Below, one piece after another: positions 1 to 64,000 of a stretch of 64,000 nucleotides of DNA. The stretch spans positions 39,990,001-40,054,000 of the forward strand of contig NC_135890.1 in the NCBI RefSeq assembly GCF_964194155.1, in the 5' to 3' direction. How positions within the stretch are numbered: the first letter of the stretch is position 1; each line of letters opens with the position of its first letter. The notes beneath the pieces are model-generated. The model was given only the letters and a program-made list of their open reading frames with translations. It was not told where the DNA came from and made no database searches. This DNA is from Cetorhinus maximus. Its lineage: Eukaryota. The translations under genes were made by a program, and so were the position numbers.

Positions 1-363
1 GGTGCCGCCAAACTAAAGAAGTTTGAAATTTTAACAAAGAACATTTTAATGAGGAGTGTGTAAAAGCAAAGGAACTATGTTCTGTGGAGTTTGAAAGAAG
101 ACTAATCTTTCTGGCAAGTTCACCACATAAGAAACAGAAATTTGTGAAGATACTGCTACAACTGTTTATAGTGCTACTGTTTCTTGTTTCATGCTGTGAA
201 TAAAAATGTTAAATGAAGGTCAAATTGTAAAAGATTTTACCTAATTTGCTATATTAATCCTAGCTGTACAAGAGCTGTCCCAGCTCAATATCACCCAAGT
301 ACATATTTGCAAAATAATCATAATCCTGATGTTTTATTGCATTTCCATGACTAAAGTATTCAC

Positions 364-486
364 CTTATCTTAATGGAGACTGAAAAGTTAGGGCATTCCA
401 CTTGATTCTTGACCTGACGCACCATGTCCTGAACCAGTTCTGGTTTATTTATTAGGCAAGCACCATATCCTTCTGCCATTGCCCAC
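364..486 (-). CDS. DUS4L: DUS4L internal coding exon (4th coding exon seen; gene continues beyond the left edge)
   Basis: Encodes (R)WAMAEGYGACLINKPELVQDMVRQVKNQVECPNFSVSIKI(R), nearly identical to recalled vertebrate DUS4L. CAG acceptor at 489-487, GTGA donor at 363. Confidence 0.95.
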
Positions 487-846
487 CTGCGCGAAAATTT
501 AAATATACGTAATGCATACTGCAATGTTAGTGATTTGCAAAATAACTGTTGGTAGATGTGGCTCACAAATTGTGTTTTTTTTTAACTACTGTACATAAAC
601 AAGCATTGAAGGAAAGCAGTAAATTTTACACATTTGTACCACTTAGAATTAAACTTACATTTAAATACAATAGGAAGCAAACCGCAAAGAAATTGTAACG
701 TGGTAAAAGACAACATAGAACTAAAAGCAGCAGCATACAAAAGTGCAAAAAAGGCACAGATTCTGGTGAGCAAGTGAGATACAAAAAACAGCAAAGGGTG
801 ATAAAACAAATAGAATGAACTACAAAACAAGAGTATGAGAAGAAAC

Positions 847-1385
847 TTATAAAGCTTCAAAATCAACAGAAACATTTTTTACAATTCTATTGGGAAAAAG
901 AGGGTGGCCAGGAGCAACCTGGGCCCCTTGAAAACTGATAATGGTGATATTGTCAACGAAAATTAAGAAATGGCGGACATGCTGAATAATTACATTATGT
1001 CAGTATTTATGGTAGAGGAACAGGGTAACATCCTAAGGAAACTAGTATGAAATGAGGAACATGCCATGCTAAAAATAATGACATTAAAGAGCAACAAACT
1101 CCCAGGATTAGATGGTTTATAAAGCTTCAAAATCAACAGAAACATTTTTTACAATTCTATTGGGAAAAAGAGGGTGGCCAGGAGCAACCTGGGCCCCTTG
1201 AAAACTGATAATGGTGATATTGTCAATGAAAATTAAGAAATGGCGGACATGCTGAATAATTACCTTATGTCAGTATTTATGGTAGAGGAACAGGGTAACA
1301 TCCTAAGGAAACTAGTATGAAATGAGGAACATGCCATGCTAAAAAAATGACATTAAATAGCAACAAACTCCCAGGATTAGATGGT
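847..1385 (+). repeat. Direct tandem duplication of about 270 bp (847-1116 and 1117-1385)
   Basis: Two adjacent copies differing at only about 4-5 positions. Confidence 0.95.
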
Positions 1386-1804
1386 TGCTAACCCTGAGTT
1401 TTAAAGGAAGTAAGTCAGAACAGTGAAGGTGCTCTAACTATAATCTTCCAAAGTTCTCAATTCAGGAATCATTCCTTTAGATTGGAAAATTGTGCATGTC
1501 ACTTTGCTATTTGAGAGAGAGAGAAACCAGAGAATTGTTGTCAAAAAATGACTAGAATGTATAATTAAGGATAAAGTGACTGAACATCTTGAAAATTTTC
1601 AACAGATCAAGGGAGGGCCAGAATGGATTTGTCAAGTGTAGGTCATGCCTGATTGAAATTTATGAAGAGGTGATTAAAATACTGGCTGGGGGAATGTCCA
1701 TGGATGTTATTTATACGGACTTCCATTAAGTATTTGATAAAGTATAAGAAACTTTTAGCTAAAGTTGAGCTTATGGAATTGAAGTAAAATTATTGATCGG
1801 GTGT

Positions 1805-2278
1805 CTTAATTTGCACCAAGTCCTGTTCACCTATCATCCCCGTGCTTGCTGACCTACAATGGCTCCTGATCAAGCAACATCTTAGTTTTAAAATTCTCAT
1901 CCTTGTTTTCATGTAGCTCCATGGCCTCCTCCTTCCCTATCTCTGTAATCTCCAGTAGCCCCACAATCCTTGATATCCGTGCTTCTCTAATTCTGGTATC
2001 CCTATTTGAATTGGTCCACCATTGGTAGCCACACCTTCAACTGCCTAGGCCCTAAGCTTTGGAATGTCCTCCCTACACCTTTCTATCTCTCTCTACCTTG
2101 CTTTTCTCCTTTAAGATACTTCTTATGACCTACCTCTGAGCAAGCTATCATAGTCATCTGACCTAATATCTCCTTATGTGGCCCGATGCTGTATTTTGAT
2201 TTATAACTGGCTCTTCACAGGACTTGGGAGGTTTCAGTACATTAAAGGTGCTACATAAATATACATTGTTGTTGTTGT
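1805..2278 (+). mobile_element. L2-clade LINE 3' fragment inserted in the CR1
   Basis: CACCTATCATCCCCGTGCTTGCTGACCTACAATGGCTCC (ITPVLADLHWLP-like) ending in TTAAAGGTGCTACATAAAT...(TTG)n. The same tail recurs at about 11640-11880 and 38060-38430. Confidence 0.75.
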
Positions 2279-3246
2279 TTGGTAAGGTAAATAGCTGAGT
2301 GGCAAGAAACAGAGCAGAGATAATGGGCACATACACTAATTGACAGACTGTGCCTCGTGGTGTCCCTCAAAGAACAGTGTTTGGGTCTCAACTATTCACT
2401 GTATTTATTAACTACTTAGATGATGGGATAGGAAGCCACATATCCAAGTTTGCCTATGGCACAAAGATAGGGGCATTGCAAGCAATGTCGATGGAAGCAT
2501 AATATTACAAAAAGACAGTGAATGGGCAAAACTGTAGCAAATGTATTTCAATGTTGGCGAATATGAGATCATCCATTTTGGATCTAAAAGAATGGAACAG
2601 GGTACTTTCTAAATGGTGAAAAGCTAGAAACTGGAAGGTCAAAAAGACTGATGTTGAGATGAAAATGTCATGAGCAGATACAGAAAATAATGAAAAAGGC
2701 TAATGAAATGCTGGCCTTAATATCTAGAGATGGGCAATATAATGGGGATAGAAGTCATGCCTCAGCTATGCAAAGCTCTGGTTAGACCACATCTGGAGTA
2801 CTGTGAGAAATTTTGACTTTACACCTTAGGAAGGATACACTGACTTTGGAGAGAGTGCAGTATCTGGACTCCAAGGGTGAAAATACAAAGAGAGATTAAA
2901 CAAGCTAGTATGTATTTCCTGGAATTTAGAGGTTAAGGGGTGATTTGCTCAAATTTTCAAGATATTATGGGGAACAAATAGGGTGGGTAGAGAGAAATGA
3001 TTTCTGCTGGTTGGGAAATCTAGGACTGGGGTTATTGTCTAAAAATTAGAGCTAGACCTTTCATGAGTGAAATTAGGAAACACTGCTCACAAAGGGAAGT
3101 ATAAGTTTTGAACTCTCTTCCACAAATTGCAATTGATGCTAGATTAATTGTTAATTTTAAATCTGATTGAAGGCACTTTGTTAACTAAAGATGTTAAGGT
3201 ATATCAGGTCACAGATCAGCCATGATTTCACTGAATGGTGGAACAT

Positions 3247-3672
3247 TGTGTCAGCTGTGGCTCAGTTGGTAGCATTCTTACAAGGTTCCGGGTTAAAGTC
3301 CCACTCCAGGGCTTGAGCACAAAAATCAAGGCTGACAGTCCAGTGCAGTATTGAGGGAGCATTGCATTGTCGCAGGGGCTGTCTTTTGGATGAGACATAC
3401 CAAGGCCCCATCTGCCTGCTCAGGTGGATGTAAAAGATCCCATGGCACTATTTTGAATAACAGCAGGGGAATTATCTCCAGGGTCCATGCCAATATCCTT
3501 CAATAAACACCACAAAAAACAGATTATTTGGTTATTTTCACATTGCCGTTTGTGGGAGTTTGCTAAGTGCATATTGGTTGCTGCGTATCCTTCATTACAA
3601 CAGCACTTCATTGGTTGTAAAGTGTTTTAAGACATCTGGTGGTCATGAAAAGTGCTATATAAATCCAAGTTT
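3247..3672 (+). mobile_element. tRNA-derived SINE with Deu-domain-like core (SacSINE1/AmnSINE-type)
   Basis: A-box TGGCTCAGTTGG, B-box-like GGTTAAAGTCC, core GTCTTTTGGATGAGAC...AAAAGATCCCATGGCAC, tail GCTATATAAAT. Related copies at about 29940-30330(-), 30545-30965(+), 32085-32345(+) and 61420-61830(+). Confidence 0.7.
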
Positions 3673-3785
3673 TTTTTGTAAAATAGGCCTGAGGGGCTAA
3701 ATAGTCTACACCTGTTCTCATGTGCTTATAAACAATATAACTTTCAATATTTACAGAAGCAGAATGATTATTAAGTTTATCTTAC

Positions 3786-3903
3786 CTTTGTGGACAACCA
3801 CAGTTCAAGTCAACACCATCTGCAAATGGAGAAACTATACAAGCAGCATCAGCTAAATCCTGTGCATGATTAGCGGCAAACTGCACAACCAGTGGACGAT
3901 CAA
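3786..3903 (-). CDS. DUS4L: DUS4L coding exon with catalytic NCGCP motif
   Basis: Encodes (V)DRPLVVQFAANHAQDLADAACIVSPFADGVDLNCGCPQ(R), including the dihydrouridine synthase NxGCP motif. CAG acceptor, AG|GTAAG donor, phases fit flanking exons. Confidence 0.95.
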
Positions 3904-4769
3904 CTGTCGAATAAAGTGCATGATATGTCAGCATAGAGCTTCCCTTTAAACCATTTCTGTCATGATTAATTAGTTTCTATCTCCTTTGGTTTGGCACCTT
4001 ATACCTAACAATATTCTTGGTACAGAAGGTTGCTAATTTGTGCTCCAAACCTAACAAACACTGAGGATTCTGTCTGGTCATTATTTGGAGATGCAACAGA
4101 TACAATTCTATTCTACCACACCAGATCATCAATACGTTCTAGAGGGATTCCTCTAATGGAACAAATCTCTATGTTAGAAGGTTATGGGTTTGAATCTCAC
4201 TCTGGATAACACAGGTGAGCAGAGATAAGAATCTCTGAATATGGGGCTCACGTCCAATGGAAGTGGATTGGCAAATCCCCATCACATCTAGCCCTTTTTC
4301 TTGGTAAGAGTTGTGAGTTGGGCTAATGACCAGTCCAAATAAATAGGGACTTTATCACAGAAACAACCCAGAGAAGGATCTGCTGGATGTAAAGCCGTGG
4401 AAGAAATGCGTTGCCTCATGTGGCATAGCGTGGATGAAGAATTCTTCTATAATATATTTTCACATTTAAGTTCCAGCTCTGTAAGCTACACCCCAAGTGT
4501 AAATGACCTCAGCTGCAGTGAACCACTGGCATAGTAAACCTATTTAAATTTAAGCCTATACACCTTTTGGATGAAGCAGCTCTTATCATGCAATTAAAAT
4601 ACGAGGAGCCAGTCTTACAGATTTACACTCCTCTGCAACCACACCAGCAGATTCCAGCTGCCCTACTGAGAAAGAATAAAAAACTGCTTTTATTTCACTC
4701 CTTTTGGATCCTTAGGCCATCTCAAAGTGCATTCCAACTAGTGGGATACTTCCAAAAATAGTCACTTGT

Positions 4770-7700
4770 AATCATGGAGTCATCGCGTTATACAAGAGAA
4801 ACAGGCCCTTCGGCCCATTGTGTCTGTGATGGCCATCAAGCACCTATCTATTCTAATCCCATTTTCCAGCACTTCGCCCATAGCCCTGTGTGCTTTAGTG
4901 TTTCAAGTGCTCATCTAAATATTTATTAAATGTTGTGAGGGTTCCTGCCTCTACCACCCCCTCAGGCAGTCTGTTCCAGATTCCAACCACCCTCTGGGTG
5001 AAAAAAACATTCCTAAAATCCTCTCTAAACCCCCTGCCTCTTACCTTAAATCAATGCCCCCTGGTTATTGACAACTCCGCTAAGGGGAAATGTTTCTTCC
5101 TATCTACCCTAAGTCCCTCATAATTTTGCATGCCTCTATCAGGTCCCCCCTCAGCCTTCTCTGCTCCAAGGAAAACAACCCCAGCATAATCCAGTCTCCC
5201 TTCATAGCTGATACGCTCCAGTCCAGGCAACATTCTGGTGAATCTCCTCTGCATCCTCTCCAATGTAATCACATCCTTCCTTTAGAACTGCACACAGTAC
5301 TCCAGCTGTAGCCTAATTAGCGTTTTATACAGCTCCAACATAACCTCCCTGCTCTTATATTCTATGCCTCGGCTAATAAAGGCAAGTATCCCATATGCCA
5401 TATGCCATATACTGTGTTGTTGTTTTCAGGGATCTATGGACATGTACACCAAGGTCCCTCTGATCCTCTGTACTTCCTCGGGTCCTACCATTCATTGTGT
5501 ATTCCCTTGCCATGTTAATCCTCCCAAAATGCATCATCTCACACTTCTCAGGATTAAATTCCATTTGCCACTGCTCTGCCCATCTTATCAGCCCATCTAT
5601 ATCGTCCTGTAATCTGAGGCTTTCCTCCTCACTATTTACGACACCACCAATTTTCATGTCATCTGCGAGCTTACTGATCATATCTCCTATGTTCACATCT
5701 AAATCATTAATGTACACTACAAACAGCGAGGGTCCCAGCACCGTTCCCTGCAGTACACCACTCATCACAGGCTTCCAATCGCAAAAACAATTTTCGACCA
5801 TCACCCTCTGTCTCCTGCCACTAAGTCAATTTTGGATCCAATTTGCCAAATTATCTTGGATCCCATGGGCTCTTACCTTCTTGTCCATTCTCCCATTCGG
5901 GACCTTGTCAAGAGTCTTACTGAAGTCCATGTAGACTACATCAACTGCACTACCCTCACAACTAGCCACTTCCTCGAAAAATTCAATCAAATTTGTTTGG
6001 TATGATCTCCCCCTGACAAAACCATGCTGACTACCCTTGATTAATCCCTACCTCTCCAAGTGGAGATTAATCCTGTCCCTCAGAACTTTTTCCAATGGTT
6101 TCCCTACCACTGATGTTAGACTCACTGACCTGTATTTACCTGGTTTATCCCTACTACCCTTCTTGAATAATGGTACCACATTCACTGTCCTCCAGTCCTC
6201 TGGCACCTCTCTTGTGACAGAGAGGATTTGAAAATTAGCGTCAGCAATCTCCTTCCTTGCCTCACATAGCAGCCTGGGATGCATCTCAGCTGGGCCTGAA
6301 TATTTATTCCACTTTTAAGCATGCTAAAACTGCTGATGCCTCCCCACTGTCAATGCTAATTTGTTCAAGTATACCACAGTCCCGGTCCCTGACTTCTACA
6401 ACTACATCGTCCTTCTCCATAGCGAACACAGATGAAAAGTAATTATTTAAAACCTCACCTACGTCCTCTGGCTCCATGCATATATTGCTAATTTGGTCCC
6501 TAATGGGCCCTACTCTTTCCCTGGTTATCCTTTTGCCCTTAATATATTCATAAAATACCTTGTGATTTTCCTTTATTTTGCCTGCTAGTGATTTTTCACC
6601 CCTCTTCGCTCTCCTAATTACTTTTTTTAAGTACTCCCCACTACACTTTCTATACTCCTCTAGGGTTTCTGCTGTTTTCAGCCCTCTGTATTTTCCATAA
6701 GTCTCCTTTTTTTCCTTATCCGATCCTTTATATCCCTTGACATCCCCTGGACTTGTTGGTCCTACCCTTCACCTTTACGGGAACATGTTGGCCTAGAACC
6801 CTCTATTTCCTTTTTGAATGACTCCCACTGGTCTGACGTAGACTTTCCTACAAGTAGCTGCTCCCAGTCCACTTTGGCCAGATCCTGTCTTGTCATATTG
6901 AAATCAGCCTTCCCCCAATTCAGGACCTTTATTTCCAGTCCATCTTTGTCCTTTTCCATAACTACCTTAAATCTTAGCAGAGTTATGGTCACCATTCCCG
7001 AAATGCTCCCCCACTGACCCAGCTTCATCCCTAAGATTAAGTCCAGTACCACCCCTTCTTTTGTAGGACTTTCTACGTGCTGGCTCAAAAAGCTCTCCTG
7101 GATGCACTTTAAGAATTCCGCCCCCTCTAAGCCTTTCATACTAAGACTATCCCAGTTAATATTGGGGAAGTTGATATCCCCTACTATTATTACCCTATTG
7201 TTTTTACACTTTTCTGGAGATTTGCCTACATATCTGCTCCTCTATCTCCCCCTGCCAGCAAAGTGAATGCCCCCTTTTTGTTTTTAAGTTCTACCTATAC
7301 GGCTTCATTTGAGGAACCTTCTAAGAAGCCATCCCTCCTTACTGCAGTAATTGACTCCTTGATCAATTGTGCAATGCCACCTCCTCTTTTACAACCCTCC
7401 TGTCACGCCTGAAGATTCTATACCCTGGAATATTGAGCTGCCAGTCCTGCCCTTCCCTCAACCATGTCTCTGTGATAGCAACAATATCATCCTCTCGTGT
7501 GTTACTCAACACCCTCAATTCATATGCATTACTTGTTAAGACTCCTTGAGTTAAAATAGATGCAATTCAGCCTTGCATTATTCCCTTGTGCCTTAACAGG
7601 TCTATATTTGCTCTGCCTTTCAGGCTTAGTTTCTCTTCTATATTTGGCTGTGCACCACCCCCTCCTGTACCTCCACACTTTATCCCACACCCCTGCCAAA

Positions 7701-8535
7701 TTAGTTTAAACTCCCCACCAACAGCATTAGCAAACCTCCCCGCAAGGATGTTGGTCCCGTTCCGGTTCAGGTGCAACCCGTCCGACTTGTACAGGCCCCA
7801 CCTTTGCCAGAAACAGACCCAGTGATCCAGGAAACGAAAGCCCTCCCTCCTGCGCCATCTCTTCAGCCACACATTCATCCTCTCTATCCTCCTATTCCTA
7901 TAATCACTAGCACGTGGCACAGGGAGTAATCCAGCGATTACAATCTTTGAGGTCCTGCTTTTTAATCTGCTACCTAGCTCCCTAAATTCTCGTTGCAGGA
8001 CCTCATCCCTCTTTCTACCTGTTTCGTTGGTACCAATGTGAACCACGACCTCTGACTGTTCACCCTACCTCTTCAGAATGCTGTCCAGCTGTTCTGTGAC
8101 ATCCTTGACCCTGGCACCAGGGAGGCAACACACCATCCTAGAGTCACTCTACGGCTGCAGAAGTGCCTGTCTGTACCCCTCACTATTGAGTCTCCTACCA
8201 CTATTGCTTTTGCACTCTTACTTCCCTCTCCCTTGTGCAGCTGAGCCACCCACAGTGCAGTGAACTTGGCTCGCTGCACTCTCCAGAGGAACCTTCACCC
8301 TCACCACTTTCCAACACAGAAAAACGGTTTTGAGTGAGATGCGCTCTGGGGCTTTCCTGACTACCTACCTGCCTCCCTTCTTCTGATTGGTGGTCACCCA
8401 TTCCCTCTCTGACTGCATTTCCTTAAGCTGCAGTGTGACCACATCTAAAATGTGCTATCCACGTAACCCTCAGCCTCAGGGATGCACCGCTGTCTCTGTA
8501 GCTCACACTCAAGCTTCGAAGCCCATTGCTCAAGC
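4770..8535 (-). mobile_element. Long CR1 LINE with ORF1 SGNH-esterase domain and fragmented ORF2 (endonuclease and RT)
   Basis: ORF track shows IVVGDSIVRG (GDS), VHIGTN and DGLHLN of the esterase, plus LDLILG, YRSVSLTSVVGK, SGVLQGTVLGP, KLADD and RRFTRMLPG of ORF2. Multiple frameshifts and deletions. Confidence 0.92.
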
Positions 8536-9194
8536 TGGCAATGAAGACAAACATGGCACCCAATTTCCACAACAAGATTGAACAAACAACAAATTAGATA
8601 AATGACAGTAAATCTGATTTATTGGCGTTGGATGAGGAAGAAATGCCAGCCAGAACACCAGGAGAACTCCCTTGCTCTTCTGCAAACAGCAGCAGAACAA
8701 AGGGCCTCAATTTAGCTTTCTCACCCAAAAGATGGGGCCTCCAACAAGTATCTTAATGAACCTAGATTATATGCAGAACACCAAAGTGGGGGTTGTATTT
8801 GCATTATAAATAAATGCCATTAAACATTGCAATTAGAGAGATAAAGGTTTGAGAAGGAAAAACAATGTTACCTCAATTACAAAACAAGTTTGAGAAGTTG
8901 AAGCCTGGGTAAACATCAGAGGCTGTAGTTCAAAACCTATTCTCATCCACAATGTACAAACAAAATTAGAGTGTAATGGTAATGAGGAAAATAACTTATG
9001 GCTTTTAAACCCTGTAAATATGTTCCACACTCCTTTAAAAAGTTTTTAATTTTAAGATTATTACTATATTGTATTCAGTATTGAAAATAAAACCACAGGA
9101 GGTATATTCAGCACTGGATTTGGGAGAGGAAAGATTAGCTTGTTAAAGCATTGGTTCACACACAAAATAAATGCAATTCAAAATTATACGTTAC

Positions 9195-9316
9195 CATAAT
9201 TTGTTGTGAATTCATTGTCTCTGGCCTTGCCGGATCTCAGGAAGGCAGAAGCAATGATCATTGGAGTAAAACACAGTTCACAATCATACTTTCTGACCAG
9301 TGATCGAAATGCCAAC
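9195..9316 (-). CDS. DUS4L: DUS4L second coding exon
   Basis: Encodes (K)LAFRSLVRKYDCELCFTPMIIASAFLRSGKARDNEFTTNY. TTTTTAG acceptor, G|GTAAC donor. Confidence 0.95.
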
Positions 9317-9410
9317 CTAAAAAATGTCAGAAATGCTCTTGAGTACTTTAAGCAAACAAAAATACATGCAACAAATGGTGAAGCACGGTTGTTGGGGCAG
9401 TAACACTCAC

Positions 9411-9520
9411 TTTGAATATCGCACCATAGGAGCACAAATCTTTACAACGTGACCCGGCTGAAACAAATCGACGAGGCATCTTTGTTGCCAGGATCCGGCG
9501 GACAAGCATTCACCGTTCAT
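9411..9520 (-). CDS. DUS4L: DUS4L first coding exon (tRNA-dihydrouridine(20a/20b) synthase-like)
   Basis: ATG at 9520 gives MNGECLSAGSWQQRCLVDLFQPGHVVKICAPMVRYS(K) with the DUS N-terminal APMV motif. AA|GTGAGT donor, 94 bp intron to the next exon. Confidence 0.88.
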
Positions 9521-9724
9521 GGAAATTTCTCGACCCGAGCAGCACACGATCTCCTCCGACTGGGTAAAATGACTTGGGGTAATGGGGGGAAAATAGGAAC
9601 CATGTGCTGCTATGAGGCCGTTCTCCACCGCTCAGTGAACCCATAAACCGGAGATAAAAACAAAAAACTGCGGAGAACCGAACAACTCGACTTTGACCTC
9701 TCAACCCTGACCCGTGGCTTTCAC

Positions 9725-10138
9725 CTAGTTCTCAGGAGCGAGCTGCAGCCTCATTCCCCGCATGGTGCCCCAGTCGCCAGTGATTGGCTGTCGGTGCCGC
9801 GAGTCCCCGATCCACCTATGATTGGCTGCATGCGGCGCGAGCCTTCGCTGTATCCCCTCAGCGATTGGCTGTCGGTGCCGTGATTGCCTCCCCCCCCCCC
9901 CCCCCCACCCCGAGCCCCAATGATTGGCTGTCGATGCCGCGAGACCCCCAGATCCACCTGTGATCGGCCCCCCCGCCCCCACTGTGCCCACCCTCCCACC
10001 CGACTCTTGTGTTTGGCTGTTTGTGCCACGAGGTTCTTCTGAACGGTTAACCCCTTTCGTGGCGGAATTCCCCTCAGTTTATCCTTGCGTGCGTCAAACA
10101 GACCAGCAGGCCGCGCGCGAGCGTTACTGAATGCCAAC
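9725..10138. promoter_or_regulatory. Bidirectional CpG-island promoter shared by DUS4L and COG5, with tandem CCAAT (NF-Y) boxes
   Basis: The only strongly CpG-rich stretch in the window, between two divergent start codons about 620 bp apart. ATTGG at 9783, 9821, 9864 and 9923, and a GC-box-like CCCCGCCCCC near 9971. Confidence 0.85.
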
Positions 10139-10196
10139 ATGGAAGGAAGCGGAGGTTCTCCGGTGCGAGACTCGGTGAAGGAACTGCTTCTGGATG
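10139..10196 (+). CDS. COG5: COG5 exon 1 (conserved oligomeric Golgi complex subunit 5)
   Basis: Strong Kozak GCCAACATGG. Encodes MEGSGGSPVRDSVKELLLD, resembling human MEGGGGS...TVRELLQD. G|GTAAG donor, phase 1. Confidence 0.9.
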
Positions 10197-10551
10197 GTAA
10201 GGGTGCTCACCTACAGTTATCAAGACAGGCTGTTGCGGGGGTGGGGAATATATTCCAACACGTCAACCTTTCAAAGAGTAAGCCTTCGGTTACTCGATTT
10301 TCGACTGCCTTTTCCCAGTGGGTTCAGTGTTTTTGATTGCACTTATTCTTGTGACCATACTTTGGTGCATACATTATGAATTATTAAAGAATAGGGGAGA
10401 GGAAGAGTGTAAATAAGTAGAATCGATTTTGCATAAATCGAGTAGAATTGGACCTTACTGGAGTTTGTTGTAGACGACCCCCTCATAATGAAAAGTTTTG
10501 CATCGAATCTACATTCACAATGTCACTATTAACAAGACATGTTAAAGCTAG

Positions 10552-10654
10552 AACAAAATAAAAACAGAATTACCTGGAAAAACTCAGCAAGTCTGGCAGC
10601 ATCGGCGGAGAAGAAATCAGTCAACGTTTCGAGCCCTCATGGCCCTTCAGCAGA
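10552..10654 (-). mobile_element. Young 103 bp Penelope-like terminal fragment with hammerhead-like motif
   Basis: Flanked by the 15 bp direct repeat ACATGTTAAAGCTAG (10537-10551, 10655-10669). Identical over the shared length to the arms at 31540-31735. Confidence 0.88.
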
Positions 10655-13492
10655 ACATGTTAAAGCTAGGCCTTCACTGGTTCAATTAACCACTACTGAG
10701 TTGACCGTTCTGCTTGGCTGAATTATCCCAGAAGCCGTTACCATTCACGACACATGGGAAAACTTTCAAAAACAGTAATAAATAATAAGACCCACCAGAT
10801 CACCTAATTAAACTGTTGAAATTTTGTCCAAACCTAGCCTTCTGCAAATCGAGTGCTGATTTGGTCAGTGCATAATATCATCAGTACTTTTGTCATCATT
10901 TTAAGCTAATCGGTGTACACAGCTAAAATTATTTTTGTGATCAACATTTAATGAAGTTAGATAATTCTGCTAACATCACTAAATTTACTATAGTATTGGC
11001 CATTAATATTAGAAATGCATGCAAATGTTTTTCCGTATATAGGCCTATGCTTTTATTTGGAGATTAGGTGCTGGAATTTCCAACCATTGCTGATCAAGGT
11101 CTGTGTTGGGAGAGGTGGATCATGGGAGTTGTTGTGTGCTTCTGCCCAGCACACATCAAAACAACCTATATCATGAGAGCCGAGTACAAATTTTCAACAA
11201 GTTGCATTTCTGAACAGGACGAAGAAAATCACATTTTAAAATTTTATATAATTTAGACTTAAAATTTTTGTTTTGTAATTTAACAGTGTTTGCAATTAGT
11301 TTTTTTATGCCCCTGAGGGAAACCAATGTTTGAGCCACCGGTGAAGGGAGATTTATTTGACTCTAGCTGCAATAGGAGCATTAATACCAATCAGGCCCAG
11401 CCCATGGATAGTGACTACTTACTAACATTTTGGAGTTTGACAGTGATGAATTCCTTTTAGTGCTAGACCAATGAAAGCTTCAAGAATTACAAATCCAGTG
11501 TAAGAAGGAAACATTTTCTAATTATGTGCTGGGGAAAGAATGAAGGATTTGGGGAAAAATAGCGAGGAAAAATCAAATGTAGCAATTCCCTTTTGCATTC
11601 CCTGCACCTCTCCCCACAACCCACCATATCCTTTGTCCCACTATTAACGGCGCTGCCTTTAGCTTTCTAGATCCTTAGCACTGCAAATCTGTCTTTAACC
11701 TCTCTGGCTCTCCTCGCAGCTCTCCTTTAAGCTGCCTCTTAAAATCTACCTCTCTGACCAAGCTTCACTTGTCCTAATACCTCCTTGCTGGCACTGTCAA
11801 TTTTTGTCTAATTATTCTCTTATGAACTGCTTTGAGATGTTTTACTATGTTAAAGGTGTTATATAAATGCAAGTTGTTCCATCTTAAGACTTCAAATCCA
11901 GCGTCAGAAGTACAGCAACAAAGAAAGTAACTGTGAAGGAAAGGTTTTAGGGAAGGCAGAGCAAACAATGTTTCTTACTTAACAGGATGTTTAAAATATT
12001 GTAAAATAGCATTACAAAAAAATTTGAGGCCATTGTCAGTACCTGTCAGGAATATTTTTACTGAGTGCTGCAATATTACGAATTTACTATCATTTTAGGC
12101 TGCTGCTGCATTAAAAATCTGAAACCTCCCACTTGTGAGCATTGTTATAGGAGATCAACTGGTTATCTATCATTACACAATGGTGAATTTCTATGCACCA
12201 TGCCATCCAGGAAAAAAATCCATCTTCAACGAGTTACATATCAGCAGATTCAACATTTAACATGTCCGGCGTAATAATCAAAAAAACCAGCAGTGCTAAG
12301 TCACAACGTAAACTTTGGAATTCAAATTTAACTCTTAAATCATGCGAAGATGTTAGTTGCACTTCAGTGCTGTGTTTGTGAAATGCAAGGTAAGTATCAA
12401 AACCCTGTGAGTAATGCAGAAAAAAGGTGCTGATCCTTGCTGTGAGGAAAGGCTGGAAAAACTCTAAACCTTCAACTTAATAAACTTAATAATATCGGAT
12501 TTCAATGACGTACAAAAACTAGGTGGAAAAGCTTTAAGCTGGAACATTATTTCAAGTCAAACCACTACTGTACTACAATGGGAATGAAAATACAAACTGT
12601 AAAAATTCAGGCGTACTGTAACATCAGGAAGCATTTCTTCAGGCAAATGGTGATTGATATTGGAAACATAAATTTCAAAATGTTAATTTGTGTTTTTTAC
12701 ACTGTTGTGTGGGGAGAAAACATGGCACTTGCTGTTTGTCATTTAGTCAAATGATTAATGAAGAAATAAACTTGTAATATCCAATGTTAATTTCAGTACT
12801 AATAAATTGTATATCTTTCATATCTAAAGCTTGTAAGTTAAATGTAAAGAACAGTGTTTTTCACTGGCTACTAGAGTAATAATTCTGTATTTCGTAGTAC
12901 AAGTGAAAGCAATTGAATATGGATTAAGGAAGATGCCCAGTCAAATTGGTGACAATGATGCTCCTGGATTGCCATTTTATTTGAGATGAAAGAATAATGC
13001 TTATTTGCATTGAAGTTTGATTTTTTTTTAAATGTATCTGATCAGTATTGGTTTGATATGGTACTTGTCTTGTGTCTGTCATCTCCTAATATTTGTTCTG
13101 CACAATTTTCCTCACTTCTTGCTCCACTATTTTATGTGGCTGTTGGTTCTCTTATAGATTTTACAGATTAAGCTGTATATATGAAGTATCAAATTGACAT
13201 AGGATTAGTGTAGGATATCAACTGTACAATGAAAAACGATATTTAAAAAAAATCACGACTGCACAAGAACAGGACCGCGTGTACTCTATCAAATGTTCCC
13301 TTGTATTTAGAATTTCATTGATTTAATAATTGTTCATAGGAGTGGTATGGAAGAAATTCATAGGTAAAATACTTAGTCCAAATTAATATTCGTTTACTTG
13401 TTTTTCTTCACATGTCACATGTCACATTTTATATTTGTGACTTAATTTGTTATTTCAGTGAAATATTTACAAGTACACTTAACTTTTTTCAG

Positions 13493-13632
13493 AATGCTAT
13501 ACAGACTTCTTGAAGGAAGAATTTGATGTAAAGACCTATACTGCTCAATCCATTCACCAAGCAGTAATAGTTGAACAATTGGCAAAACTTGCTCAAGGAA
13601 TTAGTCAATTGGATAAAGAACTTCATATACAG
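13493..13632 (+). CDS. COG5: COG5 exon 2
   Basis: (E)[46 protein letters not shown]; TTTTCAG acceptor, CAG|GTAAC donor. Confidence 0.95.
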
Positions 13633-14696
13633 GTAACATAATGGTGTTTTTCTGCTATATGGCTGCTATATCTTAAAGTTTTATGAAGCAAGTGAGGAGC
13701 TTATGAGCTCTCCTAGAAATTCTACTAAAATGGTTGGCTTGGCTGACATTGTGCAGAGCTAACCATGTCTCATCCATGAAAAGTTAAAGCTTTGCATAAC
13801 AATGATAGTTTACCCAACATGCTAAGTATCCCAACAGAGTGGACTATGGGTGTCAGAAAGAAAAAGGCCTCTATCACTGTCTTCCCTGTCATTGCAGTGC
13901 TCTCAGTTTGGGAATTGTATCCATCAAGCTTGCAGGAAGTTACATCATTTTATTGTGCTTGAATAAGAAGGGTTGTGTTTCTGTTTTAGAAGTTTATTTC
14001 TGAAATTCCGGAGGGTGATTTTCTTTGCATAACTTGAGAATGCTTAGGAAAATAATATTTTGAATGGCGACTATTGATGTTGTTGCTCACATGGTTCTTA
14101 GAAAAGGGCCTATTTTATTGGGAAAAACCAACTGATCTATTCCTACTACTTGTTCATTTTTAGAAGGGAAAGTAAATTTCAGAAGTCTGGACTGGATTCC
14201 AGGTACGAAGAAGTAAGGACAGTAATCTAACCAAGTTGTGCACTATGCCCCCTAATAGACATGATTTTGAATCCTTTCTTCAGGGCGTACTTTGGTTCTT
14301 GAGACTAGACAATCTTGAATTTTAATTTATTTGTTTCTTTCCTCTCGCACAAGGAATTTTTAAGTGGAGATTTCTAGTGATGTCCAGAAGTTGTGGATTT
14401 TTATACCAATCAATTTGATTGTTAATGCTTGAGAATGACCACTTTTCAATCTCTGGTGTTCAGTGCCAACACGAAAGATAGTTATATTGGGTTAGACATA
14501 AAGTGAGCGGCCTTTATTATTATCCCAATGATGCACCTTAAAACTCAACCTCATAAAAGGACTGACTTTTGCACCAATTTAATTCTTTGTCCTGAGATGA
14601 CCTTTATGAATTAGATTGCTAAATTAGATTTGGGTTTAACGTAGTATGGAGTACCCATTGCACAAGATACCATGTTAATTAACATATGCTTTTCAG

Positions 14697-14754
14697 GTTG
14701 TTGCAAGACATGAAAATCTTCTTGCTCAAGCTACTGGCATAGAGTCACTAGAAG
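14697..14754 (+). CDS. COG5: COG5 exon 3
   Basis: VVARHENLLAQATGIESLE(G); canonical AG and GTAAGT sites. Confidence 0.95.
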
Positions 14755-14806
14755 GTAAGTGTTAAAATAAAAAGAAAATTTTCAATACAGAGAAATCTGT
14801 ATAACC

Positions 14807-15559
14807 TGTCACCCTCAAAAATTGAACACCTTCACATTCCCAAATAACTCTCAAACTGTATCTTGAAACCTTGGACAAATGCAAATTACAAACTATGGAC
14901 AGCTCTCAACATTCACAACTTAAAACACTAGACACACAAGTAAGTGTGTGGTGACAACAAGTGAAAAATTATTTTGGAGATCTTTTTACCGAATACGCAT
15001 AATGGCAGAGAAACCATTCTGTTGCTGAGATTGAATGCTCACACAGGTTTATCACAGGAATAAAGGGGTTTCCCTTCTGTTGTGGACATCAGGTAAAGAG
15101 ATCGCCATTACACAAAAGCTGGGAGCTGCCAATCTAGTGGACGGCTGATGGTGGTGGGTTGGAAGAAGAACTCTGGAATCGGGGTCCCTGAAATCGCAGG
15201 CGCTTGGAAGTTGTGGAGAGAGGGGAACTGGGGATTTGGTGCTCAAGGAGTGGTGGAGGGGAAGAGAGACTGGGGAATGGGGTTTCAGGAGATGGAGAGA
15301 ATAGTTTCCCATTATCTGCATTCATCACCTCTTTGTGGATTCCTGTTCTCGACCTTCTCATACAAGAAGTGTTGGAGCAGAATAGTTTAAAGATTCTCAA
15401 TTAAAGATGAGTCAATCATTGTAAGATAAATTCATTAATATTTGTAGATGTAATTCGATTTTATGTCACATGGTCAAAATGTCATGTGCCTGAACATCAT
15501 GCAATCAAATCTCCAGGTGTACCTCCAATCAGAGTTGGTAACCATGTTCTGCCATCACA
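14807..15559. mobile_element. Possible solo LTR
   Basis: Starts TGTCAC and ends CATCACA, with composition distinct from the flanks. TSD imperfect (AACC/CACC), so weak. Confidence 0.3.
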
Positions 15560-17419
15560 CCAGAGAGTCCTCTCCCCAGCACTTCCAACATTAGCAGCTT
15601 CAGCACATGGATGGTATGGGGGTCCTGCTCAGGAGTGTGCAGGACCCTAATATGCACCATCTTCTCTCAGCAATTTGGCTGCAATCTGCCTGGTACCTAC
15701 AGCATACGCCTTGACTTGTACAGGTTGCCAACATAGCAGATCTCAGGATCAGAACATCCCTTTCTCAATGGAAAAGAACCCTGAGATGACTAGGAAACCC
15801 AACAAACTAGAAATGAACTGAAATCACAGTGAATAGGACTCCAGAATTAGGCATGATCAATCCCAGGTGAGGGCGTAAAAAGGAACGCTGCAGAATATAC
15901 AGCCAGTCCCAGAACATTTGGATCATCTGGTTTACTAGTCAGATAATTACGGTTTTTCAGATAAAGGACACGTGATGCAAGTGCCACTGGTGTTCCTAAT
16001 TTACAGGTTTCATTGAAATATATTTGATCATGTTAAGTAACAGCGTAAAGATGTAAGTCTGAAATATACTTTCCTTTGCCCTGTCAATTCCATTTAGATA
16101 CACTTAATCTTATGCCCGGTTTAAAGGATTTTATGTTTTATTGATGGGGCTCTGCACTAATCTTCGTAAACACAGGTCATTTGAGAGCAGGAATGCAGTT
16201 GGTTTTGTTTGCCCCTTGTTAAGTTAATTGATGCCATAGTGAATATACTAGTTGATTCAAAAGTGGTCCATGCTCCTTGTTGATCTGTGGTAACCATGTG
16301 GTGATTGCAATGAATGAGTCTCACATTTCACAGATGATGAGGTAATTTCAATTAATTTTTCTTGAGTTGTATTTTTTTAAACTTTTGTATTTGCCACTTA
16401 TTAGCTTGGTAATTGTGAGGGAATCATTCAACATTTTCTCTGAAATGTTTAAGAAAATGGCAGGGAGTGATGCTCTGAATTGCCTTTGGAATGATGTGCT
16501 AAAATGCATAGGATTATACAGGATTACATAGGAAGTACTGCACAGAAACATGTCATTCAGCCCAACCAGTCCATGCTGTGCTCGAGCCTCCTCCCATCTT
16601 TTCTCACCTAAATTTATCATAGTAATCCTCTATGACTTTCTCCCACAAATACTTGTCCCGCTTCCCCTTAAATACATCTGCAGTATCCCTCTGGTAGTGA
16701 AATCCTTAGCCATATCTATTTTGTGATTTAAAAAAAAATCAATTTCTATATTACATAGGAATATTTCAGGGATTCCTCACTAAAGCAAACCTAAACCCAA
16801 TAACTAAGTTTTTTGTTTGTTTCTCTTTTGAAGTTAGTGTTTTTGATTTTCCTAGTCACTGCCCACATATTTAGATCACCCTGCGGTGATTTTCCAAATC
16901 TTTCGAAATTTAAAGATGTAGGAGGACAAAAGTACTGAATGTGGAGTGCCCAGCTCTTGGTGAATTTTGATTGGAGAATAGAATGTGTTTCCACTTTTGC
17001 CTTTGTCCCAGGGTTACACACACTCAAATGATGTACAGTATAGACAAATGTGGAGTAAATCTCCTAATCAGTAACAGATGCATCCTGGAAGACTGAGTGA
17101 AGTTAACAGTATGCTGTTGCGGTAAAGTCCATAAATTCTTTTGTAAGGAAATTAGTTTCTTGAGAAAATAATTATTATTGGGTATAATGAGAATGTGGAA
17201 TTAGATTAGATGCCAAATGCAGGAAAAAAAGTAACAAACATGGATTGAATGACCTGATTCAGCAATATTAATTATCTGTACATTAAATAACCACTGCACC
17301 ATTTTTGTAGAATGCTAATAATTTTGTTTTATACAAAATGCCAGAAACTTGGATACTACAAAGTTTTTTGCCCGTGTAATAACTGGGATGAATTCATTCT
17401 GACCTGTTTTCCAGCTGAA

Positions 17420-18110
17420 TTAAAGGGATGAGGTCATCCATTTTGGATCTAAGGAAGACAAATCAGAATATTTTCTTAATGGCCAAAGATTAGATGTTGT
17501 GAAGGTACAAAGGGATTGAGGTGTTCACGTACACATCCCTGAAAGCTAATGCACAAGTACCAAAAATATCAATAGTGCTAATGGAATATTGGCCTTTATC
17601 TCGAGGGTCGGAATACAAAAGGCGCGCAAGCAATGTTTGAGTTATACACAGCTTTAGTCAGATGACATTCGGGAAAACTTTTCAGTTTTGGGCATTGAAT
17701 CTCAGGCATGATGTGTGTATCACAATGATGCCAGGTTTAAAGGGTTATGTTATGAGGATGTTACCTAAAGTTGTTTTGTATTCCTTTCAGTTTAGAAGGT
17801 TAAGAGGTGAGCAAAGTATGTTATTTTAAAAAATAAAGGAATTCTGCAGGGTAGATGCAGAGAAACTACTTCCTTTGGTGAGGGAATCCAAACCAAGGGG
17901 CATACAGCTAGATTGTTAGGAAATAAATTGGTAAGAACTACAAAGGGTAGTTGTAATTTGGAATTGCCTCCCCCATGAAGCTTTGGATGCTGGATCAATT
18001 GAAGTTTTTGTTAGATAAAGGTATCAATGGATAATGGAGTAAAGGCGAGTAAAAGGAGTTGAGGTACAGATCAACCATGATCTAATTGAACAATTAAATT
18101 GTCTTGAAAA
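17420..18110 (+). mobile_element. Old CR1 LINE 3' fragment
   Basis: GAGGTCATCCATTTTGG through GGAGTTGAGGTACAGATCAACCATGATCTAATTGAA matches the other CR1 tails in the window. Confidence 0.7.
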
Positions 18111-18236
18111 GTTGAATTACTTATTTTTGTTCCTGTAAATAATGGGATTTAAAGCAAAATGTCCTGTGAATAAATGAAAATGTTTATGTCTGTTTATATC
18201 CTTTTTCAAAAATAAGTTGACTGTAATGTATTTTAG

Positions 18237-18291
18237 GTGTTCTTCAGATGATGCAGACCCGGATTGCTGCTTTGCAGTGCACTGTTGACAG
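18237..18291 (+). CDS. COG5: COG5 exon 4
   Basis: (G)VLQMMQTRIAALQCTVD(R); TTTTAG acceptor, AG|GTATAG donor. Confidence 0.95.
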
Positions 18292-18946
18292 GTATAGTGC
18301 AAGCTCAACATTTTGACTAAAATAAACTACCGGAAGTCAAATTGTCTCTGAAATAATGGTACCAGAAATCTCATTGGATCTGATTCACTGAACAGTTGTC
18401 CAACATGATGACCACATACCATTAGGGGGTTGTAATAGAAACTAATAAAAGACCCAAGCTATATAGTGTTATATGACCAAAATAGCAAGAGTTCTGAAAA
18501 ATTATGCGAACTTTGTATATAGAATAAACACAGTACCTGAGTATATTCTTGTCAGCCAAGGGCATCAAGAAACACAGAGCAATGGCAGATAAATGGAGTT
18601 GAGATACAGATGTAATTGATTAAAATACTGGTCATTGAAAAGAAGCCCTGAATGTTAAGAATTCTTAGAGGATCTCAAAAGATTAACTTGAAGACTTGCT
18701 ACCCAATGTCCCATGTTGCTTTGGTTACTGAGAGCAATATGGTTCATATAGTGATGCTTGTTGGTTGGTTGGTGTTGGTGATGCTAGGTGTGCAGAGCAT
18801 ATAATACGCATTAATCTTATTTTGTCACTATGTTAAAGCTTGCCAACAATGGAATGGTATGCTACTGGGGATCCAATGGTTAAATTCTGAGGAGAGATTA
18901 CATAAATTGGGCTTGCATTCCCTGGAATGTAGAAGGTTGTAATAGA

Positions 18947-19285
18947 GGGGAGGCAGTGGCATAGTGGTATTGTCACTGGACTAGTATTCCAGAGACCCAG
19001 GGTAACACTTTGGGGTCCCACATTCGAATCCCACCATGGCAGATGGTGAAATTTCAATTCAGTAAAAGTCTGATGATGATCACAAAACCATTGCTGATTG
19101 TCATTAAAAACCCATCTAGTTCACTAATGTCCTTTTTAAAGAAGGAAATCTGCCATCCTTACCTGGTCTGGCCTACATGTGACTCCAAACCCACAGCAAT
19201 GCGGTTGACGCTTAAATGCCCACTGAACAATAAATGCTGGCCTAGCCAGTGTCGCCTACATCCCATGAATGAATAATAAAAAAAA
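18947..19285 (+). mobile_element. tRNA-headed SINE (second family) with LINE-derived 3' tail
   Basis: A-box TGGCATAGTGG, B-box-like ATTCGAATCCC, tail CAATAAATGCTGGCC...CCCATGAATGAATAATAAAAAA. A second copy lies at about 31000-31410 on the minus strand. Confidence 0.8.
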
Positions 19286-19738
19286 GATTACAGGATGATT
19301 TATTTAAGATTTTCAGAAGCACCTAAAATTTTAAAAGTGCAGGCTAACCCAGGTTTGCACTGATTTCATACTTGCTGTTTGAAGTAGCAAACCTTTGGGA
19401 CTAACATTGGTTGGCCCATCACAACTTTCAAATTTGTGCACTACCGTATGTTTACTGCAGAAGTTGTGGGTCCTCTCCAATATCCAGCTGCAGCGAATGT
19501 CAAGTGTGTTGCCGTTAATGACACCGCAAAATCCGGCCCAATGAATGGTGGAATAGGTTTGAAGGTCCCAATGGCCTGCTCCTACTCTTTAGAATCAATT
19601 GTTTTTTCAAATGCCTGGCGTGTAAGCTCTTAGAATATAACAACCTCATAATGTATAATTCTCAGTTCTGCATAAAGCTTCCTTTGAGCTTGATCATTTG
19701 CTTGTTTAGTATTTCTTTTTTTTTCTCTTTTTCAACAG

Positions 19739-19808
19739 GATCAGAGGAAAAATTGTTGACCCATATAACAAGATTGTTGCTCGCACTGCACAGTTGGCCA
19801 GATTACAG
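19739..19808 (+). CDS. COG5: COG5 exon 5
   Basis: (R)[23 protein letters not shown]; long polypyrimidine tract plus CAG, GT donor. Confidence 0.95.
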
Positions 19809-20481
19809 GTATACCATATTAGTATACACCTGCACATAAGAGATGTACATTGATCATAAACCTTAGGGGCTTTTAGATTTCCCCTCCCTCCCAGTTAACA
19901 AAATTCCGACGACAATCCGTTAGTTACAAAGCTGCAAGTTTCAGGGCATATCCTCAGAATGGATAAGAAACTGGTTGAATGAGAACCCTGAGTCATGTTG
20001 GGTGGGTGGAAATACTGAGTGGGCTCTGTGTTTGGCTCACTATTGTTTGCAGCTTGCATTCAAGAACAGCAACTTATGTTTATATAATGCCTTTAATATA
20101 ATAAACTGAGCGTAAATGACCTGGATTCTGAAACTCAACAGAAAGGGCTAATTTTGCTCATTTTACTATATTAGGAAAGAGAGTGGAAATGGAGGAGGTG
20201 GTGAAAAAAAAAACTGAATAAGTTGGGTAAAATATGTGTGGCCAGTACAATGGCAGAAGAAACAAACATACTGTATGAGTGGCCTTGAAATACGTAAACA
20301 TGAAACTGAAAAAGACCTTGCTAGACTCTCTGATAAAGCTATACAACTAAATTTCTCAAAAGGAGAAATGAATGCCACTTTCAGTATAAATAACATTCAG
20401 ATGATCGTATATTGATCATGGTGGTGCAGTTGAGTTGCAGGTTATAGAGTACATGATACCAAGAAGTGGAAGGTCACATAT

Positions 20482-21390
20482 AAGCAGAAAATGCTAGAAA
20501 TACTCAGCTGGTCAGGCATCATCTGTGGAGAGCGAAACAGAGTTAATGTTTCAGGCTAATAATCTTCCATCAGAACTGGGAAAAGTTAGAACTGTCTTAA
20601 GTTGGTGAAAGGGATGAGGGTGGGAAAAAAACAAAAGGGAAAGTCCCTGATAGGAAAGAAGACAAGAGACATTAAATGACAAAAGAGTTAGTGAAGCAGA
20701 GTCAAAGGGAGTGGTAATCCGACATAAAAAAACAAAAGATGTGTGTAGAGGAGGTGTGAATGTCAGAATAACGAACAGATGCCGTTCAAAAGCCAAACAA
20801 CAAGAGTAAGACCAAAACATACAAAGAAAAGGAAACCAATGGGGGCAGAGGTTAGAATCTGAAATCGTTGAATTTAGTACTGAGTCTGGAAGGCTGTAAA
20901 GTACTTAATCAAACGATGAGATGCTATTCCTTGAGCTTGTATTGAGCTTCATTGAATCAGTAGGCCGAGAACAGAGGGGTTAGCATGAGATCAAAGTAGA
21001 CAATTAAAATGCGAGGCTGTTGGAAACTTGGGATTGTCTGTGGACTGAACGGAGGTGTTGTGCAAAGCAGTCACCCAATTTGTTTGGTCTCTCCAACAAG
21101 AAGACCGTGTTGTGAGCAGCAAATACAGTATGCTAAATTGAAAGAAGTCCATGTAAATCTTGATATGTTTAACCTGGAAGTATGTTTGGGCAATTGTGGA
21201 GTGGACCAAGGTATCATGGGGAATAGTCACTTCAGAATGCTAAAAGGAGAGTGGAGGGGAAGATATGTTTGGTGATGGCATCACACTGGAGGTGGCAGAA
21301 ATGGCAGAGGATGATCCATTGAATGTGGAAGTTGGTGGGTTGAAAACTGAGGACAATTGGAATCCTGTCGTGCTTTTGGGAAAGAGAGGG
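20482..21390 (-). mobile_element. Penelope-like element remnant (GIY-YIG endonuclease region and terminal repeat)
   Basis: Minus strand carries a decayed YC.CS..GLL..GETK...GD.FA.HLRSV pattern. The terminus contains CCAGTT-CTGATGG...GAAAC-ATT-AACTCTG. Confidence 0.8.
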
Positions 21391-22800
21391 AGGGCTTACC
21401 TTTTTGGGCTCTAATTAACTCTCCTCCAGTGCTGTAACCACTCTATTATTCTATAATAGGGCTACTTCTAAACAAATAATAGACTAAATTGATAATGCAT
21501 TTTCCATTATAACGACCTTGTAGATAAGAAGTCTTTTTGCAGATTTACTATAATTTAAGTAAAGATTATTTATAATGCAATATGGAGCAACCCACATACC
21601 CCTACAAAGCATTATTGTTTGGATCTTATTGCCAAAGACGGAGTAAAGTTTGGGAGGTGCATGCTGGATGCGGGCATTTCTGTTGAGTCCAAAGAATCTG
21701 AACTGACAGTTCCACCCAAGTGTTTCTTGCACTGCAGAGAAAGGGAAGGGTTATAAGAGCGATTTAATCAGCATCAAAACTTTTTAAAGTGGCATAGTCT
21801 CTGTGACTTTTCTTCAGTTTCCTTTTGGCTGCACTCATTCCAGTGATGTGATCATTTGTGCTCCTGGAAGCTCATAAAAATTGAGCTTTAATAAAGTTGA
21901 TAAAATTACAAAAATGCTGACAACTCAAAATAAGCAACCTACAACTTAAAATCAGACTCGAATATAGGTCATTGACCAATATGTTCAATTACTTTTTGAC
22001 TCACAGGTTCAAACATGTTATACCTTAAACTGCAGGTATATTCAATATTCCCACGAAAGTGCAGTTTTATGCAGTCTTGCATTTAGAAATTTCTAAAGAA
22101 CAACGTGATCATGGATGGTGTTATTTACTTTCAACATTTTTGGTGCATTTTCCATCACTTTGGAATATACTGCAGTTCTGCATTTTGAAGTCAGAAATGA
22201 TGGTAATTGAAGTGTGCTAGATTGCAGATAAGTCCACCAACAACTCAATATTATTTGTGAAAAGAAACAAAGCAGTTTTTCAGGAATGTTTAGAACTGAT
22301 ATTCTAAGGCTATCCTTATGATGCCATCCAGCAATTCTTTGGTGAAGACATCAAATGTCAGCTGAGAACTTTCCTCACCCCTCTTTCAAGAGACAGCTCA
22401 GTGAGTCATATGCCCCTGGATGGAGTTGGAGCACACAGCTCCGATATGTGCAAAATTTTGCTATGTGCACTTGTAGTTTCCTGATTATGAAATTATGGAA
22501 TACATTGTCAAAATTCTTTTGTGAAAGCAATATGTGCATTTTTATTTTTTGCACCCTAAAACATTCTACAATCTTAAACTCACAGCTTTTCTTATGTGTT
22601 CCTTCTGAGAGCAAAATCCAGCCTGTTCATTTTTGATTACTCTGCACCCTTCCAAAGCACTCAATTTGCGTACCACAACAATATTCAGATGCATGAATTT
22701 CAGCAAGGTTTTTTAGTTGCTGGCAGGCCAGTATTTGTTGTCCATCCTTAATTGCCCTTGAGAAGGTGCTGGTGGTGGTGAACAATCTTCTTGAACAGCT

Positions 22801-24453
22801 CCCCGAGCCTGCCCCGCCATTCATTACGATCATGGCTGATCTCATTTCAGCCTCAACTCCAATGTCCCGCCCTCTCCCCGTAACCTTTCAACCCGTTACT
22901 AATTAAAAATCTGTCTATCTCCTCCTTAAATTTATTCAGCATCCCGGCATCCACTGCACTCTGAGGTAGTGAATTCCACAGATTCACGACCCTTTGAGAA
23001 AAGTAATTCCTCCTCATCTCTGATTTAAATCTACCACCCCTTAGCCTAAAACTATGACCTCTCATTCTAGAATGCCCCACAAGGGGAAACATCCACTCCA
23101 TGTCTACTTTGTCTGTCCCCTTTAGCATCTCATATACCTCAATTAGATCTCCTCTCATCCTTCTAAACTCTAGCGAGTATAGGCCTAAACTGCTCAATCT
23201 CTCCTCATAAGACAAGCCCCGCATCTCTGGAATCAATCTAGTGAACGTTTTCTGAACCGCCTCCAGTGCAATTACATCCTTTCTCAAGTAAGGGGACCAA
23301 AACTGTGCACGGTACTCCAGGTGCGGTCTCACCAATGTCTTGTACAGTTGTAACACCACGTCCCTATTTTTATACTCTCTTCCTTTAGCAGTAAATGCCA
23401 AAATTCCATTTGCCTTCCTTATTACCTGCTGTACCTGCATACTTGCTTTCAGCGATTCATGCATGAGGACACCCAGATCCCTCTGCACTGAAGCATTCTG
23501 AAGTTTCCATTTAAATAATAAGTCGCCTTTTTATTCTTCCGACCCAAATGGATAACCTCACACTTACCCACGTTAAACTCCATCTGCCAAATTTTGACCC
23601 ATTCACCTAACCTGTCTATGTCCATTTGTAAATTTCTTATTTCTTCATTGCAACTTACTTTCCCCCTATTTTAGTGTCATCTGCAAATTTAGCTGTAGTA
23701 TCTTCTATCCCTGAATCCGAGTCATTAATATAGATTTTAGATAGTTGGGGCCCAAGGGCCGAACCCTGTGGCACCCCACTAGTTACAGCTTGCCATCCAG
23801 AAAAAGACCAATTTATCCCGACTCTCTGCTTTCTGTTGGTTAACCAATCCTCTATCCAAGCTAATATATTACCCCTAACTCCGTGTGATATTATCTTGTG
23901 CAATAATCTTTTGTGCGGCACCTTATCAAAGGCTTCTGGAAGTCCAGATGTACTACATCTACAGGATCCCCATTATCCACCTTGCTTGTCACATTTTCAA
24001 AGAACTCTAGCAAATTAGTCAAACACGAGTTACTCTTCATAAAACCGTGCTGACTCTGATGGATTGCATTTTGACTTTCCAAATGCCCCATTACTACTTT
24101 CTTAATAATGGATTCCAACAATTTTCCAACAACAGACGTTAAACTAACTGGTCTATAGTTTCCTACTTTCTGCCCCCCCCACCCCCCCTCCAAACCCCCT
24201 CTTTTTGAATAAGGGCGTTATATTACCATTTTTCCAATTCACTGGAACCTTTCCAGAATCTAGGGAATTTTGGAATATTATCCACTATTTCCGCTGCCAC
24301 TTCCTTTAACATCCTGGGGTGTAGGCCATCAGGTCCTGGGGACTTGTCACCCTTTAATCCCAATAGTTTGCTCAGTACTTTTTTTCTAGTGATGGTGATT
24401 GTTCTAAGTTCCTCCTTCTCTATATCCTCTGTTCTACCTGTTACTATTGGGGT
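22801..24453 (-). mobile_element. Relatively young CR1 LINE 3' half, nested inside another LINE
   Basis: ORFs YRPVSLTSVVGKLLE, SGVPQGSALGP, KFADDTK and a 211 aa C-terminus containing LVRPHLEY. Host LINE sequence resumes on both sides. Confidence 0.92.
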
Positions 24454-25030
24454 GCATCTGGTGCAGGTACGCCCACAGTGCTGCTCGGGAGGGAGTTCTA
24501 GAATTTTGACCCAGCGACAGTGAAGAAATGGTGATATGGTTCCAAGTCAGGATGATCTGTGGCTTGGAAGGGAATTTGCAGGTGGTGGTGTTCCCATGCT
24601 CCTGCTGTCTATGTCCTAGGCGGTAGAGGTCGCGGGTTTGGAAGGTGAAGTTGAAGGAGACCTGGTGAGTTTCTCCAGTGCATCTTGTATATGGTACACA
24701 CTGCTACCACTGTGCATTGGTGGTGGAAGGAGTGAATATTTAAGTTGGTGGATGGGATGTTGGGCTGCTTTGTTCTGGATGGTGTCGAGCTTCTTGAGTG
24801 TTGTTGAGGTTGCACTCATCCAAGTAAGTGTAGAGTATTCCAAAGCACTCCTGACTTGTGACTTGTGGCTGGTGGACAGGCTTTGGGGAGTCAGGAGGTG
24901 AATTACTCGCTTCAGAATTCCCAGCCTCTGACCTGCCCTTGCCGTCACAGTATTTATATGGCTGGTCCAGTTAAGTTTCTGGTCAATGATAACCATCAGG
25001 ATGTTAATCGTGTGGGATTCAGCGATGATG
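24454..25030 (-). mobile_element. LINE ORF2 3' region; its extreme 3' end lies at about 22712-22800
   Basis: ORF IDQKLNWTSHINTVTARAGQRLGIL...QVRSALEYS. Continuity across the CR1 insertion follows from the uninterrupted copy at about 28790-28910. Confidence 0.8.
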
Positions 25031-25059
25031 GAACTGCTTGCATGTGGTTCCGCTCCTAC

Positions 25060-25870
25060 CCATCCCATTACCTGCCAGACTATCTCCAGCAATGGCTTTT
25101 CTTTTTGCCACCACGCTGTTATCTTCTAGTTCTCCAAGGGGAGCCATTCTTGGCCCTCTCCTCTTCCCTTTCTACATGTTGCCACATGAGAGCATTAACT
25201 ATAGATATCTGGTCAGCTTCCATTTGTACTCTGGCTCTTCATCTCCACCATTCATTCTTACAACTCCTCTATTATCTCTGCTCTTAGACAGTCGGTCCAA
25301 CATCTGCTCTTGTCTGGGCCATAATTTCCTCCTGCTTAATACTGGAGGACTAAAACCATCTTCTTTGGCCTCTGCTTCAAACACCATACGTTTGCCGTCT
25401 TCCTCTCAATCAGTTTTATGTGTTGAACCAGACTGTAGCATCTATGCTATTTGATCGTAAACTGAAATTTCAATCCCTTATTCCCTAACTGCCTACTTCC
25501 ACCCCACCCCTACATTATCTGAACCACTCATCATGTTTTTTGTTACTTCCATGCTTAATTATTCCAATGCTGTCCTGGCTGGCTTCCAATCACCCACTCC
25601 CGAGAAGCTTAAACTCATCAGTTCACTGCCTATGTCCTATTCCACACCAAGTTCAGCATGTCCATCACCCCTGTCTGCTCTGTCTATGTTGGTTTCTATT
25701 CTCCCAGTGTCCCATCCTTTCTGTAAATTTCTGTTTTTGAACAATTCTTCCCCCCTCCAGCCCCAAATTATCTGTTCCATCTGGCCTTGTTTATCCTTTT
25801 TCTTCCTCACAACATTGGCAACCATGTCTTCAGCAGTCACTCTCTGAGTGAAATTCCCTCCCTAAATCCT
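25060..25870 (+). mobile_element. Old L2 LINE fragment
   Basis: Degenerate PQGAILGPLLF and FVTSMLNYSNAVLAG (FVTSRLDYSNALLAG-like) motifs. Confidence 0.65.
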
Positions 25871-26343
25871 CCTGCATCACAGTGGGGGTGGAGGGAAAAC
25901 ATCTGAGGGGGTTATATTTTTTTTTTACTTTGGGAAGGATTAACCCATCTGTGGTCAAATGACCTTACTCCAAACTGTTGAAAAAGAGAATTAAGGGTGT
26001 TAGAGATGAAAGCTCTTTTTGATATACTTGCTAGTTAGGAAAAGAACATAGAGACCCATGGTAGGGGTGCGAGACGGGCTTATGTTTGAAGTATTCATGC
26101 ATGAATTGCAGAAGTAAATGGCATGATGAGTGAAAAGGGCTTTTCTCATTTCAAGGTTTTCTTCATTTAGATTTTCTTGTGTTTAAATTTTGAAAGTTGA
26201 TTATTGGAATCCGGAATAACAGCCAGGTTTAAAACTATGAGTTTGGATTTTAAAAAAAACACACATGATACTAATGTCATATACATTTAAGATTAATATA
26301 AGCTGTGCAGCTTGAACTTTAAAAATTTAAGATAACTTATTAA

Positions 26344-26544
<201 letters not shown>

Positions 26545-26604
26545 TAAATGAACCTTATGTTATTTATCTAAAATGTTGCTAATTGTTTATTTAAAACATT
26601 GCTT

Positions 26605-27503
26605 TATTATGACGCGGCAGATGATGTGTGCCAGGCGGACCAAATCCACGAGGGAAACTTGATCGCACTATCATAACGGTTTTGCAATTTGTATTTATTT
26701 CAAGATGTGTGCGCTGAATTCAGAAGAAATAAATCCACCAAGACTTTGAGATTTTTTTAAAAACTAAATTAAAATATTTATTAACAAAAGAAAAGATTTC
26801 AAGTACATACATAAGACTACAAATTATTGCTATAATATCTCCTAATATTTCCAATTAACCTGACTCCCCCTTTAAGGCAACAGTCCAAAAATAGATTTTA
26901 GATTTTAAACAGATGCAGCAAGCTAACACAATACCCTGGACAGCGGAATTCCAAATGAATTTTCTCCAGCTTCAGTTTTGGTGGACAGCAGACTTAAGCA
27001 CAAATGCTGGAGGCTTCATTAAGGCTATTTCACACACTTCTGTTAGATCTCACAGGACCTTCTCCTGACACACAGCCTCATTCTCCTTTATATATGTTTT
27101 TCTCCTTAATACGTAAATTCTATTGTTTCATACGTCCTTGAAACTGTATCTTCCTCGCAATATAAAAACTTTCATGTTGCTACTATTTATTGTCAGGACC
27201 CTTTGGGGGGAAAAATAAGCGCATTCCTTAGCCTTGCTTACCTGGCAAATTGTAAGCAGATTAAAATCCCTTTGAAATCCAAATCTCCTTTCATCTATCT
27301 AAAAATGCAAATTCCCTTCACACCTTACATGCTAAACCAGCATCCATATTTACTCATTAGCATGTCAAGCACCTAACTTCTTTTGGCTGCTTGACTCCAA
27401 ATGTAATTAAATCACACACAGACAGGCCCTACTACTTATTTCCATAAACCTACTTCACAATAAACCAGAAAAATGTTATGAGAATTATTATATGCATATG
27501 ACA
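26605..27503 (-). mobile_element. Probable solo LTR (899 bp)
   Basis: Ends TATTATGAC (mutated TG) and ATATGACA, flanked by the 4 bp direct repeat GCTT (26601-26604, 27504-27507). Minus-strand TATATAAA near 27090 and AATAAA near 26695. Confidence 0.6.
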
Positions 27504-27697
27504 GCTTATATCAGCTAGTGTTTTTAGCATTGTGATATAAGCTGTTTTGAGATGGAGACTGTTACTTTAAGTGCAGCAATATCATTAACTTAGTTTCGTT
27601 AAACACATTAGTCTGTATGGGTCAGTGTAAAATAAATCATTCAGAATAGTAGATATTTGTGAATAGAGTAATGTCAAGCCCACCATCTCAAAAATGA

Positions 27698-28610
27698 GGA
27701 GGTGATAGTAATGTCACTAAACTAGTAATCCAGAGGCCCAGGCTAATGTTCTGGGGACATGGGTTCAAATCCCACCACGACAGCACATGGAATTTAAATC
27801 CAATTAATAAACCTGAAATTGAAAGCTAGTCACAGTGATGGTGACCATGAAACCATAGTTATTGTAAAAACCCATCTGGTTCACTAATGCTCTTTAGGGA
27901 AGGAAATCTACCATCCTATGTGTGACTCCAGACCCACAGCAATGTGGTTCAGTCATAAATGCCCTCTGAAATAGCCTAGCAAGTCACTTGATTGTATCAA
28001 GCCACTACAGAAAAGTCAAAAAACCTGGCATCAACCTAGGCAGTGGAAATGGCAATGGCACACCCAACCCTGTCGACCCTGCAAAGTTCTACTTACTAAC
28101 ATCTGGGGGCTGTCCCACAGACAAGTGAAGCAACAGCCGGACATAGTCATGATCTCGGAATCAGACCTTACAGACAATTTCCCAGGCACCACTATATGGG
28201 AGCCCTGAACACTGACTCCGGAACCCATGAAGTCTCATGGTATTAGGTCAAACGTGGGCAAGGAAACTGGCCCTCCCTTCCTCTGCCCACCCCCCTCCTA
28301 TACACCCCCACTCTCAACTGATGTATCAGTACTCTTCCATGTTGAACACCAATTGGAAGAAGCACTGAGGGTGGCAAGGGCACAGAATGTGCTCTGGGGG
28401 GGACTTCAATATCCATCACCAAGAGTGGCTCGGTAGCACCACTTCTAACCAAGATGGCTAAGTCCTAAAGGACATAGCTGCGAGACTGGGTCTGCGACAG
28501 GTGGTGAGGGAACTAACGAGGGAAAGACCTACTTGATCTTGTCCTCACCGATCTACCTGTCGCAGATGCAGCTGTCTGTTACTGTATTAATAGGAGTGTT
28601 CGCCACACAG
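27698..28610 (+). mobile_element. 5' part of a LINE: tRNA-like head followed by apurinic-endonuclease coding remnant
   Basis: The first ~290 bp match the SINE at 18947. Downstream are NIWGL, QPDIVMISES, EHQLEEALRVARAQNVLW-GDFN-H and LDLVLT remnants. Confidence 0.75.
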
Positions 28611-31539
28611 TCACAAGAAATAGGAGCTGGAGCAGGCCATGTGGCAATTGAGCATGCTCCACCATTCAATATGATCATGGCTGATCTTGGGCTTAGCTTC
28701 ATTTTTCTGCCCGCTCCCCATATTTCTTAATTCCCTGAGAGACCAAAAACTTGTCTATCCCAGCCTTAAATGTATTCAATGATTGAGTTTCTGGCTATGC
28801 CAACATTTATTGCACATCCCTCTTTTGCCCTTGAGAAGGTGGTGGTGAGCCGCTGCCTTGAGTTGCTGCTGTCCATGTGGTGCAGGTACACCCACATGAT
28901 GGGAGGGCATACAGACTTTAAATGAGTTTAAGCTTGTGAAGGGGTGTGGTGGAAAGGAGGCTGGTTAGAAGTCAGATTAAAACTTGAGGTAATGATGGCA
29001 TGAATTCAGGTTTTAATTGGAGACAGAAACCAAAAAAGGAGGTCTCCTTTTTTGACAGCATTAAGCAAGAAAATATTTATACTGTTTTTCTCTCCTGATC
29101 ATTATCAAATCTTGTCAGATTGTTATATTCCCTCTGAGCATCAAGATAAGGGGAAAAAGACGATCATGAACCATGGCTGTTTCATGACAAAAATCATAGA
29201 ATGATGTAGCACAGAAAGAGGCATTTGGCACGCTCTTGAGCAGCAATCCAGTTAGTTCCACTCATAGCCCTACAGAAGCTTTCCCCTTCAAGTATTTATC
29301 CAAATTCATTTCGAAAGTTATCATTAAATCTGCAGTGCAGTACATTCCAGATCATCATAACTTACTGCATAAAGAGAAAAAAATGTTTCCTTATGTGGCC
29401 TCAGGTTCTTTACCAGTCATCATGACAAAATATACACGGGTTGGTTGGTGTGCCTTGTAACCTGTGCAACACCCAGATCCACGGGCAAAGGAAAGGAAAT
29501 ACTTAAAATGTGTCCGTGTTACTTTATAATCACTATTTATTGCTGACTACAAATTTTTGCTTTAATTTACTTTTCATTCCAATCTGATTATTGTATTGAC
29601 TCCCCAGTGTCTCCTGCTGACGCCTTTTGAATTAAATAAATATCAACCATACCACCAGTAAATAGATGTAATTGCATATTTTGACTCTCATAAAATTTGA
29701 TCTGTTCTACTGATCAGAGAGTGAAGCAGTAGGTTAGCATACTTGCTGATTATTTCTAGATTGAAATGTTTAATTTATTTAGTTGATACATACCTGAAAT
29801 CTGGTTGAACTACAAAATGTCTGTATTGAACATTTTTTTCCATTTGCCCTTTCTACATCAAAATAATCTGAGGTGAAATCTAAGGTAGAATTTCAGTGTA
29901 ACTAACATTGTGTGAAATTTTAATATAGCAGCAATACTTGTAAGCTAGCATTTATATAGCCTCTTTTAATATACAGTAATTATCCAAATATCTCCAAAGT
30001 TTTCACAACACCGTGCGTTGAACCTTTTTAAGAAGGCAAATGTGGCAGTTGTTCTGTGCTAGTCATAACCTTATCAGATGCGTTGCTGGCCTTGTTTTTA
30101 GTGGCATTGATTTGAGGGAGGAATGTCAGGTAAGACATTTGGAGAACTACCAGCTCTTCTTTGAGCCATGGGATCTTTAATGTTTACGTTACCTGATATT
30201 GCTTTAATGTTTCATTTGAAGGATGGATTCTCCAACACTGCAGTATTCCTTCAACCTATATGCAGTTAACTGCATGTATTGGAATTGAACTCAAAGCCTT
30301 CTGACCAGGAGCATTTGACCCAAGCTCAGACCAGCTTGATACGTTCCTTGGTCTTAAATCGGTTCTGCAGTTGTTTGCCAAATGTGGCTTGTAAAAGGAA
30401 CAACTATAGAATGAATCTTTAAGTCTTCAGCTCTCAAAGTTTATATGTTATGTTTGATCAAGGGGTGTTTTTTAATTTATGATGTTCAAAATGTGCTTGA
30501 AAGGGGCAAATATTGTATTGGAATGTGTTTACATACCTGTTGGATTTGGCTCAGTCGAGGCTGAGTCTGGCTACTGACTCAGAAGCTTGTGATCAAGCTC
30601 TACTTACGTAATCTAAACTAACTTCACTATACTATTGAAGAGGTGCTACATTGCTGGAAGTGTCATTTTTTGGATGAGTTGTTAAACGGAGGCCTCACCT
30701 ATCAGTTCTGGTGGACGTCAAAGATTCCAGAGCAATATTTACAGAAGAACAAATATTTCTGCCAATCTCCTAGCCAACATTCCTGTCTCAAAAGCACCAC
30801 CAAAACATACACTCTGGCTGTTGATCTTACTTTTTTTATGTTGACAATTGGTTGCAACGTTTATTACAAAACAGTGTCCAAAGTTCATAAGTAAATAATT
30901 GGCTATGAAGCACTTTGGAACATCCTCGGGACACAATAGGCGCTGTATAAATGAAAAGTTCCTTCTTTACCTTTCACTGTGTTGAATAGGGAAGATTTTC
31001 TTATTTTATTCTTTCATGGAATGTGGGTGTCACTGGCAAGGCCAGCATTTGTTGCCCCTCCCTAATTGCCCTTGAGCTGAGTGGCTTGATAGGCCAACTT
31101 TGCAGACAGTTAAGAGCCAACCACATTACTGTGGATCTAGAGTCACATGTAGGCCAGACCAGGTAAGGATGGCAGATTTCCTTCCCTAAAGAACATTAAT
31201 GAACCAGATGGCTTTTTACAACAATCAGTGATAGTTTCATGGTTTCATAATTTCACCATTACTGAGCCTAGCTTTCAATTCCAGATTTTATGAATTGAAT
31301 TTAAATTCCACCAGCTGCCATGGCGGGATTTGAACTCCTTACCCCTAAAGCATTAGCCTCGGCCTATGGATTACTAGTCTAGTAACATTACAGCTACGCC
31401 ACTGGTTCCCACTAATTGGTGAAGTTATAATTGAACCTTGGACTATTGGATACAATTTTGCAGTTAAACAGTAATATTTCAAATTAGGAATAGATTTGCC
31501 CTCTGGGAAAATTATTTGAGTTGACTTTGATTTGGGCAT

Positions 31540-31785
31540 AATAAAAACAGAATTACCTGGAAAAACTCAGCAAGTCTGGCAGCATCGGCGGAGAAGAAAT
31601 CAGTCAACGTTTCGAGCCCTCATGGCCCTTCAGCAGAACTGCTGAAGGGCCATGAGGGCTCGAAACGTTGACTGATTTCTTCTCCGCCGATGCTGCCAGA
31701 CTTGCTGAGTTTTTCCAGGTAATTCTGTTTTTATTTTGTTTTGGATTTCCAGCATCCGCAGTAGCTTTTAGCTTTTTGTTTTTAT
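31540..31785. mobile_element. Young Penelope-like inverted insertion forming a perfect palindrome
   Basis: 97 bp arms (31540-31636, 31639-31735) around an AA spacer. 15 bp TSD CTTTGATTTGGGCAT at 31525-31539 and 31786-31800. Confidence 0.93.
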
Positions 31786-32559
31786 CTTTGATTTGGGCAT
31801 GGCTGGCAAATCACTTAATTAGTTAATTCTTATAAGATTAGAATAGGAACTTGTACAGGTAACATGAAAATTATGACCTTTCATGCAATTCATTAAAAAT
31901 AACTGCACTAATTCTGATGACTCTGTTGCTGGATGAAACTTGGTATTTGAATCGCTTATGCCTGAGCTTTCCTTCCCATACAGAACAATCTTGTTAATTC
32001 AGTTACAGGGTCAGATGTGGCTTAGATTTCCAAATCACGGCTCAGATGGCAGAATTATTGCCTCGATATTCTATCAAATCCCTTCTTGCCTCCTCAGGTG
32101 AACGTATAAGATCCCAGGTGCTGTTTTTGAAGTAGAGCAGAGGAGATATCCCTGGTGTCCTAGCGAATAGTTATTCCTCAACCAACATCACAAAACAGAT
32201 GATCTTATCATTGTCACGTTGCTGTTTGTGGGAGCTAACTGTCTGCAATTGGTTGCCATGCTTTGTTCATTACAACTTTAAAAAGTACTTCATTGGCTGT
32301 AAACCATTTTGGATCATGCTATGGTTGTGGAAGGCATGATATGTCTTAAGTTGCGAGCAATACTTCTCCACTTTGTGATTCAAAGACTGGTATTTTATGG
32401 TGCCAGATATATGTTGTGCTGGAGCCATAACTGTAACCAATGTGGATGTGATTTCAAAGTTCTCATGGTATATGTAAATTTTTCTACATTAGGGATTGCA
32501 TCTTGCTTGTGTATTTGTATGGCAACCTAAATTTCGTCAATTTACTTAGATGAACCATA

Positions 32560-33495
32560 TAAATATAAACAGAAAATGCTGGAAATACTCAGCAAATCTG
32601 GCACCTTTTGTGGAGAGAGAAACAGTTAATATTTCAGATCTGTGACCATTGATCAGAAGTGAGTATAGTTGGAAATGTAATCAGTTTTGAGCAGGTTGGG
32701 GGGGTGGGGACAGTGCAAGTTGGGAAGAACAACAAAAGAGAAAGTCTGTGAATGAATGGAGACCAGGAGGGATTAAATTACAAAATTAATTTTGGAGCAA
32801 GGCCAAAGAGAGTAGTAATGGGACAAATAAAGAAACAAAATATGTGCCCAAAGGAGCTGTGAATGGCATGATAGCTGCCATATGAACGCAAAGTAAAGAC
32901 ATTGAGAAAGAAATAAGAGAACCAAACCAGCAAAAAAAGTGGAATCAAAATGTGGAATCAAAAATCAAAATTTGTTGAACTCAGTGTTGAGTCCAGAAGG
33001 CTGTAAAGTGCACAGCCGAAAGATGAAGTTCTCTTCCTCAACCTTGCATTGAGCTTCATTGGAACATTGTAGCAGGCCAAAGATAGAAAGGCCCAAGTAG
33101 GTACAAGTTGGAGAATTAAAATGACAGGCGATTAAAAGCTTGGGGTGGTATAGCTTGTGGACTGAATGGAAGCGATCAGCAATGCGGTCTCTCAGACTGG
33201 ATTTGGTCTCCCCATGTTGAGGAGACTGCATCATGAGCAGCAAATTCAGTATATACTAAATTGAAATAAGTATAAGCAAATTGCTGTTTCACTTGGAAGG
33301 AGTGTTTGGGGCCTTGGATGGTGTGAATGGAGTAGGTAAAAGAAGTTCCGTCTCCTGCGCTTGCATGGAAAGGTGCCGTTGGAAAGGGGTGTTGGAGCGC
33401 CTAAGGAGTGGACCACGGTGTCACAGAAGGCATGGTGGAGGTGGCGGAAATGGCAGAGGGTGACCAGTTGGATGTGGAGGTGGGTGGGGCCCTCA
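32560..33495 (-). mobile_element. Penelope-like element remnant
   Basis: ORF GETKSSLRDRIADRFHSV...ACHFNS...KVEEENFIFRLCTLQPSGLNTEF (GIY-YIG C-terminal half) and the AAAACAGAAAATGCTGGAAATACTCAGC terminus. Confidence 0.85.
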
Positions 33496-33752
33496 GTAAG
33501 GCAACTTTCTAAGTTGCTCCTTTCCAAATTTTTTTATCCCGCTGTACACTTGCCTAGAACCATAATGCTTGCAATACTTCCACATTATTTACAAGTGAAC
33601 TTTTCAAGGTAGATTTCAAAAACGTTACACTATGAAAGAATACAGCCTAAATGGTTTAATGACAATGGTGTGAGGCTATTTTAGGTAGACAGGGAAAATC
33701 AGTTATATTAACTAGAAAATTGAGTAAAGCTGTACAATGTTGTGGCATAACA

Positions 33753-33758
33753 TTTATT
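33753..33758 (-). terminator. Candidate GPR22 polyadenylation signal (AATAAA)
   Basis: TTTATT on the plus strand about 235 nt past the GPR22 stop and before a Penelope remnant. Motif evidence only. Confidence 0.35.
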
Positions 33759-33992
33759 ATAATTACGTGACATAGTTGCATCTACAGCTAGTTATTTGAT
33801 TTTCAGATCAACTTGGTACTTTTAATGTAGTCTGCACACATCAATGGAAAATTATCTTTTGTTTCATTTATGGATTTTACAAGGGTTCCGACTTATTTTC
33901 TCCCTGGTACCTGATGAAGACCTGTTGATCCACATTAGTTGCTTTCAATCTCGAAAACAGATGTTTTTGTCTAAATTTAATCTTATTGAAAA

Positions 33993-35231
33993 TTATCTTT
34001 TTCTTTTGGGATCTAGCCAGGAGTTGTGGATTACTGGATTATTAGGGTTGGGATCAGCCTCAGTAATTGAGACCACTTTCTTTTTCATTTTATTTTTGAG
34101 GACTTTTTGGAACTTTTGCCTTGCAAATGCATATAGTAGAGGATGGAATATAGTTGTTCCATAAGCCATGATTAAAAAGCACAGTCTTAATTTTACTATT
34201 ACATCATCTAGACCTTTATATAATATAACAGTATTTAAAACTGATATAGGTGTCCAGCAAAAAAGAAAAGTTGAAATAATTAAAAGTGACATTCGGAAAA
34301 CCCTTTTTTGTCGTTCCCGCCTTTCACGATGGCGCTTAACAGCTCTTCTTAGAGCGATTATTACTGAGACTGAAGTTCTTACTCTTAGTATTACATTGTG
34401 TCCTCTGTTACTTTCTGATTGATCAGTATTCTCATGTTGTATGACTAGTGGTATGGTCTTTTTTCCCTTTGTTTTTTTCTGCCTAGTGGAAAATCGTGAG
34501 CCTATTTTGATATTCAGCGCTTGAAGTATTTTTCTGTAGGTTATCAACATTACGATAGCAGTGAAAATAAAGATGGGAATCTGCATTAGAAGGTGGTAAT
34601 ATATTCCCAGTTCATTATGGTATTCATTTACACCAATGCACAAGAGTGTATTATTTTGCCAGGTGTTTTCATTGCTTTGTAGACGAAAAAAGCTGACTTC
34701 AATGAAAGGGATTGTAAATGCGGAAAAGGACACAATCCACACTGATGTTAGTAATGTTATTGCTCTTCCCATGGTCAAAATCCGATTGGCTGGCTTAACC
34801 GAAATGTCATAACGATCCAGAGTGATTGCAAGAACATTTACTGAAGTTGCTACACTAGCAAAAGAAATACAGGCTTCATGGAAATTGCAAATCAAAGCTG
34901 TTTTGCTTTCTAGCGAAATAAGAGTGACAATTATTGTAAGAGGAATGCATCCAACACATATAACAACATCCAGTATGTGCAAATTCATAGTGATAATATT
35001 ACTGACTGAATTAATCAGGTTTGACTTCATACAGTAAAGTACCAATACTGTTAAGTTGCTGCTGAGTCCTAACACAATTTCTAGTAAGAAAAATCCAGTA
35101 AGGGATGCCTGAAAACTTGCTGGATAGGGTAGAGTCCAATATGCATTGCCGTTGATATTATAAATCTCATCTCGAACTGTCAAATTGATTTCAGAATGCA
35201 TGGTGACTTGTAAAATAAGATGAAGACACAT
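33993..35231 (-). CDS. GPR22: G protein-coupled receptor 22 (class A orphan GPCR), nested antisense in COG5 intron 6
   Basis: 412 aa ORF with seven hydrophobic segments, DRY, CWTP and HPLLY motifs, and the GPR22-typical RRAVKRHRERRERQKRVFRMS. Splice acceptor TACATTTTCAG at 35262-35260, 28 nt before the ATG. Confidence 0.96.
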   Translation of the reverse strand: MCLHLILQVTMHSEINLTVRDEIYNINGNAYWTLPYPASFQASLTGFFLLEIVLGLSSNLTVLVLYCMKSNLINSVSNIITMNLHILDVVICVGCIPLTIIVTLISLESKTALICNFHEACISFASVATSVNVLAITLDRYDISVKPANRILTMGRAITLLTSVWIVSFSAFTIPFIEVSFFRLQSNENTWQNNTLLCIGVNEYHNELGIYYHLLMQIPIFIFTAIVMLITYRKILQALNIKIGSRFSTRQKKTKGKKTIPLVIQHENTDQSESNRGHNVILRVRTSVSVIIALRRAVKRHRERRERQKRVFRMSLLIISTFLFCWTPISVLNTVILYKGLDDVIVKLRLCFLIMAYGTTIFHPLLYAFARQKFQKVLKNKMKKKVVSITEADPNPNNPVIHNSWLDPKRKR

Positions 35232-35317
35232 TCTTTGTAGATGATGATTTTGATCAATCCTGAAAATGTAAACAAGAGTATTTAAGTTCCACTGTTTCGC
35301 TTTAAAAAAAGAGAGCC

Positions 35318-35976
35318 ATTCTAGCGAAGCATTTTATCTTGCACTCATCAGGACAGATTTACAAGAATGCCAAATCTCAAAGGGAACAACAATTTATACT
35401 GCATGAGAAGAGGGTGCTGATTGGTTGGCAAGTGGGCTCGGATTGGTGGAGGCATTGCTGTGGAGAATGCACCAGGGACCAGTTAACTGCTAAGCCTTTG
35501 TTTCAGTTCAAACCAGGTAGATCAACTCTGATTAGTTAATGTATTGCCATGAGGAATGATCCAGGGAATTGCTGTCCTCCAAGCTTTTGTTTAGTTGAAA
35601 AAAGCGCAATGCATGGACATGCTCTTTTTGTTTGCAAAGATGTTTGAATATATGTGGCTTCTAGCATGTGTAAGTGAGCCACGCTCTGAGTCAGACTGAT
35701 AATCTTAAATTGGTTGTCAGTGTAATTCTTAGCACAACTAGGATTGGTTAGCAAGCGTTGTCCAAATGCAGAATCACATCTAATGTTATACACTATATTC
35801 TGAGTTTTGCAAGCATGGGCTAGTTGAGCGCTGTCAGTACTTTGCCTGTTGCGAACAGCCAAAGATACGATCCACCAGTGGTTGCACACATAACTGGCAT
35901 CACACCAGCACTGAAATTCATATACCACATTACTCATTTGTGTGGTAAAGAGAACAGCTTTTTGGTTTGACAGCAT
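35318..35976 (-). mobile_element. Penelope-like remnant of a different lineage (GIY-YIG) with a decayed hammerhead motif
   Basis: ORF SNVVYEFQCWCDASYV...SAFGQRLLTNPSC...FKII...LHMLEATYI. Terminal TGTC-CTGATGA-GTGCAAGAT-AAAA-TGCTTC on the minus strand. Confidence 0.75.
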
Positions 35977-37124
35977 TGAATTTATTCAAAGCTGAGTTGG
36001 ATAGATTTTTGACAGACATGGGAGTCAAGGCTTATGGGGGGCAAAAAGGAAAGCGGAGTGGAGACCATAATTAGATCAGCCATGATCTTATTGAATGGCA
36101 GGGCAGGCTCAAAGGGCCGAATGACCTACTCCTGCTCCTACATCATGGGTCCTATATTGAAATATTTTAACTGTTTTCAATGAAAAATGGCCCTCTAGGC
36201 AACTCTTTTGATATCTAAGTGGTCAAATGCACCACATTCATGGAAACCTGCTGGTTCCTAGGTTAGCTGATTTTAGCTGATCTCTGCAGTGGTGACCCCA
36301 TTTAGCCTGTGTCACTGGGGTGAGAAGAAGAACAATTGTCAGGGATTCTGTTCTTTATTGCTATCCAGTTGCAACTACAGGAACTAAATTTGTATGTATA
36401 AACAACTGTTAGAAAAATAGTATGTATTTTAGAATTGTGGTAGTAATGTTTAAAGGTGTCATGTTGCTGCCCTCTTCTGGCCATATTTGTATAGCATCAT
36501 ATAAGTTGGAAACTCTTTCGAGTTATCAACAGTCACAGATTGCAACTCTTTCGAGTACAATCACAGTTCTTGGTTTCCGGGAGTGGGACATGAACCCACA
36601 ACCCTCTGATTCAAAGGCGAGGGTGCTATGAACTGAGCCACAGCTGACACCTCTATCATATAAGTTGGAAGATGCACATTAATCATGAATATAAAGAATG
36701 CTGCAATGATGGTGGAAGAATTGGAAAAATAAATCAACATTACAATTTGCATGTTTTAACTCATTTTTTGCACCATAAAATATCACTAAAACTTAACATT
36801 TGAATTGGGCACAGGTATATATCAACATAGTTAATCTAAGCAAATAAGCAAAAAATGCTGTTTAGCTTGGTATGGACAATAGTTTCGAACAAATGCTCAG
36901 AGGTTGTACATATGTTTACATGGTTTATATATGAATGAATAATATGTGTGCACTGTCATCTATTTTTAGTTTTCTCAATTAAAACCCAGGGCTCTAACCC
37001 AGCCTCCCCCTGTTGCATTTTTAGTAACCATGATGTATGTATACACAAGTTAATATAGATAGAAGCGGAAGGATTTGGAGTTGATGGCTTGGGGAAAATC
37101 AAAACACAATGTGTTTACTGAGTG

Positions 37125-37863
37125 GCCTGGATTTTGCATTCAGCAAAGTGTGCTTGCCACTGACCTCGAAGAATGATGCTCACAAAGATATTCCGATCTC
37201 TGTGCCTTTGTTTTCCATTTTTCTAATGTTAATTTAAATCTGGCACCAAGTCAAGGGTATCTCCAGGCGTCCAACTAAAGTGATTTCATCAAGCAGGATA
37301 GGCAGCCAATCACATTGAAGAATTCTCAAAGACAGCAAACCAGGAAGTAAAATGTATCGATCATCCATAATTTTTTTTAGAAATCTTAGGAGAGTGAAAT
37401 AAAGATTTGGACATGCATATTAGAAGCTGAATTATCATTTTAAAAATCTTGTTTAAAAGTTTATCATATTAACACTATGGAATTCTTATCATAATGGAAA
37501 AAAATGATATCACACAGATATAACATTAGTTTGCCAGACCAGCAAAGTTCTTCAAGACTTCTGACTTCGTACACTGCTAATAACCCAGTTACAGCTTGTT
37601 AACAAGGTATAACTTTTTTTGGAAGTTTTAACAGTGATATTACAGCATAAAAGGGAAAATTCTGATCCATGATTTCTAAAAAATTGCCGTAAGCAGGGAC
37701 TTCAGAATATTCTGTGGAAGAACAGGGAATCACTGACAGCTATTTCTGTATTTCTGCATTTAATTGCCGCATGTGTGTATGCCAGAAGTTGGTGTCACTT
37801 TCAAGGCTGGAATGATGGCGAACACTGAAGATTTTGCCATTGTCACAATTGCAAAATCTGGGC
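37125..37863. mobile_element. Non-autonomous DNA transposon (PIF/Harbinger-like termini)
   Basis: Imperfect 14 bp terminal inverted repeats GCCTGGATTTTGCA and TGCAAAATCTGGGC, whose differences fit CpG decay. No clear TSD. An internal segment recurs at 38638-38850. Confidence 0.55.
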
Positions 37864-40800
37864 TGACATTTTCTCTTTCCCATCTCTGACCTGGAATTTT
37901 TATCTTCCTCCATGTTTGTGATTAACACACATACCTTTTTATACTAATTTCCAATGAATCCACATTCTTCAGATTTCTGAATCATTTAAGTTTACCCCTC
38001 TCCCCTATGTGTTTTTATGTTCTAGCCTCGCTTCTACTGCAAGAAAAATCTGCAGTGTTTCTGGGAGGTAAGCTATTTCAACCTTCTGTGTGTTCATTTT
38101 ATTTTCATCTCTCTCCATGGCCTTGACCCTCCCTACCTCTAATCTTCTCCAGCCCCAAAACTCTTCCACGATACTTGTACTCCTCCAAGTCTGGCTCTCT
38201 AGCATTTTAATTGCTCCACCATTGGTGGCTGTGCTTTCAGCCGCCAAGGCCCTAAGCTCTGGAATTCCCTCTGTAAACCTCTTTGCCTCTCTACGAGCTT
38301 CTGGTCACCTGGCCTTAATACCTCCTTAAGTGGCTTGGTGTCACATTTTGTTTGATAATGTTCAAGTGAAGTACCTTGGGGGATTTTATTGTATTAAAAA
38401 GGCACTGCGCAAATACTAGTGGTTGTTGTTTGGAAGTTGACATATATTATCACTTTTAGGTGTTGTATTACTTTCAGAGTAAAAGGGAGGTTGGAATAAG
38501 CCTCCCTTCCAGTAGCATTCCTTTGCTGTTCATGCATCAAGGTTGAGAGTTGGAGAGAACAGAGCCACATTGCTGAGGTATATTGTTACGCAGGAGGGAG
38601 AATCAGTGTTACACTGGAAATCTACAGCTGGCATTTGAGCAAACCAGGAAGTAAAATGTATTGATCATGCATTACTTTTTAGAAATCTTAGAGAGTGAAA
38701 TAAAGGTTGGGACATACACATTAGAAGCTGAAATATCATTTAAAAATTTCTTGTTTTAAGGTTTATTATATTGAACTATGGAATTCTTATAATGGAAAAA
38801 AATTGACATTACACCGATATAAAATTAGTTTTCCAGGCCACTGAAGTTCTTTCTGTGTGTAATGTCAACAGGGAAAAATAACCTGCAGCTAACATGAAAT
38901 TTTTGAAGTATCCACCTTCTAATATGCACTCTGAACTAAAAAACCTTGCTGGAATTAGCATTCCTATTAGAATATCTTAAAAACTACTGGATCCTTGTAA
39001 ACCTCAGGTACAACTTATGATTGAAAGTGAAATAACATTGTGTAAGTAATTTTCTGCACGTAACTCCTGAACTGTTTTGTATCTGCATCATAAATTGATG
39101 GGGAATTACTTTAGAAGAGATGAAAATTAATCATGACCCAAATTATGTCCAGTGGAGTAATTTTCACTTAACAACAGTATGAAGAGAACAAAGTTCCAGG
39201 CATAGATATCTGCAAGATGGCTATTGCAGAAAGAGTAAAGTGTTTGGTAAAGTTGGATATCTGGTGGTGTTTGTTTTTTAAGTTTCATGATTATTTGGGC
39301 ACAGACCCAGACAAAACAGTACAGAAGTTAACTAATGTAAAAATATTTTTCAAAATGAATTGTCTTTGCAATATATTTTTAATAGCAAATAGTTCCTTTT
39401 TTGGCTTACCTTTTTCCTAGAATTTTCTGTAGCTCCTAAGGCACCTACCATATTCAAGTCAATTTGATGAATCTGATCAGCAAAGTCATAAAATTACAGC
39501 ATAATTGTAATGACCCTAAAGCTCAGCAATTTGTATTCCATCCATTGTAACCATTTAACGTTGAGACTCTTAATTTCTGTTTTGAAAATCTGTTCTGGTC
39601 ACTTTTTCAGTTAATAGCATAAATGTTAATGTATTGGTGATTCAGCCATTGAAGAAATATAAGCTGGGCTTTCACCACAGATGTTGTGCGCCATTTCCAT
39701 TTCTGCCAGATTTCAGCATCTTTTTGAAGTTTTTTAAATCTCGGTAATGTTTAATTTTAATAAGTTCCAATCTATGCTATGTATTAAATACTAACCATAT
39801 ACTTCTAGTGATATCAGCTGTTGCACTCCTTTGAGATTCTTTAGATGCTGAAAATGAATGTTCTTTCTCTCTAGTGAGATTTGAAAGCAGTTTGCATAAT
39901 TAGGATGCAAAATTAGTTTTATGTAGTACAAAACCTAGACTGGGCTACAGGAAACTAAATAAGCTGTTCGAGTTGCTATTTTCCAGATTCTGTTTTTGTT
40001 TCTTTTATGTTTCCAGTTTCTTTTTAATATCTCCTCAAGGGGTTTCCCATAATATTTAATAAAATGGCAGTGAGGAGCATAAAAATATCTGATATTCTTA
40101 GTGCCTTTTCAAGGTCAAACTAGATGATAGATGCTTTCAAATTGTATTAGGTTTCTTTATAATATCAGAATGTTCCATATCATTTCAAATAATCTCGACC
40201 ATTTTTGCGACCCTCTTCAGCTGGTGATGCATGGCATCAGTGATGGGATTTTTGAATTTTTGCAGCCGTCAGTTGTATTCATAAGTATTGTGTCCTTCTG
40301 CGTGGTTTAATTTTTGAATTTCCTACAAAAATGAGAAAGAACAAACTTGGTCAAATAATGTTCTGTGTACCTGATGCAGCTAAGGTTGCCAGTTAAAATT
40401 CCTTGTTTACATTTTCAGACTAGAGATTATTCAACCCACACTAAAATAAATGTCCCTTTCCTAGATGACTTATTTGCATGTTGACTATCTTATTTTGAAA
40501 ACAGTTGAAATTTTAAAAAGCTAAGTTTGTGAATTGTTTAACAGGTTGTCAGGATTGTGCTATGTTTAATACAAGAAAGAAATCTTTTAATTTCCATTCA
40601 GTATGGTTGTGTTGAACCTGTATGTTATCCTGTGACTAGATAGCTGTAACACCAGTATGTTTAGACTCTTTAACTAGTAAACAGCAGTTCAAAGAATTTG
40701 AATCTTGATTTTCACTGAACTTTATCCTTGTTCAAGAAACTGGTTTGCCAGTTTTGGCCAAGTGTCCTAGCAAAGGAAAGCAAACTAGCTGTAGAGGAAA

Positions 40801-41905
40801 CCTTCTCACCACTCAAGTGTGTCTACAAGCATGTTATTTGAGGAGATACATGAATATCTTGCAAGATCTGAACATTAGTAGAATACTATCCTCCTGACTG
40901 AGGAAGATACTGTGGATATAGTGAGGTAAGTTAGGAGGGAGGAAATACAGGAATAAAGTGGTATGTTCTATAAATAAAACATACATTTCTAGCAGAAGTA
41001 TAATAATTTATAATCTTAGTGAAACTATGATCAGCGAAGTATAAAACAGTAAAATTGTGTTATATGAATACCAGCAAATTTGTCAGTAGAAGTATTTTTG
41101 TAAATGTAAATGATTTAATATTTTATATGGCACCACAATTCATGCAAATTACAAGATGAGTTTAAAAATAATTTGTGATGTTGAGTATTTTTTGTAAATT
41201 AATTGTCAAAGATAATTCAGTAAATTTAATGTTGCAATAATATGAAGAATACAATGAAATAGAAACTTATAGTCATGTCAGATGATAAAATTTTAACATT
41301 GACTGCATGGACCAGAATTGCTAATTTCCTTTGTATAATGGACAAAATCAATGTGGCAGATCTAGTGAGGGTAGATTTGTAGTTAATCCTGAACTCTACT
41401 CATTTCTGTAAAGATGATATAGATAATGTATCCAAGTAAAATTGAAGCAGAGGAAATAGAAATGTTCTTGAATGGAAATCATCCATGCAATATGTAAAAT
41501 GCATTTTCAAAAGACTAAGTGTTGCTTTAATGTCTGGCCATTTAAAGAGCAGTTCAAATTGACAGTAGTCAATCATAGTTCCTTCACTTTGTTTCCAAAG
41601 CTCATTGCAGTTGCTTTGCAGGTGTACTGCTCTGTTATTGGAAAACATTGTTTGATTGCACTTGTATTTGGGAATGTTACTTTTATCCATAATGTTAATA
41701 AAATGATCAGTGTCCTTTTCAATTTACTACTTAGACCTCATTTATATAATGAAGAGTAAAATTATCAGAATTTTTTTTCAGTATTTTATGACTGATATGT
41801 TTGGCAGAAACATTAACCATTTCATACAAACCAGTTCAAATGTTAGCATTTGAAAATTGTGCCTCCTTAGCTACTAGATGCCATAGCCAAATAAAGGAGA
41901 CTTAC

Positions 41906-42127
41906 CTTAGCTGAAGACCAAATACATTCTGTATGCAAGTCATTTACAAATGATCCTTTTGTTAGCAGAGTACAGTATGAAGAGTATCATAAGAACTGTT
42001 TCGGAAGCTGATCCTTTAAACAAAACCTGCTTCTGCTGACGTTATTTTAGCATATAATATTGATGAGCTTGTGAGCCTACAACAGTAGGTTGTTGATGCT
42101 TCCCTAAACTAAGAAATCAATAAGCTT
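41906..42127 (-). other. Candidate 5' non-coding exon of GPR22
   Basis: Minus-strand consensus donor AAG|GTAAGT at 41906/41905 and acceptor-like CTTTCACTAGACATTTTCAG at 42128, in a repeat-poor region upstream of GPR22. Confidence 0.45.
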
Positions 42128-43796
42128 CTGAAAATGTCTAGTGAAAGTAGCATGCTGCAGCCTTCTGCCTCTGGAGATTACATTTGGATTTAGCCCGTTT
42201 GGAGTGGTAAGGCAGCATGAAGTAATTGTGGGCGGTATTCATCGAATGACAGGTTGACTCATTGCCTCTCTTTACTGCAGAGAGTTGCAGTGTATGCATT
42301 TGTTTTGATTTGCTAACCATAATGGATTTGTCCAATTCGTTGTGCAAAGGGGTGTGTTTTTTCTCTCCAAGTTCAATAAACATTTGATTTGGTAACTGAG
42401 AAATCGTTTAAAAAAACAAATACATTTGGGGTCCAATTGACCTAGAGAGAAAAATATTAGCTGCATTGATGGCAAGTCTTTCAAAAATAAATCCGTAACT
42501 AAAATTTTATTGACTTCCTCTTGAAATTAAATTCTTTTTAAGCTAATTAAATATTGTGACCAAGTGTAGCTCACATTCCTTTCACAGTTACATCTTTACA
42601 ACAAAATTATATATCTTGCCTGGGAGATGGTAATTATTTTGCTGATGGCCATTTCATCAATAATTTAGTCTAGTTGCCTAGTTACACTGAAAATATTTTG
42701 TACATTTGTCACATCTCATGATAGGAGGTCTGCGTACACTGTATTGGGTAACTGAAGGTAATTATTTCTTCTTGACAATGACCAGGTGAAACCATGAGTA
42801 AAAATTTTTTGTCTGATAGTATGAGATGAAAATGTTTATGATTGGTAACACTCAAGTCACTGATCTTAAATTTGAATATCATATGGTATGTATAAAGCAC
42901 AATAAACATAGAAAAAAAATTACTTCTAAAGGAGTTTTAAGATAAATGAGAGAAAAATGATTCTAGTTATTCTGTGAAAGATTAAGATTAATTACTTTTT
43001 AGATAAATTTGAGTTGTATTTCCAGAAATTAGCCTGCCATTTTTAAGAAAGTGCTGTAAAATTGCTCATTAAACTGTTCAGGTTTAAACGCAGCAATTGA
43101 TTAATTGATTTATATTTGACCTGTACTGAAGCAGTATTACGTCAAACTTTGTTGCCCTGCAAAAATTAGATGGTCATGTTTAATAGAATAGCTCTTAAAA
43201 GGATGAAGCCTGGACCCCTGGAGACATTATTAGCCATGAATGGCTTACAGACTGGTTGATGGACTGGACTGACTCAGGGCAGATGAAATTCATTGCAGAA
43301 AAGTGTTGCAGTTATATATCTTTTACAAAGTATTTACAGTAAAGAAAGAGGCCCAACAGGTCGATGCCGGTGTTAATTCTCCACATGAACCACCTCCCAC
43401 CTCTTTACATCTAACCCCATCAACAAATCCTTATATTCCTTTCTCCCTTATGTTTATCTACCTGCCCCTTAGTCACATCCTTCTTGAGGGTAAGGAAGTT
43501 TCTCTTGAATTTCCTATTGGATATGTTAGTGATTATCTCATATATATGACCAAAGCTCTGTCCCCCACAAGTGGAAACATCTTTAAGTCTAGTCTTTCAA
43601 ACCCTTTCATAACTTTAAAGACCTCTATCAGGTCAGCCCTCTTCCTCTTTCTAAGTGTAAAGAGCCTCAGTCTGTTCAGTATTTCCTGATAAGGAGGCAC
43701 ATTTCAGCAATGCCATTTTATTTGGTGCTTGAGCCATAATATAAGTATATATAAATTTAAAAAATATAAGGGGATGGATAAACTTAATTCATGTGA

Positions 43797-44320
43797 AGTA
43801 AAAACAGAAAATTCTGGAAACACTCAACAGGTTGGTTAGCATCTGTCGGGAGAGAAACGGTGTTAATGTTTCAGGTCAATGAGTTTTCATCAGAGCTCAA
43901 AGATCTTGGAGAAGAACAGCTTTTAAACAATTACAGAGCAAAGGAAAAGGGGTGGAGGGAAAGCACAAAGGAGAATGATCTGTGATACGGTGAGCGCAGG
44001 AGTGATTAAATGGTAAAATGATGATGGTGCAAAATCCCATTATGGGATATTACTGTAGAAACAAAAGATAGTCCAGAATAAATGTACAGCAGAATAACAG
44101 AGGTGAAGGAAACTGACGAATCTGGCAATGTGGATAGGGTTGTCATGCCCTGTGAATGTGGAGGAAGAAAGGCAGCTACCAACAGGGCATGCCTAACCCA
44201 AGCAACAACCCACACATCTTCCATTCCGAATGTCTCTGGTCAGACATACTCCATTATCAGCATCTGTTGTCTGGGAGAAAGTGGGAGTGGTTGTTCAGAT
44301 TTAAAGCTATTAAACTCAAT
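43797..44320 (-). mobile_element. Penelope-like terminal remnant
   Basis: TAAAAACAGAAAATTCTGGAAACACTCAACAGG terminus; minus-strand CTGATGA...GAAAC-ATT-AAC. Confidence 0.7.
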
Positions 44321-45745
44321 ATTAAGGCAAATACGAATGATGATGTAGAATTGATCCGGAATAGAGCAACATGCACTGGAGCCGTTAGCAGAGTGTGTAA
44401 AAGATAGCAAATGATATGCTTGGACTGAAATTATTGATTACGTGAGAAAATGTTTCAGACATACTGAAAACTGAATTAATTAGAAATAAATCAACAGTGA
44501 ATTGAGGATCAAGACAGTTTGTTGCTGACATCACAAACTACAGGTTACACTTGAAATAGTAACCATATGCTATTTAACCGTGGAACATTGCCTTGCACAG
44601 AGCATAAGTCATTATATATTGAAAATAGCCACAATTCAGTTTAAGATGTGTTTTGAGAATTTTTAAGAGAATAGAAAGGTGGAGCTAGTCTTGGAAGGAA
44701 TTCCTCAAGCCTTTGCAGCCAATGGTATGGCAGTGAGAGGAGCTAGGGAGGATGCTTAAAATGCTAGAATCATAGGATTGCAGCATTTGGGGTGGGGTGG
44801 GTCGGGGGCATATAGTGAGAGGTGGGTGCTGAGACTGGCGAGATAGGCCAAGATGGGTTTAAAGATGAGGCTGAAGATTTTAAACTTGGGGTACTGAGGT
44901 ATGAGGATTAGGGTAAATGGGTATGTGGGTTTGGTGTGTGCAGTAGAACCTTTAACACGTTGGAGTTTAGGGAGGGTGGAGAAAGGGAGGTCATGTAGGA
45001 GGCCATTAGAGTAGTCGGATCTGGAGGTGACTAAGGCAAGAATAAGGGTTTCGGCATTGGAGGGACTGAGATGGAAAATGTGGAGGTGGATGTAAGCAGT
45101 GCTGGAGATAATATAGGTCTGAAGTCCAATTTGGGGCTGAACACAACATTGAACAGTTCAACTTAGCCTGAAAGACTAGATGGGAAGGGTTAAAATAGTG
45201 GTAGCTAAGCGGTTTGTGGTGCATTTTTTTCTCAGTAACTGAAATGTATAATGTCAAAAGTAAGGTTTAAAAAAAAAATATTTCACAATAATTGATTAGA
45301 TTTATCAATTGAACTGTTTGCTACTGACATCTCAAACTGCAGACTACACTTGACTTGAAGATGGTAGCCTCTTCTCAAAATGTTGGGTCTGAATTGAATA
45401 TTTTTGTCCAAAATGCTCACTGTTACCTGGGATAGGCTGTGGGGAAGCAACTAAGCTAAACAAATGATAAAATGCCTCTCTGAGCATTTAGCAACTTTTA
45501 TTTTAGTTGTTTTGGAAAATTATTTGAAGAAAACCTTAAGGAAAAATTAGAGAGCTTAATTTGGGTAAAAGTTATATTGTGTTTTTTTTTAAATGAAGTA
45601 CACATTTGTGTGGATATGGAAGAAAAAAATACAGACAACTGATTGTGCATCTGTTGCAGCTTTAGCTGGTGTTTGAATTAAAAATATTTCATAAATTTCA
45701 GAAAATATTCAGCTGCAAACAACACACACAACCAGGGTCTTCCCT

Positions 45746-45878
45746 CAGCTCTGAAGAAGAGTCATATGGACTCAAAACATTAACTCTGTTTCTCCACAGA
45801 TGCTGCCTGACCTCCTGAGTTTCTCCAGCGTTTTCTGTTTTTATTTGAGTTCCAGCATCTGTAGTATTTTGCTTTTAT
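45746..45878 (+). mobile_element. Short older Penelope-like terminal fragment starting at the hammerhead motif
   Basis: CAGCT-CTGAAGA-A-GAGTC-ATATG-GACTC-AAAAC-ATT-AACTCTG...GCTTTTAT, with near-TSD TCTTCCCTCA / TCTTCCTCA. Confidence 0.75.
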
Positions 45879-46568
45879 CTTCCTCATCTATTGTGAGTTC
45901 TTTATTTTTACAAAGAACACAACACTCTTTATCACCCACGTTTTGTTGATAGAAAATGTAAATCATTCTAATTAATGAAATATTTCAGTCAGGAAAGAAA
46001 GAGAGGGCGAAAAGAAAATAAGTGCTTACTGAAAGCAAAATGATGACTGATTTATTGATAAATCTGACCTACAATTAATGTGTCTTTAACCCAGAACTTT
46101 GAGCCGATGTCCTTTAGTTCAGAATGGGTATAACTTAAATTTCCTGAAAGATGTGTGATTATCTTTTATTGAAGAACTACCCATCACACTGGTCAGATGA
46201 ATATATGAACTATTTTTATTGAACCCTGTACACGCAGAGCATTGTCTTAAATTTTGTTTGAAAGTTGAATGGAGGGAGTTAATTCTATGGTGGACCTACA
46301 ATGCCGAAGTATGTAAATTGAGGAATGCTGCCCACAAGGTTAACTGATACAGAGAATGGAAATATCATACTGATGATTCTTAGAGGATGGAAATAAATGT
46401 ATTAGTGGAGAAATTGCTTTGATTTCTATGTGTAACAACATCATAACTAGATATATTTATTGGAGCAATTATTTCCCCATTGTTGATAAATTATCAAGAA
46501 AATTTTATATATCTCATTTGTGAAATAAATAGTTACAAAACATTGAAAAATGCTCAATATTTAAGTAG

Positions 46569-46748
<180 letters not shown>

Positions 46749-47036
46749 TAAATCTGGTATTGAAGTAGGAAGGTAGCATCTCAGCTTTTCAAGCAACAAA
46801 TTTTGAACGAAACCAGTGTTCATTAAATAAAGCATGCAAGTTGTGTATATCAAGAATTTTTAAAACATGCTTATGTATATTACATGTTTAAACTCCTGTG
46901 TCGTCATAAATTATTTTTACTCATTTGTCGCATCAATTGTACTAGTAGTATAATGATGCCTTTCTAAAATGGTCTTTGGCTTGTTGACTTTAGAGTTATT
47001 TTATTGCAAAGTTTTAACATTAAACATTTTTATTAA

Positions 47037-48020
47037 GAACATAAGAAATATGAGTAGACCCTATGCCCATCAAGCCTGCTCCGCCATTTAATGCGCTTAT
47101 GTCGGATCTTCTGTCTCAACTCCACTCTCCTGCCCAAACCCCATATCCATTGATTCCCTGAGAGATCAAAAACCTGTCTACCTCAGTCTTCAATATCCTC
47201 AGTCGTGGAACATCCACAATCTTCTGGGGTAGAGAATTCCAAAAATTTTTATAAGCCTTTGAATGAAAGAAAAAGTCATCTCAGCCCTAAACGATTGAAC
47301 GCTTACTTTGTCACTGTCCCAATATTGTAGGTTCCCAGCCAGGGGTAACAACCTCTCTCTGTCTACTCTGTGAGACTCCTTCAGAATCCTGCATGTTTCA
47401 ATGACATCACCTGTCATTCTTCTAAACATCAGAGAATGTAAGCCTAATTTACTTAGCCTTTCAGTATAGGACAATCCTCCCATCTCTGGAATCAAGCTAG
47501 TGAACCTTTATTGTACCACCTCCAAGGCAGGTATACCCTTCATTAGATAAGGAGACCAAATCTGTGCATAGTACTTGATGTGGTTTCACCAAAGCCCTGT
47601 ACAATTGTAGCAAGACTTCTTATTCTTGAACTCCAATGACCTCACAATAAAGGTCAACATGCCATTTGCCTTCTTAATTACTTGCTGCACCTGCATGCTA
47701 ACTTTTTGTGTTCCTTGTACGAGTATACCCAATTTTTTCTGAACATTAACATTTAGAAGCTACAAGCCTTTTAAAAAATATTTTGCTTTTCTATTCTTAC
47801 TACCGAAGTGAATAGCCTGTCACTTTCCAATATTATATCTTGTTGCCCACTCACTCAGCCAGTCTATATCTCTTTGTAGCCTTTCCCTGTCCTCACAGCT
47901 TACATTCTCACCTAGCTTTGTATCGTCAGCAAATTTGGACACATTACTCTCAGTCTCTTTGTCTAAGTCATTAATAGAGATAGTAAATAGCTGAGGTCTC
48001 AGCACTGATCTTTGCTGTGA
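47037..48020 (-). mobile_element. CR1 LINE 3' fragment
   Basis: ORFs with INDLD...KFADDTKLG and ERLSKLGLHSL; TAAGAACATAAGAA tail. Confidence 0.85.
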
Positions 48021-49529
48021 AATTCAACCAGATGTAAACATTCAGCGTGAACATCTGCATCAACAGAAAGATGGAGTAATCATCATGATAGGTTTTAGTG
48101 AAAGATACTGTAGTTCCAGTTATACTGGTAGTTTTGAGAGAGATTTTTTAAAAAGTCTTCATTCACTTGAATTTATAAAAATTGCAGTTGCAATAATGGT
48201 TACAAAAGATACAGGGTACATTGTGCATACTTTACAGCTAGATAATCAACCTGCAGATGACCTTCCCGCTTTTTAAGAAAAAGGGAAAGCAATTTTAAAA
48301 GGTTTAAAAGGAGATTTAACAGAGGCTTTTAACATTATGAAAAATTTCGATAGTCAATAAGGAAAAGTTATTTCCTCCCATTTGGGGAGTAAGCGATGAG
48401 AAATTTAAGAGCGAGGCAATAGGTTGGGAGACATTTTTTACACAGAGGATTGTTCTACCTTGGAATGTTTTGATACAGGAAATGGTTGAGGCAGAAAATT
48501 GCTTTTAGAGAAATAGGAGAAACATTTAAAACCAAGAAAATAGGAAGCTATGGGGATGTCACTAAACAGTGGGAACAGTTTTGTATTTTTCTAGAAAAGG
48601 ATGGGTCCAAATGCGATGGACTGAATGGCTTTTTGTTGTGTTGAAAATATCTATTGTACAGGGAAATCATTTCCACAAACAGCCAGGTTAGATATTAAGT
48701 TATCAGTAACGATAGCATTGGTTATTAGCTACATTTTTCCACCTAGTTGCAGTCAAGTTAATTTTGGAAATGTTTTCCTACCTGCCATGATCTGTTACCA
48801 TTTTATAATTGGCATCACAGTTTACCATCCTTACTCTGTTGAACTCAACAATGTAAATAAATACTTTATTATGAAAGCGAGCTTTGACTTGAAAAAAGGC
48901 AGCGGGCTGTTAATTCTTTGCTTATTTTACCAGCCTCATTAAACACTTGACATATTTATGGTAAGTGGTTCTGTAAGGTGAAACTAAAATGTTCAGCCAC
49001 ATCTGTGTTAATAAAAGCATTACTCAAATCTATTAATCTTTTGTGATTTGATGTTTTAGCTCATCAGCACTATCTTTGTGTAAAGAGAAGTAATCCTTAA
49101 TGCCTAATTCATTAATGCTAGCAACTGGTAGTTGGATGTGAAATCTAAATGAGTGGTAAGATTCTTGTTTAACACTCCTTCCATATTGTGTAGGCTCCTG
49201 ACCTCGGTTTAAACATTTTGGCTAGAAACAAGGTACGATCCCTGAATGATAAGAGGACAGGAGTTAAATCAGAAGAGAGTTAAATTGTGCAAAAGCTCAT
49301 AAGATGGTTATTTCCCATCCAGTTGGTTCAGATGGATGCATGTGCATGGTACAAATTTTAAAGGGATGTTTATGCCAGTTAAATAAGTCACTAGCCCTCG
49401 GAAATAACACCGATGCATGAAAAAGGGACATATTCTTTTGTGCACATGCTTTTCACCATTACTCATGATCCAATATTTCAGACCAATAAGCTGCTTTGTC
49501 ATCAGAAGACCTAGCATAAAAATGATGCA

Positions 49530-50700
49530 AATAGAAATAGAAAATGCTGGTAATACTCAGCAGGTCAGGCAGCATTTGTGTGGAGAGAAACAGAGCTAAT
49601 GTTTCAGATTGGCCTTTCATTGGAACTGGGAGAAGATAAAGATCTAATAGGTTTTGAGCAGGGGGTGGCTGGGATGAAGATGAAAGAAAGGCCTGTGGTA
49701 GCATGGAAGACAGGGGAGATTGAATGACAGAAGCGTTAGTCTTACAGTGCCAAAGGGAATGTGATAGGGCAGGAAAAGAAACAAAAGATGTGCTTAAAGC
49801 AGGTATGCTGCTGTCTGAAAGCAAACAGAGAAAAACTGAAACATGCAAAGGAAACAAAATGGTGGGGACAGAGTTTACAGTCTGAAATTTGTTGAACTCA
49901 GTGTTGAGCCTGGAAGGCTATAAAATGCCTGATCAAAAATGAGGTGATGTTCCTCAAGCTTACGTTGTGCTTCACTGGAACAATGCACAGGCCAAGGGCA
50001 GAGATGTCAGTGTAAAAGCCAAGTGAAGAATTAAATGATATGCCACCAGAAGCTTGGGGGTTATGCTTGCGGGCTGAATGAAGATGTCCCCCAAAGGGTT
50101 CACCTATCCTGCATTTGGTTTCCTTAATGTAGAGGATACCACATTGTGAATAGCGCTTACAGTAGACTAAATTGAAAGAAGTTCTCCTAAATTGCTGCCT
50201 CACCTGGAAAGAGTGTTTGGGGCCTTGGATGCTGAGGAGAGAGATTATAAAAGGGAGGTGTTACATTTCTTATGTTTGCATGGAAAGGTGCCGTGGGATG
50301 GAGACAGGATGTTGGGGGCGATTGAGGAGTAAACATGGTATCAGGGAGAGAATAGTCCCTTCGGAATGCTGAAAGGGGAGGGGAAGATGTGCTTGATAGT
50401 GGCATCACGCTGGGGGTGGCAGAAATGGCAGAAAATGATCCATTGAATACGGAGGCTGGTGGGATGAAAGGTGAGAACAAGGGGATCCTATCTTGGTTCT
50501 GGGAGAGAGGGGAAAGGATGAGAGCAGAAATGCAGAAAACGTGGTGGGGGGAATCCTCGATTGAGGAAAAAAGAAGACATCTCAAGTGCTGCTGTAGAAG
50601 GTTGCATAATCAAAATAGATGCGATGGAGACGGAGGAACTGGAAGAATGGAATGTGGTCCTTACAGGGTTTAGGATGTAAGGAAGTGTAGTCGAGTTGGC
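49530..50700 (-). mobile_element. Penelope-like element remnant
   Basis: ORF SFNLVYCKRYSQCGILYIKETKCRIGEPFGGHLHS (GIY-YIG) and QDRIPLF...LSAFRRDYSL (linker), with the typical terminus. Confidence 0.85.
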
Positions 50701-51839
50701 ATTCTTCAATCGTACCAAATGTTAGCAGTTTTCTTGTTCCCAAACTGTCAGACCAAATCTTGCTGTTAAAGTCATGTAGTGACATAATCTACTGAAAAGT
50801 GAGTGAGTTGCAAGCAGTGGAGCCAAGAGTTCAAATTGACTTGAGAATCAATCATGGAATACTGACTAATTTTCTCCCCACAGCCAGGACCAAGAATTCC
50901 TTCACCTGCCATTACCCGCCAACGTAACAACATAATTTTAAGTTATATTTATAAGCTGGAAATACGATGTGAGGGGCAATGGTTTGCCTAATATTTGAAG
51001 AGTCTAATAAACACTTCTCATAATTGGCCAGCACTTTCATGGTACATGTTTCTGCTTGCCAGAACCTTCTTTTGACCTTTGGTAGAATCTCAGATGATCT
51101 GTCTGAGGCACAGCTCTACCCTGTTTCAATGTTTAATGTTTCATTTCACTTTGCAACCAGTTAACTTGTACTCCTCCATATCCACTTGTTTTGACTTTGT
51201 AGGTTCCCTAAGAATTACTTGAAGATCACAGGCTCAGTTTGTAAACTACGGTCTTTGTCTGTTGGTGTTAAAACTGAAATAAATATTATTTTAGTGACTT
51301 TTGAAGCTATAAAGACCTAAGTGGACATTAGCATATGCTAACCATATTTAGGATTTCAGAGAAATAGTAGTGATCAAACTTCAAATGTAATTGGAATGTT
51401 ATGATATTAGGGGTGTTCTCAAATGTTTTCCCACATGATTGACGTGGAATGCAAATATCAAAGGTGATTCGATAGAGGGCAGATGCATAGTTATAAAGTA
51501 TCCCAGAATTTCTGGTACATCCTAGGTTAGTTTTGAAATCAGTGAGCATGTTGAAAAGTTTTTTTTACTGGCACTCGCTTGTTGATTTTAAGCCTGTGAG
51601 AGAGTGAAAAAATTGTTATATAGTGCTTTAGTTTCATGTAAGTATGAGCAGCAGGGTAATGTTTAATGACAGAAATGCCTGGTGAAGACATTCCCTTTCA
51701 GCTTTATAGCAGCGAGTTGAGAATTTTCACCTGTCAGTATCCTTCCATCTAGGTGAAATGATAGACATGCAGTCAATCCATTTATCATGGGATAGTTTCA
51801 CATGGTGCACTTTTGCTGATGGTTGAAGAGACCAATCTG

Positions 51840-52200
51840 AGAGAGGCAGGTTCTGCCACAAGTGCCACATATGAGGTGATTATCAGGTATCATTGTGGAG
51901 TGCTATTTTCAGCATTGACACCTGTTGTCATGATGAAGCAGCCACTGTTGGCCAGCGTGCACCACCATGCAATGTTGGCATTTCCTTTTGTTGTTGACAA
52001 GTGTCTCCCATGTGTGAAAATCAATGTTTAGGACCTTCATGTCACACTTGCAAGCATCCCTGAAGTGGAGCTTTGGTCTGATCCTACTGGTCTTCTGGCT
52101 TCACCTACCTCCCCATACAGAATACCCTTGGGATTGTATCCATCTTCCATCCTGTGAACGTGCCCAAGCCAGGCTAGTTGCCTCTGCTTGATGAATGTTC
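51840..52200 (-). mobile_element. RTE-clade LINE 3' fragment
   Basis: Minus-strand translation KQRQLAWLGHVHRMEDGYNPKGILYGE matches the RTE C-terminal LRW.GHV.RM.D.R.PK..LYGE signature. Confidence 0.7.
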
Positions 52201-52929
52201 AAAAACTTGCAGGCCCTTGGACTGGGTCTCCTGCCTTGGAAACTCACCTATTGTCCTTAATAGGACAACAAGCGTGGAGGTAGCCAATTAGGATTCTGCC
52301 TCCCAGAAGGGAGCGCCAGCATTGACAACATGGTGGACTTGGGAACTGCCGTGGACCCAAAGTTTGGGTTCCGCCACCCGCAGGAAAATTCAGCTCAGAG
52401 TCAAAAAGCTACTTATGGCTTATTTTATACTGTGCTCACCAGCAATGTATTTTCTCTGCAAATTCCATCTTGCGTTTTCTGACTTTGATACCTCTAACAA
52501 CTAGTTTGTGACCTATAATGATGCCAACTCCTCATTCAGCAGTAGCTGTACTCTTGAAGCTGCCAGTTGCTACCCTTTGTTGCTCGCCATTGACATGTCA
52601 GTTTTGTTGCGTAGACAGAATGCAACACACTTGTTCACAGCTGTTTTGAAAAGAGCGCAATAAAGTCGAAGCACAAGCATGGTTAGGATATGGGAGGCAG
52701 GCTCTGTGCAGGTATGTTTAAACTGGTAGCTTAAACTTCTAGTTTGAGCTAAAATGCTCCCACTTTTGGAGCCAGGGGAGTTTAAGCAGCAGAAGAGACA
52801 AAATTGGGAGAGAAAGGGCAAAGGATGCATTAGTGACCAAGGATAGAGCTGTAGAGGAAAGGGGCTGGGTAAATAGCTGCCAGACCATAAGCCATCTTAC
52901 TTTTTTATTCATGTAGCATTTAATATAAT

Positions 52930-54120
52930 TATAGAATGGTTACAGCAGAGAATGAGGCCATTTGGCTCATTGTGTGCCTGCTGACTCATTGAAGGAGTAA
53001 TTCATATAATGCCACTTCCCACCTTCTCCCCATAGCCCTTCACATTCTTCCTTTTTAGATAATAATCCAATTCCCTCTTCAATGCCTAGATTGAACTTGT
53101 CTTCACCACATTCTCCAGCAGTGCATTCCAGATCCTAACCACTTGCTGCGTGAAGAAGTTTTCCCTCATGTCACTATTCCTCTTGGAACTCAACTTCTGC
53201 CCTCTGGTTCCTGACCCTTCCACCAATGGGAACACCTATCTATTCTGTCCAGACCCCTCATGATTTTGAATACCTTTATCAAATCTCCTCTCAACTTTCT
53301 CTTCTCCAAGGGAAAGAGTCCCAACTTCTCCAATCTACGTAATTGAAGATTAATTAATAATTAATCATCCTGGGAACCATTCTCGTGAAGTCTTTTCTTC
53401 ACCCTCTCTAATGCCTTCACATCCTTCTTAAAGTATGGCAGCTAGAACTGGATGCTGTACTCCAGTTGAGGCTGAACCAGTGTCTTATTCAAGTTTAACA
53501 TAAGCTCCTTGCTTTTGTACTCTATGCCCCTATTGATAAAGTCTAGGATGCCAAATGCTTTATTAACCACTCTCTCAACTTGCCCTGTCACCTTCAGCAA
53601 TTTATGCACATATACACCCATGTTCCTCTGCACCCTCACTCCTTTTTAGAATTGTACCCTTTATTTTATATTGTCTCTCCGCATTCTTTCTACTTATCAA
53701 AGTGAATCACTTCACATTTCTCTGCATTGGATTTAATCTGCCATTTGTCTGCCCATTCTGCCAATTTGTTTATGCCCTTTTGAGAAGTTCTACACTGTCT
53801 TCTTCACAGTTCAAGATAATGTCTGCAAATTTTGAAATTATGCCCAGTATACCAAGCTCTAGGTCATTAATATATAACAGGAAGAGCCAAGGGTCCCAAC
53901 ACTGGCCCCTGGGGAACTCCATTATAAACCTTCCTCCAATCGGAAAAACCAGTATTTACCACTACTGCTTGCTGTCACTCAGCCAATTTCATATCCATGT
54001 TGCTATTGTCCCTTTTATTCCATAAGCTCTAACTTTGCTCACAAGTCTGTTGTGCGTCACTGTATCAAATATCTTTTGGAAGTCCGCGTACGCCTCATCA
54101 ACAGCATTACCCTCATCAAT
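52930..54120 (-). mobile_element. CR1 LINE 3' fragment
   Basis: ORF KAFGILDFINRGIEYKSKELMLNLNKTLVQPQLEYSIQF, plus a GVPQGPVLGP-like segment near 53885-53920. Confidence 0.85.
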
Positions 54121-55117
54121 AGTATATCAGCTTAAATAATGTGCTTTCCTAGATTGGGGCTTGAACCCATAACCTTCTAACTATGAGACAGAAGTGATAC
54201 CTGATGATCCAAGTAAATGCTAGAGGTAACAAGATATGTTCCTATAGAGAACATAAATTGAGGTATATGGAAAGAAGGTGGTGATTAGGTTTGGTTCCAT
54301 TCAATCAACACAAATTGGCCAAATACATTTTCTCTGTTCATTAAAGTTCATGAATGAAGTTCTTGTGACACATTTTCCCTTCCAGATCTGGCACAGTTGT
54401 GCTCCTGATAGTAAATATATGTATTGAATTGCTGCAACCAACCACAATAGTTTCCTCATTTACTTGTATTGAAGTAATCGTATGGTAGAATTACAGCTTG
54501 ATATGCAGGAGATGATAGCAAATAGTAGGTGTGAAGACATGTAAAATAAAAGCAAAATCCTGCAGGTGCTGGAAATCTGAAATAGAAACAGAAAATGCTG
54601 GAAAAATTCAGCAAGTCTTGCAGCATCTGTGGAGAGAGAGGATCTAGAACGAGGAGTTACTGTTTAAAAATAAGGGGTCGTTCATTTAAGACAGAGATGA
54701 GGAGAAATATTTTCTCTAAGTGTTGAGTCTTTGGAACTCTCTTCCTCAAAAAACAGTGGAAGCAGAGTCTTTGAGTATTTTTAAGGCAGAGCTAGATAGA
54801 TTCTTGATTAACAAGAGGATGAAAGGTTATCGGGGGTAGGCAGGAATGTGAGGTTGAGAACAAAGAACAAAGAAAAGTACAGCACAGGAACAGGCCCTTA
54901 GGCCCTCCAAGCCTGCACCGATCATATTGCCTGTCAAACTAAAACATTTTGTACTTCCGGGGTCCAAAATATTTTAGTTTGACAGGCAATATGAGGTTAC
55001 AGTCAGATCAGCCATGGCCTTATTGAATGGTGGAGCAGGCTCAAGTGGCCTGCTCTGAATTCGTATGTTAACGTATTGAAGAGCCAGTTTTGAAGATGAG
55101 TCATATTGGACTCAAAA

Positions 55118-55400
55118 ATAAAAACAAAAAGCTACTGCGGATGCTGGAACAAAGACCACCACCTTCAACACCTCTTTGACCCTTTTGTCTCTGACATCTT
55201 TTGATTATCTGCTCACACCACACCCTCAATGTGTCTCTTCCCCCCCACCCACCTTAAACCAATTTATATTTCTCCCTTGTTGAAACTATGCTTCAGTTCT
55301 GCCGAAGAGCCATGAGGGCTCGAAACGTTGACTGATTTCTTCTCCGCCGATGCTGCCAGACTTGCTGAGTTTTTCCAGGTAATTCTGTTTTTATTTTGTT
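55118..55400 (+). mobile_element. Young Penelope-like insertion with inverted 32 bp terminal segment
   Basis: 12 bp TSD TTGGACTCAAAA (55106-55117, 55401-55412). Only two substitutions relative to the 31.6 kb right arm across 55299-55400. Confidence 0.88.
55293..55335 (+). ncRNA. Minimal type I hammerhead ribozyme-like motif (variant C6 core)
   Basis: Stem I UCAGUU/GACUGA, core CUGCCGA+A, stem II GAGCC/GGCUC, then GAAA, palindromic AACGUU in place of stem III, and predicted cleavage triplet GUU ending at 55329. Activity untested. Confidence 0.65.
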
Positions 55401-56105
55401 TTGGACTCAAAACGCTAACTCTGTTTCTCTCTCTACAGATGGTGCCAGATCTGCTGGGTTTTTCCATCTTTTTCTTTTTTTGTTCACAAAAACATGTGGT
55501 TGGTATACTTTTACAAAAGAATAATTCGAGGAAAAATTCTAGGTGTCTAAAATGTGATTAAGCAAGTTTTGCGAGTGATTTAATTGAACTCCCATTGATT
55601 AACAAAGCAGAGTAAAATTCACATTATCTAGATATGTTGCCATTCTACTCAGTGGCTATTTTGGAAGGTTAAATGTCATTTCATCAGAGACTTTTAGCTT
55701 TTATAATTTACAGTGCAGTGTGGAAATGACCTTTACATCAAACGGAAAAACCGTGTATTCTTCAAGAACTTGAACTAAGTGTAGCAGGCTAATGACTTCT
55801 AATCAGTATGAAATTACTTCAGATCTTGATAATGCTCCTTCATTGTGTCCTGTTTCATATGTAAGAGGAAAAATCATACTGAGCCAGTGAATCAGCTGTA
55901 ACATTGCATTGTTGTGAGGATAATTGCAGCAAATGCTATAATTGCATGTATTGTATAAAAGGGCTATGTTAACCTTGTCAGTGGACAAGATTTACCATAC
56001 TTTAAAAGGAACTTTTGAAAAACAGTGACAGGATTCTAATTCAATCCAAATTAAATAATGTTTTTAAGAACATTACAGCCTCTGAGGACTAAATATGTAC
56101 ATATA

Positions 56106-56524
56106 CTGTATGTACTGGAGTAATAGCCAATCTTGTGTAAAAATTGACCCCCAATTTTTGGCTAAAAAATCATTCATTTTTCATATTTCTCATGTACTTC
56201 TCATTTCTCATAACTTTTGGCCAAAAAAGTGCAAACTCTTTTGTACACAAATTAATGCCTGTTTCCATGAGAGGTTATTATTTATTTATTTCTAAATAAA
56301 AATTCGACAATAAAAGTACTTTTTCGCTCCTTTTGTGCTACTTTTGGGGTTGGCGAGAACAATTTTCAAACTGGCAACTCTGCAGTAGCAAGCTGATGGG
56401 AAAGAGAGGATTTTAACCTCTCAAGACTATTACTCGTGTAATAGTCACGCTCTCCCCCCGCCCCCCTACTTTTTTGGCTAAAAATTTAGTCTTAGAAACT
56501 TGACTTTTACACGAGTGCATATGG
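56106..56524. mobile_element. Non-autonomous Tc1/mariner-superfamily (pogo/Tigger-like) DNA transposon
   Basis: TA|CTGTATGTACTGGAGTAA ... TTACACGAGTGCATATGG|TA: degenerate terminal inverted repeats with TA TSD. The internal motif TTTTTGGCTAAAAA occurs twice. Confidence 0.65.
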
Positions 56525-56789
56525 TAGTGATTTTCACCCTTTAGGTCAAAAGTGTGTATCTGAGCAGCTGATAGTATGATCACACTTGAAGATATCGCTA
56601 CATGCTGTATAAAATTTCATTATGAATAATGTTCCAAGAGAACTCTGATCACCATTTAGGCATCTGACTCAGTAATGGCATACAATGGCAAGTTCTTACA
56701 ACAAACCCAACTTGTATTTATATAACGCCTTTAATGTAATGAAACATCCCACAACGCTTACAGAAGTATTATAAAGCAAACTTTGATAC

Positions 56790-58415
56790 ATAGGACTTAG
56801 GAGCAGGAGTAGGCCATTTGGCCCTTCTTGCCTGCTGCACCATTCGATAAGATCATGGCTGATCTGATTGTGGTCTCAACTGCACTTGCCTGTCTGTTCC
56901 CTGACTCCCTTGTCTATCAAAAATCTATCCAACTCAGCCTCGAATAAATTCAGTGATAGATCTCCTACTGCTTTCTGAGGAAGAGAATTCCACAGACTAA
57001 CCACACACTGAGAAAAAAAAATTCTCCCAGTCTCCATGTTAGAGAGACCTCTTGTTTTTAAACTGTCCCCGAGTTTTAGTCTCCCCCACCAGAGGAAACA
57101 TCCTTCTGGCATCCACCCTATCAAGTCCTCTCAGGATCTTACATGTTTCAATAAGATCACCTCTCATTCTTCTAAACTCCAATGGGTATAGGCGCAACCT
57201 GTTCAACTTTTCTTCGTAAGATAAGCCCTGCATACCAGGAATGAGTCGAGTGAACCTTCTCTGAACTGCTTCTAACACATTTATATCCTTTTTCAAATAA
57301 GGAGACCAAAACTGTGTACACAGTACTCCAAAGTGGTTCACCAATATGCAGGTACATCTGCAGTAAAACTTCCCTCTTTCTATATTCCATTCCCTTTGCA
57401 GTAAGCACCAACATTCCATTTGCCTTCCTAAACACTTGATGTACCTGCATGTTAACTTATTGTGATTCATGTGCCAGGACACCCAGACCCTTTTGCACCA
57501 TCAAGTTGTGCAATCTTTCTCCATTTAAATAGTACACTGCTTTTCTATTCTTCCTGCCAAAGTGGACAAGCTCACATTTTCCCACATTGTACTCCATCTG
57601 CCAATTTTTTACCCACTCTCTTAACCTATCTATATCCCTTTGTACGCTCTTACCTCTTATTGAGAAATTGCTTTCCTACCTATCTTGGTGTCGTTGGAAA
57701 ATTTAGCTATCATACATTTGGTCCTCTCATCCAAGTCATTGATATAGATTATAAATAATTGAGGCCCCAGTACTGATTCCTGTGGCACTCCACTACTTAT
57801 AGCTTGCCAACCCAAAAAATGACCCATTTATCCCAACTTTTGTTAGTTAACCAGCCCTCTATTCATGCTAATATGTTACACCCTTCACGTTGAGTGTTTA
57901 TTTTGTATAGCAACATTTGATGTGGCACCTTATCAAATGCCTTTTAGACACCCAAGTACACCATATCTACAGGTTCTTCTTTATCCACATTGCTTGTTAC
58001 TTCCTCAAAGAGCTCTAATAAATTAGTCAAACATGGTTTCCCTTTCAGAACACCATGTTGACTTAGCCTGATCTCATTATGAATTTCTAAGTATCCTGCT
58101 ATAACGTCCTAAATAATGGTTTCTAGCAATTGTCCTATGACAGATGTTAGGCTAACTGGCCTATAGTTTCCTGCTTTCTGCCTTCCTCCCCTTACTCCAA
58201 TAAAGGAGTTGCATTTGCTATTTTCCAATTCATGGGATCCTTCCAGAATCTAAGGAGTTTTTGGAAGGTTTACAATGTCTCAGCTATCTCTGCATCTACT
58301 TATTTTAAGACCGTCAGATGCAGGCCATCAGGCCTTGAGGACTTGTCAGTCTTTAGGTCTAATAGCTTTCCAAGTACCCTTTCCCTGGTGATATTGATTG
58401 TTTTAAGTTCAAATT
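56790..58415 (-). mobile_element. CR1 LINE 3' half nested in L2
   Basis: ORF QFWSPYLKKDINVLEAVQRRFTRLIPGM...RRMRGDLIET; closely related to the CR1 at 22801-24453. Confidence 0.9.
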
Positions 58416-58632
58416 ATGTTGTTCAGTTGTTTTAAAAATGCAGACCACACAAGGCAATATTAGGGCATACGGCTAAATACTTTGTAATAGAGATTGGTTT
58501 AAGCGGTGTCTTAAAGGAGGAAAGAGAGTTCGAGAGAGAACATAGAGCCTAGACAGCTGAAGGCACGACCACTAATGATGGAGCATTTAAAATTGGGCAT
58601 GTTCAAAAGGCCAGACTTAGATGAGTGCGGAT

Positions 58633-59775
58633 TGTTATTATCTCTGTGGAAACTGTTGACATTTCAAGAAAATTCGAACACCCAGTGATTAACTGAAAGA
58701 ACTACACCACAAGATTTCACATTTTTAAACAAAAACAAACTTTACTGTATATAAAAAAAACTAAGCAAGCACTTCTAACTGTAGTTGTAAGGACTCAAAT
58801 TCTTAAACCCCGTTCTATTTTTTAATTCCGCCCACGAGTTCTCTTATACATTACGAGATCCTGAGGGTTCATTCACTTCTGGGACCAAATCAAGGTGTGT
58901 CACAGCTCTCCGGAATTCACTCTGATTTACTCCTCAGTGTTCCAGATATTCTCTGAGATATGACATTTCACAGGGATCCTTCTATTAGCTTTTGGCTAAG
59001 TGACCGTCCAACTCTTCTTCAAAACCTCATGGCTGTGGGCTCCTTAGTTCAAGAGTGAGGCTTCACTGCATTGTTGTTTAGTGGTTCCACATCAGAAAAC
59101 CCCCTAGATTTCTAGTAGCTCTCTGCTCCTGGTCTCACAGCTCCTCTACAGGCCCTGGCAGACTCTATCCCTGCCTTTTCCAAGCTCCAACCAAGCTGAC
59201 TGTTGACTGATTGTTTCAGTGAGCAAACACACAGCGATAAAGTAAAACAAAGGAACTCTCCTAACTCCATGGCAATGTGGCAAACTTCTGGGTGCTGCAA
59301 ACAGAAATGTAAACAGATTATCGTTTACCTTCAAAACAACCCTTTTGATTCTGTGCCCCACATGAATAGTTTATCTCTAATGAGGTAACAGCCCTTTTCC
59401 CAAACTTCCTGGTTCCATCAAGAATCCCCCTTGTTTACAAGGTACTTTTAGCTTCTTTTCACCTGGAAACTACATGAATAATTTAAATTCTTCATTGAAA
59501 TAACAGTACACATCCTAGCTCTGCAAGAGGTCAGAGATGGGTTATCCATTGTTTAAGGTTTTCCCACTTACAACTTTGACCTTAAAAAAGTAAACTGTGT
59601 TTATTTTAACACGGTAATGAACCCAGGTCTGGTTAATTTACACTCACTTCAGATGTTTACCATTTTTTTTCGATCATGTTTTCCATTTATCTACATTTAT
59701 AAAAAGTTACAATCTCCAAAGTATAAGTTATATTTCTAAAATAGATATGAATTATGAAACTAGATTTCTGCAATA
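58633..59775. mobile_element. Possible solo LTR (about 1.1 kb) inserted in L2
   Basis: Begins TGTTATT, ends near CAATA, flanks GGAT/AGAT, and the host L2 sequence is continuous across it. Confidence 0.4.
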
Positions 59776-62700
59776 AGATATCTCGGAGAGTTGAAAGCTC
59801 ATCTCGGGTCAGTTGTGACATCAAGATTGCTATCGGTCTAGTTCAACCTGGCAAAGGTGTGAATTCTAAAATTGAGGAATTACTTGATCTGGAGCCAGAT
59901 AGGTCAGTGCGCAAGGTAGGTCAGTTGCCAGGGAGAGGGCTGGAGCCAATAGCTGGGGAGCAGAGTTTGTTGACTGGACGGAAGACTGACTTCAGACTTC
60001 CCAATATTTAATTGGAGGAAATTTCTGCTCATCCAGTACTGAATGTTGGACAAGCAGTTTAATATTTTAACAACAGCAGAGGAGTAGAGAGAGAGGTGGT
60101 GTTCAGATAGAGCTTGGCATTGTCAGCCTGTGAAAACTAGTGCTGTGTTTTCAGATGATATCACCAAGGAGTAGCATGTAGATAAGAAATGGGATGGACC
60201 AAGGATAGATCCTTGGAGTATACCAGAGGTAGCAGCGCAGGAGCAGGAAGAGGAGCCATTGCAAGTAATACTCTGGCTATGACTAGATAGATGAGAATGG
60301 AACCAGGCAGTTGTAGCCAACTGGATGACGGTGGAGAAACATTGGTGAAGGATAGTGTGGTCGACCGAGTCAAAGGATGCAGGCAAATTGCGAAGGCTGA
60401 AGAGGAATAATTTACCTTAGCTAGTTCAGCATTAATATCCTTGTCTGTCTGTATGCTGTATTAATTTCCTTTCATCAAGAAAGGTAGCTGAATAGTGTTC
60501 CAGGTGCTTGGTATCTCAATTCACACATGAAGAATGAGCATTTTGGGTGTGATACCAAAAAGTTGATGTTAACTGTGAAATTGCATCCCAGCATGATTCA
60601 CTGCTTTTATGGGGGGAAAAATTGGCAGAGAAACAAAAAGGCAAAAGAACCCTGTTGATGAATGGAAAACATGTAGACATAAAGTTATAAATTGTTGATG
60701 AGCACAGCACAAAACTGGTGAATCTTTCAAGCTCAATTTTTATTTGTAGCAGGAGCCATTGATCGATATCATAAACATATATGGTATTTAATTTGGCTGC
60801 CAAGACCATGTTGATCCTCAAACCATCACAGTCAATGTTAGTGTAGCATACAGACAACAGATGTTGAGCAATTTCAGTGATCAGTATGTCTTCATCCCCC
60901 GTTATATCTCATTTGTTTTCAATGCCAGATGCTGCCTGTCTGCTAATTGCTAACGGTGGTTTAGAATGCTATAACATTGTTTACATAAATGTTGTATTTG
61001 GATTTTTTGTTGCTTTATATTGTCACTTAGATTAACAGTTAACAAATTTGGTGACTCTGCTTGTCACTTGTGACTGATAAGTTTTAAAATTTGTTTATTT
61101 AAGACCATTTAACATACTATAGCTATTATTTTGAATTATTTGGAACAATCTCATAATGAGCTGTCTGAATTATTCACTATCACCTGTCAGAGTGATTGGA
61201 CTGAAAATTGTTAATATTAGAGGATCAGTATTCTCTACTTTGTTATTGGTGATAGGATGAATAATATGAGTAAAACACCAAGAATCTGGGAAACAAAAAC
61301 AGGATGTAGAGATGATAATATATTAAACTCTTTGGAAAAACCTACTTGGTAATCTCCAGGACAAGGTTTGAACAGTAGCCTTTTCCATTTTTTTGAAGAT
61401 TACTAAAGTTTTCTGTGATAGTTTAAGTCAGTGGTAGCACTCCTGCCCAATTCAGAAGAATGTGGGGTCAGGCATTACTCCAGGAATTAAGAATATACAT
61501 TTGGCTGATGTTTCAGTGTAGTACTGAGAGAATATCAGATTATTGGAATTATTACATCTAAGAGATGTAAAACTGAGCCCCATTTTGTCTGCTGATGCAA
61601 AAGATTACAAGGCACTATCCAAAGAACAAGGAAACTTTCCCAGCATCCTGGCCACCAATTATCCCTGAATAGTACGACCTAAAAAGATTAACTGGTCACA
61701 CTATTGTTTGTGGGTACTTGCTGTGTAGAAATTGATGGATTTGTCTGCATAACAACAGTAACAATAACAGTCAAAAGTAATTAATTGGGTATAAATCATT
61801 TTTTGATATTTTCTGGAAAGCATGTTTTTATCATCAACTTTTTCTTATATTCATTTATTCATTTAAATTAATTTTTAGAATGTGTTAATCATACATTTTA
61901 TTTTTTCCTACTCTTTTAAAGCTAATAGGTAACATACACCCCCTTTTCTGCTTCATTCTGCTGTCTAACTCCATCATCATCCATATCACTTTGGTTGTTC
62001 CCCCTTGTGGGAATGTAACTAAACTACATTTGAGCCAGCTCGTTTTTAAAGGTTACCCATCACTCCATTTCAGTTCTGCCTGCCAGTCTTTAGCAACATT
62101 TTATCCAGACTAGGGGTCTCCTTAATTTGCTGAAATTAGCCCTTCTCCAGAAAGTATTTTTATGCACTTTAGAAATTCCTCCCCTTCAAATGCAAATTAG
62201 GTAGATTTCTTTGTGATAATATTTTTGGAATACAGCCTAAGATTGATTTGAGACATGACATATAGTAAGTCTGGCTTGTTTAGAAGGAAGGGGTGATTTT
62301 GGGCATTTGGTCCCCAAAGCTTTCCACCACCTGGCATTTTCTTTGCCTTATGTCTGGCTCTGTTGTAGACGAAGTGATAGAAATTGATTAGTCAACGAAT
62401 CCACCATTGTACCATGTGAGTACCAAGTTAGTAGATGGCAAACTGAATGAACCTTGATTTTTTTTTTCACCTAGCAATTCCTATTTCAAATGAATTATTG
62501 CTGCTTTGACCTCTCAGCTTAGAAGCATGCATGCTTTAACATTGTGAATGTCCTAAGAACAGAAGAAATAGGAGCAGGAGTGGACCATATGCCCCCTTGA
62601 GCCTGCTCCTTCATTTGGTATGATCATTGCTGATCATTTACCTCAACTATCTCAATATCTAAGCTTGCTTGCTAGTTTAGGGTCTGAGAAACTTACTTGA

Positions 62701-63129
62701 AGTCTTGTAGTGTGATGATCATGTTTTGTTCGATGGTTGAATGAATAAGGAAAAGTACTGGGTTACCTACTGTTGATTGAGTGCTCCTTAATCTTTGTTT
62801 GAAGTTCAGTATCTAATCCAAAGCTTCCTGGGCAGTCCCCCTTTCCTGTTGCTTATCCGGTTATGTTTGAAGTTGGGGCATGATGTCAATAGTATAAACT
62901 AACTTGATAGAAAGATCACCTATGAAGGATAAGGAAAATACTTATAGATCATGATGAATCTTTAAACCAATGGTGCTAGAATATCTTAGGAGTCAGAACT
63001 TTTTGTTAGAAATGCCAATCTAAATTATATAGCCCTTATTTTATTTAACATGGTAAATAGGAACAGATCTAGCAACTTATATCGTTATTCACGCTTAAGA
63101 TTATGTTTTTATCTTTTCCTTAAAATAAG

Positions 63130-63295
63130 AATCCTACACAGGTAGGAACAGCACTTCAAGTTTTCTACAACCTTGGAACCTTAAAGGAGACGATCAGAAG
63201 TGTAGTCGATGGGTATCAGGTATCTCTCGAAGATAATATCAGTAGTGCTTTGGATATAAAAATGTTAACTCAACCCATTCAAGCCACCTCAAGAG
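63130..63295 (+). CDS. COG5: COG5 exon 8 (AAG acceptor, GC donor)
   Basis: [55 protein letters not shown](G). The phase-1 join to exon 9 needs the donor AG|GCAAGT. Confidence 0.9.
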
Positions 63296-63441
63296 GCAAG
63301 TTTGACTTTTATATAAAAATTATATTATGGCAATAGAAATACAATTAACAAGATCATGACATTTGACAATAGCAAATACACTGTTTGAATGTTAATTTCA
63401 TTGAAATGAGAGACAGTGTTCTTAATTCTAAATTATGTCAT

Positions 63442-63442
<1 letters not shown>

Positions 63443-63476
<34 letters not shown>
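63443..63476 (+). repeat. Poly-C homopolymer (about 34 nt) in COG5 intron 8
   Basis: Direct reading; the exact length is uncertain in assemblies. Confidence 0.9.
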
Positions 63477-63477
<1 letters not shown>

Positions 63478-63528
63478 CCTCAGCCATTGTAATTTTGCAT
63501 AATTGTTCTTGCTTTTCAAAACTTACAG

Positions 63529-63638
63529 GACCTGGAAGAGCCACAATGCCCACTCCAGGCAACACACCAGCATTCCGTGCTGCTCTTTGGACGAATATGG
63601 AGAAATTGATGGATCAAATTTGTGCTGCATGTGGACAA
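63529..63638 (+). CDS. COG5: COG5 exon 9 (gene continues beyond the right edge)
   Basis: (G)[36 protein letters not shown]; TACAG acceptor, CAA|GTAAGA donor. Confidence 0.93.
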
Positions 63639-64000
63639 GTAAGATTCTGATGATTTTTTTTTTGTTAAATGTGATTGCAATTAGGTAACATCAATTAACA
63701 ATGAATTCCTCATCATTTGTTAAACTTCCACATAAAAAGAATTGGCATCATTCTTTGGCTCAAATTTTATTGGATGCTCTATCAAGAAATTAGTACCTTG
63801 GAGGATGGGTCACACAATTTTTTGTGCATATAAGGCCTTGACCTGGCACATGCTCACTCAGTTTTCTCCTGTAATTGGCAGGAAAACTAAAGCGTTTTTG
63901 TCAATCTTGGAACTGTTCCTTTGGGAAGAAGACTAGATTTTCTACTTCTAAACAAGGATGATTATGTTCGATGGTGTTAGTTCCTAGTTGGGCAGGACTC

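Follow-up and report, generated by a model that had tools for sequence, protein, structure and literature searches.

Four of the nine insertions of a Penelope-like element (PLE) family in the 64-kb window (the whole stretch of DNA analyzed) have 5' ends that fall within 6 nt at stem I of the element's hammerhead. This clustering exceeds the expectation from smooth truncation at a suggestive level, and a genome-wide peak of 5' ends at stem I is probably real. Tentatively, the short inserts may have arisen as run-off cDNAs: an uncleaved RNA would have its 5' end at stem I and would be copied from the two known internal start sites.

The formation of pLTRs and the role of the hammerhead in PLEs are described as unsettled (PMC8557442; PMC11167929). 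Both questions become approachable from the distribution of 5' ends in a family such as this one, which is young, high in copy number, and flanked by exact target duplications. Should the stem-I peak be real, it shows where the template's 5' end lies, and the ribozyme fold has a role besides cleavage; if it is not, the short copies are ordinary PLE debris. If the template starts at stem I, solo and head-to-head pLTRs would constitute a fossil record of the RNA 5' end in any PLE-rich genome. Such a start would also help explain pLTR formation and the persistence of weak or A6C hammerheads in an actively copying family.

Classification of the Element

Judged from sequence, the insert at 10.6 kb and its relatives are terminal-repeat pieces of an ordinary endonuclease-bearing PLE, which is a known kind of element. 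The initial annotation had called these elements Penelope-like, and their pLTR anatomy and target duplications agree. Two further features are those of PLEs: a minimal hammerhead in the pLTR (by descriptor scan and fold, with A6C off the core consensus), and an inverted, 5'-truncated arm with an optional tail of 30-40 nt. Three old long copies run into a decayed GIY-YIG frame. The frame at 49898-50257 had a protein atlas score of 0.95 (180 of 256 features) with eukaryotic clusters in which 11-18% of members carry PF01541; it had no match in Pfam or NCBIfam, and a homolog search returned none among 86 candidates. We have moderate confidence that a GIY-YIG endonuclease lies upstream of the 3' pLTR in this related old copy, and the evidence is indirect for the young subfamily. 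Upstream of the same frame, in the 49.5 kb copy, two of the three Cys of a linker are readable, and the linker is decayed in the other copies. By its Cys linker (CX2-5CxxC between RT and EN), the family may be Neptune-like. No family copy in the window is long enough for the telomerase-like RT domain.

Copies of the Family in the Window

BLAST and profile searches identified 12 arms in nine insertions (Table 1). Eleven arms were detected by profile search at E < 1e-15, and the piece at 55084 was added to these.

Table 1. Coordinates of the PLE family copies and associated features in the window.
Feature	Position	Strand	Remarks
Left 15-bp target-site duplication of young solo copy	10537..10551	.	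Identical to 10655-10669
Young solo pLTR copy, 103 nt	10552..10654	-	From hammerhead stem I to RT start site 1; tail absent
Predicted minimal type I hammerhead in young solo copy	10618..10656	-	Descriptor scan and fold
Right 15-bp target-site duplication of young solo copy	10655..10669		
Old PLE 3' end	20473..21394	-	~815 nt past stem I
Young inverted arm	31540..31641	-	Tail absent; reaches first base of stem I
Young arm with tail	31639..31785	+	Starts at core position C3; overlaps left arm by 3 nt
Old PLE 3' end	32559..33488	-	~830 nt past stem I
Old PLE 3' end	43793..44098	-	~200 nt past stem I
Old solo copy with tail	45746..45877	+	Starts at about stem I; candidate 5' boundary
Old PLE 3' end	49526..50517	-	~890 nt past stem I, into decayed GIY-YIG frame (49898-50257)
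Old inverted arm with tail	54548..54640	-	Interrupted by LINE piece
5' part of old arm, from stem I	55083..55117	+	Split by young insertion; resumes 55413-55484
Inverted tail-only arm of long young copy	55118..55151	-	Reads
Long young copy	55157..55400	+	~140 nt of 3' UTR precede stem I (55294); hammerhead at 55294-55334; tail absent

Three insertions are young (10.6 kb, solo; 31.6 kb, head-to-head; and 55.1-55.4 kb). Young copies differ from one another at 0-3 of 98 positions, and the short and long young copies at 2 of 98. Old insertions of the short type comprise a solo copy at 45.7 kb and a pair at 54.5/55.08 kb, and they are ~76% alike to the young copies. The arms at 54548-54640 and 55084 are probably a single inverted event, interrupted both by a LINE piece and by the insertion of the young copy. 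The four old long insertions (20.5, 32.6, 43.8, and 49.5 kb) extend from ~200 to ~890 nt upstream of stem I.

Target duplications are 12-15 bp long, and there are two alternative 3' ends, with the tail present or absent. At 10.6 kb, the interval 10537-10669 runs from target duplication to target duplication and flanks a 103-nt minus-strand insert. At 31.6 kb, a single event accounts for the entire 246-nt insert, which is flanked by a 15-bp duplication (31525-31539 and 31786-31800). The long young copy has a 12-bp duplication (55106-55117 and 55401-55412) and shares its 3' UTR with the 20.5 kb copy (60.6% over 249 nt, E 1.4e-7). Its piece at 55118-55151 was identified as tail from an opposite-strand joint (55149/55398) in 4,514 reads. 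Both 3' ends were seen in reads with mixed flanks (at 55392, 3,511 reads with agreement 0.41; at 55118, 2,562 reads with agreement 0.40).

A 7-nt duplication in the tail (31762-31775) is a common variant, present in 2,261 of 6,625 reads at the corresponding place. The young element at 55.1-55.4 kb sits in stem II of the older copy's hammerhead (55106-55117), which fits homing of PLEs to pLTR DNA. A splice-donor-like motif (55376-55385), a short way upstream of both RT start sites, is confined to the young subfamily; were it used, only unspliced RNA would serve as template. The repeats of the window suggest a cartilaginous fish as host. Pattern scans for more copies gave none in viral contigs, none and then five in metagenomes, and four in prokaryote genomes. 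These nine metagenome and prokaryote loci were dropped as chance matches limited to a 19-26 nt seed.

Hammerhead of the Young Subfamily

The predicted minimal hammerhead of the young subfamily departs from the core consensus by A6C. In the young solo copy, the predicted hammerhead also has an extra A ahead of stem II, a palindromic helix III, and U at position 17, and truncation leaves three pairs of stem I. The 5' end of this insert lies 2-4 nt inside the 5' strand of stem I, where it has 2-nt microhomology with the duplication, and its 3' end is ~60-65 nt beyond the hammerhead. In the long young copy, stem I is at 55294-55298, the core at 55299-55305, and stem II at 55307-55321; cleavage is predicted after 55329, and the 3' strand of stem I follows at 55330-55334. 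The minimal-hammerhead descriptor had three matches in the window, every one a young arm. At -11 to -12 kcal/mol (z -0.9 to -1.5), the fold that is predicted is weak, and an Rfam search gave no hammerhead match and eight weak unrelated matches.

In the youngest, recently active subfamily, hammerhead position 6 is C and position 17 is U (55299-55305, 10647-10653, and 31630-31645). Reads with C at position 17 (4,289 of 10,031) represent a sister subfamily.

Position of the 5' Ends

The initial annotation listed five ends at the hammerhead. Its sequences and coordinates are correct, and the ends derive from four events, because the two arms at 31.6 kb share a 15-bp duplication, overlap by 3 nt, and thus belong to one event. 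Repeated termination at the hammerhead holds for the four insertions described above, but the other five were left out of that account and run further. These extend 140 to ~900 nt beyond stem I and include one young copy (55118-55400). None of the four old-subfamily long copies ends at stem I. The ends had been placed ~30-35 nt upstream of the predicted cleavage site, and we measured 31-36 nt, so self-cleavage is rejected as their origin, as the initial annotation had held.

The 5' boundaries at 45746 and 55084 are candidates, as the window holds no upstream reference for that subfamily. The 45746 copy has only an imperfect duplication candidate of 9-10 nt, and weak similarity to older copies extends to 45732-45739. 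Clustering was simulated under exponential truncation with means of 150, 265, and 500 nt (20,000 simulations, counting any 10-nt window). The simulated chance of four of nine ends in a 10-nt window was 2.5, 0.45, and 0.1%, respectively, and the same simulation scored on 12 arms gave 7.7, 1.8, and 0.3%. We found no report of PLE 5' ends peaking at stem I in a literature search that covered subscription journals thinly.

Read Depth at Stem I

Four runs were aligned to 55070-55500. The raw-read run, under the same species label, is a capture library from which 38,955 of 12.2 million records aligned. Its depth approximately doubles at stem I (2,048 at 55283, 2,961 at 55293, 5,893 at 55303, and 6,480 at 55310). 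Depth over 55160-55204 is ~7,400, and at 55214, 3,766 reads depart from the reference into a common alternative sequence. Together, these values point to a sister subfamily that has the upstream block, differs over 55215-55283, and rejoins the reference downstream. At least 5,253 depth units carry 55160-55204 but not 55215-55283, compared with a rise of 3,845 to 55303. The doubling is explained equally well by the sister subfamily rejoining the reference, and a peak is not required. A crude two-subfamily fit, which takes account of neither core depth nor mismatch losses in the hammerhead, was best at a peak of 0 (relative RMS 0.153, compared with 0.24 at a peak of 0.5).

Core depth of the young clade is ~15,800. 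Copies that reach 80 nt or further upstream make up at least 47% of the clade, and those that could begin at stem I make up at most about half. For the youngest subfamily, the share that begins in or just ahead of the hammerhead (55284-55330) has a lower bound of 23% and an upper bound of 59%. For the raw reads, the six loose ends listed include no stem-I position and the 15 joints listed include no head-to-head joint, each list being a minority of the total; PCR libraries probably under-sample palindromic fragments. A possible RNA run aligned as 75 contigs, a form that is uninformative on ends. Contig depths (X4 and X12), which swing ~2-fold between neighboring bins, were left out of the assessment of the peak. 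In the related species X12, depth is near nil on the young upstream region (8.6 at 55280-55294).

Origin of the Short Copies

In the explanation that we tentatively favor, the PLE protein would nick both DNA strands, and reverse transcription would start inside uncleaved RNA at the two edges of the tail, as in an anole PLE. An abundant template RNA would have its 5' end at the base of stem I, either because transcription starts there or because 5' trimming is halted at a protein-bound hammerhead. Priming within the first pLTR would yield a run-off cDNA of ~105-145 nt, akin to retroviral strong-stop DNA. This cDNA would join the target through 0-3 nt of microhomology in solo copies, and it would join a second cDNA from the other nick in head-to-head copies. 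Priming within the downstream pLTR would give long copies of variable truncation. A wider reading, which we hold with somewhat less confidence, is that the PLE template RNA begins at the hammerhead base and the ribozyme marks or protects the 5' end instead of producing it by cleavage, with short inserts flooding the genome.

Ends at stem I occur in both solo and inverted copies, which supports run-off, as does the clustering of four of nine ends. The ends are at the 5' side of the helix, which points to an RNA end and not to an RT block. In all three inverted inserts the tail is on exactly one arm, and two start sites on two strands predict such a layout. At the 31.6 kb junction, the tail-less arm contributes a 2-nt spacer, the opposite arm has the tail, and the register is unlike that of a cDNA hairpin; two cDNAs joined by 3-nt microhomology therefore fit this insert better than fold-back. 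Pure fold-back at 31.6 kb was rejected for its wrong register and for the tail on the other arm. The stem-I strand in the young copy, the 20.5 kb copy, and the 55.08 kb copy matches what we take to be the initiator consensus (YYANWYY). Matches to this motif are frequent (8 in 246 nt; 1.35% per base) and as such are weak evidence, and they are not general among published PLE hammerhead flanks. An uncut template is plausible given the A6C core, since activity with C at position 6 was reported as <0.1 per minute in a phage hammerhead (PMC3088659). In the D. virilis PLE, the start is reported to be upstream, with an intron that ends at helix I (PMC2377424; PMC4209133). That start site, ~120 nt upstream of helix I with the intron between, counts against run-off, as do the five insertions that pass stem I, the old long copies among them, and the step in read depth that needs no peak.

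It is rather unlikely that the ends have no special origin, with ordinary 5' truncation producing a chance cluster that was sharpened by the earlier selection of copies. The simulated probabilities for four of nine ends (0.001-0.025) argue against this, as do the two of three young events that end within 6 nt, both with exact 15-bp duplications, and the read-based upper bound of 59%. On the other side, the five omitted insertions pass stem I, two of the four boundaries are merely candidate ends, and the sister subfamily can absorb the entire step in read depth. In addition, the lower bound of 23% for young copies (55284-55330) is near the ~16% expected from a 265-nt mean.

A hot spot for junctions is also unlikely. 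Here the cDNAs would pass stem I, a small palindrome would set the point of self-priming or head-to-head annealing, and overhangs would be trimmed. The stem-I palindrome consists of three pairs around 2 nt (55294-55301), or six pairs around 5 nt given T at 55303, and the 31.6 kb junction falls exactly on it. Palindromes at pLTR 5' ends and at inverted junctions have been reported, and self-priming was proposed for them (PMC3846280). However, two of the four ends belong to solo copies in which the inverted partner is absent, and a 246-nt portion of the element contains 19 such mini-palindromes, some overlapping. At -0.3 to -0.9 kcal/mol the hairpin is weak, it adopts a register with a 5-nt loop, compared with the 2 nt observed, and the tail on the second arm cannot come from fold-back alone.

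The initial annotation also proposed a discrete non-autonomous mini-element (SINE- or retrozyme-like), which would have its own source gene and be mobilized by the PLE protein. This proposal found no support and is improbable, given the near-identical long copy at 55.1-55.4 kb. The three short young arms match one another at 97-98 of 98 nt. All three have T at 55303, where the long copy has C, and this shared T could reflect a short-only lineage; T is found in 2,189 of 5,893 reads. This clade signal comes from two short events and one long event, and the reads are unphased. Retrozymes are reported to derive from pLTRs (bioRxiv 10.64898/2026.07.22.740005). Against a mini-element, only two short young events are independent, the identical layout occurs in two subfamilies that are 76% alike, and at least 47% of the clade depth reaches further upstream. 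A T5 run (55370-55374, unit position 75) would stop Pol III ahead of both RT start sites. As we take the Pol III boxes to be defined, the A box is absent from the unit, and the one B-like match, with one mismatch, is too close to the 5' end. None of the four short events ends at the cleavage site, unlike a circle's product, and a tandem search of the window found no head-to-tail tandem of the family unit, so these loci do not have the arrangement of retrozymes.

Stalling of RT at the folded hammerhead, the other cause suggested earlier, is highly improbable. Its polarity is wrong for a monomer: traveling 3' to 5' along the RNA, RT reaches the 3' strand of stem I before the 5' strand, so a stall would place ends ~40 nt downstream of those observed. 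The 5' strand of stem I would be the final paired stretch reached by RT within a hammerhead dimer, with stem I formed between molecules, and dimers are expected from the palindromic helix III (PMC4209133). Stem I has just 5-6 pairs, however, the fold is weak, and five of the nine copies read through it. It is barely credible that stem I is a 3' splice site as in D. virilis and that short copies come from spliced RNA: an intron is reported to end at the 5' end of helix I (PMC4209133), and the 20.5 kb copy has a branch-like motif, a pyrimidine tract, and CAG at stem I, but exon-1 letters precede stem I in none of the four short events, the AG is also needed for stem I pairing, and introns are usually retained in PLE copies (PMC8557442).

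Neighboring Features

A second, unrelated PLE 3' end is located at 35290-35990 (minus strand), with a decayed endonuclease frame and a hammerhead-like core. It is present as a single copy in the window, extends far past its own hammerhead, and is presumably Poseidon-like. It lies just upstream of an intact single-exon rhodopsin-family GPCR frame (33993-35333, minus strand) of 446 aa from stop to stop (Pfam 7tm_1, E 1.4e-25), which we take to be GPR22-like. The LINE piece contains a near-perfect 30-bp inverted repeat (54919-54996) from a nested insertion, with sub-threshold matches to microRNA models. The sole tandem found consists of two 270-bp head-to-tail copies (847-1386) that are 98% alike and unrelated to the PLE family. 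A GC-rich region at 9768-10037 has five spaced CCAAT-box-like motifs and precedes a possible first coding exon near 10139. It looks like a bidirectional promoter and is ~400 nt from the young insert.

Comparison with Known Systems

Earlier descriptions cover pLTRs in solo and inverted form, the tail, and the palindromes located at junctions and at the 5' ends of pLTRs (PMC3846280; PMC8557442). The closest layout is that reported for Adineta Pen2/Pen3a (PMC3846280; scheme in PMC8557442), which share with the present family solo and head-to-head pLTR pieces, a tail on one arm, target duplications, and a junction palindrome. Here, by comparison, the favored end is hammerhead stem I, and the palindrome has only 3-6 pairs. 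The available portions of the Adineta account (PMC3846280) draw no tie between pLTR 5' ends and the ribozyme.

Minimal type I hammerheads of metazoan PLEs (PMC4209133) share with the present one a helix I of five pairs, an extra base between 9 and 10.1, G10.1-C11.1, and a palindromic, loopless helix III. They also occur mainly as single copies, with some opposite-strand pairs 100-700 bp apart. The young subfamily differs from these hammerheads, as described there, by C at position 6. One supplement file of that study (PMC4209133) has no shark, skate, or Callorhinchus entries.

In the anole PLE, both DNA strands are reported to be nicked and extended, and RT initiates at two internal sites that bound the tail (PMC11167929). 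Uncleaved RNA is described as the main template, and the product shortens with 5' truncation of the template (PMC11167929). This element, Poseidon from Anolis carolinensis studied in vitro, shares with the present family two RT start sites ~110-145 nt downstream of the hammerhead, use of both strands, and absence of ends at the cleavage site (PMC11167929). The Poseidon ORF is reported to begin in stem II (PMC11167929), whereas the corresponding ATG here reaches a stop within a few codons. As far as the available text goes, that study (PMC11167929) mapped 3' ends and not the 5' ends of copies, and the present family may be Neptune-like.

Retrozymes are reported as head-to-tail tandems whose processing at the cleavage site yields monomers and circles (PMC7229834; bioRxiv 10.64898/2026.07.22.740005). 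Non-LTR retrozymes, as described in these sources, resemble the present copies in being short, hammerhead-bearing, and related to pLTRs. In contrast, the arrangement here is solo or head-to-head, and the copies have their ends 31-36 nt away from the cleavage site.

Follow-up and report, generated by a model that had tools for sequence, protein, structure and literature searches.

A palindromic insertion of a young Penelope-like retrotransposon in a shark genome and a possible origin of both its arms from one RNA

Introduction

How can a single retrotransposition event leave a perfect palindrome, and were its two arms copied from one RNA molecule or from two? This question is raised by the segment 31525-31800 of the window, by which we mean the whole analyzed stretch of 64,000 nucleotides from Cetorhinus maximus. 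The sequence-only reading of this DNA saw here one Penelope insertion, primed on both strands of a staggered cut, and supposed that two RNA molecules paired as a hammerhead dimer had been the templates. How inverted insertions with a one-sided tail arise in Penelope-like elements (PLEs), and whether the hammerhead cuts in vivo, are questions left by the available parts of the PLE literature (PMC8557442, PMC11167929, PMC4209133). In a young family with thousands of copies both of them become countable tests.

Structure of the insertion

Two exactly complementary arms of 97 bp (31540-31636 and 31639-31735) are separated by AA, the motif TGTTTTTAT stands at the end of both, and the right arm is extended by 50 bp. 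The 246-bp insert lies between two copies of the 15-bp target site duplication (TSD) CTTTGATTTGGGCAT (Table 1). All these features had been noticed from the letters and were found as claimed. That they were made by one retro-insertion is borne out by the single TSD pair round the insert and by the empty site in a related organism, where single contigs from two studies (run X5 record 13 and run X9 record 29) join 31524 directly to 31786 with one TSD copy. The supposed Penelope origin is supported by an intact 3.3-kb parent with reverse transcriptase (RT) and GIY-YIG. Segment 31525-31800 is one insertion of a young Penelope-like retrotransposon.

With the C of CAGTT as position 1 of the element, the window copy consists of positions 102 to 1 (minus strand) joined to 6-152 (plus strand). 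The AA spacer is not foreign, as the left arm, read on the minus strand, runs on through AA and CTG to the start of helix I (CAGTT).

Table 1. Components of the insertion, in positions of the window
Feature	Position	Strand	Evidence or remark
Left TSD copy, 15 bp	31525..31539	+	Single copy at the empty site, runs X5/X9
Short arm, element 1-102, ending at the short (S) start site	31540..31641	-	S ends cluster at 94-109
Minimal type I hammerhead, complete	31601..31641	-	Sequence; compensatory change in helix II; architecture as in the available part of PMC4209133
Inversion centre, AA + 3-nt CTG overlap of the arms in the quasi-palindrome CAG-AA-CTG	31637..31641	.	Sister copies
Long arm, element 6-152, ending at the long (L) start site	31639..31785	+	L ends cluster at 144-157
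50-bp "tail" between the two start sites, on one arm only	31736..31785	+	Tail described in the available parts of PMC3846280, PMC8557442, PMC11167929
Right TSD copy, 15 bp, first 5 nt CTTTG matching the element's continuation	31786..31800	+	Empty site

None of the contigs listed spans the whole insertion and the arms are identical, as would also be the case if the palindrome were an artefact of assembly or of a fold-back read. However, the unique flanks are not inverted, the TSD corresponds exactly to the empty site, and run X2 has a contig, with 0 differences, whose first base is 31780 and thus lies 6 nt inside the right junction. Private arm mutations, moreover, are present in older sister palindromes. 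We therefore give an artefact hardly any credence.

The insert RNA folds in silico as a perfect hairpin of -198 kcal/mol, and the folding of the plus arm alone is not unusual (z -0.44). The only other perfect inverted repeat in the window (at least 14 bp, spacer of at most 30) measures 22-23 bp with a 27-29 nt spacer and lies at 54922-54994.

The position relative to GPR22 was given correctly in the sequence-only reading: its ORF (33993-35231, minus strand), whose nearest named homologues are shark proteins, lies about 2.2 kb from the palindrome. COG5 was recognized only by a weak exon match upstream, at 13504-13638 of the window (E 0.018), which is the best COG5_N match of the genome.

The window holds other copies of the family. 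A single-arm sister (10537-10669, minus strand; element about 3-107; 15-bp TSD) used only the short site, and its start lies at the 5′ edge of the hammerhead. A sister inverted insertion at about 55109-55413, with a TSD of about GGACTCAAAA, has a short long-site arm and a sense arm from about -141 to 107, and it sits within an older copy of a related hammerhead repeat. Such insertions into the same or related hammerhead repeats (L025, L133 and window 55095-55480) point to a possible target preference. Older relatives of the repeat end, 72-79% identical, occur at 45756-45881, 54548-54635, 32561-32635, 49529-49575, 20478-20531 and 43796-43843.

Parent element and family

The intact parent is a unit of 3,291 bp. 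Its single ORF of 917 aa, found in L061, L062 and L065, encodes RT and, at its C terminus, a GIY-YIG endonuclease; Pfam gave E 6.6e-07 for RVT_1 and E 6e-04 for GIY-YIG, the latter match being under its cut-off, and found no RNase H domain in this ORF. The endonuclease is preceded by a CX4CX2C linker (CPRRRCNTC), and by this linker alone the element agrees with Neptune/Nematis as defined in the available part of PMC8557442 (CX2-5CxxC between RT and endonuclease). The features of endonuclease-bearing (EN+) PLEs are present: the single RT + GIY-YIG ORF, the tandem or partial-tandem pLTR units with an inverted 5′ copy and a tail (unit and arm maps), and a hammerhead motif in the pLTR. On the element map the hammerhead takes up positions 1-41; the short site lies at about 94-109 and the long one at about 144-157, and the ORF begins at 190.

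The 41-nt arm motif has 6,296 exact matches in the genome, from which we estimate roughly 3,000-4,000 insertions, and the genome contains hundreds of like palindromes; as a locus, 31525-31800 is ordinary, one of these hundreds. Like palindromes with a TSD of their own were recorded at about 40 loci (40 candidates scored of 739). They are near-identical and 250 bp long, and the 48-nt centre of 31525-31800 has 11 exact copies, as might be expected if a palindromic master copy were transcribed and mobile as a SINE-like unit. Yet the short ends vary over 94-109 with microhomology to each target, the centres vary widely and contain untemplated bases, and centre types are shared between sequence variants. 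These per-site junctions largely refute a palindromic master, which we regard as very improbable.

Non-LTR retrozymes are defined, in the available part of bioRxiv 10.64898/2026.07.22.740005, as tandem non-coding hammerhead repeats. The hammerhead units here are not head-to-tail; they form a head-to-head pair within one TSD, and the parent is coding. At locus L074 units of about 267 bp from the element's 5′ region (about -23 to 256) are repeated in a short tandem array, which looks retrozyme-like.

Two further observations concern single loci and subfamilies. In L062, element positions 82-126 contain a donor-like site CAG/GTAATT and two acceptor-like CAG sites flanking the short site and the tail, so that a retained intron is possible from the sequence. 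Of the 49 sampled palindromes centred on position 1, 40 belong to an older subfamily (L081-L129) that has a GUC triplet and the compensatory change in helix II.

Hammerhead motif

The minimal AACGUU hammerhead named in the earlier reading is present in the element. It is made up of helix I CAGUU/GACUG, the core CUGCUGA, an extra A, helix II GGGCC/GGCUC, GAAAC and AACGUU, and is predicted to cut after GUU, between 31606 and 31605. There is no helix III loop, AACGUU or AACGUC is kept, and helix II shows a compensatory change of C-G to U-A between subfamilies (variant table). In place of the canonical CUGANGA the core is CUGCUGA or CUGCCGA, that is, A6C, which was counted in 216 of 234 motifs of the loci analyzed, with redundant loci among them, and is nearly fixed across the lineage. 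The Rfam scan of the window gave no match at gathering scores, the hammerhead falling below them. A6C (C6) hammerheads occur naturally and are weak in Mg2+ and active in Mn2+ (PMC7151607, available part).

The motif is of the type that, according to the available text of PMC4209133, works only as a dimer, and the missing loop together with the kept AACGUU/AACGUC favours two RNAs joined through this sequence, each templating one arm. When two hammerhead copies were cofolded, the AACGUU dimer was not the minimum-energy structure, a result that is uninformative for a weak and possibly protein-assisted motif.

Pairing of the two ends

For the unbiased survey we took the first 100 listed matches of the 41-nt motif, in the first 57 Mb of contig C1. 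They represent 72 insertions: 38 clean inverted copies, 29 without a detected adjacent inverted arm and five complex loci (L064, L074, L149, L152, L167), which were left out of the counts. All 38 clean inverted copies combine a long end with a short (or shorter) one. The same pairing was found in three sets selected by their centre, namely in 50/50 (the first 50 of 74), 48/49 (49 of the first 50 of 262) and 12/12 (the non-duplicates among the first 15 of 235), so that it holds for 148 of 149 inverted copies, the five complex loci apart. No long/long copy exists among the 149. Short/short ends were met with at two of the loci set aside, L064 (across an N gap, with identical flanks) and L152 (65-nt gap, no TSD).

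Among single-arm copies with a TSD of at least 11 nt, seven of eight used the short site alone. The 81 copies with a TSD (mode 14) have mean microhomologies to the target of 1.54 and 1.38 nt at their two ends, against 0.36 and 0.39 by chance. Thus both ends look primed, as the earlier reading had held, and each insertion appears to have been built at its site.

Where inversion centres lie

If the two cDNAs were joined where copying ended, what do the inversion centres tell about the template? The claim that these centres are not placed at random is upheld by a genome survey, whose major peak lies at the hammerhead's 5′ edge. Equal-width windows contained 7 symmetric centres at about -26 to -18, 235 at +4 to +11, 11 at +21 to +28 (one sequence variant only) and 74 at +33 to +40. 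Centres are also spread over the whole 3.3-kb element, and that at 31637-31641 belongs to one hotspot among them. One centre-selected set has its arm ends between -2 and +6, a reach limited by the search pattern.

Stalling on RNA structure should place the peak at the hammerhead's 3′ edge, so a peak at the 5′ edge is likelier to reflect an RNA 5′ end. The hotspot carries TTCAGTT, which we take to resemble an initiator and which also resembles a splice acceptor; in D. virilis, helix I is where an intron ends (PMC4209133, available part). As to an extra G derived from a cap at position 1, one variant carries a template G there.

Arm ends of the second peak fall most often on position 37, directly behind GUU (24/100, with 1 at 38 and 6 at 36), and the overlap there is mostly 0-1 nt. 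Part of this peak is explained by microhomology, since 26 of the 100 arm ends near position 37 fall on the 6-nt palindromes AACGTT and GTTAAC (positions 31 and 34). Judged from the sequence, the peaks at the 5′ edge and at the cut site likely mark RNA 5′ ends, and the latter hints that cleaved RNA is sometimes copied and that the A6C hammerhead cuts in vivo; the minor size of this peak fits the weakness of A6C in Mg2+. Copies whose arms both start at or after the cut site would come from template RNA without AACGUU and still combine long with short in 50/50 cases, a result that speaks against inversion by way of the hammerhead dimer.

A second hotspot near -141 was considered and dropped: its 36 pattern matches are, by their spacers, mostly other repeats, with a handful from the Penelope-like family.

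One RNA or two

In 19 of the 38 inverted copies of the survey the inner ends of the arms lie at most 20 nt apart (permutation mean 3.2, maximum 10 in 20,000). Without the position-1 hotspot there are 11 such copies of 30 (permutation mean 1.3), and where both inner ends lie beyond -150 there are 4 of 20 (0.55 expected, p 0.0007). Matched ends are found at arbitrary positions, such as -578/-594, -1041/-1056 and 52/52, and their junctions mostly show an overlap of at most 2 nt or inserted bases; annealing of palindromes therefore does not explain them. An arm ending at position 1 is never paired with a long arm (0/38), while eight copies have both arms at position 1.

The arms also agree in sequence. 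Over 22.9 kb of overlap, 41 copy-specific variants are common to both arms against 89 private ones, and of 97 non-CpG polymorphic sites the arms are concordant at 91 and discordant at 6. No subfamily chimera was found among 48 informative mini-palindromes, although the subfamilies may differ in age. Shared variants would fit two RNAs of one source locus, later gene conversion or assembly polishing as well.

A symmetric complex of two RNAs should yield short/short and long/long ends and independent inner ends, and this is not what was found: there are no long/long and almost no short/short copies, long is paired with short in 148/149, and the inner ends are correlated even deep in the element. 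The mutants of the hammerhead had, in addition, no effect on insertion in vitro (PMC11167929, available part). Two joined RNAs would need no strand displacement, would give unmatched inner ends naturally and, if transcribed from one locus, would carry the same variants. On balance the part of the sequence-only reading that invoked two RNAs and a hammerhead dimer was not supported, and we consider it unlikely.

Another possibility is that one cDNA folds back and primes itself, or that an antisense RNA does so, as proposed for rotifer palindromic junctions in the available part of PMC3846280. Identical arms and matched inner ends would then be obtained in one step, and CAG-AA-CTG is able to form a mini-hairpin. 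However, fold-back from the long-arm cDNA predicts TT centres only and never a longer short arm. The centre of 31525-31800 is AA, its 17 sister copies of this centre type include 11 AA and 6 TT, and the short arm reaches more than 20 nt further in 11/38 copies (the long arm in 8/38). At base level the further-reaching arm is split 19:18, 18:24 and 7:5 in the centre-selected sets. The use of the short site alone by single-arm copies, including window 10537-10669, also speaks against fold-back, and a peak at the cut site of a sense-strand hammerhead does not fit an antisense template. We hold this explanation to be distinctly improbable.

Against priming on one RNA stand the 19/38 inverted copies with unmatched inner ends, in which one enzyme must have stopped early or its product must have been trimmed. 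Copying one RNA twice would also require strand displacement, and Pfam showed no RNase H domain in the ORF.

In six long symmetric palindromes (L072, L073, L075, L076, L166, L036) the arms show 0 private differences over 2,793 nt, and asymmetric palindromes hold most of the 89 private differences. This suggests loss of old perfect palindromes, homogenization or polishing. In L111, L114 and L098 A>G changes are common to both arms, including GAAA to GGGA in two subfamilies, and may come from edited templates. A-to-I editing as a mark of single template molecules was dropped, because A>G is not enriched among shared variants (5/41, unbiased set).

Proposed mechanism

The simplest reading of these data keeps the double priming of the earlier one and puts one RNA in the place of two. 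From the genome sequence of one assembly we judge it rather probable that inverted insertions arise when both ends of a staggered cut are primed on the same single RNA, one at the short site and one at the long site 50 nt further 3′. The RT-endonuclease of the element, probably as a dimer, would cut both strands about 14 nt apart; each cut 3′ end would pair by 0-5 nt with a U-rich site and start a cDNA, and the enzyme at the long site would come behind it, displacing the short-site cDNA. Synthesis of the two cDNAs would end at one common RNA 5′ end, which in this copy is the hammerhead's 5′ edge and likely a transcription start, while a minority of templates likely begins at the hammerhead cut site. 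The two cDNAs would then be joined end to end, and here CAGAACTG could pair with itself, leaving AA or TT. The observed basis comprises the structure, the TSD, the empty site, the intact parent, the long and short pairing, the correlated inner ends and the shared variants.

The more general proposition is that Penelope-like insertion is double priming on one RNA, with a dimer placing one DNA end at each of two fixed sites, and that the insertions record template 5′ ends, so that transcription starts, RNA breaks and in-vivo A6C cuts would be mapped in the genome. We regard it as evenly balanced between true and false. If true, it would explain the inverted pLTR, the one-sided tail and the junction palindromes together; target-primed reverse transcription would gain a variant that makes two overlapping cDNAs from one RNA, and shark genomes would be supplied steadily with perfect palindromes.

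Comparison with known systems

In LINE-1 twin priming both target strands prime on one RNA, which produces an inversion within one TSD, and the stretches of RNA that the two cDNAs cover essentially do not overlap. The insertions described here are similar in the proposed priming by two strands on one RNA and in the inversion inside one TSD. In contrast, their arms overlap almost fully, which gives a palindrome and sets them apart from the L1 type, and both arms start at fixed sites.

The inverted structure itself is not new: the available parts of PMC3846280 and PMC8557442 report inverted pLTRs, palindromes at the junctions and a tail on one side. The one-RNA mechanism, the long and short pairing, the matched inner ends and the genomic cut-site peak were not found in the literature searched, in which subscription journals are thinly covered. 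With the EN+ elements of these two papers the shark element shares the ORF with RT and C-terminal GIY-YIG, the tandem units forming pLTRs, the inverted 5′ copy, the palindromic junctions, the tail at one end and the one TSD round the whole. It differs from those described there in that both arms measure just 100-150 bp, 148/149 copies have a tail on one arm and none on the other, and inner ends and variants are linked between the arms. The available parts describe the structure, and self-priming on an antisense template is put forward as the mechanism (PMC3846280) or the matter is left open.

The hammerhead resembles the metazoan minimal type I motifs of PLEs, as far as they are presented in the available part of PMC4209133, in its short helix I, the extra base before helix II, the G10.1-C11.1 pair, the palindromic positions 15.2-16.2 and the absence of loop 3. 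In this putative ribozyme, unlike the natural A6C hammerheads in the available part of PMC7151607, A6C is nearly fixed across the lineage.

The closest functional counterpart for comparison is PAc, the protein of an Anolis Poseidon element, which in the available text of PMC11167929 cuts and extends both strands in vitro, is predicted to dimerize, does not need an active hammerhead and has two RT start sites that delimit the tail. The shark element likewise has two internal start sites just downstream of the hammerhead. The available PAc text ties the two sites neither to the two strands nor to inverted insertions; a supplementary figure of that paper, on how cut sites and start sites are related, may be relevant to the pairing. 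According to that text the target has no homology to the start site and no reads fall on the cut site, whereas the shark element shows mean microhomologies of 1.4-1.5 nt and its arm ends have a peak at the predicted cut site. Unlike PAc, it also carries the CX4CX2C linker before its endonuclease.

Follow-up and report, generated by a model that had tools for sequence, protein, structure and literature searches.

With slightly better than even confidence, we read the motif at 55293-55335 (plus strand) of the window, the whole stretch of 64,000 nucleotides that was analysed, as the minimal hammerhead of a recently active Neptune-type Penelope-like element, whose lineage changed core position 6 from A to U and then to C, and as a slowed, dimer-dependent ribozyme cutting a small share of its RNA. 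This slowed ribozyme is most likely dispensable for a single insertion yet kept over the lineage, and would probably be protein-dependent. In line with a slowed ribozyme, the A6C ribozymes in the literature lose speed in Mg2+ but remain active; Table 1 of PMC7151607 lists rates of 0.067 per min at 1 mM Mg2+ for a mouse-gut ribozyme and 0.004 for that of Bcep176.

The plus strand of the motif reads TCAGTT CTGCCGA A GAGCC ATGAG GGCTC GAAAC GTT GACTGA. Both the sequence and its folding give a stem I of 6 bp (55293-55298/55330-55335) and a stem II of 5 bp (55307-55311/55317-55321), as the original prediction had it. The core CUGCCGA (55299-55305) is followed by an extra A (55306), and the segment GAAACGUU (55322-55329) lies between stem II and the 3' strand of stem I. 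In hammerhead numbering, C3, C6, G12, A15.1, U16.1, and U17 are at 55299, 55302, 55322, 55325, 55328, and 55329, respectively, which places the predicted cleavage site GUU/G between 55329 and 55330. The features of a minimal type I hammerhead of Penelope-like elements are present, namely stems I and II, the extra base after A9, G10.1-C11.1, the palindromic 15.2-16.2, and NUH. With respect to the canonical core CUGANGA, the young-family motif lacks A6, the base of canonical hammerheads at this position, and has the remaining core bases. The window contains four strict motifs, whereas 60 mononucleotide shuffles contain none. An Rfam scan of the window at E≤5 did not detect the hammerhead motif, and the fold z-score of the 236-nt region of the right-end repeat (pLTR) is 0.64, which is not significant. 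We also rejected an alternative register that uses CUGAAG in the sister copies, as it is absent from the CTGCCGA copies and breaks the alignment with the A6 ancestors.

AACGUU had been noted in the place of stem III. The palindrome is indeed there, but the helix III usable in a catalytic dimer is only the 4-bp ACGU/ACGU, the 6-nt palindrome taking in A14 and N17. A monomer cannot form a closed helix III. The pairing of the ACGU duplex is weak, with a computed energy of -1.7 kcal/mol, and minimum-free-energy cofolding of two motifs returns a strand-swapped dimer without helix III. Upstream, a TATATTT lies 30 nt 5' of TCAGTT (55265-55298, plus strand), a spacing kept in every subfamily stage. 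TCAGTT resembles the initiator consensus. Based on this spacing and a junction hot spot at the A of TCAGTT (55295), transcription likely starts at this A.

The motif resides in a 283-bp insertion (55118-55400) made of a pLTR fragment preceded by a tail in inverted orientation. Specifically, comparison with genome copies assigns 55149-55400 (plus strand) to a 5'-truncated pLTR of the youngest subfamily, and 55118-55148 (minus strand) reads as an inverted short second arm consisting of the tail segment only. A 12-bp target-site duplication flanks the insertion (left copy 55106-55117, right copy 55401-55412), and many other genomic copies match 55149-55405 with 100% identity. The insertion splits an older A6-type pLTR remnant (55086-55485, plus strand) into about 55086-55117 and 55413-55485; its landing site there is the stem II/GAAA region of the older A6 hammerhead remnant. 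COG5 exons with PF20649 (COG5_C) are located upstream (46632-46754) and downstream (63124-63288) on the plus strand; hence, the copy is intronic and in sense orientation relative to COG5, as originally stated. It is a truncated dead-end insertion, and we attach no significance to its location in COG5 because a lone copy has no dimer partner.

Three sister motifs, all CTGCTGA with GGGCC/GGCTC, were located as anticipated. Two of them, at 31606-31636 (minus) and 31639-31669 (plus), are the C6 hammerheads of a double-armed back-to-back insertion (31537-31790) with a 15-bp duplication at 31525-31539/31786-31800. The third, at 10623-10653 (minus), belongs to a short single-arm copy (10552-10654, minus strand) with a 15-bp duplication at 10537-10551/10655-10669. 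The older relatives with A6 also proved to be as described: a CTGAAGA remnant at 45751-45846 (plus), in which G12 has decayed to A, and a CTGATGA remnant at 43796-43893 (minus), whose core is at 43893. Further pLTR remnants in the window, at 20476-20577, 32561-32625, 49529-49630, and 54580-54644, are decayed, come from older Penelope families, and lie on the minus strand. At 54919-54996 there is a near-perfect inverted repeat with arms of about 30 bp, which has only spurious microRNA-family matches below the gathering score and is likely the fold-back junction of another repeat.

Longer genomic copies yield the 3,291-bp repeat unit of the parent element, whose two repeats each carry a C6 hammerhead and whose single 917-aa ORF encodes an RT followed by a C-terminal GIY-YIG domain. 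The tandem hammerheads are spaced 3,291-3,293 bp apart. Of 12 long loci tested, eight have an intact ORF, and these eight carry C6 in all their hammerheads. Its matches to RVT_1 (E=8e-7) and GIY-YIG (E=4e-4) are both just below the Pfam cut-offs; the motifs DKG, YIDD, LYIGET, and CCHH are present, and the RT-GIY-YIG linker contains CX2-5CxxC as CPRRRCNTC at residue 783. Among 8,000 candidates, 735 protein relatives were found at E≤1e-30, and the best named one is a protein of the bamboo shark Chiloscyllium, 69% identical across 65%. The anatomy comprises a partial tandem (pLTR), inverted 5'-truncated arms, and ends near +104 and +150, these 3' ends, spaced by about 45 nt, defining an optional tail; this layout agrees with the Penelope anatomy in the literature (PMC8557442, PMC11167929). 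Judged by its reading frame and anatomy, this is an endonuclease-positive Penelope-like element and the autonomous RT plus GIY-YIG parent of the motif, in line with the Penelope origin first suggested. Its assignment as Neptune type rests on the linker, as CX2-5CxxC marks the Neptune/Nematis clades (PMC8557442), and on Neptune's reported presence in vertebrates. A non-LTR retrozyme, in which non-coding tandem monomers carry a hammerhead, was rejected since the unit is a 3.3-kb coding element. A loose pattern search for a second, canonical hammerhead within the repeat unit returned none. One rearranged copy (L046, G000:C1:14985200-14994400) has a 1,405-aa in-frame ORF beside the intact 917-aa ORF.

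Genome-wide, the young sequence context has C6 in 2,882 of 2,888 copies, with U6 in five, G6 in one, and A6 in none. C6 is therefore fixed rather than sporadic, as claimed. One wider descriptor counted 23,011 A6, 36,363 U6, 23,628 C6, and 1,169 G6 motifs, and reversing the search patterns as a control yielded no matches in the genome. A6 is thus replaced in about 60,000 of the approximately 84,000 descriptor matches, U6 is the most numerous state, and G6 remains at 1.4%. Descriptor searches requiring CUGANGA would miss about 70% of the motifs in this genome, including those of the active family.

A tree was built from 109 of 254 parsed copies, with the upstream pLTR required, the young family thinned, and positions 6-7 masked. 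Its topology is a single ladder. Position 6 changes 15 times on it, compared with 48 times (minimum 42) when labels are shuffled. Divergence within stages is 8.8% for A6, 4.0-5.6% for the stages with A and U, 3.3-4.3% for those with U and C, and mostly 0.4-1.7% for pure C6 stages, with one C6 stage at 4.3% and several stages of only one to four rows. A branch with support 85 (not starred) sets off the latest 39 rows, which comprise 35 C and four U, the latter of a kind fetched as rare point variants. The ladder and the stage-by-stage fall in divergence order the states as A, U, and C, with overlap. A single clean A-U-C step is not supported: individual stages mix first A with U and later U with C. 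After U6, C6 spread over at least seven later subfamilies. Hence, tabulating position 6 against age, as originally proposed, uncovers a series of which only the last step had been seen: the fixation of C6 in an active subfamily stands, while a direct A6C step in one young subfamily does not, as A6 had been lost much earlier to U6. Four public contig sets, given without ends or strand, were aligned to the element and list no difference at position 6; the public sets for the element number 23, all assembled contigs, from four organisms and two metagenomes.

We then compared the rest of the motif across stages. From the first U6-majority stage to the youngest, none of the ten core sites changed versus 25 of the 57 spacer and loop neighbours (Fisher p=0.01), and with dimer and closing-pair sites added the count is 0 of 15 (p=0.0007); the aligned copies were mostly fetched with core-containing patterns. 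When nine core sites were left free in the search, all nine were kept in 62,611 of 78,748 copies. Among the first 100 rows listed, 16 deviate, either scattered or by CpG decay, and about half of these are G12A, which looks like decay because stem II shows a matching mirror change of the CpG. During the C6 period, stem II underwent a compensatory swap from U-A via U.G to C-G, and stem I was lengthened from 4 to 6 bp. Stem II is 100% paired in 16 representatives. Older stages have broken outer pairs in stem I, and a C.A mismatch interrupts stem II in one minor side family with U6. The stem covariation named in the original prediction as a check is thus present, but modest: one fully compensatory pair in a single lineage (six cells; 23 of 500 shuffles as high).

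The same data bear on whether the ribozyme has been a dead relic since the loss of A6, the rest seeming conserved only through the short elapsed time. Fourfold-degenerate ORF sites differ by only about 0.1-0.2 between U6 copies and the youngest family in the longer alignments, decay included, so zero change at ten core sites is not significant on this yardstick. In addition, position 6 itself moved twice, like a free site, and ends at the cut site are rare. Against a relic stand the neighbours that changed in the same period when the core did not, the full pairing that stem II of the aligned representatives kept across three substitutions, and the lengthening of stem I. We consider a relic improbable. 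Between subfamilies, fourfold ORF sites evolve far more slowly than the noncoding region round the hammerhead, where 25 of 57 sites changed; escape from host silencing is one possible cause of the rapid change.

Copy ends were inspected for traces of cleavage. Young copies running through the cut site number 3,732, and about 20 (ca. 0.5%) end there. The 31 matches with another preceding base gave 25 junctions called by script and 20 merged events, the merging being done by hand, chosen after looking, and leaving out duplicates, second arms, and two chimeras. At four neighbouring positions, 46 matches gave 29 junctions and 18 events, or 25 when partner arms are kept. Relative to these neighbours (eight letter slots), the cut site (three letters) has a two- to three-fold excess of junctions per slot, with p=0.0008, 0.01, or 0.03 depending on event merging, the last with six identical junctions left out. 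Those six events are one common junction, which microhomology could favour; a 6-bp palindrome three bases off offers better microhomology and has only five events. One insertion (L360/L361) has both arms blunt at the cut site. This modest excess hints at residual cleavage. Palindromes at the cut site occur in none of 2,016 A6 ancestors versus nine of 10,453 members of C6 families, a comparison of few events confounded by GTTAAC microhomology. Three chimeras join an older body and hammerhead to a young tail, with the switch within 5 nt containing the predicted cut site (L381, G000:C37:1189000-1193000, both arms of which are chimeric; L382, G000:C5:118623500-118627200; L383, G000:C400:272800-274200); the search was conditioned on the cut-site position, and no usable control could be drawn from the 325 typed copies.

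The commonest short end is the initiator-like A four bases before the core, seen in 27 of 30 inspected matches and 14 more. Copies ending there derive from uncut RNA, and the back-to-back hammerhead palindromes are read as run-off products because many short copies end at this A of TCAGTT (L280-L309). Two insertions share a core-breaking base between their parts, U16.1G in both arms of L375 (G000:C2:86529300-86534800) and G16.2C in both tandem repeats of L374 (G000:C10:72143800-72152500); therefore, these insertions were likely copied from RNA whose core was broken. As most copies run through the site and these two insertions have a broken core, cleavage is likely slow and unneeded for each insertion. 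In 12 of 23 multi-arm loci, all arms or repeats carry the same private variants, which shows that repeated reading of a single template or source is the usual case. Such rereading is compatible with a circle closed at the cut site as well as with strand transfer at the start site. Routine use of two different RNAs per insertion is mostly not borne out by these loci. The arms of L242 (G000:C1:19142900-19144300) come from two subfamilies, and L243-L245 and L103 are four mixed C6/U6 double-armed pairs, hand-picked from listings and hence giving no rate; some insertions therefore use two different templates.

These observations are also compatible with a fold kept for a non-catalytic job, such as RT binding, joining two templates, or overlapping an internal promoter at the start site, with cleavage lost. 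We regard such a structural role as rather unlikely. The ends derived from uncut RNA, the likely copying of broken cores, and the two-subfamily arms of L242 suit it, and the literature offers hammerhead mutants without effect on insertion in vitro (PMC11167929), an internal promoter in the corresponding region of D. virilis Penelope (PMC2377424), and Naiad elements that thrive without hammerheads (PMC8557442). It does not readily account for the chemistry bases G8, G12, and U16.1, which stayed fixed through about ten subfamily replacements, nor for the rows examined, where no broken-core variant founded a subfamily, nor for G6 remaining so rare. Moreover, the private variants shared in 12 of 23 loci point mostly to one source, which weakens the pairing of two RNAs. 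The original suggestion that the motif may cleave weakly or act structurally can be counted as supported. That an element should still transpose without A6 is a weaker paradox than supposed, as hammerhead mutations in a lizard Penelope element left insertion in vitro unaffected (PMC11167929).

At the other extreme, the C6 ribozyme could be fully active in vivo by compensation, through Mn2+ preference, the element's protein, the longer stem I, or strand-swapping with intron-transcribed A6 copies. The phage A6C hammerhead with altered metal preference, mentioned in the original prediction, has a published precedent that prefers Mn2+ (PMC3088659, PMC7151607), and a lizard hammerhead cleaves only with protein (PMC11167929). 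Stem I was lengthened in the C6 period, and old A6 copies have the AGUU/ACGU pairing faces in common with young ones. However, full activity predicts many copies starting at the cut site, not some 0.5%. Cellular Mg2+ is far above Mn2+ (PMC7151607), and the commonest state is U6, not C6, for which the literature covered contains no metal switch. Full compensation is thus quite unlikely.

For the slowed ribozyme that we favour, the following course is proposed. Transcription would start some 4 nt 5' of the core. Two hammerheads, either both repeats of one RNA or those of two RNAs, would exchange strands and pair via ACGU/ACGU, probably aided by the element's protein. Reverse transcription would begin in the downstream tail and mostly copy uncut RNA. 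Slow cutting may still be selected, for example for the timing of processing or for making unit-length or circular RNA. A further proposal, possible but tentative, is that the lineage tuned its ribozyme down via A6, U6, and C6 while selection maintained the chemistry and reinforced stem I, and that cleavage and re-joining in vivo left fossils in the form of copies and inter-subfamily chimeras broken at the scissile bond. If true, a near-invariant core base would act as a rate dial, and the fossils would be direct evidence of germline cutting and ligation by Penelope hammerheads. The role of the hammerhead in Penelope-like elements is debated, between processing of tandem RNA and merely riding along (PMC8557442), and the shark genome provides a natural test of why these elements retain it. 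It holds a dated A6, U6, and C6 series of one motif that ends in an intact autonomous element; therefore, a short RNA panel can separate selection for catalysis from selection for the fold only.

The metazoan hammerheads of Penelope-like elements described in PMC4209133 resemble the shark motif in several respects. They are type I, lie in both pLTRs of an element with RT and GIY-YIG, have the extra nucleotide after A9, G10.1-C11.1, and the palindromic 15.2-16.2, and lack helix III. The elements likewise show tandem spacing of about 3 kb and nearby opposite-strand pairs. In contrast to the mostly non-A6 shark element, every row of the alignment given there has A6, the descriptor having fixed the catalytic boxes, and no row is from a shark; the only core variant of the minimal hammerhead noted in the covered part of that paper (Cervera and de la Pena 2014) is U3-A8 in Schistosoma. 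The small dimer-cleaving hammerheads of Lunse, Weinberg and Breaker 2017 belong to the same structural class as the shark motif according to a review (PMC6765202). Our literature search, whose reach did not extend to the Lunse 2017 variants, returned no report of a non-A6 Penelope core.

The Anolis Poseidon element PAc (Frangieh 2024, PMC11167929) shares with the shark element 3' ends about 45 nt apart, double-armed insertions, and a hammerhead near the ORF start. Its hammerhead cleaves only with protein, its mutants have no effect on in vitro insertion, and in RNA-seq the study saw no reads that ended at its cut site. PAc is of the Penelope/Poseidon clade and its ORF begins inside the hammerhead, whereas the shark ORF begins some 180 nt 3' of C3 and has the Neptune/Nematis CX2-5CxxC linker. 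The same change at position 6 occurs in the Bcep176 phage hammerhead, a natural A6C variant whose core CUGCUGA is also that of the larger young shark subfamily (PMC3088659, PMC7151607). It is a single intergenic phage ribozyme that has a closed stem III and cleaves alone. The shark motif differs in being of dimer type, residing in a vertebrate retrotransposon, having reached C6 via U6, and having been amplified many thousandfold. Taken together, minimal Penelope hammerheads (PMC4209133) and phage A6C (PMC3088659) are already known, and what is new, relative to the literature covered, is a non-A6 core in a Penelope lineage.
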